Below are positions 1 to 5,685 of a stretch of 5,685 bases of DNA, one piece after another. Both the position numbers and the translations under genes were made by a program. This stretch comes from a virus: IMG/VR virus record IMGVR_UViG_3300045988_003990, positions 1-5,685 of that record. One strand, written 5' to 3'. Under the pieces are notes generated by a model that saw only the letters and a list, made by a program, of their open reading frames with translations, made no database searches and was not told where the DNA came from. Position 1 is the stretch's first letter, and the number at the start of each line of letters is the position of its first letter.

Positions 1-55
1 AAAAAGACCAAAACTATCAACCTTAGCCAGAAGCCTATGCGCGGTGGCATCCGGC
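1..55. repeat. Left copy of a 55-nt exact direct terminal repeat (identical to 5631..5685). This is the overlap signature of a circular genome with a 5630-nt unit length.
   Basis: Base-by-base comparison: aaaaagaccaaaactatcaaccttagccagaagcctatgcgcggtggcatccggc occurs at both ends of the window. An ORF reads continuously across the junction. Confidence 0.95.
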
Positions 56-60
56 TGTAA
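1..60 (+). CDS. 3' end of the small basic DNA-binding/packaging protein (gokushovirus ORF8 / phiX J-like). It is the wrap-around continuation of the CDS starting at 5568, with stop TAA at 58..60.
   Basis: Frame 1 reads KKTKTINLSQKPMRGGIRL*. Joined to 5568.. it gives the 40-aa protein MARHRKAMNGAKDRRMFNVTAKKTKTINLSQKPMRGGIRL. It is very basic, and from memory the C-terminal MRGGIR(L/F) is characteristic of the small ORF8 proteins of Chlamydia/Bdellovibrio-type microviruses. Confidence 0.75.
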   Translation, partial: KKTKTINLSQKPMRGGIRL

Positions 61-77
61 AAGAAAGGGAAACAACA

Positions 78-317
78 ATGAAACACAACTATTACGGCAT
101 CTGGGATGATGTGGCAAAATGCTATGCATGGGTAGGCGAAAGCAAAAACGACGCAACGTTTGCACGGATGTGCAACGTGATGGCAAAGGATGAAAAGACG
201 TTCATCGGGCAGAGCCCGCAGGACTACACCGGCTTTAAGCTGGCGGTGTTCGAAGACGAACTTGGCACGTTCACAAACGACAAAGAGAAGGTATGGGAGG
301 GCAAACCGCATGAATAA
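78..317 (+). CDS. VP5: Small non-structural protein, VP5-like (79 aa).
   Basis: ATG at 78 is preceded by AAGGGA (65..70) at 7-nt spacing. The position between ORF8 and VP3 matches the gokushovirus VP5 slot. The pattern Y.I.D..A..Y....KNDA.A.R......D......P.DY....L..F.D..G.F resembles my recollection of conserved VP5 proteins (PEDY..L..IG.FDD.TG). Not checked by search. Confidence 0.65.
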   Translation: MKHNYYGIWDDVAKCYAWVGESKNDATFARMCNVMAKDEKTFIGQSPQDYTGFKLAVFEDELGTFTNDKEKVWEGKPHE

Positions 318-747
318 ACGATATGAAGAAGGGCGAAAGCCCTTCTTTTCAGCATCGGGCGAAAAAATGCGAAAACAATACGTCTGGACAAAAGACGAGA
401 AAGGGCAGGAAGTGCTGCAAGAAACAGCACCAATCGACATCCAGCAAGAAATTGAATCGTACTCGGACGAATGCGATATCAAAAACATCGTCAGAAAAGC
501 AAGTTTTGACCCGCAGTTCCTTAAAAGCTTATCCGAAGGGACCATGACGGGGACAGAAATAGACATCACCGAATTTCCTCAAAACATTCACGAGTATCAC
601 CGCATGATTGCGACCGCACAGGCAAACGCAATGAAGCTGGAAGAACTACAGAAAATGGCAGAGGAACAAGCAAAAATGGAAGCGGAAAAAGCAAAAACTG
701 TAGCAAAACCTGAAGCAAAACCTGAAGCAAAGGAGGCAGAAAAGTGA
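310..747 (+). CDS. VP3: Internal scaffolding protein VP3 (145 aa).
   Basis: ATG at 310 has GGAGG at 296..300 (9-nt spacing) and overlaps the VP5 stop by 8 nt (ATGAATAA). The motif SYSDECDIKNIV resembles the conserved S(F/Y)k.ECDIN.I motif of gokushovirus scaffolding proteins. It has an acidic, helical, low-complexity C-terminus. The stop TGA overlaps the VP1 GTG start. I rejected the longer track ORF starting at 190 because it overlaps VP5 by 128 nt and has no SD. Confidence 0.8.
   Translation: MNKRYEEGRKPFFSASGEKMRKQYVWTKDEKGQEVLQETAPIDIQQEIESYSDECDIKNIVRKASFDPQFLKSLSEGTMTGTEIDITEFPQNIHEYHRMIATAQANAMKLEELQKMAEEQAKMEAEKAKTVAKPEAKPEAKEAEK
325..349 (+). other. GC-rich hairpin with a GAAA tetraloop followed by TTTT. 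It looks like an intrinsic terminator or attenuator and lies inside codons 6-13 of VP3.
   Basis: gaagggc (328..334) pairs with gcccttc (339..345) around loop gaaa (335..338). The stem extends through a326/a327 paired with t347/t346, and TTTT lies at 346..349. The architecture matches the 2422..2449 terminator. Confidence 0.4.
703..731 (+). repeat. 12-nt tandem repeat (gcaaaacctgaa, about 2.4 copies) encoding the (AKPE)n tail of VP3.
   Basis: gcaaaacctgaa occurs at 703..714 and 715..726, followed by gcaaa. The translation is AKPEAKPEAK, immediately before the AGGAGG SD of VP1. Confidence 0.85.
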
Positions 748-2411
748 ATCGAAACAATGAACGGCACTTTAACCAAATCCCAGAAATGAAAGCAAGTCGA
801 ACACGATTCAACCGCGACCAGACGATTTTAACAACGTTTGATTCCGGCAAACTGATTCCATTTTACGTGGACGAAGTATTGCCCGGCGATACCTTCAGCG
901 TGGACACGTCAGCGATTGTTCGAATGACCACACCGAAGTATCCGGTGATGGACGATGCATTCATTGACTTCTACTATTTCTATTGTCCTAACCGGATTCT
1001 GTGGGACAACTTCAAATATTTCATGGGAGAAATCGAAAGCACGGCATGGATGCCAACAAAAAATTACGAAGTACCCCAAATCGTCATAGACGCAAAAGAC
1101 GCACCATACGAAAAAAGCATACTAGACTACATGGGAGTGCCGACAAAAATTAAAAACAATTTCAGAGTAAACGCACTTCCCGTCAGAGCATACGTAAGAA
1201 TTTGGAATGAATTTTTTAGGGATGAAAACGTAGGCAATGCAGCAGTAGAATACAAAGACGATGACAACAGGTCCTACGGAGACACAAACGATGAAAACAA
1301 TCTAGAAAAAATCCTTCAAGAAGCAGCAAGGGGCGGCCGATGCTTACCAGTAAACAAATTCCACGACTACTTCACAAGCTGTTTGCCATATCCGCAACGC
1401 GGACCGGAAATTACGTTGCCAATGCAGGGCAATGCAATGATAAACGGATTCAAAGATCAAAAACTTAAGGAAAAAACAACTCTGTATGCAAACAGCTTTT
1501 TTGACGGAAGCACAACCGCAGGCAACGTCAAAGACAAACTGTATGCAATCTCAACATACGGAGGCGAAGGACAAGCATACGTAAACATCGGAACAGGAAC
1601 AGGAGAAACCCATGACGTAGTGTACCTGGGCGCAAACCTCAACAGCGTAACAGCAGCAACCATCAACGACTTACGAAAAGCGGTAACAGTGCAGCAGTAC
1701 TATGAAGCACTTGCAAGAGGCGGTAGCAGATACCGCGAACAGGTACAGGCACTGTGGGATGTCACAATCAGCGATAAAACTGTACAGATTCCGGAATACC
1801 TTGGCGGTGGCAGATACCATGTAAACATCAATCAGATTGTACAGACAAGCGGACAGCAGGCCAACGCTGACACGCCTATCGGTGAAACTGGTGCAATGTC
1901 AGTAACACCCATCAACGAAAGCAGTTTCACGAAATCCTTCGAGGAACATGGGTTTGTAATCGGAGTCTGTTGTGTGCGACACAATCACAGTTACCAGCAG
2001 GGGCTTGAACGATTCTGGAGCAGAAAAGACAGGCTAGACTACTATGTACCACAGTTCGCCAATTTGGGCGAACAGCCTGTCAAAAAGAAAGAAATCATGC
2101 TGACCGGCACAGCAAGCGATGAGGAAACATTCGGTTATCAGGAAGCATGGGCAGACTACAGAATGAAGCCTAACCGGGTATCCGGCCTCATGAGAAGCAA
2201 CGCAACGGGAACGCTGGACTTCTGGCATTATGCAGACAACTATTCAACACCTCCAACGCTGTCGCAGGAGTGGATGGCAGAAGGAAAAGCCGAAATCGCA
2301 CGAACACTAATCGTAGAGAATGAACCGCAGTTTTTCGGAGCGATTAGAGTAGCAAACAAAACCACAAGACGGATGCCGTTGTACAGCGTACCGGGCTTGT
2401 ACAAACTGTAA
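744..2411 (+). CDS. VP1: Major capsid protein VP1 (phiX F-like jelly-roll, 555 aa), with a GTG start.
   Basis: GTG at 744 is 7 nt downstream of a perfect AGGAGG (731..736) and overlaps the VP3 stop (GTGA). The N-terminal region ..SRTRFNRDQTILTTFDSGKLIPFYVDEVLPGDTF.. and the later DLR.A...Q.YYEALARGGSRY.E segment are hallmark conserved blocks of Microviridae VP1/F proteins. A long variable insertion (roughly aa 170-300) fits the gokushovirus 'mushroom' loop. Confidence 0.95.
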   Translation: MNRNNERHFNQIPEMKASRTRFNRDQTILTTFDSGKLIPFYVDEVLPGDTFSVDTSAIVRMTTPKYPVMDDAFIDFYYFYCPNRILWDNFKYFMGEIESTAWMPTKNYEVPQIVIDAKDAPYEKSILDYMGVPTKIKNNFRVNALPVRAYVRIWNEFFRDENVGNAAVEYKDDDNRSYGDTNDENNLEKILQEAARGGRCLPVNKFHDYFTSCLPYPQRGPEITLPMQGNAMINGFKDQKLKEKTTLYANSFFDGSTTAGNVKDKLYAISTYGGEGQAYVNIGTGTGETHDVVYLGANLNSVTAATINDLRKAVTVQQYYEALARGGSRYREQVQALWDVTISDKTVQIPEYLGGGRYHVNINQIVQTSGQQANADTPIGETGAMSVTPINESSFTKSFEEHGFVIGVCCVRHNHSYQQGLERFWSRKDRLDYYVPQFANLGEQPVKKKEIMLTGTASDEETFGYQEAWADYRMKPNRVSGLMRSNATGTLDFWHYADNYSTPPTLSQEWMAEGKAEIARTLIVENEPQFFGAIRVANKTTRRMPLYSVPGLYKL

Positions 2412-2421
2412 GAAAGGAGGA

Positions 2422-2449
2422 AGCCCGGAGAAATCCGGGCTATTTTTTA
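2422..2449 (+). terminator. Rho-independent terminator after VP1.
   Basis: An 8-bp perfect stem, agcccgga (2422..2429) paired with tccgggct (2434..2441), closes a GAAA tetraloop and is followed by aTTTTTTaa (2442..2450). It sits 11 nt after the VP1 stop. Confidence 0.8.
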
Positions 2450-2450
2450 A

Positions 2451-3314
2451 ATGGCAGGTTTATCAACACTCTTAACAGGGCTAAACATCGCCGGTTCAAT
2501 CGCGAGCACAGTAGGACAATTTGCAAACGCCGGCAAGCAAATCGCCGGAGCATTCGGCGGATGGGGTCAGACAGGCAACAGCCAAAGCCAGGGCGGAAGC
2601 ATAAGCCAGGGCGGCGGACACTCCAGCAGCGGAAGTCAAGCGGGGACAAACATACAACAGGTAAATGACTGGCTTAAACAGGCATATGCATACCAAGGAC
2701 AAGAAGCTGCAATGCAAGGTAAATACAACAGTCAAAGTATGCTTAAACAGATGGGATACAATACCTTGTCAGCAATCATGCAAGGCGTATATAACCACAT
2801 CGAGAACTCTGTAGCAATGAACTACAACAGCGCAGAAGCAGCCGCAAACCGTGAATGGCAAGAGCACATGTCAAGCACAGCATACCAGAGAGCCGTTGAA
2901 GATATGAAAAAAGCAGGGCTTAACCCAATCTTAGCTTTTGCAAACGGTGGAGCAAGCACACCGGGCGGAAGTGCAGGAACAATCAGCGGTGCAAGTATGG
3001 GACTAGCAAGCAGCAGCGCGCTAGGAGTAAGCCGGAGCGGTGGATTTGTACCAAACGCATACTCAAGTTCAAGCTGGAGTCAAAGTGACTGGTACAATGC
3101 TGCACAAAGCTGGCAACAGATGCTCAGTACAACACACATGACGCCATACGGACTACAAAAGGCGCTTACAGAAGTCGGAAACGACACAAGCAAGGCCATT
3201 ACGGATGCAACAACAAAGACAAGAAAAGGCACAGAACAGAACAGAAGCATGAAACCACAAGACAAAACAGGGTCCTACGGAGAAAAGAGAAAGCCGGGTG
3301 ATTATTTAAGATGA
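2451..3314 (+). CDS. VP2: Minor capsid / DNA pilot protein VP2 (287 aa).
   Basis: It sits directly after VP1. The N-terminal half is rich in Gly/Ser/Gln. The block NREWQEHMSSTAYQRAVEDMKKAGLNPILAF matches the conserved gokushovirus VP2 motif (..MS.TA.QR...D...AGLNP.LA.). The in-frame codon just before the ATG is TAA, so 2451 is the first possible start. Confidence 0.9.
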   Translation: MAGLSTLLTGLNIAGSIASTVGQFANAGKQIAGAFGGWGQTGNSQSQGGSISQGGGHSSSGSQAGTNIQQVNDWLKQAYAYQGQEAAMQGKYNSQSMLKQMGYNTLSAIMQGVYNHIENSVAMNYNSAEAAANREWQEHMSSTAYQRAVEDMKKAGLNPILAFANGGASTPGGSAGTISGASMGLASSSALGVSRSGGFVPNAYSSSSWSQSDWYNAAQSWQQMLSTTHMTPYGLQKALTEVGNDTSKAITDATTKTRKGTEQNRSMKPQDKTGSYGEKRKPGDYLR

Positions 3315-4330
3315 GTTGTTACAAGCCATTAATAAGGCTGTACAACCCAAAAAATAAAGACATAAGCGGGCGGGTGTATTCACTTGCCCGCTTTTCTAAA
3401 ATAAGCGGGAAACAGCTCAAATATGAAGATCTAATGTACAGAAAAGATGTAATGTTGATACCATGCGGACAGTGCATCGGATGCAGAATCAGACAAAGGG
3501 AAGACTGGACAACACGAATAGAATTAGAAGCACGAGATTATCCAAGAGAAGAAGTTTGGTTTATCACACTTACTTATGATGATGAACACGTACCGGGTAT
3601 GATAGTAAACACAGGCGAAATCATACGAAAAGTGCAGTACGTCTGGAAGCCGGGAAAGAAGCGCCCTGAAAGCGTCCAAACGTTACTGTATACTGACGTT
3701 CAAAAGTTCTTAAAACGCCTTAGAAAGGCTTATAAGGGCAAATTACGCTATTTCATAGCAGGAGAGTACGGAGAACAGACAGCAAGGCCGCATTATCATA
3801 TGATACTGTATGGATGGCAACCGACAGACCTAGAGCACCTATACAAGATACGGCACAACGGATATTTCACGAGTAAATGGCTAACGGACCTATGGGGCAT
3901 GGGTCAAATACAGATAGCGCAAGCAGTGCCAGAAACATATAGATATGTTGCAGGATACGTCACAAAAAAAATGTATGAGATAGACGGTCAAAAAGCAAAC
4001 GCATACTACGAACTAGGGCAACAAAAGCCATTCGCATGTATGAGCCTTAAACCGGGTCTGGGAGATCACTACTATCAAGAACACAAAGCAGAAATCTGGA
4101 GACAAGGATACATCCAATGCACAAACGGCAAACGCGCACAAATTCCACGCTATTATGAAAAAATGATGGAAGCTGAAAACCCACAAAGATTGTGGAGAAT
4201 TAAACAGAACAGACAAGCAACAACCATAGCGGAGAACCGGCTTAAATACGAAAATGCAGACTTTGCAGAACAGTGTAAAACGAAAGAGAGAGTGATAAAG
4301 AAGCAGATGAAGAAAAAAGGGACACTTTAA
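3311..4330 (+). CDS. VP4: Replication initiation protein VP4 (HUH rolling-circle endonuclease, phiX A-like, 339 aa).
   Basis: The ATG overlaps the VP2 stop (ATGA). It carries a Cys cluster PCGQCIGCR, RCR motif 1 FITLTYD, the HUH motif PHYHMILYG, and the double-tyrosine catalytic motif YRYVAGYVTKK (phiX A protein has YVAKYVNKK). Confidence 0.95.
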   Translation: MSCYKPLIRLYNPKNKDISGRVYSLARFSKISGKQLKYEDLMYRKDVMLIPCGQCIGCRIRQREDWTTRIELEARDYPREEVWFITLTYDDEHVPGMIVNTGEIIRKVQYVWKPGKKRPESVQTLLYTDVQKFLKRLRKAYKGKLRYFIAGEYGEQTARPHYHMILYGWQPTDLEHLYKIRHNGYFTSKWLTDLWGMGQIQIAQAVPETYRYVAGYVTKKMYEIDGQKANAYYELGQQKPFACMSLKPGLGDHYYQEHKAEIWRQGYIQCTNGKRAQIPRYYEKMMEAENPQRLWRIKQNRQATTIAENRLKYENADFAEQCKTKERVIKKQMKKKGTL

Positions 4331-4348
4331 CAGTGTCATGGTGTCACC

Positions 4349-4382
4349 TAGCCCAGTACCTATCAAGTAAGGTCCTGGGCTA
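4349..4382 (+). other. Imperfect stem-loop downstream of VP4, with no T-tract.
   Basis: tagcccag (4349..4356) pairs with ctgggcta (4375..4382). An inner stem pairs acct (4358..4361) with aggt (4370..4373) across a t/c mismatch, leaving the 8-nt loop atcaagta. A smaller hairpin, gacact/agtgtc (4321..4337), spans the VP4 stop. Confidence 0.6.
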
Positions 4383-4437
4383 TTGTCATCTAAATGGACC
4401 ATGTATCAGACTATTCAGTCTATAAAATAATCTTATT

Positions 4438-4497
4438 CACACGTGCGCACACGCGCGATAGCGCGCACGCGCGCACGCGCGATATAATATTAACTTG
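4438..4497. repeat. Extremely GC-rich alternating purine/pyrimidine block that ends abruptly in an AT-rich TATAATATTAACTTG motif. It is a candidate replication-origin element.
   Basis: There are two alternating Py/Pu runs of 20-21 nt (4438..4457 cacacgtgcgcacacgcgcg; 4461..4481 gcgcgcacgcgcgcacgcgcg). acgcgcgata repeats at 4451..4460 and 4475..4484, and gcgcacgcgcg repeats at 4463 and 4471. The inverted repeat cgtgcgc (4442..4448) can pair with gcgcacg (4463..4469 or 4471..4477). TAATATTAAC follows at 4485..4494 and AACTTG at 4492..4497. Confidence 0.7.
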
Positions 4498-4519
4498 TTG
4501 TAGACGTAGTAGTAGGCAA

Positions 4520-4694
4520 TGTGGAAAAGTTGAAAAGCACTAAAATTTAACGTTAAAACGTAAATAAAAAACAAAAAACAATGTTGAAAGTTTTGTTGAA
4601 AAAATGTTGAATTGTTGAAAGTTCGTCAAAATAACGAAAATCATTGTGCAACATTTTGTTGAAAACCTGTTGAAAGTGTTGAAAGTGTTGAAAA
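4520..4694 (+). repeat. Iteron-like array of direct TGTTGAAA repeats in three clusters, including a perfect 9-nt tandem triplet.
   Basis: Perfect TGTTGAAA starts at 4582, 4594, 4613, 4657, 4668, 4677 and 4686. One-mismatch copies start at 4520 (TGTGGAAA), 4528 (AGTTGAAA) and 4605 (TGTTGAAT). All copies share one orientation, and the spacings within clusters are 8-12 nt. The triplet is tgttgaaag/tgttgaaag/tgttgaaaa at 4668..4694. An A-rich stretch (4541..4581) separates the upstream pair (4520, 4528) from the first main cluster. Confidence 0.9.
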
Positions 4695-4753
4695 CGCGCA
4701 CAGCGCTTACAAGGAATGGATTATCCGAGCTCCGCATACGCTACGCACGGAAA

Positions 4754-4767
4754 GGCGCTAAAGCGCC
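4754..4767. promoter_or_regulatory. Inverted repeat GGCGC-N4-GCGCC about 20 nt upstream of the -35 element. It could be an operator or a small hairpin.
   Basis: ggcgc (4754..4758), taaa, gcgcc (4763..4767). No T-tract follows it. Confidence 0.35.
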
Positions 4768-4785
4768 ATTCAAACCAAAAAACAA

Positions 4786-4814
4786 TTGACAGACGACAAA
4801 ATATATGATAAAAT
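4786..4814 (+). promoter_or_regulatory. Near-consensus sigma70/sigmaA promoter: TTGACA, 17-nt spacer, TGnTAAAAT (extended -10).
   Basis: TTGACA lies at 4786..4791 and TAAAAT at 4809..4814 with an exact 17-nt spacer. TG lies at 4806..4807 (extended -10). An A-rich UP-like tract lies upstream (4771..4785). It sits at the end of the only long non-coding region and points into the gene string. The predicted transcription start is around 4821. Confidence 0.75.
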
Positions 4815-4839
4815 CCACAATAGAAAGCGAGGGAACAGC

Positions 4840-5229
4840 ATGATTAAAAGTTATATCGTGGACCAAAACGCAAACGAAAAAGTAGGAAAGCACTTTAAAG
4901 TAAAAGAATTTGCGTGCAAAGACGGATCTCAAGCAGTATTTATAGACGAACACCTCGCATCAATCTTAGACATTCTCCGAAACAAAATCGGAAAACCTGT
5001 CATCATCACCAGCGGATACAGAACGCCAGAGTGGAACAAAAGATGTGGAGGAGCAAAGTACAGTTACCATATACGCGGTATGGCTGCAGACATTCGAGTA
5101 AATGGAATGAGCGCAAAAGAAATCGCCAACGAACTGAATGCAATCGTTCCGAATGAATGCGGCATTATCGTATATAAAAGTTGGGTACATTTCGATGTAA
5201 GGACCAGCAAATACAGAAAGGGGGTATAA
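4840..5229 (+). CDS. Zinc metallopeptidase of the M15 family (M15A / Peptidase_M15_3-like cell-wall hydrolase, 129 aa). It is a putative endolysin.
   Basis: ATG at 4840 lies downstream of GAGGG (4829..4833). The motifs are SGYRTPEWN, then SYH-x6-D (H77 at 5068..5070, D84) in HIRGMAADI, then WVHFD (H117). This is the H..D...H zinc-ligand arrangement of the LAS/M15 peptidoglycan peptidases. There is no N-terminal signal peptide or transmembrane (TM) segment. I rejected the track start at 4786 (TTG) because it is the -35 hexamer. Confidence 0.85.
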   Translation: MIKSYIVDQNANEKVGKHFKVKEFACKDGSQAVFIDEHLASILDILRNKIGKPVIITSGYRTPEWNKRCGGAKYSYHIRGMAADIRVNGMSAKEIANELNAIVPNECGIIVYKSWVHFDVRTSKYRKGV

Positions 5230-5230
5230 G

Positions 5231-5353
5231 ATGGCTCTGATTTCCATTAAGGACGTCAAGCAGGCAATCCGCATTATGATGCAGATTCTGGAAAAGCTCG
5301 ACGAAATCTATCACGCGCTGCATGATAGCATCAACGAAAAAGAAAAGGAGTAA
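5231..5353 (+). CDS. Hypothetical small protein (40 aa), absent from the ORF track: MALISIKDVKQAIRIMMQILEKLDEIYHALHDSINEKEKE.
   Basis: The ATG lies 1 nt after the peptidase stop, with AAAGGGG (5218..5224) 6 nt upstream. The stop is at 5351..5353. Its own 3' end carries the AAGGAG SD of the next ORF, so the genes are tightly packed. It looks like a single amphipathic helix with an acidic tail and no TM segment. Confidence 0.6.
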   Translation: MALISIKDVKQAIRIMMQILEKLDEIYHALHDSINEKEKE

Positions 5354-5356
5354 ACC

Positions 5357-5584
5357 ATGGTACACAAAACATGGAACATACGAGACCAGACCACAAAAGA
5401 ACTAGAAATTCTACTCGAACGAAAATACAAAGAAATTGATAGCAATTACAAAATGTTTAAAAAAGCGTCAAGTATCGAAGATGCTAAAAGAATAGTAAAC
5501 GAAACTCGGCAAATAAAAAACTTTGCAAACGACATCGAATTAGAGCTAATGCGAAGGGAGTACAACAATGGCACGACATCGTAA
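5357..5584 (+). CDS. Hypothetical protein (75 aa), highly charged and apparently all-helical or coiled-coil.
   Basis: ATG at 5357 is preceded by AAGGAG (5345..5350) at 6-nt spacing. Its 3' end overlaps the ORF8-like start by 17 nt and contains that gene's SD. I recognise no family motif. Confidence 0.65.
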   Translation: MVHKTWNIRDQTTKELEILLERKYKEIDSNYKMFKKASSIEDAKRIVNETRQIKNFANDIELELMRREYNNGTTS

Positions 5585-5685
5585 GGCAATGAACGGCGCA
5601 AAAGACCGCCGAATGTTTAACGTAACCGCAAAAAAGACCAAAACTATCAACCTTAGCCAGAAGCCTATGCGCGGTGGCATCCGGC
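5568..5685 (+). CDS. 5' part of the small basic DNA-binding/packaging protein (ORF8/J-like). It continues across the circular junction to the stop at 58..60.
   Basis: ATG at 5568 is preceded by AAGGGAG (5554..5560) at 7-nt spacing. It is open to the window end and in phase with 1..60 once the 55-nt overlap is collapsed. The protein is 40 aa and rich in Arg/Lys. Confidence 0.75.
   Translation, partial: MARHRKAMNGAKDRRMFNVTAKKTKTINLSQKPMRGGIR
5631..5685. repeat. Right copy of the 55-nt terminal direct repeat (identical to 1..55).
   Basis: Exact identity to 1..55. Confidence 0.95.

Follow-up and report, generated by a model that had tools for sequence, protein, structure and literature searches.

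Results

The DNA analyzed here (the window, 5,685 nucleotides of an IMG/VR virus record) represents a circular gokushovirus genome of 5,630 nt with a 55-nt terminal redundancy. The gene for VP4, the Rep protein, ends at position 4330, and that for an M15 peptidase, identified by matches to Pfam PF08291 (2e-24) and to a PHROG endolysin, starts with the ATG at 4840, behind the Shine-Dalgarno sequence GAGGGA at 4829–4834, 5 nt before the start codon. Between them lies a gap of 509 nt (4331–4839), 9.0% of the genome. The original prediction, that about 510 nt lack a convincing ORF in a genome whose genes otherwise abut or overlap, is confirmed, although the gap is not free of ORFs and the genome is only nearly gap-free elsewhere, the other gaps being 39 nt (2412–2450, holding an intrinsic terminator) and about 123 nt across the circle junction. 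An assembly chimera, which had been named beforehand as an outcome that would overturn the observation, is ruled out because the same arrangement occurs in over 180 independent contigs and in GenBank records. The elements listed in the original prediction (stem-loops, a GC-rich block, an AT-rich motif, iterons, an inverted repeat, and a consensus promoter) are all present.

The gap contains plus-strand ORFs at 4394–4543 (49 amino acids) and 4646–4789 (47 amino acids, GTG start) and a minus-strand ORF at 4540–4737 (65 amino acids). Relatives often carry a plus-strand ORF of 52–75 amino acids (MTKIIVQHFVENLLKVLKVLK...) in this interval, and some GenBank records annotate a hypothetical protein there, but in the window its ATG is ATA. 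Across 58 relatives, variability by codon position is flat in these frames (0.115/0.094/0.101 for the plus-strand ORF and 0.094/0.099/0.100 for the minus-strand ORF), whereas VP4 gives 0.044/0.020/0.167, indicating that the ORFs are by-products of a stop-poor repeat. The region is nevertheless constrained; it sits in the same place in about 60 relatives, and its core varies less (about 0.10) than the third codon positions of VP4 (0.167–0.195).

The region is modular. Directly after the VP4 stop is a 13-bp hairpin (module L, 4349–4382, plus strand; DNA fold −10.6 kcal/mol, z = −3.83), which always keeps gene orientation and is 95–100% paired in 76 unique relatives, with a CG/AU compensatory pair. 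It has no T-run and was not listed by a terminator scan, and it is therefore not a canonical intrinsic terminator. It is followed by a GC-rich, alternating purine-pyrimidine quasi-palindrome (4437–4482), which can form a hairpin (−16.3 kcal/mol) and marks the left border of module A. In relatives, the 87 nt flanking module A on this side fold at −21.0 kcal/mol on average, as compared with −7.4 ± 3.5 for random 87-nt windows, of which 0.3% fall below −21, although the sequence differs between clades.

Module A (4483–4695, plus strand) is a 213-nt, AT-rich (about 29% GC) cassette with sharp borders and no excess of structure, folding no better than shuffled sequences (z of +0.56 to +0.71). A long-range pairing in the single-stranded DNA fold (4601–4609 with 4649–4657) is not conserved in relatives. 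In a survey of 186 contigs, it is in the VP4 orientation in 149 and inverted in 32, and was not detected in 5; it is found at two genome positions, lying inverted between VP2 and VP4 in clade III, and is exchanged between clades. It remains 72–90% identical in nucleotide sequence where VP4 is only 38–40% identical in protein sequence. It should be recognized that 104 of the surveyed contigs were retrieved with a pattern from the conserved block next to the trinucleotide run described below, so that the conservation of this block in that subset is by construction.

Module A begins with an AT-rich tract, TATAATATTAAC (4483–4494), which is 80–99% conserved in the set retrieved by VP4 similarity and is a candidate unwinding element; the AT-rich sequence, TATAATATTAACTTGTTG, extends for only about 17 nt before the GC palindrome. 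Next is a trinucleotide run, TTG TTG TAG ACG TAG TAG TAG (4495–4515), that is invariant in a seven-genome cross-clade alignment and in which 5′-TAG-3′, at 4501–4503 and three times at 4507–4515, equals the DnaA-trio consensus, 3′-GAT-5′. The reverse complement of this run, CCTACTACTACGTCTAC, matches CCTATTACTACGTCTAT of S. variabile oriC, the dnaA-dnaN spacers of other Oscillospiraceae, and the published trio of C. difficile, CACCTACTACTATTACTACTATGA (PMC7561715). A 4-nt spacer, GCAA (4516–4519), separates the run from the proximal box; the spacer is 4 nt long in 66 of 81 modules parsed, and the published definition allows up to 16 bp with a GC-rich part of about 4 bp.

The proximal boxes, TGTGGAAAA (4520–4528) and AGTTGAAAA, are in tandem (4520–4536). 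The reverse complement of the first, TTTTCCACA, is one mismatch from the DnaA box consensus TTATCCACA and fits TTWTNCACA, and the oriC of Ruthenibacterium has the same tandem geometry, CTTTCCACATTTCCACA-gccc-CTACTACTAC. A middle cluster (4582–4620) has four boxes, TGTTGAA(A/T), starting at 4582, 4594, 4605, and 4613, and a distal cluster (4657–4694) has four boxes, TGTTGAAA(A/G), starting at 4657, 4668, 4677, and 4686. Seven copies of TGTTGAAA are exact, all on the plus strand within 4582–4693, as compared with 0.29 expected in the whole window, and there are ten copies when one-base variants are included. TTTTCAACA is the commonest box in the Oscillospiraceae dnaA-dnaN spacers, and the arrangement TGTTGAAAAcc(c)TGTKGAAAGyGTTGAAA of the distal cluster recurs in box clusters of the S. 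variabile chromosome. G and T alternate at box position 4 among relatives (153 G and 1,082 T), as they do in the host clusters.

Module B (4696–4780, plus strand) is a structured element comprising a mini-hairpin (4696–4706), hairpin 1 (4724–4751), and hairpin 2, GGCGC-TAAA-GCGCC (4754–4767). It is always in gene orientation and downstream of VP4 and is 80% identical in nucleotide sequence in a phage whose VP4 is 38% identical. In its hairpins, 99.6% of cells are paired, four pairs change on both sides, and covariation is 0.210, as compared with 0.103 ± 0.010 in shuffles (0 of 500 as high) and at most 0.061 in slid controls. Beyond it is a σ70/σA promoter (4786–4814), TTGACA-17-TAAAAT with a TG extension (4806–4807), which at 11/12 is the best match in the window. 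A promoter scoring at least 5/6 in each hexamer lies downstream of the module B hairpin in 47 of 58 relatives, usually 20–30 nt before the M15 ATG, and the promoter is considered real on the basis of this positional conservation.

The order of elements in module A was compared with the basal unwinding system of bacterial oriC. The published requirements for a DnaA box, a short spacer, and at least three trios on the strand where the box reads TGTGGAWAA, lying 5′ of the box, are satisfied, and the strand and order agree with six Oscillospiraceae dnaA-dnaN spacers and with the R1 side of E. coli oriC. These published criteria are permissive, because a loose version hits about one site per random 5.6-kb genome, but a strict pattern (a box within one mismatch and up to 16 nt followed by CTACTACTA) occurs once in the genome and in 0 of 300 simulated genomes. 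The dnaA-dnaN spacers of S. variabile and four other Oscillospiraceae hold arrays of TTTTCAACA and TTTTCCACA, each ending in [box(es)]-gccc-CTA(C/T)TACTACG, and the phage reverse complement reads TTTTCAAC-TTTTCCACA-ttgc-CTACTACTACGTCTAC. V. fastidiosa has the same TTTTCCACA-spacer-trio layout but canonical TGTGGATAA-type boxes. The similarity lies in architecture and motifs, since alignment of the whole module with S. variabile oriC is only modestly significant (score 34; 1 of 500 shuffles as high), and the blastn search of PLSDB that led to the S. variabile chromosomal clusters was itself not significant (E = 0.6).

A 24-nt pattern searched in 185,579 genomes in order to find prophages and hosts gave no prophage; one hit is a free phage contig, a relative, binned with Bacteroides sp. 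CAG:545, and the other is an unrelated coding-like sequence on a 130-kb contig with no phage genes. The best 120 M15 peptidase homologues are almost all on microvirus-sized contigs of up to about 6 kb, and none carries a bacterial name; the single 29-kb contig is an abrupt fusion of an amylase gene to the middle of a phage ORF, which looks like an assembly chimera rather than an integration. A scan of IMG/VR for the canonical TTATCCACA with CTACTACTA gave 79 hits, estimated to be about twice chance, of which only one is a microvirus, and none of the 120 loci from a scan for inverted TTATCCACA...TGTGGATAA pairs had a VP1 homologue. A singleton mutation-spectrum test (C>T against G>A) yielded far too few usable sites because the genomes are too diverged.

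Discussion

The interpretation in the original prediction, that the region is a dedicated replication or regulatory hub, or a noncoding RNA locus, rather than filler, is partly supported. The region is not filler, its promoter is conserved in position, its motif architecture points to replication, and the gap plus the accessory cassette (about 1.25 kb) does account for the size excess over 4.4-kb gokushoviruses. However, the iterons are best read as host DnaA boxes as opposed to Rep iterons, the hub is a mosaic of a portable module found in either orientation (A) and strand-locked structured modules (L and B), and the noncoding RNA alternative receives no support for the core.

The structure of module A suggests that it imitates the chromosomal replication origin of the likely host family, Oscillospiraceae (Clostridia), with ten same-strand putative DnaA boxes (TGTGGAAAA and TGTTGAAAR), the one nearest one end being followed by a 4-nt spacer, a run of TAG trios, and a short AT-rich tract. 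In this view, after conversion of the incoming single strand to the double-stranded replicative form, host DnaA-ATP would occupy the box array, oligomerize from the proximal box onto the trio strand, and melt the adjacent AT-rich DNA, giving the host helicase-loading and priming machinery, and possibly the phage Rep, an entry point. This would boost or sustain replication of the replicative form, and ten boxes per copy would also soak up DnaA. An element acting on duplex DNA would explain why the cassette occurs in either orientation and at two genome positions, and dependence on a conserved host protein would explain why it is far better conserved than the phage Rep. The flanking hairpins of modules L and B are strand-specific and are candidates for transcript-end or single-strand replication signals, beyond which the σA promoter and ribosome-binding site would drive the M15 lysis cassette. 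The noncoding status, conservation, and modularity of the region, the inversion and transposition of module A, the covariation in module B, and the motif-by-motif match to oriC rest directly on the sequence comparisons, whereas DnaA binding, box- and trio-dependent strand separation of the kind assayed with purified DnaA on scaffolds or with P1 nuclease (PMC8287927 and PMC7561715), and any benefit to the phage are inferred.

We regard this reading as somewhat more likely than not. It is consistent with the mapping of DnaA-dependent unwinding in C. difficile to the dnaA-dnaN region (PMC7561715), and the host family agrees with published affinities of M15 peptidases to Faecalibacterium. However, TTTTCAACA is called a DnaA box only because of its location in predicted Oscillospiraceae origins, the host assignment is tentative, with no prophage hit and one relative placed in a Bacteroides bin, and microviruses are not known to need DnaA. 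Furthermore, the AT-rich tract is short and abuts a GC hairpin, and the invariant AACTTGTTG next to the trios is more conserved than a generic unwinding element needs to be, so a Rep site may be embedded there.

The strongest alternative, although unlikely, is that module A is the phage's own rolling-circle (+) origin, in which VP4/Rep nicks in the invariant TATTAACTTGTTGTAG block (compare CAACTTG^ATA of phiX174 and CTTG^ATA of pC194) and binds the TGTTGAAA repeats as iterons, like the nic and bind loci of pMV158-type plasmids, with DnaA having at most a helper role in melting. The block at 4483–4515 is the most conserved part, AACTTG is shared with the phiX174 nick context, iterons next to a nick region are typical of rolling-circle origins, as is a HUH-type Rep gene alongside, and no other origin candidate has been identified in the genome. 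However, the 30-nt phiX174 origin, CAACTTGATATTAATAACACTATAGACCAC, finds only a chance-level match (best ungapped match 18/30, located in VP4; 100 shuffles average 18.0 with a maximum of 21), and there is no hairpin presenting a nick site. The repeats are the same in clades whose Rep is 38–58% identical, and modules are swapped between clades, whereas Rep-specific iterons normally co-diverge with their Rep. Also, A-over-T skew at fourfold sites is the same in clades with either orientation of module A (0.41–0.62), although a change would be expected if module A set the packaged strand; this is not decisive because the skew may reflect coding-strand selection. The similarity of the block to host oriC trios is unexplained under this reading.

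A less likely possibility is that module A binds DnaA but is not an origin, acting as a sink, like datA or the DnaA-box clusters of B. subtilis, that blocks host reinitiation or derepresses DnaA-controlled genes, or as a growth-state sensor controlling nearby phage promoters. There are ten boxes per copy on a multicopy replicative form, S. variabile keeps similar clusters away from oriC, next to a ribonucleotide reductase gene and holB, and module A lies about 90 nt upstream of the lysis promoter in the window. T5-like phages also carry conserved noncoding DnaA-box arrays that their describer considers unlikely to serve replication (bioRxiv 10.1101/866236). But a sink or operator needs no trios, 4-nt spacer, or AT-rich tract in exact oriC register, and yet these are the most conserved part, and the position of module A relative to promoters is not conserved.

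The remaining readings are very unlikely. Missed small proteins (the 52–75-amino acid plus-strand ORF over 4631–4789, with a non-ATG start in the window, or the minus-strand ORF at 4540–4737) recur in many relatives with similar lengths, but neither frame has a third-position excess, frameshifted versions occur in relatives, three frames are open at once because the 9-nt repeat lacks stop codons, the variable residues coincide with covarying hairpin pairs in module B, and the segment is inverted in 32 genomes. A structured noncoding RNA locus transcribed from the replicative form would fit the hairpins of module B, whose covariation suits single-stranded DNA as well as RNA, and the folding of the whole 509 nt (z = −3.2), but no Rfam 15 family matches the region even at E up to 1 (the one hit, to isrG elsewhere in the window, is at chance level, 15.4 bits against a gathering score of 100), the core is unstructured and occurs in both orientations, no promoter is evident upstream of module B or module L on the plus strand, and the excess fold energy comes from DNA palindromes that vary in sequence. 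An actively invertible switch or a selfish miniature mobile element would account for the sharp borders flanked by short GC palindromes (GCGCG/CGCGC), the two orientations and positions, and the cross-clade exchange, but the closest inverted module is 17.5% diverged from any in the VP4 orientation and orientation tracks lineages, so that flips are rare evolutionary events, the genome encodes no recombinase or transposase, there are no terminal inverted repeats inside the conserved unit, and mobility alone does not explain the oriC-type content.

The closest counterparts are the unwinding systems of bacterial origins (B. subtilis incC, C. difficile oriC2, and the Oscillospiraceae dnaA-dnaN spacers), which share the order of elements on the same strand, the box variants TTTTCCACA and TTTTCAACA, and, in Clostridia, a nearly identical trio block (CCTACTACTA...). 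Module A differs in being located in a 5.6-kb single-stranded DNA phage rather than next to dnaA, in being a single unit rather than a bipartite origin, and in having all ten boxes in one direction. The T5-like arrays, in the injection-stop region, are likewise conserved, noncoding, likened to oriC, and better conserved than nearby genes, with a fixed arrangement of consensus and variant boxes including the C-to-A variant TTATCAACA, but they have paired boxes inside inverted repeats, no trio or unwinding unit, a double-stranded DNA genome, and a proposed role in arrest of DNA injection. In phiX174 and G4, of the same virus family, the signals for complementary-strand synthesis (the n′/PriA site and the G4 complementary-strand origin) lie in intergenic hairpins, and modules L and B could be counterparts; strand-specific structure kept by compensatory change is seen in module B and partly in module L, but any role in priming is conjectural. 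Module A is unstructured and independent of orientation, unlike single-strand origins, and no DnaA involvement is known for phiX174 or G4. Enterogokushoviruses carry a recognition site for host machinery, dif/XerCD, in a noncoding region (PMC7062461), but no dif-like site is present here (best scores of 20/28, 19/28, and 17/28 for the proteobacterial consensus, the Firmicute consensus, and E. coli dif), and the host protein involved would be DnaA, not XerCD.

No DnaA-box element in Microviridae was found in the literature searched. Microviruses are textbook rolling-circle replicons, thought to need only their Rep plus host elongation and priming factors, and a conserved oriC-type DnaA module would add a second, host-initiator-dependent layer to their replication. 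A more far-reaching possibility, which is tentative, is that gokushoviruses of the mammalian gut carry a portable, self-contained mimic of the host origin with which the replicative form can be opened and replicated by host DnaA like a minichromosome, giving an integrase-free way to persist as an episome (pseudolysogeny) and to compete with the host origin for DnaA; this would be the first DnaA-dependent origin in Microviridae. Such a module would offer a concrete mechanism for the unexplained long-term persistence of gokushoviruses in the gut. Circular phage DNA is known to persist without integration (PMC7062461). Origin mimicry would also be a new kind of host-prediction signal, here pointing to Oscillospiraceae, and would give a testable host assignment for an abundant uncultured phage group through the matching of phage origin motifs to bacterial oriC motifs. 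Finally, the region shows that a noncoding module, of a kind missed by annotation pipelines and gene-based phylogenies, can be more conserved and more mobile than the core genes of the phage.

Genome Organization and Properties of the VP4-M15 Gap

The genome is that of a circular gokushovirus of 5,630 nt with a 55-nt terminal redundancy, in which all genes lie on the + strand in the order VP5 (78-317), VP3 scaffold (190-747), VP1 capsid (744-2411), VP2 pilot (2451-3314), VP4/Rep (3311-4330), and M15 peptidase/endolysin (4840-5229), followed by two small ORFs (5231-5353 and 5357-5584). It belongs to a large group of mammalian-gut gokushoviruses of 5.4-6.1 kb that includes GenBank KT264791, KX513868, and the MG945xxx series. 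The two small ORFs after the M15 peptidase, of 40 and 75 amino acids, have no Pfam or PHROG match, but their position makes them candidates for a holin or spanin-like lysis partner. Two in-frame tandem repeats with units of 21 and 12 nt lie inside the VP3 scaffold gene (652-731), and a canonical intrinsic terminator (AGCCCGGAGAAATCCGGGCT followed by ATTTTTT, at 2422-2450) fills the 39-nt gap between VP1 and VP2, suggesting attenuation after the capsid gene.

The gap between VP4 and M15 is 509 nt, or 9% of the genome, and holds only short ORFs. The observation in the original prediction, of a long stretch without a convincing ORF, packed with stem-loops, a GC-rich block, an AT-rich motif, iterons, an inverted repeat, and a consensus promoter, is upheld, and each of the listed elements is present and statistically supported. 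Relatives often have a + strand ORF of 52-75 amino acids and a minus-strand ORF of 65 amino acids over the repeat array, but across 58 relatives retrieved by VP4 similarity the variability by codon position is flat in these frames, whereas VP4 gives 0.044/0.020/0.167. The core of the gap varies by about 0.10 per site, which is less than the third codon positions of VP4 (0.167-0.195), and it is therefore non-coding but constrained. The gap is conserved in position and ranges from 437 to 993 nt; the extra length lies downstream of about 4780, where relatives (L001-L082 in our survey) carry, between the structured element that we term module B and M15 (equivalent to about 4780-4839), one or two additional small + strand ORFs, for example MMHKYELRSWNNDDTMTTVLKINDEPKNAKKRAREYANEHKGIYSLYKVEE (60 amino acids) and MTLKSYRIEMTN.... 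Many of these sit behind their own consensus promoter, and the interval is a hot spot for accessory genes, which the present genome lacks. The interpretation in the original prediction, that the region is a dedicated replication or regulatory hub or a non-coding RNA locus, is supported in part.

Modular Structure of the Gap

The region is made up of five modules. Module L (4349-4382) is a 13-bp hairpin (z = -3.8) with one compensatory pair among 76 unique relatives. It is followed by a GC-rich palindrome of alternating purine-pyrimidine sequence (4437-4482), by module A (4483-4695), and by module B (4696-4780), which contains two hairpins supported by covariation: they are 99.6% paired, four pairs have changes on both sides, and the covariation score is 0.210 against 0.103 +/- 0.010 in shuffles (0 of 500 as high), with slid controls reaching at most 0.061. 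The last module comprises a TG-extended TTGACA-17-TAAAAT promoter (4786-4814) and the ribosome-binding site GAGGGA; an equivalent promoter follows the module B hairpin in 47 of 58 relatives.

Module A is a discrete, portable unit. Pairwise blastn comparisons show that the exact segment 4483-4695 is inverted in several close relatives while both flanks remain direct, and in 186 non-redundant contigs module A has the orientation of VP4 in 149, is inverted in 32, and was not detected in 5. It should be noted that 104 of the surveyed contigs were retrieved with a pattern taken from the trinucleotide block of module A described below, so that statements on the conservation of that block rest on the set retrieved by VP4 similarity and on GenBank blastn hits. 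In a clade whose VP4 is only 38-40% identical, module A lies inverted between VP2 and VP4, yet it is 72-87% identical in DNA, and one such phage (L117) carries a module of the type found in the present genome at 90% identity. The modules cluster mostly by clade, with clear exchanges, but the closest pair of inverted and VP4-oriented modules is 17.5% diverged, so that flips are rare evolutionary events and not switching. In contrast, modules L and B never flip and always follow VP4. Strong hairpins of unrelated sequence flank module A, the upstream 87 nt folding at -21.0 kcal/mol on average against -7.4 +/- 3.5 for random windows, whereas module A itself folds no better than shuffled sequences.

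Resemblance of Module A to Bacterial Replication Origins

On the + strand, module A consists in order of TATAATATTAAC, the trinucleotide run TTG TTG TAG ACG TAG TAG TAG, the spacer GCAA, TGTGGAAAA, and (A)GTTGAAAA, and eight more TGTTGAAA(A/G/T) putative boxes follow in two clusters, all in the same direction. The trinucleotide 5'-TAG-3' is the DnaA-trio consensus (3'-GAT-5'), and TGTGGAAAA is the reverse complement of TTTTCCACA, which fits TTWTNCACA. The arrangement satisfies the published definition of the basal unwinding system, which is a box, a spacer of at most 16 bp with a GC part of about 4 bp, and at least three trios. A strict version of this pattern occurs once in the genome and never in 300 simulated genomes, but it should be recognized that a loose version is common by chance.

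Comparison with bacterial origins began with a weak hit in PLSDB, which led to Subdoligranulum variabile, whose intergenic clusters mix TTTTCCACA and TGTTGAAAA in the same local arrangement as positions 4657-4693 of the phage. These chromosomal clusters (L225, OY725881, positions 2427-2562; L224, OY725878, positions 676-790) lie outside oriC; one sits between a class II ribonucleotide reductase gene and an unknown ORF followed by holB, and the other sits upstream of an ArsR/SdpR-like regulator and SdpI. They may be members of a DnaA regulon, and although the records are labeled as plasmids, they look chromosomal. The dnaA gene of S. variabile was located by tblastn, and four more Oscillospiraceae dnaA-dnaN spacers were retrieved through DnaA homologues, together with that of Vescimonas. 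The S. variabile spacer and those four hold arrays of putative TTTTCAACA/TTTTCCACA boxes, and each ends in [box(es)]-gccc-CTA(C/T)TACTACG followed by AT-rich DNA, whereas Vescimonas has the same [TTTTCCACA]-spacer-trio layout but canonical TGTGGATAA-type boxes. The reverse complement of the phage sequence is TTTTCAAC-TTTTCCACA-ttgc-CTACTACTACGTCTAC-AACAAGTTAATATTATA; S. variabile has CCTATTACTACGTCTAT, a 15/17 match that includes the same CGT interruption. Whole-module similarity to any one oriC is nevertheless modest. In Clostridium difficile, DnaA-dependent unwinding was mapped to the dnaA-dnaN spacer, and the published trio there is CACCTACTACTATTACTACTATGA.

The inferred host family, Oscillospiraceae, agrees with the published affinity of gokushovirus M15 peptidases to Faecalibacterium, but it is an inference from these similarities. 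It conflicts with the binning of a complete 5.7-kb gokushovirus contig (L222, CAVKUS010000079.1) with Bacteroides sp. CAG:545; this phage, with VP1 at 40% and VP4 at 38% identity, has an inverted module A between VP2 and VP4 and module B after VP4, and its assignment is probably a binning artifact. A 29-kb spore-former contig (L233, ENA ERZ1742712 NODE_713), in which an alpha-amylase gene is fused abruptly, at about 9900-10419, to the middle of a phage small ORF followed by M15, ends at that point and has a coverage of about 6x; it looks like an assembly chimera and not an integration. A 7.3-kb contig filed as viral (L257, IMGVR_UViG_3300012201_000155) carries, at 1830-2010, six TTATCCACA-type boxes followed by CTACTACTAC; it appears to be a complete canonical oriC-like unit and may be a plasmid or a fragment of a chromosomal origin misfiled as viral.

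Proposed Role of Module A

The non-coding character, constraint, modularity, and inversion of the region, the covariation in module B, and the correspondence of motifs with bacterial origins are results of the sequence comparisons, whereas DnaA binding and duplex opening by module A are inferred from them by analogy. The interpretation that we favor, with moderate confidence, is that module A is a host-DnaA-binding, duplex-opening cassette that acts on the replicative form. In this view, an element of duplex DNA explains its freedom of orientation and position, and dependence on a conserved host protein explains why it is better conserved than Rep and why its repeats do not co-diverge with Rep. 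The cassette may start theta-type replication of the replicative form, or open DNA for Rep, or chiefly titrate DnaA; the tight conservation of the trios and the spacer argues for real unwinding.

The coding strand is strongly A-rich and T-poor (47% A and 12.5% T at fourfold-degenerate sites of VP1 in 180 relatives, with an AT skew of 0.41-0.62), the opposite of the T-rich viral strand of phiX174, and this could reflect either mutation bias of a packaged strand or selection on the mRNA. The A-over-T skew at fourfold sites is the same whichever way module A points, which argues, although not decisively, that module A does not define the packaged strand. In this interpretation the strand-locked, covarying module B next to VP4 is the better candidate for the Rep-linked or single-strand signal.

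Full-text searches of the literature found no report of DnaA boxes or trios in Microviridae. The nearest precedents are the DnaA-box arrays in the injection-stop region of T5 and the dif sites of enterogokushoviruses; what differs here is that a unit of the oriC type appears to be present in an unexpected replicon. An unrelated microvirus (L305, IMGVR_UViG_3300010049_000390; VP1 38% identical) has a 64-nt intergenic region just before VP1 that forms, at 563-607, a 16-bp hairpin (z = -5.1) whose stem is a putative DnaA box paired with its complement (TTATCCACAGGGC / GCCCTGTGGGTAA) and whose loop holds CTACTACTA. This would give a double-stranded DnaA box next to single-stranded trios on the single-stranded DNA genome, reminiscent of the DnaA-dependent "ABC primosome" sites, and the use of DnaA in Microviridae may therefore be wider.

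Follow-up and report, generated by a model that had tools for sequence, protein, structure and literature searches.

A module resembling a bacterial oriC unwinding system, next to a separable GC-rich block and a candidate Rep origin hairpin, in the noncoding region of a gokushovirus genome

The segment 4438–4503 of this gokushovirus genome, which the initial annotation had treated as a Z-DNA-prone GC block abutting an origin-like AT motif, is the junction of two separate elements: the GC block itself and the AT-rich end of a conserved module that looks like, and may mimic, the basal unwinding system (BUS) of bacterial chromosomal origins. All interpretation here rests on sequence comparison, from which we favour, with moderate confidence, a reading in three parts: a module of DnaA type, a dispensable GC hairpin, and a nick by VP4 in the loop of another stem-loop, hairpin A, lying ~120 bases upstream and on the opposite strand.

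The window (the whole stretch of DNA that was analysed, 5,685 nt) spans the complete, circular genome of a gokushovirus; its ends are redundant over 55 nt. Its plus strand carries all of the genes, and its composition is 44% G+C, with 37% A and 18% T. The virus is a small gut phage with a genome of 5.6 kb. The HUH motif of VP4 aligns with that of phiX174 protein A, and 4438–4503 falls in a large noncoding region between VP4 and a peptidase M15 gene. A coding reading of this region was rejected: the open reading frames at 4394–4543 (plus strand) and 4540–4737 (minus strand) have no Pfam match, spacers are variable in the alignment, and the several 1-nt indels that it contains make it unlikely that the module is coding. 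The features discussed below are as follows.

4340–4351, minus strand: flank CTAGGTGACACC, directly 3' of hairpin A on the minus strand; may equal the phiX174 'binding' segment
4349–4382, minus strand: hairpin A, an inverted repeat with a 13-bp stem and a loop of 8–10 nt when folded as ssDNA; on the minus strand the loop reads TTACTTGATA, complementary to 4361–4370
4438–4484, no strand assigned: GC block, a quasi-palindrome of alternating CG/CA steps (arm 4438–4457, loop ATAG 4458–4461, arm 4462–4481)
4482–4694, no strand assigned: whole conserved oriC-like module, a noncoding cassette of ~213 nt, which relatives carry in either direction with respect to the genes
4482–4493, no strand assigned: A/T-only run of 12 bases, ATATAATATTAA, resembling an unwinding element; includes the TAATATTAA of the initial annotation, and is always A/T-only in relatives
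4492–4500, plus strand: near-invariant core AACTTGTTG between AT run and trios
4501–4515, plus strand: DnaA-trio-like repeats TAG ACG TAG TAG TAG (3'-GAT-5' three times beside the box)
4516–4519, plus strand: spacer GCAA, 4 nt from trios to first box; conserved in length, variable in sequence, purine-rich
4520–4536, minus strand: tandem proximal DnaA-box-like 9-mers TTTTCAACT and TTTTCCACA, offset by 8 nt
4582–4621, minus strand: middle array of four box-like repeats in one orientation (plus-strand TGTTGAAAG, TGTTGAAAA, TGTTGAAT, TGTTGAAAG)
4657–4694, minus strand: distal array of four box-like repeats (plus-strand TGTTGAAAA, TGTTGAAAG twice, TGTTGAAAA)

The GC block was described accurately by the initial annotation. 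Perfectly alternating pyrimidine/purine tracts run from 4438 to 4457 (20 nt) and from 4461 to 4481 (21 nt), ending in ATATAATATTAACTTG; direct repeats begin at 4451 and 4475 (ACGCGCGATA) and at 4463 and 4471 (GCGCACGCGCG), and CGTGCGC (4442) stands opposite GCGCACG (4463, 4471). The block is a local island of 72% G+C against 44% for the genome, and the AT motif follows it at once (GATATAATATTAACTTGTTG, with TAATATTAAC at 4485 and AACTTG at 4492). Alternation exceeds chance, the longest run being 21 nt where 500 shuffles averaged 12.5 and never exceeded 19. Both runs are alternating, CG/CA-rich and longer than the ~12 bp expected of a Z-DNA tract, and by such sequence rules the block would be Z-DNA-prone. 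Folding as single-stranded DNA differs between the strands: the plus strand is no more stable than its shuffled versions (−16.3 kcal/mol, z = −0.27), whereas the minus strand yields an unbroken 21-bp hairpin, with G.T pairs included (−23.8 kcal/mol, z = −3.0). Most of ~190 independently assembled relatives (>100 assemblies) carry blocks built on the same plan, which disposes of an assembly artefact. The abutment on the AT motif, in turn, proved not to be conserved: of 127 genomes, 29 have a gap of at most 15 nt and 75 one of 16–70 nt, with no block in a further 19. Because the block is missing from 39 of 179 module-bearing genomes (~20%), varies in its distance from the module and stays put where the module is inverted (as in genome L039), it is separable from the module and not part of it; in some inverted-module genomes it adjoins the box end instead. 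We suggest that it would belong to a varying collection of stable GC-rich hairpins in the spacer that separates the Rep origin hairpin from the module, dispensable and forming a perfect hairpin on the minus strand only. Most likely, on what is weak support, it would act structurally, either in the ssDNA genome, with complementary-strand initiation as one example, or as a boundary for recombination. A terminator was rejected, there being no U-tract on either strand.

A more specific role, and one compatible with our preferred explanation, is that of a complementary-strand origin, in which the block would be a long, stable hairpin in the packaged strand, read by host primase, RNA polymerase or PriA so that conversion to the replicative form can begin. 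We regard this as possible but somewhat doubtful; it would be more plausible if the minus strand were the packaged strand, as the orientation of hairpin A and the composition skew suggest. The minus-strand hairpin is the more stable in 45 of 47 block variants, unbroken over 20–22 bp with an A-rich loop (−23 to −31 kcal/mol), and the arm-loop-arm design recurs across lineages with 45–95% VP4 identity. It is well established that ssDNA phages and rolling-circle plasmids employ such hairpins; their use is also discussed in PMC9865509. The strand asymmetry may, however, be compositional only, since any CG/CA alternation folds on the strand reading CG/TG, and some of the ~20% of relatives that lack the block have no substitute hairpin in the region. 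Like the recognized complementary-strand origins (the phiX174 n' primosome assembly site, G4 oric, the M13 minus-strand origin, plasmid sso and the DnaA-dependent ABC primosome hairpin), the block is a stable noncoding hairpin near a Rep origin, but it has no sequence similarity to any of them or to other sso elements and priming sites already known, it is dispensable in ~20% of relatives, and its loop sequence is not conserved. A likeness to plasmid sso or origin sequences was rejected after PLSDB returned no match. The DnaA-dependent ABC primosome hairpin differs further in that the DnaA boxes of the present module do not lie in a hairpin stem and there is no conserved structure.

The module itself is ordered as an AT-rich run, three to six TAG trios, a 4-nt spacer, the tandem boxes and then eight more boxes in the same orientation. 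Across 4483–4684 it retains 70–85% identity in viruses whose VP4 and VP1 are only 38–58% identical, and relative to the genes it is oriented as here in 146 genomes and inverted in 33. Distant copies were retrieved by searching for AACTTGTTGTAGNNGTAGTAG, such that conservation of that part is partly ascertained. The spacer measures 4 nt in 116 of 141 unique modules while varying in sequence (base totals over modules: G 207, A 159, C 64, T 56; that is, purine-rich and not G+C-rich), the TAG run beside the box comprises three to six units, and the boxes are offset by 8–9 nt in 120 of the 141. A strict pattern, consisting of a box with at most one mismatch and then three CTA units within 16 nt, occurs once in the genome, at the expected place, and in none of 300 shuffles. 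All nine GTKGAAA heptamers of the genome lie at 4521–4693 on one strand, where ~1.4 would be expected genome-wide. The array consensus TGTKGAAAA is the complement of TTTTCMACA; most boxes (TGTTGAAAA) are two positions away from TTATCCACA, one of these being position 6, where the usual relaxed consensus has C, and some relatives have perfect TGTGGATAA boxes. Among the sequences set aside, the large contigs that match the trio pattern (L119, L136, L138, L139, L195) are chance matches in Ser/Thr-rich or repeat-rich coding DNA, and L010/L213, which lack the module, are uninformative, being a chimeric assembly that carries the terminase and portal genes of a tailed phage. A structured RNA or structured ssDNA origin was rejected for the module: RNAalifold predicted no pairs (0) over 34 copies, and a search of Rfam with both strands gave nothing relevant.

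The published search rule for a BUS asks for a box with at most two mismatches to TTATCCACA or to a species-specific box, with an optional adjacent second box of at most four mismatches, followed by a spacer of at most 16 bp (typically ~4 bp and GC-rich) and at least three trios, 3'-NAN-5' with consensus 3'-GAT-5' (PMC8287927); TTTTCAACA is listed as a species-specific DnaA box (PMC8287927 supplement). In the phage, the first box, TTTTCCACA (4520–4528, minus strand), has a single mismatch, and the second, TTTTCAACT, has three and follows at the 8-nt offset that separates AATAGGTGT and TTAGGTGT in B. subtilis. GAT occurs three times here and three to six times in relatives, with the polarity of the published examples; the spacer, at 4 nt, is within the limit for length and is purine-rich as against typically GC-rich; and the A/T-only region, 12 nt long in this genome, reaches 28 nt in relatives, with CAACAAG separating it from the trios. 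Read 3' to 5', the phage plus strand is AAAAGTTGA AAAGGTGT AACG GAT GAT GAT GCA GAT GTT GTT CAA TTATAATAT, to be compared with AATAGGTGT TTAGGTGT CCGG GATGATAAT... AAAAAATAT in B. subtilis and AAAAGGTGT AAAGGTGT CCGG GATGATGATGAT in T. elongatus (PMC8287927 supplement). In location the module departs from the bacterial systems, being in a phage genome and not beside dnaA/dnaN. The rule is also permissive, with eight matches in this genome against 4.9 in shuffled genomes, and formal membership therefore carries little weight.

With bacterial oriC BUS (B. subtilis incC, DnaA-boxes 6/7; Richardson 2016/2019; Pelliciari 2021; PMC8287927, PMC6669920) the module has in common the same order and polarity on one strand, the 8-nt-offset boxes, a 4-nt spacer, at least three 3'-GAT-5' trios and then an AT-only run, as well as further boxes arrayed upstream and a geometry that is kept while the spacer sequence varies; the same 9+8 tandem-box layout is seen in B. 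subtilis, C. acetobutylicum and T. elongatus. It differs in belonging to a 5.6-kb rolling-circle ssDNA phage, in a box consensus of TTTTCAACA instead of TTATCCACA, in its purine-rich spacer and short AT run (12 nt here), and in the invariant AACTTGTTG between trios and AT run, which has no bacterial counterpart. We propose that, on the double-stranded replicative form, host DnaA would bind the box array and extend from the two proximal boxes over the 4-nt spacer onto the TAG trios, opening the adjacent AT run (the 4482–4500 end of the module). Such opening might help to expose the nearby Rep origin hairpin, or might load the host helicase for replication of the replicative form; titration of DnaA off the host chromosome is a secondary possibility. 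Action on duplex DNA would make the cassette workable in either orientation, and would explain its conservation among phages with very different VP4.

The array might instead consist of iterons for some other protein, either a phage small protein, a host transcription factor or a partition/segregation protein, with TGTTGAAAG as the repeat and the TAG units as an incidental microsatellite. The commonest box is, after all, two positions off the canonical DnaA box, TTGAAA is reminiscent of a −35 hexamer (the array also holds a single weak promoter-like site), and the phage does encode small proteins of unassigned function, at 5231–5353 and 5357–5584. We consider this unlikely, given that orthologous box positions swap freely among TGTTGAAAA, TGTGGAAAA and the perfect TGTGGATAA, that the polarity, 8-nt tandem offset, 4-nt spacer and three or more GAT units all fit the bacterial layout, and that the module is common to phages with proteins only 38–58% identical, which favours a conserved host factor. 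A single scan of genome contigs brought up nothing beyond a phage contig wrongly placed in a Bacteroides sp. CAG:545 bin and one fortuitous match within an unrelated gene, and thus neither a prophage nor a host. A dif/XerCD or prophage attachment site was also considered and rejected, as no convincing likeness was seen by eye and the scan gave no prophage.

With the oriC-like module as the preferred setting, the AT motif would be origin-like as the AT-rich end of a DnaA-type unwinding element, and not in the sense first proposed, as a nick site for VP4. The run is variable in sequence and length among relatives (12–28 nt), while the adjoining core AACTTGTTG is exact in 70 of 80 loci that were retrieved by VP4 similarity and not by this pattern; the loci without it are truncated or chimeric, and one (L079) reads AAGTTG. 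AACTTG alone is not significant, since a second copy lies at position 259. A promoter reading of TATAAT at 4483–4488 was rejected, there being no −35 element and no conservation of TATAAT; the only strong promoter of the genome is at 4786–4814.

Two comparisons had been offered for the nick site. For geminivirus and CRESS origins, which have TAATATTAC in the loop of a GC-rich stem-loop together with Rep iterons, the likeness consists of a GC inverted repeat beside an AT-rich, TAATATTA-like string, a repeat array, and an HUH Rep encoded nearby. This likeness dissolves on inspection: the TAATATTA(A)C string carries an extra base and is situated outside the hairpin loop, on the 3' side of the hairpin, just 25 of 127 unique relatives have its exact form TAATATTAAC, where others read TATAATATATAAC, TATTATATTAAC or TTATTATTAAC, and the repeats look like DnaA boxes and not Rep iterons. 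The second comparison was with the 30-bp viral-strand origin of phiX174 (CAACTTG^ATATTAATAACACTATAGACCAC, cut by protein A), which does read CAACTTGATATTAATAAC at its annotated position, and the AT motif does hold AACTTG and ATATTAA. The halves are, however, swapped and overlapping, AACTTG being followed by TTGTAG trios in place of a contiguous CAACTTG^ATA, and only AACTTG is conserved.

VP4 might yet nick at AACTTG^TTG in the AT motif, as its only site or a second one, single-stranded next to the GC clamp. TAACTTGTTG is near-invariant among genomes with 38–95% VP4 identity, phiX174 has the same AACTTG in the 5' half of its nick region, the loop of an origin-like hairpin in SpV4 (TTACTTG TTATA) implies that T after G is tolerated in a relative, and the neighbouring unwinding element could expose the site as ssDNA. 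All the same, AACTTG switches strand with the module in 33 genomes, a whole clade included, while four-fold-site composition stays with the genes, and a strand-defining nick is hard to reconcile with a module that flips (146 same, 33 inverted) under an unchanged strand bias. Nor is the site within a stem-loop, its other proposed half (TAATATTAA) is not conserved, and the module is missing from Chp2, SpV4, phiMH2K, phiX174 and small microviruses, all of which need a Rep origin. Hence we judge a nick here quite improbable, hairpin A of the same genome being a much better candidate.

It is more likely that VP4 would nick in the loop of hairpin A, at TTACTTG^ATA on the minus strand, with the predicted G^A cut between 4364 and 4363. 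Eight of the ten loop bases equal the phiX174 core CAACTTG^ATA, and all ten match the loop conserved across Microviridae. The stem shows compensatory changes in eight of ten pairs, equalled in none of 500 shuffles. The minus strand holds a contiguous ACTTGATA and, 12 nt after G^A, a CTAGGTGACAC flank that begins where CTATAGACCAC does in phiX174; TTACTTGATA and CTAGGTGACAC occur together in at least 120 IMG/VR contigs and in 109 GenBank records. The flank is kept in 60 distinct IMG/VR hairpin variants and in many of those GenBank records, with the proviso that TAGGTGAC, a part of it, was demanded by the search pattern for the variants. Homologous hairpins are present in Chp2 and SpV4, where AACTTGATAAG at 1640 is a weaker candidate than the SpV4 hairpin at 512, as are the TATCAAG sites of phiMH2K. 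Hairpin A differs from the phiX174 origin, which lies inside gene A on the coding strand and has no hairpin, in being an intergenic stem-loop on the non-coding strand. The intergenic hairpins of reekeekee- and roodoodooviruses (Olo Ndela et al. 2022, PMC9865509) have an identical loop and compensatory stem changes; that study left their function open while leaning towards complementary-strand initiation, and the phiX174-like loop, the flank and the inversion relative to the genes are not reported there. In agreement with the initial annotation, no experimental mapping of a gokushovirus origin was found in the searchable literature, nor were DnaA boxes in Microviridae or the ACTTGATA motif.

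Least probable of all is that the GC block works as a Z-DNA or cruciform element on supercoiled duplex, taking up or releasing superhelical stress beside the AT-rich unwinding region, or serving as a clamp on the spread of unwinding; perfect CG/CA alternation of 20–21 nt, twice, a distance of 35 nt or less from the AT end in 56 of 127 genomes, and another GC hairpin (hairpin A) ~25 nt from that end where the block is absent are in its favour, but the block is variable in position, is often parted from the module by another hairpin and adjoins the box end in some inverted-module genomes.

In Chp2, SpV4 and small microviruses the coding strand bears hairpin A, whereas in this genome the non-coding strand does. 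The skew at four-fold sites reverses along with the orientation of the hairpin, with a matching flip at codon third positions in two independent lineages, from which we infer that this clade may package the antisense strand. The orientation of the module was rejected as a setter of the packaged strand, the four-fold-site skew being equal in same-orientation and inverted genomes. Taken jointly, the observations raise the idea, which we advance only tentatively and think rather doubtful as a whole, that a large group of gokushoviruses of 5–6 kb from the mammalian gut departs from textbook Microviridae in two linked respects, combining a Rep origin hairpin (TTACTTG^ATA) that is inverted relative to every gene, and hence negative-sense virions whose DNA is complementary to the mRNAs, with a phage-borne oriC mimic that recruits host DnaA. 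If this were true, the mimic would open the replicative form, assisting Rep nicking or allowing plasmid-like theta replication along with DnaA titration; the AT motif would be its unwinding end, and the GC block a hairpin of the packaged (minus) strand.

Gokushoviruses are among the most abundant ssDNA phages of animal guts. Hairpin A offers a candidate Rep origin with a phiX174-like loop, common to more than 100 GenBank microviruses, Chp2 and SpV4 among them. With the DnaA-box/trio cassette, an unwinding element of oriC type would be on record for the first time in a rolling-circle ssDNA phage; the cassette would couple replication of the phage to the initiator of its host, and the type of its boxes would hint at what that host is. 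The inversion of the origin relative to the genes predicts packaging of the antisense strand, and these results bear on how microvirus genomes are oriented and annotated and on the building of synthetic gokushoviruses.

The window covers a gokushovirus genome that is circular and complete, its first 55 nt recurring at its end, with all recognisable genes on the plus strand, and in GenBank it is closest to gokushoviruses from human and pig gut (~84% identity). The interval 4438-4503, annotated initially as a Z-DNA-prone GC block abutting an origin-like AT motif, lies within a 510-nt noncoding region. The relevant features are as follows.

Plus strand: ORF5-like protein gene
Plus strand: Chp2-type scaffold protein gene
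744-2411, plus strand: VP1
Plus strand: VP2
3311-4330, plus strand: VP4, the HUH replication protein
4349-4382, loop on the minus strand: hairpin A, 10 nt past the VP4 stop codon
4340-4382, minus strand: hairpin A with its flank (loop TTACTTGATA, flank CTAGGTGACACC)
4438-4484: GC block
4482-4694: conserved noncoding cassette, read along the plus strand as (1) an A/T-only run, (2) CTTGTTG, (3) TAG ACG TAG TAG TAG, (4) a 4-nt spacer, (5) TGTGGAAAA and GTTGAAAA, and (6) two more arrays of four TGTTGAAAR repeats each, uniform in orientation
4840-5229, plus strand: peptidase M15, after the 510-nt noncoding region

VP4 contains RPHYHMILY, which aligns with the HUH motif of phiX174 protein A, and the tyrosine motif YRYVAGYVTKK. 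Elsewhere, tandem repeats at 652-731 in the scaffold-protein gene (a 21-nt unit repeated 2.2 times and the 12-nt unit AAGCAAAACCTG repeated 3.6 times) produce a short repeated peptide tract. A near-consensus sigma-70 promoter at 4786-4814 (TTGACA, 17 nt, TG-n-TAAAAT; 11/12 matches), 5' of the peptidase M15 gene, suggests a host with standard sigma-70-type promoters. Relatives were gathered by VP4 similarity (80), by DNA pattern (more than 100) and from GenBank BLAST matches. Among them, a 5.7-kb contig of the inverted clade (CAVKUS010000079.1) sits in the bin of a Bacteroides sp. CAG:545 metagenome-assembled genome, which is weak evidence for that host given that a binning artefact is possible, and an 8.8-kb record (IMGVR_UViG_3300045988_086966), in which gokushovirus sequence gives way just past hairpin A to the terminase, portal and Mu-F genes of a tailed phage, is probably a chimeric assembly.

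The description of the GC block was accurate: pyrimidine and purine alternate perfectly at 4438-4457 and 4461-4481, the direct and inverted repeats named are all present, the block is 72% G+C against 44% in the A-rich genome, and it is joined directly to ATATAATATTAACTTG. Its longest alternating run is 21 nt, compared with a maximum of 19 over 500 shuffles, and it is not an assembly artefact, since like blocks occur in most independently assembled relatives. As single-stranded DNA, the plus strand folds no better than shuffles (z = -0.27), and the minus strand (z = -3.0) forms an uninterrupted 21-bp hairpin because each mismatch is turned into a G.T pair. Of 47 distinct blocks taken from relatives, 45 show this asymmetry. 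Architecture is likewise kept (arm, A-rich loop of 3-4 nt, arm), but a block need be neither present nor fixed in place, and 39 of 179 cassette genomes have none at all. A exceeds T inside blocks (618:208), and the plus-strand CA steps are the expected product of minus-strand C-to-T change. The base pattern makes Z-DNA or cruciform formation in supercoiled DNA plausible.

Across 127 unique genomes with the cassette in the same orientation, the distance from block to AACTTG is at most 15 nt in 29, 16-35 nt in 27, 36-70 nt in 48 and over 70 nt in four, and 19 have no GC block in the 150 nt upstream of AACTTG; where the block is more distant, another hairpin often intervenes. The interval 4438-4503 is a junction of separate elements, not a single element, and a weaker statement holds for the block, as one among several interchangeable GC-rich hairpins between hairpin A and the cassette. 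Several relatives (L009, L012, L020, L028 and others) carry variable extra GC-rich hairpins between hairpin A and the block, for example GGGGTTGACTTAAAAGTCAACCCC, GCCCCAATCTTGGGGC and GGCGCTATTGTTCGCAAGCTCACAAGCGCC, and this spacer behaves like a hypervariable hairpin cassette.

The conserved cassette ends in the AT motif. A string one inserted base away from the geminivirus nonanucleotide had been noted here, a geminivirus-like reading without support given that TAATATTAAC is exact in just 25 of the 127 genomes; what relatives keep instead is a stretch of A and T only, with AACTTGTTGTAG after it. BLAST alignments of the cassette to distant gokushoviruses begin at ~4482-4488 and end at 4620-4695, with 70-85% identity, in genomes whose VP4 and VP1 are just 38-58% identical to those of the window. 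Relative to the genes, the cassette has the same orientation in 146 genomes and is inverted in 33. Among the latter are an entire clade whose VP4 is 38-40% identical, and also ten close relatives that have a flipped cassette and an unmoved GC block. Inverted cassettes of close relatives (L039, L027, L046, L049, L053 and L054) resemble those of the distant inverted clade, e.g., TGTTGAATGTTCGTCATTATGAC, which argues for cassette exchange rather than local inversion. In recombinants the GC block marks the left edge at which the cassette was replaced, and the pattern points to horizontal exchange among divergent gokushoviruses, the GC block and CGCGCACAGCGC being the breakpoints. A second conserved noncoding element (4695-4779, ACGCGCACAGCGC...GGCGCTAAAGCGCC, with a hairpin at 4750-4771) is 80-86% identical in the clade whose VP4 shows 38-40% identity, its distance from the cassette there being ~1 kb.

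The cassette is unlikely to be coding, its alignment containing 1-nt indels; searches of it for conserved secondary structure, Rfam matches and plasmid matches all returned nothing. Its organization corresponds to the bacterial basal unwinding system as defined by Pelliciari et al. (PMC8287927): a DnaA box carrying no more than two mismatches and often doubled in tandem; a spacer of up to 16 bp, with a ~4-bp gap; three or more trios 3'-NAN-5' (consensus 3'-GAT-5'); and an AT-rich region. Tabulated examples, written 3' to 5', are AATAGGTGT TTAGGTGT CCGG GATGATAATGAAGATGAT AAAAAATAT in B. subtilis and AAAAGGTGT AAAGGTGT CCGG GATGATGATGAT in T. elongatus (PMC8287927). The window reads AAAAGTTGA AAAGGTGT AACG GAT GAT GAT GCA GAT GTT GTT CAA TTATAATAT, matching both in order, polarity, 9+8 box pair and 4-nt spacer. 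The repeat consensus is TGT(T/G)GAAA(A/G), and orthologous positions alternate among TGTTGAAAA, TGTGGAAAA and a third form present in part of the genomes, perfect TGTGGATAA, which is complementary to the DnaA box TTATCCACA; TTTTCAACA is a tabulated species-specific DnaA box (PMC8287927). Geometry is constrained across unique cassettes, with 3-6 units in the proximal TAG run, a spacer of 4 nt in 116 of 141 (its sequence varies) and a box offset of 8 or 9 nt in 120. The strict box-trio pattern matches the genome once, at the cassette (0/300 shuffles), and all nine GTKGAAA heptamers fall within 4521-4693 on one strand; the loose published rule adds little, being permissive (8 matches versus 4.9 in shuffles). 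No GTKGAAA-type clusters were found in phiX174, Chp2, SpV4, phiMH2K or small microviruses.

From these sequence comparisons we classify the cassette as a putative oriC-type DnaA element in a rolling-circle ssDNA phage. On the best reading, host DnaA would bind it on the duplex replicative form and open the AT run; action on duplex DNA would account for both its orientation independence and its conservation despite divergent phage proteins. Unlike a simple DnaA unwinding system, the cassette has an invariant AACTTGTTG, which the DnaA reading does not explain, and A at box position 6 and the purine-rich spacer also count against a simple identification. "Origin-like" is still apt for the AT motif as the AT end of this putative DnaA cassette; its reading as the VP4 nick site is not supported, and conserved, phiX174-like hairpin A is the likelier place for the nick.

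On the minus strand, hairpin A reads AGCCCAGGACC TTACTTGATA GGTACTGGGCT AGGTGACACC. Its loop and the phiX174 origin, CAACTTG^ATATTAATAACACTATAGACCAC, have ACTTGATA in common, cleavage dinucleotide G^A included, and its flank CTAGGTGACAC starts 12 nt past G^A, at the place taken by CTATAGACCAC in phiX174. In IMG/VR, the pattern TTACTTGATA-N9-14-TAGGTGAC has at least 120 matches, with 60 distinct true hairpins among the matches listed, and a 44-nt query retrieved 109 GenBank microviruses from ascidians, bees, birds, rodents, peat and sediments. Stems differ and covary, with compensatory changes in 8/10 pairs and 94% of cells paired (0/500 shuffles match), in an alignment of in-register sequences that we selected. 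Homologues occur in Chp2 (plus strand, 2904; 14-bp stem, loop TCTACTTGAT, flank GTGATAGC) and SpV4 (512; 10-bp stem, loop ATTACTTGTTATA, flank TTGACGAC). A small hairpin of SpV4 at 1636-1662, upstream of VP1, also contains AACTTGATAAG, which is identical to the phiX174 origin over 9 nt; the hairpin at 512 is the better candidate. The loop differs by VP4 clade (TATCAAGTAAG, TATCAAGAAGA and ATAGACAAGGAAG, reading the coding strand), as expected of a Rep-specific site, and VP4 more probably nicks here. Conserved-loop hairpins with compensatory stem changes were described in other microvirus clades, their function left open (PMC9865509); our literature search found neither the hairpin A motif nor a mapped gokushovirus origin.

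The TTACTTGATA strand is coding in phiX174, Chp2, SpV4, Ciona and Apis microviruses and about two dozen small IMG/VR microviruses, and non-coding in the window and all 140 gut-group genomes; in GenBank records it is likewise plus in small microviruses and minus in 5-6 kb gut gokushoviruses. Composition at four-fold degenerate sites follows suit. Coding-strand T is 0.54 in phiX174, 0.51 in Chp2 and 0.74 in SpV4, and exceeds A in 17 of 24 canonical IMG/VR genomes (two chance matches dropped beforehand). The bias is reversed in the window (A 0.51, T 0.12), and every gut-group genome is strongly A-rich (A ~0.5, T ~0.12). L231, whose hairpin is on the non-coding strand, is an independent case: its VP1 is 47-53% identical to those of L205 and L206, and it has A 0.37 and T 0.13 where they have T 0.62-0.69. 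The skew showed no dependence on cassette orientation. Together these patterns suggest antisense packaging in the gut group, the hairpin strand being the one that is single-stranded and packaged, a hypothesis still, given the exceptions among canonical genomes. If the minus strand is packaged, virion DNA would carry the GC block as a 21-bp hairpin, and the block would be a reasonable candidate for complementary-strand initiation, if not an essential one, as a fifth of relatives lack it.

Hairpin A, a by-product of this analysis, may outweigh the cassette in importance, as a candidate universal Rep origin hairpin of non-phiX microviruses that is inverted in the gut clade.

Follow-up and report, generated by a model that had tools for sequence, protein, structure and literature searches.

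The basal unwinding system (BUS) of bacterial oriC, on which DnaA acts, was defined in B. subtilis and is predicted in most bacteria. It consists of a DnaA box or a co-oriented pair of boxes, at least three DnaA-trios with a central A and, between boxes and trios, a spacer of 0-16 bp, the trio consensus being 3'-GAT-5' on the 5' tail relative to the boxes (PMC8287927 for the trio definition). A box of BUS carries at most two mismatches to the consensus or to a species-specific motif, paired boxes lie at most 3 bp apart, and the spacer next to the proximal box, known as the 'GC-rich region', is on average 4 bp long. At incC of B. subtilis a distal box subregion is also required, which works at 132-462 bp away, in either orientation and with helical phasing.

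DnaA boxes are also carried by mobile replicons. In the ABC primosome (A-site of R6K), DnaA can start replication of M13-derived single-stranded DNA, for which the box must be located in a hairpin. In the origins of P1, pSC101, F, RK2 and R6K, a single DnaA box or a few such boxes accompany iterons for the replicon's own Rep. Boxes binding many DnaA molecules are present outside oriC in datA of E. coli and in the DnaA-box clusters of B. subtilis, and we know of no DnaA-titrating locus described with an adjoining trio run and unwinding element. Direct repeats in a non-coding region of a small replicon with an HUH Rep are found in geminiviruses, CRESS-DNA viruses and rolling-circle plasmids, of which the Rep iterons co-vary with Rep and lie, in one constant orientation, next to the nick-site hairpin. 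Microviruses serve as the standard textbook example of rolling-circle replication driven by an HUH protein of their own, and to our knowledge the 30-bp origin of phiX174 contains no repeat array. In a literature search we found no description of DnaA boxes, oriC or iterons in gokushoviruses or Microviridae, nor of DnaA-trios on a phage, in agreement with a preceding reading of the present DNA from its letters alone (hereafter the sequence-only reading), in which iteron arrays were said not to be known as a described feature of Microviridae.

Here we describe a cassette of a gut gokushovirus that, as judged from its sequence, would be a chromosomal-type DnaA unwinding module on a rolling-circle ssDNA phage; the location would be new, while the known kind to which the module appears to belong is BUS with distal boxes. 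As in BUS and incC of B. subtilis (Richardson 2016/2019; Pelliciari 2021/2023), the cassette carries a co-oriented box pair, a spacer of about 4 bp and at least three trios 5' of the boxes, together with extra distal boxes tens to hundreds of bp off; past the trios it has an AT-rich tract that is a candidate counterpart of the unwinding DNA. The predicted oriCs of Ruminococcus share not only this layout but also the same box variant. Unlike BUS and incC, the cassette resides on a 5.7-kb phage of the rolling-circle type and not beside chromosomal dnaA, its AT-rich tract is very short (12-13 nt), its proximal boxes are spaced by 8 bp instead of 9 bp, and it is an invertible unit of about 213 bp, known from sequence. 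With P1 oriR, pSC101, F, RK2 and R6K it would have in common the consensus-like boxes for host DnaA on a mobile replicon, but it differs from these plasmid origins and from the A-site by its ten direct-repeat boxes plus trios, with no such hairpin and no sign of Rep iterons. The datA-type clusters resemble it in their many boxes, whereas the trio run and the candidate unwinding element distinguish the phage cassette from the DnaA-titrating loci.

Organization of the repeat array and its cassette

The window, i.e. the whole stretch of 5,685 nt that was analysed, is a complete-looking genome of a gut gokushovirus, in which the following genes and promoter-like site were assigned.

78-317: VP5
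190-747: VP3-like scaffold
744-2411: VP1
2451-3314: VP2 pilot protein
3311-4330: VP4 replication initiator
4786-4814: best sigma-70-like site of the genome (TTGACA, 17 nt, TAAAAT, with upstream TG; 11/12 matches)
4840-5229: M15 peptidase

The repeat array is located in the 509-nt intergenic region between the VP4 and M15 peptidase genes, upstream of the sigma-70-like site; a GAGG Shine-Dalgarno-like sequence is present 5' of the peptidase start. The phage genome carries no dnaA, and the cassette, being placed between VP4 and the peptidase gene, is not beside dnaA or dnaN; it is an oriC-like module and not an oriC, for which a chromosomal dnaA/dnaN neighbourhood and bidirectional replication are required. 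A search of the PLSDB plasmid collection with the cassette gave no matching plasmid.

The 8-mer TGTTGAAA occurs seven times on the plus strand of the window, starting at 4582, 4594, 4613, 4657, 4668, 4677 and 4686, and no further copy exists outside 4582-4693 on either strand of the whole window. After dinucleotide shuffling, the mean number of copies was 0.29 with a maximum of 2, and none of the 200 shuffles reached seven. Three one-mismatch copies, also on the plus strand, start at 4520 (TGTGGAAA), 4528 (AGTTGAAA) and 4605 (TGTTGAAT). The start-to-start gaps of the ten copies are, in order, 8, 54, 12, 11, 8, 44, 11, 9 and 9 nt, and the copies form groups of two (4520-4537), four (4582-4621) and four (4657-4694), with a perfect 9-nt tandem of 2.9 copies at 4668-4693. 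This recount agrees with the sequence-only reading, which had reported seven perfect and three near-perfect co-oriented copies in 4520-4694 including a perfect 9-nt triple tandem, and had not spotted the motif elsewhere. The span 4520-4694 given in that reading is correct for the repeats, but it omits the adjoining 4483-4519, an equally conserved stretch composed of an AT-rich tract, TAG repeats and a spacer, which belongs to the cassette of the array. The cassette and its parts are as follows.

4483-4695: whole oriC-like cassette, non-coding, about 213 bp; a conserved unit of near-constant length, inverted in some lineages
4482-4494: AT-rich tract ATATAATATTAAC (12 A/T followed by C) at the cassette's outer end, a candidate unwinding element
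4495-4515, plus strand: DnaA-trio-like run TTG TTG TAG ACG TAG TAG TAG (conservation 0.954)
4516-4519: 4-bp spacer GCAA from the trios to the proximal box (host equivalent GGGG)
4520-4537, plus strand: proximal pair of co-oriented DnaA-box-like 9-mers, TGTGGAAAA and (A)GTTGAAAAG (conservation 0.93)
4538-4581: A-rich spacer with a small variable hairpin, from the proximal pair to cluster B (conservation 0.82)
4582-4621, plus strand: putative distal DnaA-box cluster B, four co-oriented boxes at 4582, 4594, 4605 and 4613
4622-4656: spacer between clusters B and C, with a small palindrome TTCGTCAAAATAACGAA and the conserved TTGTGCAACATTT
4657-4694, plus strand: putative distal DnaA-box cluster C, four co-oriented boxes at 4657, 4668, 4677 and 4686 (conservation 0.94)

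The plus strand between 4482 and 4537 is composed, in this order, of ATATAATATTAAC, the trio run TTGTTGTAGACGTAGTAGTAG, GCAA, TGTGGAAAA and GTTGAAAAG. The tract at 4482-4493 is A/T at all 12 positions; it is far shorter than the AT-rich stretches of host origins, and in most genomes a GC-rich palindrome borders it. With 5'-TAG-3' being equal to 3'-GAT-5', the box-proximal trios at 4507-4515 represent three perfect copies of the consensus, located 5' of the boxes on the same strand and with the polarity of host origins. An additional TAG is found at 4501-4503, and ACG, one of the seven triplets of the window's run, is without central A. Across the 4-bp spacer lie the two co-oriented boxes of the proximal pair, of which TGTGGAAAA (4520-4528) differs from TGTGGATAA at one position and equals the TTTTCCACA boxes in the Ruminococcus locus L130; the TGTTGAAAA copies, which deviate from the E. 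coli consensus at two positions, equal the dominant 8-mer of host oriC. The proximal boxes abut on one strand, with a start-to-start distance of 8 nt as against 9 nt in four host origins. The near-perfect copies at 4520 and 4528 constitute this pair, while all seven perfect copies belong to the distal clusters B and C, which start 62 and 137 bp from the proximal box, as distal boxes of the incC type; the triple tandem is included in cluster C. In the A-rich spacer, the stem of the hairpin shows compensating substitutions among relatives, with a weak fold.

In order to estimate the specificity of this arrangement, a strict pattern was defined as (TAG)3 at most 16 nt 5' of a box. It occurs once in the window and in none of 2000 first-order Markov simulated genomes. 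The strict TAG consensus was used because the loose (NAN)3 rule, with 8 matches versus 4.7 expected, is non-specific in an A-rich genome and is uninformative here.

Conservation and inversion among related phages

The comparison was made for 93 phage loci, consisting of the window, 12 from GenBank and 80 from IMG/VR (most of the latter from one metagenome, 3300045988): 83 carry the array, nine are cut by a contig end and one is without it. The cassette is present in 83 of the 84 relatives having enough sequence; the sole exception is an odd 8.8-kb contig. In all 12 genomes fetched from GenBank the array is located 3' of VP4 and in one orientation, and the occurrence of arrays at the same locus in related microviruses, proposed as a check in the sequence-only reading, was confirmed in both sets. 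Among GenBank microviruses, 56 records matched the intergenic region and 46 matched the 213-nt core alone. MT135268 and MG945136 align to the window only at about 4483-4778 and 4482-4684, respectively, the core being the sole alignable DNA for some phages.

The conserved block in the alignment is larger than the repeats and begins at a very conserved ATAACTTGTTGTAGnnGTAGTAGTAG, which had not been flagged from the sequence alone. In a set of 80 unique cassettes, the column conservation was highest for the trios (0.95) and the boxes (0.93-0.96), 0.92 on average for the AT-rich tract and 0.83-0.85 for inter-box bases (in cluster B, 0.96 for boxes versus 0.83 between boxes), and lowest for the 4-bp spacer (0.48), of which the length is maintained among relatives. 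The cassette is 216 nt long, by our delimitation, in 63 of 84 loci, and length variants of 1-2 nt occur. The trio run of relatives reads TAG (GAG/AAG/TAG/ACG) TAG TAG TAG, in most cases TAG GAG TAG TAG TAG. The repeat unit is sometimes TGTGGAAAA, and in three loci (L009-L011) it is TGTGGATAA, which is a perfect match to the reverse complement of the DnaA-box consensus TTATCCACA.

In six of 83 loci from IMG/VR (L039, L051, L058, L061, L065 and L066), which have a VP4 92-94% identical to that of the window, the cassette is reverse-complemented. The breakpoints, in the examples aligned or read, are at about 4483 and about 4695, and the right flank is unchanged in L061. An opposite-strand match of the cassette was also obtained for GenBank records MG945447, KT264784, KT264800, KT264801 and MG945388. 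The polarity of trios relative to boxes is kept in 74 of 77 forward cassettes and in all six inverted ones. Since the cassette is found in both orientations with respect to the packaged strand, it should act as duplex DNA, and its inversion implies that a strand-specific VP4 nick site cannot lie inside. Two elements, AACTTG at 4492-4497 and the loop complement ACTTGATA at 4362-4369, have what we take to be a resemblance to the origin core of phiX174. AACTTG inverts together with the cassette and ACTTGATA is on the non-coding strand, and neither was assigned as a phiX174-like nick site.

Comparison with Ruminococcus-type chromosomal origins

One genome per bacterial species was scanned for three tandem TGT(G/T)GAAA units, and at least 120 loci were detected. 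Among the matches listed, many are short tandem 9-mer runs, several of them apparently inside coding sequence, and all dense arrays other than plain tandem repeats (13-30 boxes per 800 nt) bear Ruminococcus or Oscillospiraceae labels; a few plain tandem-repeat loci, for instance L185 and L167, reach similar box counts. The array occupies the whole dnaA-dnaN spacer (genes identified by Pfam) in L130 and L147, with rnpA or recF near, and in L158 it follows dnaA (Pfam). The dnaA-dnaN spacer is the classical position of the unwinding region of Firmicute oriC, and it is from this position that the Ruminococcus boxes themselves are predicted. TGTTGAAA is the top 8-mer of L130 (25 copies) and L147 (14 copies), and in L158 (23 copies) it is second only to poly-A. 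The host boxes are strongly co-oriented (33:4, 21:5 and 30:6), and host and phage boxes show the same preferences, with T much more frequent than G at position 4 and A or G at position 9.

At its dnaN end, the L130 spacer reads TTTTCCACA GTTTCAACA CCCC CTACTACTACTACTA and then AT-rich DNA; the opposite strand gives AT-rich DNA, (TAG)5, GGGG, TGTTGAAAC and TGTGGAAAA. The same layout is shared by L145, L147 and L182, and the host spacer ends can be described overall as AT-rich DNA, (TAG)4-5, GGGG, TGTTGAAAC and TGT(G/T)GAAAA. The order, polarity and spacer length of these elements agree between phage and host. In addition, cluster C shares 97% identity across 38 nt with part of the dense TGTTGAAA-type box arrays, all in one orientation, at Ruminococcus loci L121 and L143, dnaA not being in the examined stretch of either locus. 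Between the phage cassette and host oriC we detected no extended homology; the similarity is limited to motif-bearing stretches, and therefore a recent capture of the cassette cannot be shown.

The DnaA proteins encoded at seven loci with TGTTGAAA-rich origins have replacements of a Thr and a His that we take to contact bases in the E. coli domain IV-DNA structure. Their DNA-reading helix is RDHSTIVY(S/A), versus RDHTTVIHA in B. subtilis (PDB 8BTG).

From these comparisons, the TGTTGAAA repeats are likely to be DnaA boxes of a variant type, TTTTCAACA or TTTTCCACA, which Ruminococcus-like Oscillospirales use in their chromosomal origin. The hosts of these phages are probably Ruminococcus-like Oscillospirales, as indicated by motif identity and by MAG labels, which may be imprecise; the sigma-70-type promoter and the GAGG Shine-Dalgarno-like sequence are consistent with such a host. 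The array had been interpreted in the sequence-only reading as protein-binding iterons, with a rolling-circle origin as one possibility, and the idea of iterons of a replication-origin kind is supported; the motif equals the dominant repeat of Ruminococcus-type oriC and lies beside a trio run, pointing to host DnaA.

Binding protein and possible role in the phage cycle

Host DnaA, on the double-stranded replicative form, is the most likely binder of the repeats, rather than VP4, because the box stays constant as VP4 identity falls to 46% and the cassette is inverted in some lineages, non-coding and, as ssDNA, unstructured. We consider it quite probable that the cassette as a whole is a DnaA-box/DnaA-trio module bound by host DnaA.

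The boxes might instead serve only for titration of host DnaA, by which host initiation would be blocked or retimed or dnaA be de-repressed, without unwinding of phage DNA. Ten co-oriented boxes on a multicopy replicative form would suit such a role, and the distal clusters taken alone resemble chromosomal DnaA-box clusters, but titration needs no trios, no fixed spacer geometry and no AT-rich tract. The TAG run, together with the AACTTGTTG that flanks it, ranks with the best conserved parts of the cassette, and its polarity toward the boxes is kept in forward and inverted cassettes alike. Since the trios are strongly conserved, titration alone is disfavoured, and we regard it as unlikely.

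Still less probable is the binding of HUH initiator VP4, for which the sequence-only reading had pointed to the Rep-binding iterons of rolling-circle replicons; the repeats would then position VP4 at the rolling-circle origin. The array is indeed located directly 3' of the VP4 gene, within the main non-coding region, and is made of direct repeats near hairpins, as in the small HUH-Rep replicons. Unlike the Rep iterons, however, the phage repeat neither co-varies with its initiator nor is fixed in orientation. TGTTGAAA is the same over a range of VP4 identity from 46 to 93%, and it is retained in L007, L009-L012 and L175, of which VP4 and VP1 are only 46-57% and 49-57% identical, respectively; the co-variation of repeat and VP4 sequences, which had been suggested as a check, was not observed. 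With the inversion relative to VP4 and to the fixed hairpins, a strand-specific origin would come to lie on the wrong strand. The adjoining GC palindrome is variable in its loop and is missing in L061, leaving no conserved nick-site hairpin adjacent to the array, and the motif occurs together with the TAG run in bacterial dnaA-dnaN spacers with no microvirus genes near.

It is highly improbable that the array is an operator, through which a host regulator (DnaA as a transcription factor, Spo0A or another) would control the promoter at 4786-4814. Both DnaA and Spo0A act as transcription factors, the best promoter-like site follows 90-270 nt downstream of the array, and a palindrome TTCGTCA...ACGAA with 0A half-sites is present between the clusters. 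However, none of the boxes reaches into the promoter, relatives differ in the distance between array and promoter, the inversion reverses the array, and the trio run is left unexplained. As to Spo0A, the resemblance to the box TGNCGAA raised in the sequence-only reading did not hold: none of the ten copies fits this sequence, C being absent from the fourth position in all, and 0A-like half-sites are found only in the palindrome at 4622-4638. The likeness probably reflects the known similarity of 0A boxes and DnaA boxes. A host regulator had been offered in the same reading as the alternative to VP4; a host DNA-binding protein as binder is retained from it in the form of DnaA, but not the operator of the 4786 promoter, since distance and orientation change with the inversion.

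Finally, there is hardly any likelihood of a single-strand signal or a coding function, be it a complementary-strand origin or ABC-primosome hairpin, a signal for packaging, an RNA structure or a protein (some GenBank records annotate a 'hypothetical protein' here, probably spuriously): a 65-aa ORF does exist on the minus strand of the window, but the box strand contains TGA in all frames and in only 11 of 84 cassettes does the complement have a frame open from end to end, the cassette lengths varying by 1-2 nt; folding of the single strand is not better than that of shuffled sequences (z = -0.17 for the whole cassette, +0.7 for its trio/box part); as direct repeats, the boxes are not duplex in the virion strand; the sole 9-nt inverted match suited for a DnaA-box hairpin (4601-4609 with 4649-4657) is not kept in the inverted lineage; the inversion places the complement on the packaged strand; and an Rfam scan of the whole window gave nothing relevant.

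For the preferred reading, a module bound by host DnaA, we infer the following course of binding, unwinding and helicase loading. DnaA-ATP of the host would bind the ten boxes on the replicative form, where the distal clusters would raise the local concentration of DnaA, and DnaA at the proximal pair would oligomerise onto the trio (TAG) strand. The trios and the AT-rich DNA (4482-4515) would then open, and the opening would recruit the helicase-loading and priming machinery of the host onto phage DNA. The replicative form might in this way replicate or persist in step with the host initiator, and sequestration of DnaA may be a side or parallel effect.

Much less certain is the use that the phage makes of such an opening, and the stage of the phage cycle that it may serve; the replicative form may be amplified in theta mode or maintained, rolling-circle replication may be primed, or DnaA may mainly be sequestered. 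This downstream role is speculative, because it is not obvious why a phage that replicates as a rolling circle should need DnaA. As a tentative and rather doubtful proposal, gut gokushoviruses might carry a second, host-type origin, by which the replicative form would behave as a DnaA-dependent theta 'mini-chromosome' coupled to the host cell cycle, giving these integrase-less phages a stable carrier state in Ruminococcus-like bacteria by means of a mobile, invertible module tuned to host DnaA. If this second origin exists, the hosts of uncultured microviruses could be deduced from the box sequence.

If the binding of host DnaA is true, gokushoviruses of the human and animal gut, a large clade, would also engage the initiator of the bacterial chromosome, and the cassette suggests an unrecognised replication step or a means of persistence. 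It also provides a clue to the long-unknown hosts of these phages, pointing to Ruminococcus-type Oscillospirales with an oriC carrying the unusual TTTTCAACA box. As a natural minimal origin-like element of about 213 bp, the cassette may be of use for studying unwinding by DnaA.

The oriC-like cassette in other phage genomes

The cassette, a non-coding oriC-like unit of about 213 bp at 4483-4695 carrying DnaA-box clusters and TAG trios, was also found in a 5,840-nt contig (CALBJK010000280.1, L175), which represents a whole gokushovirus genome with 50% identity to the window in VP1 and 51% in VP4, the HUH replication initiator. This contig has been binned in a 'Prevotella' MAG, a label that is unreliable as evidence for the host. 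Among the relatives with ample sequence 3' of VP4, the cassette was missing solely from the 8.8-kb contig IMGVR_UViG_3300045988_086966, which exceeds a microvirus genome in length and may be chimeric.

Palindromes, hairpins and repeats around the cassette

The following elements were recognized within or near the cassette.

4349-4382: hairpin directly 3' of the VP4 stop codon
4437-4482: GC-rich palindrome of alternating purines and pyrimidines (CGCGCAC repeats), bordering the cassette at its AT-rich end
4457-4468 and 4690-4701: short GC-rich repeats on either side of the cassette
4622-4638: small palindrome TTCGTCAAAATAACGAA between the distal DnaA-box clusters B and C
4695-4778: right flank, rich in GC, containing the short hairpins GCGC-ACA-GCGC and GGCGC-TAAA-GCGCC

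The hairpin following VP4 carries compensating substitutions in its stem among the relatives while the loop CTATCAAGTAAG is kept, and its folding as single-stranded DNA gave a z of -4.4. The complement of this loop includes ACTTGATA, the core of the phiX174 origin, here located on the non-coding strand. The hairpin might serve to terminate the VP4 operon; alternatively, it might belong to the true origin of rolling-circle or complementary-strand synthesis.

The GC-rich palindrome at 4437-4482 keeps its position among the relatives but varies in loop and sequence; it is missing in one phage relative (L061), and its folding did not rise above that of shuffles of the same composition. The cassette is inverted in some relatives, and this inversion might be mediated by the short GC-rich repeats at both sides. 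The right flank lies outside the inverted unit and is co-conserved with the cassette, including in the GenBank microvirus MT135268 (VP4 46% identical). Inside the cassette, the half-sites of the small palindrome match the Spo0A 0A-box, TGNCGAA; in its place, four phage relatives (L009-L012) carry a different palindrome, TGCACAAA...TTTGTGCA.

Apart from these elements, tandem repeats with units of 21 and 12 nt (88-90% matches) were noted at 652-731 inside the VP3-like scaffold gene, presumably encoding a repetitive Lys/Glu-rich stretch.

Origin-like sites on large 'viral' contigs and in bacteria

Sites resembling the canonical basal unwinding system (BUS) of bacterial oriC were identified on 17 large 'viral' IMG/VR contigs (L213, L215, L216, L224 and L228 among the examples of 12-160 kb), in the order of AT-rich sequence, (TAG)3-6, GGGG, TGTGGATAA and a second box, the box spacing in L215 being 8 nt as in the microvirus cassette. 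These sites may be chromosomal origins in mis-called contigs or origin-like modules of large phages.

On the bacterial side, four loci from Lachnospiraceae/Clostridium MAGs (L102, L113, L160, L172) have the conserved site TGTGGAAAGTGTGGAAAATGTGGAAAA in common, with a likewise conserved AAATAGTAAAAATTTCAG... sequence in front of it. This site probably represents the DnaA-box cluster in a different lineage of Clostridia, one using the G variant of the box. The Ruminococcus-type DnaA of seven loci (L130, L147, L158, L182, L187, L196, L212), whose dnaA genes adjoin TGTTGAAA-rich origins, has in common RDHSTIVY within the DNA-binding helix, the counterpart in B. subtilis DnaA being RDHTTVIHA. This helix variant may be the basis of the unusual TTTTCAACA box.

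Follow-up and report, generated by a model that had tools for sequence, protein, structure and literature searches.

Few phages of the mammalian gut are more abundant than gokushoviruses, and to our knowledge no lysis mechanism has been established for them. In phiX174, lysis depends on E, a small overprinted membrane protein; it blocks wall synthesis by inhibiting MraY and has no wall-degrading activity. The gene considered here occupies positions 4840 to 5229 on the + strand of a viral DNA of 5,685 nucleotides (IMG/VR record IMGVR_UViG_3300045988_003990; the whole stretch is hereafter called the window). Although both products would serve microvirus lysis, E is a membrane amurin whereas this gene encodes a soluble hydrolase. 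The locus thus raises the question of what a wall-degrading enzyme would do for a gokushovirus and how it would reach its substrate.

The window represents a complete circular gut gokushovirus genome of 5630 nt, with a 55-nt terminal overlap, and shares 84% DNA identity with Human gut gokushovirus KX513868 across 94% of its length. The Gokushovirinae gene set is complete and lies on a single strand, the + strand, to which the coordinates given below also refer. It comprises the VP5-like gene (78..317; Pfam Phage_ORF5, E=5.5e-10; PHROG 1670), the internal scaffold VP3 (310..747; Pfam Chlamy_scaf), the major capsid protein VP1 (744..2411; Pfam Phage_F, E=8e-134), VP2 (PHROG 8742 'pilot protein for DNA ejection', E=5e-126) and the replication initiator VP4 (3311..4330; Pfam REP_ORF2-G2P; PHROG 942, E=6e-109). 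VP3 probably starts at M41 of ORF 190-747, and its match to PHROG 24309 begins at that residue. The set also includes an ORF8-like gene for a small basic protein of 40 aa (MARHRK...RGGIRL), which runs from 5568 to 5685, continues past the circular junction and stops at position 60 of the window; it was found in all 90 peptidase-bearing genomes, and its equivalent in Dulem viruses is labelled 'DNA binding protein'. An Rfam scan of the window returned no RNA family.

The gene at 4840-5229 begins with ATG and encodes a single-domain protein of 129 aa (14.6 kDa, pI 9.5). It matches Pfam PF08291, Peptidase_M15_3 (clan Peptidase_MD), over the full length of the model (positions 1-108 of 108) with 86.2 bits (E=2e-24), the curated cut-off being 23.2 bits; a second Pfam match, PF05951, scores 28.1 bits against a cut-off of 27, and PHROG 894, 'endolysin', is matched at E=4e-41. 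A first-pass annotation, made by reading the letters, had recognized an M15A signature (SGYR / H-x6-D / VH.D), and the three motifs are indeed present and conserved throughout 60 homologues. The first, S58-G-Y-R61 (5011..5022), has G59 and Y60 nearly invariant; the second, H77-x6-D84 (5068..5091), supplies the presumed first and second zinc ligands and aligns with the matching stretch of 1lbu; the third, V116-H117-F-D119 (5185..5196), holds the presumed third zinc ligand, H117, and the conserved acidic residue D119. Residues S58, R61, H77, D84, H117 and D119 are invariant in alignments of both 10 and 60 homologous sequences.

Structure prediction from the single sequence reached a pLDDT of only 58.7, and the AlphaFold2 model built from the 60-sequence alignment (pLDDT 97.3, pTM 0.90) was used instead; it shows the LAS/DD-peptidase fold. 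Foldseek matched this model in the PDB to 1lbu, VanXYc, VanY, Ply500, LysB4, LdcB, LysECD7, ChiX, EndoT5 and the hedgehog N-domain, and the high-probability matches are all of LAS, DD-peptidase or hedgehog type, with TM-scores of about 0.5. The two best are the zinc D-Ala-D-Ala carboxypeptidase of Streptomyces albus G (1lbu, the MEROPS M15A type enzyme) and VanXYc (4mut). A sequence search of the PDB returned 1lbu alone (E=0.009), a close solved structure being absent. The fold class and the H-x6-D...H zinc site are thus shared with 1lbu, VanX, VanY, LdcB, Ply500 and EndoT5, yet identity to these LAS enzymes is 15-22% with TM-scores near 0.5, a similarity from which the bond cut (D-Ala-D-Ala, L-Ala-D-Glu or an L,D cross-link) is not readable. 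Identity with the L,D-endopeptidase MepK (NCBIfam NF053624) was considered and rejected at 41 bits against a cut-off of 185; the JGI label 'YcbK (DUF882 family)' on database copies therefore reflects likeness at the level of the domain only. Taken by its profiles and modelled fold, the protein is a LAS/M15A-type zinc peptidoglycan peptidase, predicted to be catalytically intact.

The presence of an M15 peptidase in a gut gokushovirus is already known and has been in the literature since 2012. Indeed, Peptidase_M15_3 proteins were described in 5 gokushoviruses and 6 alpaviruses (Alpavirinae) of the human gut, with the same proposed endolysin role and with homologues pointing to Clostridia and Faecalibacterium, as here (Roux et al., 2012; PLoS One 7:e40418, PMC3394797). 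Kirchberger et al. (2022; PMC9239249) have since listed peptidases with the standard accessory genes that serve lysis in microviruses. The GenBank relatives annotated 'peptidase M15', Human gut gokushovirus SH-CHD5/13/14 (KX513868, KX513876, KX513877), carry the gene between VP4 and VP5, as does the window, and with 65-81% protein identity they differ from it in nothing of substance. A protein identical to that of the window (P0001, 11 contigs) is itself already public in metagenome data. The published descriptions consulted here do not address the absence of a holin or the conserved small ORFs next to the gene. The description of such genes as sporadic and never characterized needs revision in its first part: the gene belongs to the standard accessory repertoire cited above, and database matches amount to 244 IMG/VR stretches and 1389 proteins. 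The second part holds for the gokushovirus M15 clade in the literature found, but not for microviruses at large, since Gp7 of Ebor, a 'Tainavirinae' microvirus of another lineage, is a peptidoglycan hydrolase active on host peptidoglycan (mBio 2025, PMC11980548).

Among the 80 genomes nearest to the window by VP1, 71 carry the full-length gene, and the remaining 9 are mostly contigs that end inside it or at its expected position; the gene is fixed in this gokushovirus subclade. It could in principle be a passenger, either a recent acquisition or a decaying remnant that does nothing for the virus, since it is accessory, was gained horizontally and is missing from related genomes. However, dN/dS across 89 microviral copies is 0.14, every catalytic residue is invariant, and the gene has stayed full-length in those 71 genomes despite a size limit of 5.6 kb. 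These conservation data effectively refute the passenger reading, which we regard as hardly credible. The absence of the gene from related viruses is informative in another respect. Eight gokushovirus genomes carry ORF40 (the small gene that follows the peptidase in the window), ORF8 and VP5 but no peptidase; because such relatives have the same core genes and lack the enzyme, it would be an accessory lysis enhancer and not the only lysis device of the clade.

As to where the gene came from, its homologues in tailed phages are single-domain enzymes of about 130 aa, encoded directly after tail-fibre genes on contigs of 44-67 kb, with small proteins of one to five transmembrane segments on either side. 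The M15A/M15_3 endolysins of gut Clostridia tailed phages (P0121, P0146; BFVD A0A8S5PI31, A0A858NMZ2) share 50-53% identity and the same invariant residues with the microviral enzyme, and the model superposes on the 'Peptidase' proteins of gut tailed phages with TM-scores of 0.92-0.96. These tailed-phage copies adjoin transmembrane proteins, a partner that the microviral copy lacks. In Oscillospiraceae and Dysosmobacter MAGs, prophage copies likewise adjoin multi-TM holin-like ORFs, and chromosomal copies in Lachnospiraceae and in a Clostridia MAG bear signal peptides. With holin-like neighbours or signal peptides on its side, the domain works outside the membrane in every comparator examined. 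The nearest cellular homologues, among 45 peptidase loci in GTDB, are almost all from Clostridia. None of the 45 has VP1, VP2, VP4 or ORF40 beside it, and they are therefore cellular or tailed-phage homologues rather than integrated microviruses. A search of 185,579 species-representative genomes turned up no prophage of this clade. Contigs with a VP1 relative rarely exceed 6.1 kb; the three that do (8.3, 10.6 and 11.6 kb) are possibly concatemers. A 29-kb contig (L090) was discarded as host evidence, being a probable assembly chimera: it joins the chromosome of a spore-former to a microvirus inside a truncated gene of the alpha-amylase family (GlgB-like) and ends 26 nt past the peptidase. An ancestor of the subclade probably captured the gene from a tailed-phage lysis cassette, most likely in a phage of Clostridia.

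M15A domains are also found in tail-associated entry lysins, such as Gp5-type OB-fold fusions and 'cell wall hydrolase' proteins of 1000 aa, so that fold and family do not separate a role at exit from one at entry. At entry, a few copies of the peptidase in or on the virion would open the wall locally for VP2-mediated DNA delivery, which would matter most with a thick wall of Gram-positive type. The use of M15A domains in virion-associated lysins of tailed phages makes such a function conceivable, the Clostridia affinity of the nearest cellular homologues hints at a monoderm host, and an enzyme acting from outside requires no holin. Nevertheless, the microviral protein consists of the catalytic domain alone and carries no module for a structural role or for binding the capsid; the sequences closest to it belong to single-domain enzymes that occupy lysis-cassette positions and adjoin holin-like proteins, and a gokushovirus capsid (T=1) leaves little space for it. 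In relatives that lack the gene, the VP1, VP2, VP3 and VP5 set is unchanged; therefore, entry does not generally need the peptidase. Ebor Gp7, an accessory wall-degrading enzyme that resembles tailed-phage enzymes and is comparable by its role, was seen in virions in trace amounts (PMC11980548). An entry function thus appears unlikely.

An exit function requires that the enzyme cross, or be let through, the cytoplasmic membrane, and the genome was searched for a viral protein or signal that could provide this step; transmembrane segments and signal peptides were called with Kyte-Doolittle hydropathy thresholds, not with dedicated predictors. A 19-residue mean of 1.5 is reached by none of the + strand ORFs of 20 aa or longer in the circularized window, in agreement with the earlier remark that no ORF encoding a transmembrane segment lies nearby. 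The most hydrophobic + strand segment of the genome is the Gly/Ala/Ser-rich N-terminal stretch of VP2 (2451..2534), with a 19-residue mean of 1.21 (1.05-1.82 in relatives), and by the same measure about 87 close relatives have no transmembrane-grade + strand ORF of at least 20 aa apart from this VP2 N-terminus. The sense +1 and +2 frames within the peptidase gene hold no hydrophobic ORF, and neither the window nor the roughly 87 relatives have an overprinted hydrophobic small ORF that could stand for a phiX-E-like amurin; the first-pass annotation had seen none either. Hydrophobic ORFs do occur on the minus strand (Kyte-Doolittle means up to 2.6); they were rejected as a by-product of the A-rich + strand. 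The stretches left open antisense to the peptidase gene range from 32 to 131 codons among relatives and, with such variable lengths, are not conserved genes.

The peptidase itself offers no more. None of 90 viral copies has a signal-peptide-like N-terminus, the best 10-residue Kyte-Doolittle mean within the first 35 residues being at most 0.95, as compared with 2.8-3.2 by the same measure in four cellular homologues with obvious signal peptides; the N-terminus is thus as hydrophilic as first described, and an in-frame extension upstream from TTG 4786 would add 18 more hydrophilic residues. The protein has neither a Sec signal peptide nor a SAR domain nor a wall-binding module. Set beside a canonical holin-endolysin cassette, the genome has the endolysin-type enzyme and, by hydropathy, lacks a transmembrane holin or pinholin and an export signal. 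Ebor encodes Gp1, a predicted membrane protein of 45 aa, and has an alphaproteobacterial host (PMC11980548); the window genome has no counterpart of Gp1. With neither a holin, a signal peptide, a SAR domain nor an E-like protein apparent from hydropathy, the genome offers no evident route to the wall, as the first-pass annotation had concluded. As a lone cytoplasmic enzyme cannot lyse a cell without crossing the membrane, an exit mechanism built on this peptidase has a missing step.

The gene directly behind the peptidase is one candidate for that step. The 40-aa ORF, absent from the list of ORFs but spotted in the initial reading, exists at 5231-5353, and this ORF40 is a real, conserved and unannotated gene. 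It encodes a protein of 34-40 aa, predicted to form an amphipathic helix, with the core ILEKLDEIYHAL, starts 2-6 nt beyond the peptidase stop codon in the window and most relatives, and is present in 89 of the 90 peptidase-bearing genomes with a dN/dS of 0.12. Its gene is unannotated in nearly all of the 31 GenBank matches listed. Just 19 clusters (50% identity) turned up for it in a set of 1.84 billion representatives; it is an orphan family confined to this virus group. A further conserved gene, ORF75 (5357..5584), encodes a basic, strongly hydrophilic protein of 75 aa (GRAVY -1.06) with no match in Pfam, PHROG or NCBIfam; it is kept in 66 of the 90 genomes, shortened in a few, and has a dN/dS of 0.18.

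The first-pass annotation had named, among several options, disruption of the membrane by the 40-aa peptide. In a two-component, holin-independent lysis of this kind, ORF40, perhaps together with ORF75, would permeabilize or depolarize the membrane and free the peptidase, forming a new ssDNA-phage cassette. The position of ORF40, its near-universal presence, the purifying selection on it, its restriction to this virus group and its strong amphipathicity (muH up to 0.70, at a mean hydrophobicity near 0) would all suit such a partner. Several properties speak against it. ORF40 is equally conserved in the 8 gokushovirus genomes without peptidase, and ORF8 intervenes between the peptidase and ORF40 in one sublineage. 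Moreover, the protein is acidic (pI 5.6), with no cationic face and no aromatic anchor, its hydrophobic residues follow the strict 3-4 heptad spacing of soluble coiled coils (positions 6, 9, 13, 16, 20, 23, 27 and 30, an a/d pattern), and its best 19-residue hydropathy, 0.95, is well under membrane-spanning values. ORF75, for its part, is very hydrophilic and lost or shortened in some genomes. Its occurrence in peptidase-less genomes rules out ORF40 as a peptidase-specific partner and, with its acidity and its coiled-coil heptads, makes it a weak substitute for a holin; we thus give the two-component arrangement a rather slim chance.

Hosts may also provide the passage. For Gram-positive systems (Ms6, fOg44, SV1), export of an endolysin without a holin or a viral membrane partner is documented; the LysA of mycobacteriophage Ms6 reportedly takes a chaperone-assisted Sec route, and the lysin of pneumococcal phage SV1 is said to be carried with teichoic-acid precursors. 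By analogy, the gokushovirus peptidase could cross through a host pathway (non-classical secretion, chaperone-assisted Sec or carriage with teichoic-acid precursors) and then stay dormant in the wall up to the collapse of the membrane potential. The Clostridia affinity of its homologues fits a Gram-positive host, and the lack of a viral membrane protein across the whole subclade calls for some host route. On the other side stands the protein, a catalytic domain alone, devoid of signal peptide, SAR domain and wall-binding module. Host-assisted export is accordingly a minority reading to which we attach a small probability.

The promoter-like site that scores best in the window (4786..4814) is a putative sigma-70-like promoter, TTGACA and TAAAAT separated by 17 nt, with a TG preceding the -10 element and 11 of 12 positions matching; it ends 25 nt before the peptidase ATG. 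The placement of the peptidase as first gene after the main promoter is consistent with this ranking, though promoter-like matches in the window are at chance level (9 found, 8.2 expected). Of 90 relatives, 37 have a strict promoter motif no more than 150 nt ahead of the peptidase, the commonest spacing being again 25 nt. A Shine-Dalgarno-like GAGGGA (4829..4834) lies 5 nt ahead of the start codon, and a similar purine-rich motif precedes 6 of the 8 genes of the window. The leading position had been thought odd for a lysis enzyme. This objection loses its force, as in holin-endolysin systems the endolysin builds up harmlessly in the cytoplasm and the membrane lesion dictates the timing; moreover, we know of no early/late switch in microviruses.

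On balance, and with moderate confidence, the best explanation is that the peptidase is a captured accessory endolysin, effective only after another agent has opened the membrane. Its transcription would start at the promoter-like site immediately ahead of the gene and its translation would use a good ribosome-binding site; we infer that the basic 14.6-kDa protein, if enzymatically active, would accumulate in the cytoplasm, where it would be harmless, and act at exit. Once the membrane is breached, it would cut peptide stems or cross-links of the wall and so hasten or complete lysis and virion release. The lesion would come from another viral or host factor and not from a dedicated holin, signal peptide, SAR domain or phiX174-E-like protein; VP2 is the sole viral protein with a membrane-seeking segment. 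A genuinely new lysis route, in which a non-holin protein, either VP2 as a late conduit or ORF40, lets a soluble endolysin through the membrane, seems improbable to us. A role of VP2 in lysis is speculation. If ORF40 did act in this way, it could also be a general lysis effector of the peptidase-less relatives.

For the biology of the gokushoviruses, these findings sharpen an open question rather than opening a new one, since the gene and its proposed role have been published since 2012. The peptidase is the only recognizable lysis-related gene that gokushoviruses carry, and about 90 genomes maintain it while lacking the holin or export signal that usually accompanies such an enzyme. Nearly all public annotations of these genomes lack its conserved neighbours, ORF40 and ORF75. 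In practical terms the yield is modest: a compact candidate lysin of 129 aa, probably suited to walls of the Clostridia type. Should the VP2 or ORF40 route prove true, it would constitute a new kind of ssDNA-phage lysis system and would give a first handle on gokushovirus lysis.

In profile searches, the product of the ORF at 4840-5229 (+ strand, 129 aa) aligned with Pfam Peptidase_M15_3 from end to end of the model (86 bits, E = 2e-24); it also matched PHROG 894, "endolysin" (E = 4e-41), and falls far short of membership in the NCBIfam family MepK (41 vs. 185 bits). The motifs named in the first-pass annotation were found at the residues assigned to them, and no homologue in the 10- and 60-sequence alignments, with identities down to 40%, departs from R61, H77, D84, H117, or D119. 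Structure prediction and superposition, proposed there together with the profile search, yielded a LAS-type fold. The AlphaFold2 model obtained from the 60-sequence alignment reached a pLDDT of 97.3 (the model from the single sequence was poor), and its high-probability Foldseek matches in the PDB are exclusively of this type, with TM-scores near 0.5 (1lbu, the Streptomyces albus zinc DD-peptidase, VanXYc, VanY, hedgehog N-domains, Ply500, LysB4, LdcB, LysECD7, ChiX, and EndoT5). Among predicted viral structures, TM-scores rise to 0.92-0.96 for gut tailed-phage proteins labelled "Peptidase," and several marine microvirus peptidases are weaker matches. Together, the profile match, invariant motifs, and fold matches securely assign the predicted protein, at the level of sequence and fold, to the M15A-like peptidoglycan peptidases as an intact member.

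The initial observation was thus correct and careful, but the gene itself is already known and widely annotated rather than new. Human gut gokushovirus SH-CHD5 (KX513868; 84% DNA identity over 94% of the window) already bears the annotation "peptidase M15." The same gene family was reported from human-gut gokushoviruses with a proposed endolysin role (Roux et al., 2012, PMC3394797), and peptidases are a recurrent accessory lysis gene of microviruses, exchanged between families (Kirchberger et al., 2022, PMC9239249). M15 peptidases are also carried by cultured marine and soil microviruses, and Ebor Gp7 is a microviral peptidoglycan hydrolase verified by experiment (PMC11980548); Ebor has a small membrane protein besides Gp7. 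The peptidase matched 244 confirmed stretches in IMG/VR and 1389 proteins in a large protein collection, one of which is identical to it and occurs on 11 contigs, none longer than 6.1 kb. The full gene is present in 71 of the 80 IMG/VR genomes nearest by VP1 (73-84% identity), and in most of the other nine a contig end cuts the gene or falls at its expected position. This position is constant, after the VP4-proximal non-coding region and before the small genes preceding VP5. Pairwise dN/dS is 0.14 (89 copies), similar to that of VP5 (0.09), and these conservation data rule out a decaying gene.

An exact 55-nt direct repeat at both ends of the window (1-55 and 5631-5685), the usual sign of a circular contig, indicates a 5630-nt circular genome; assemblers often use 55 as their k-mer length. 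All recognizable genes lie on the + strand: VP5 (78-317), the VP3 scaffold (probably 310-747), the VP1 capsid (744-2411; Pfam Phage_F, E = 8e-134), the VP2 pilot (2451-3314), VP4 Rep (3311-4330) and, after 510 non-coding nt, the peptidase, ORF40 (5231-5353), ORF75 (5357-5584), and a 40-aa ORF8-like basic protein spanning the circular junction (5568 to 60). A strong hairpin of intrinsic-terminator type (2422-2441; eight pairs, six of them G-C, then a T-run) stands directly 3′ of VP1, and the best promoter-like match in the window (4786-4814) lies 25 nt upstream of the peptidase ATG, which is preceded by a GAGGGA ribosome-binding motif. These two sites would bound a transcript that begins with the peptidase and ends with VP1. 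The non-coding region also contains eight exact + strand copies of GTTGAAA within 165 nt (4529-4693; 1.1 expected, eight reached in 0 of 200 shuffles), part of them in 9-nt tandem TGTTGAAAG units, which may act as promoter elements or as iterons that bind a protein. The "hypothetical protein" annotated over this stretch in relatives, a ...VENLLKVLKVLK... ORF (4646-4789 in the window), probably represents the repeats read as codons. A 13-nt inverted repeat directly after VP4 (4349-4382; 92% complementary, 8-nt loop) and a G+C-rich block (4437-4484) in which CGCGCAC-type repeats occur in direct and inverted orientation are candidate origin or packaging signals.

A means of export was sought by a hydropathy scan of + strand ORFs of at least 20 aa in the circularized genome (Kyte-Doolittle 19-residue mean, threshold 1.5). 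No such ORF of the window reached the threshold, the top value being 1.21 in the Gly/Ala/Ser-rich N-terminus of VP2. When 89 peptidase-bearing relatives (9 from GenBank, 80 from IMG/VR) were scanned likewise, values of at least 1.5 in close relatives came from VP2 N-termini and three isolated ORFs, each in one genome; the remainder belonged to a single distant genome, rich in T, and to a single contig of 10.9 kb. None of the 90 peptidases has a signal-peptide-like N-terminus (no 10-residue hydropathy value above 0.95 in the first 35 residues), compared with 2.8-3.2 for signal-peptide-bearing cellular homologues. Within the limits of such scans, the lack of a holin, signal peptide, or phiX-E-like ORF first proposed for the window therefore holds for the whole subclade. 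Hydrophobic minus-strand ORFs, which arise because the + strand is A-rich, were rejected as genes: their open length inside the peptidase gene ranges from 32 to 131 codons among relatives. VP2 is the sole viral protein in which the scan detects a membrane-seeking segment, and its use late in infection to breach the membrane is a speculation. By contrast, the Dulem viruses, a different peptidase-bearing gokushovirus group, have, directly after VP2, a conserved ORF of about 35 aa with one strong TM segment (2593-2700, 2621-2728, and 2577-2786 in Dulem viruses 195, 178, and 203, loci L008, L198, and L199); the L008 and L198 copies are both 35 aa long and end in W-L-K/N-R-H. This ORF is a candidate holin-like partner, so some lineages may have one, whereas the window's does not.

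ORF40 is, judged by its conservation in sequence, a real protein-coding gene: it occurs in 89 of 90 related genomes with a dN/dS of 0.12 and an invariant core, ILEKLDEIYHAL, and its protein is often 90-100% identical where the peptidase is 73-88% identical. It is unannotated in nearly all of 31 matching GenBank records and belongs to a very small orphan family, with 19 clusters in a set of 1.84 billion representatives. The acidic protein (pI 5.6) has a strongly amphipathic character (muH up to 0.70), with hydrophobic residues at 6, 9, 13, 16, 20, 23, 27, and 30 in a clean coiled-coil heptad. Eight gokushovirus genomes (L137-L144) carry ORF40, ORF8, and VP5 and no peptidase (nothing at tblastn E < 1), which ties ORF40 to the virus group and rejects it as a peptidase-specific partner. 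ORF75, very hydrophilic and basic, is found in 66 of 90 genomes under purifying selection (dN/dS 0.18); it is missing in some and shortened to 23-34 aa in a few. Neither ORF has a family match in Pfam, PHROG, or NCBIfam. The peptidase-less relatives have an ORF weakly similar to ORF75 upstream, not downstream, of ORF40, and a small Cys-rich ORF (...YKYKHCDRQCDKCPNKDISYYCSY...; L137 1460-1645, L139 1573-1797) between the non-coding region and ORF40, where the window's lineage has the peptidase.

The best non-microviral matches to the peptidase (50-53% identity, about 130 aa long) are encoded on 44-67 kb tailed-phage contigs, directly 3′ of tail-fibre genes and beside small proteins that each have one to five hydrophobic segments, the classical layout of a lysis cassette. 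GTDB genomes contributed 45 homologue loci (36-48% identity), nearly all in Clostridia (Lachnospiraceae, Oscillospiraceae, Faecalibacterium, Lacrimispora), in which the domain either forms part of a longer protein that starts with a signal peptide or lies next to a prophage ORF of multi-TM, holin-like type; microviral core genes are absent from all 45. Gokushovirus peptidases were previously found to cluster with Faecalibacterium-type genes adjoining holins (Roux et al., 2012, PMC3394797), a conclusion repeated here on more data. On one 29.2-kb contig (L090 9880-10419; ENA ERZ1742712 NODE_713), chromosomal-type genes (Spore_permease, GerAC for spore germination, glutamate racemase, trigger factor) switch to microvirus sequence inside a truncated alpha-amylase-family (GlgB-like) gene, between ...KWNMGWMN and PKKQ..., and the contig ends 26 nt past a peptidase of 80% identity. 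Given its coverage of 5.8x, an assembly chimera is more likely than integration in a spore-forming Firmicute. Since tail lysins can likewise contain M15A domains, the fold does not separate a virion-borne entry enzyme from an exit enzyme, but the peptidase is a bare domain of lysis-cassette ancestry, which speaks against entry.

The best-supported reading is that of an accessory endolysin. With the best promoter-like site and GAGGGA upstream, the gene would be well expressed, and the soluble, basic product (pI 9.5) would be harmless in the cytoplasm, attacking the wall only after a membrane breach; in the window's lineage, the lesion would come from some other source. In holin systems, the membrane lesion and not the endolysin fixes the timing of lysis, so the place directly after the promoter, considered odd by the first-pass annotation, is not odd for an endolysin. 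Host-assisted export, a route that certain lysins of Gram-positive phages reportedly take, is possible. No publication was found that deals with the way in which a microviral peptidase without a holin gets to the wall. Export without a holin is a real puzzle, implicit since 2012 and not specific to this genome.
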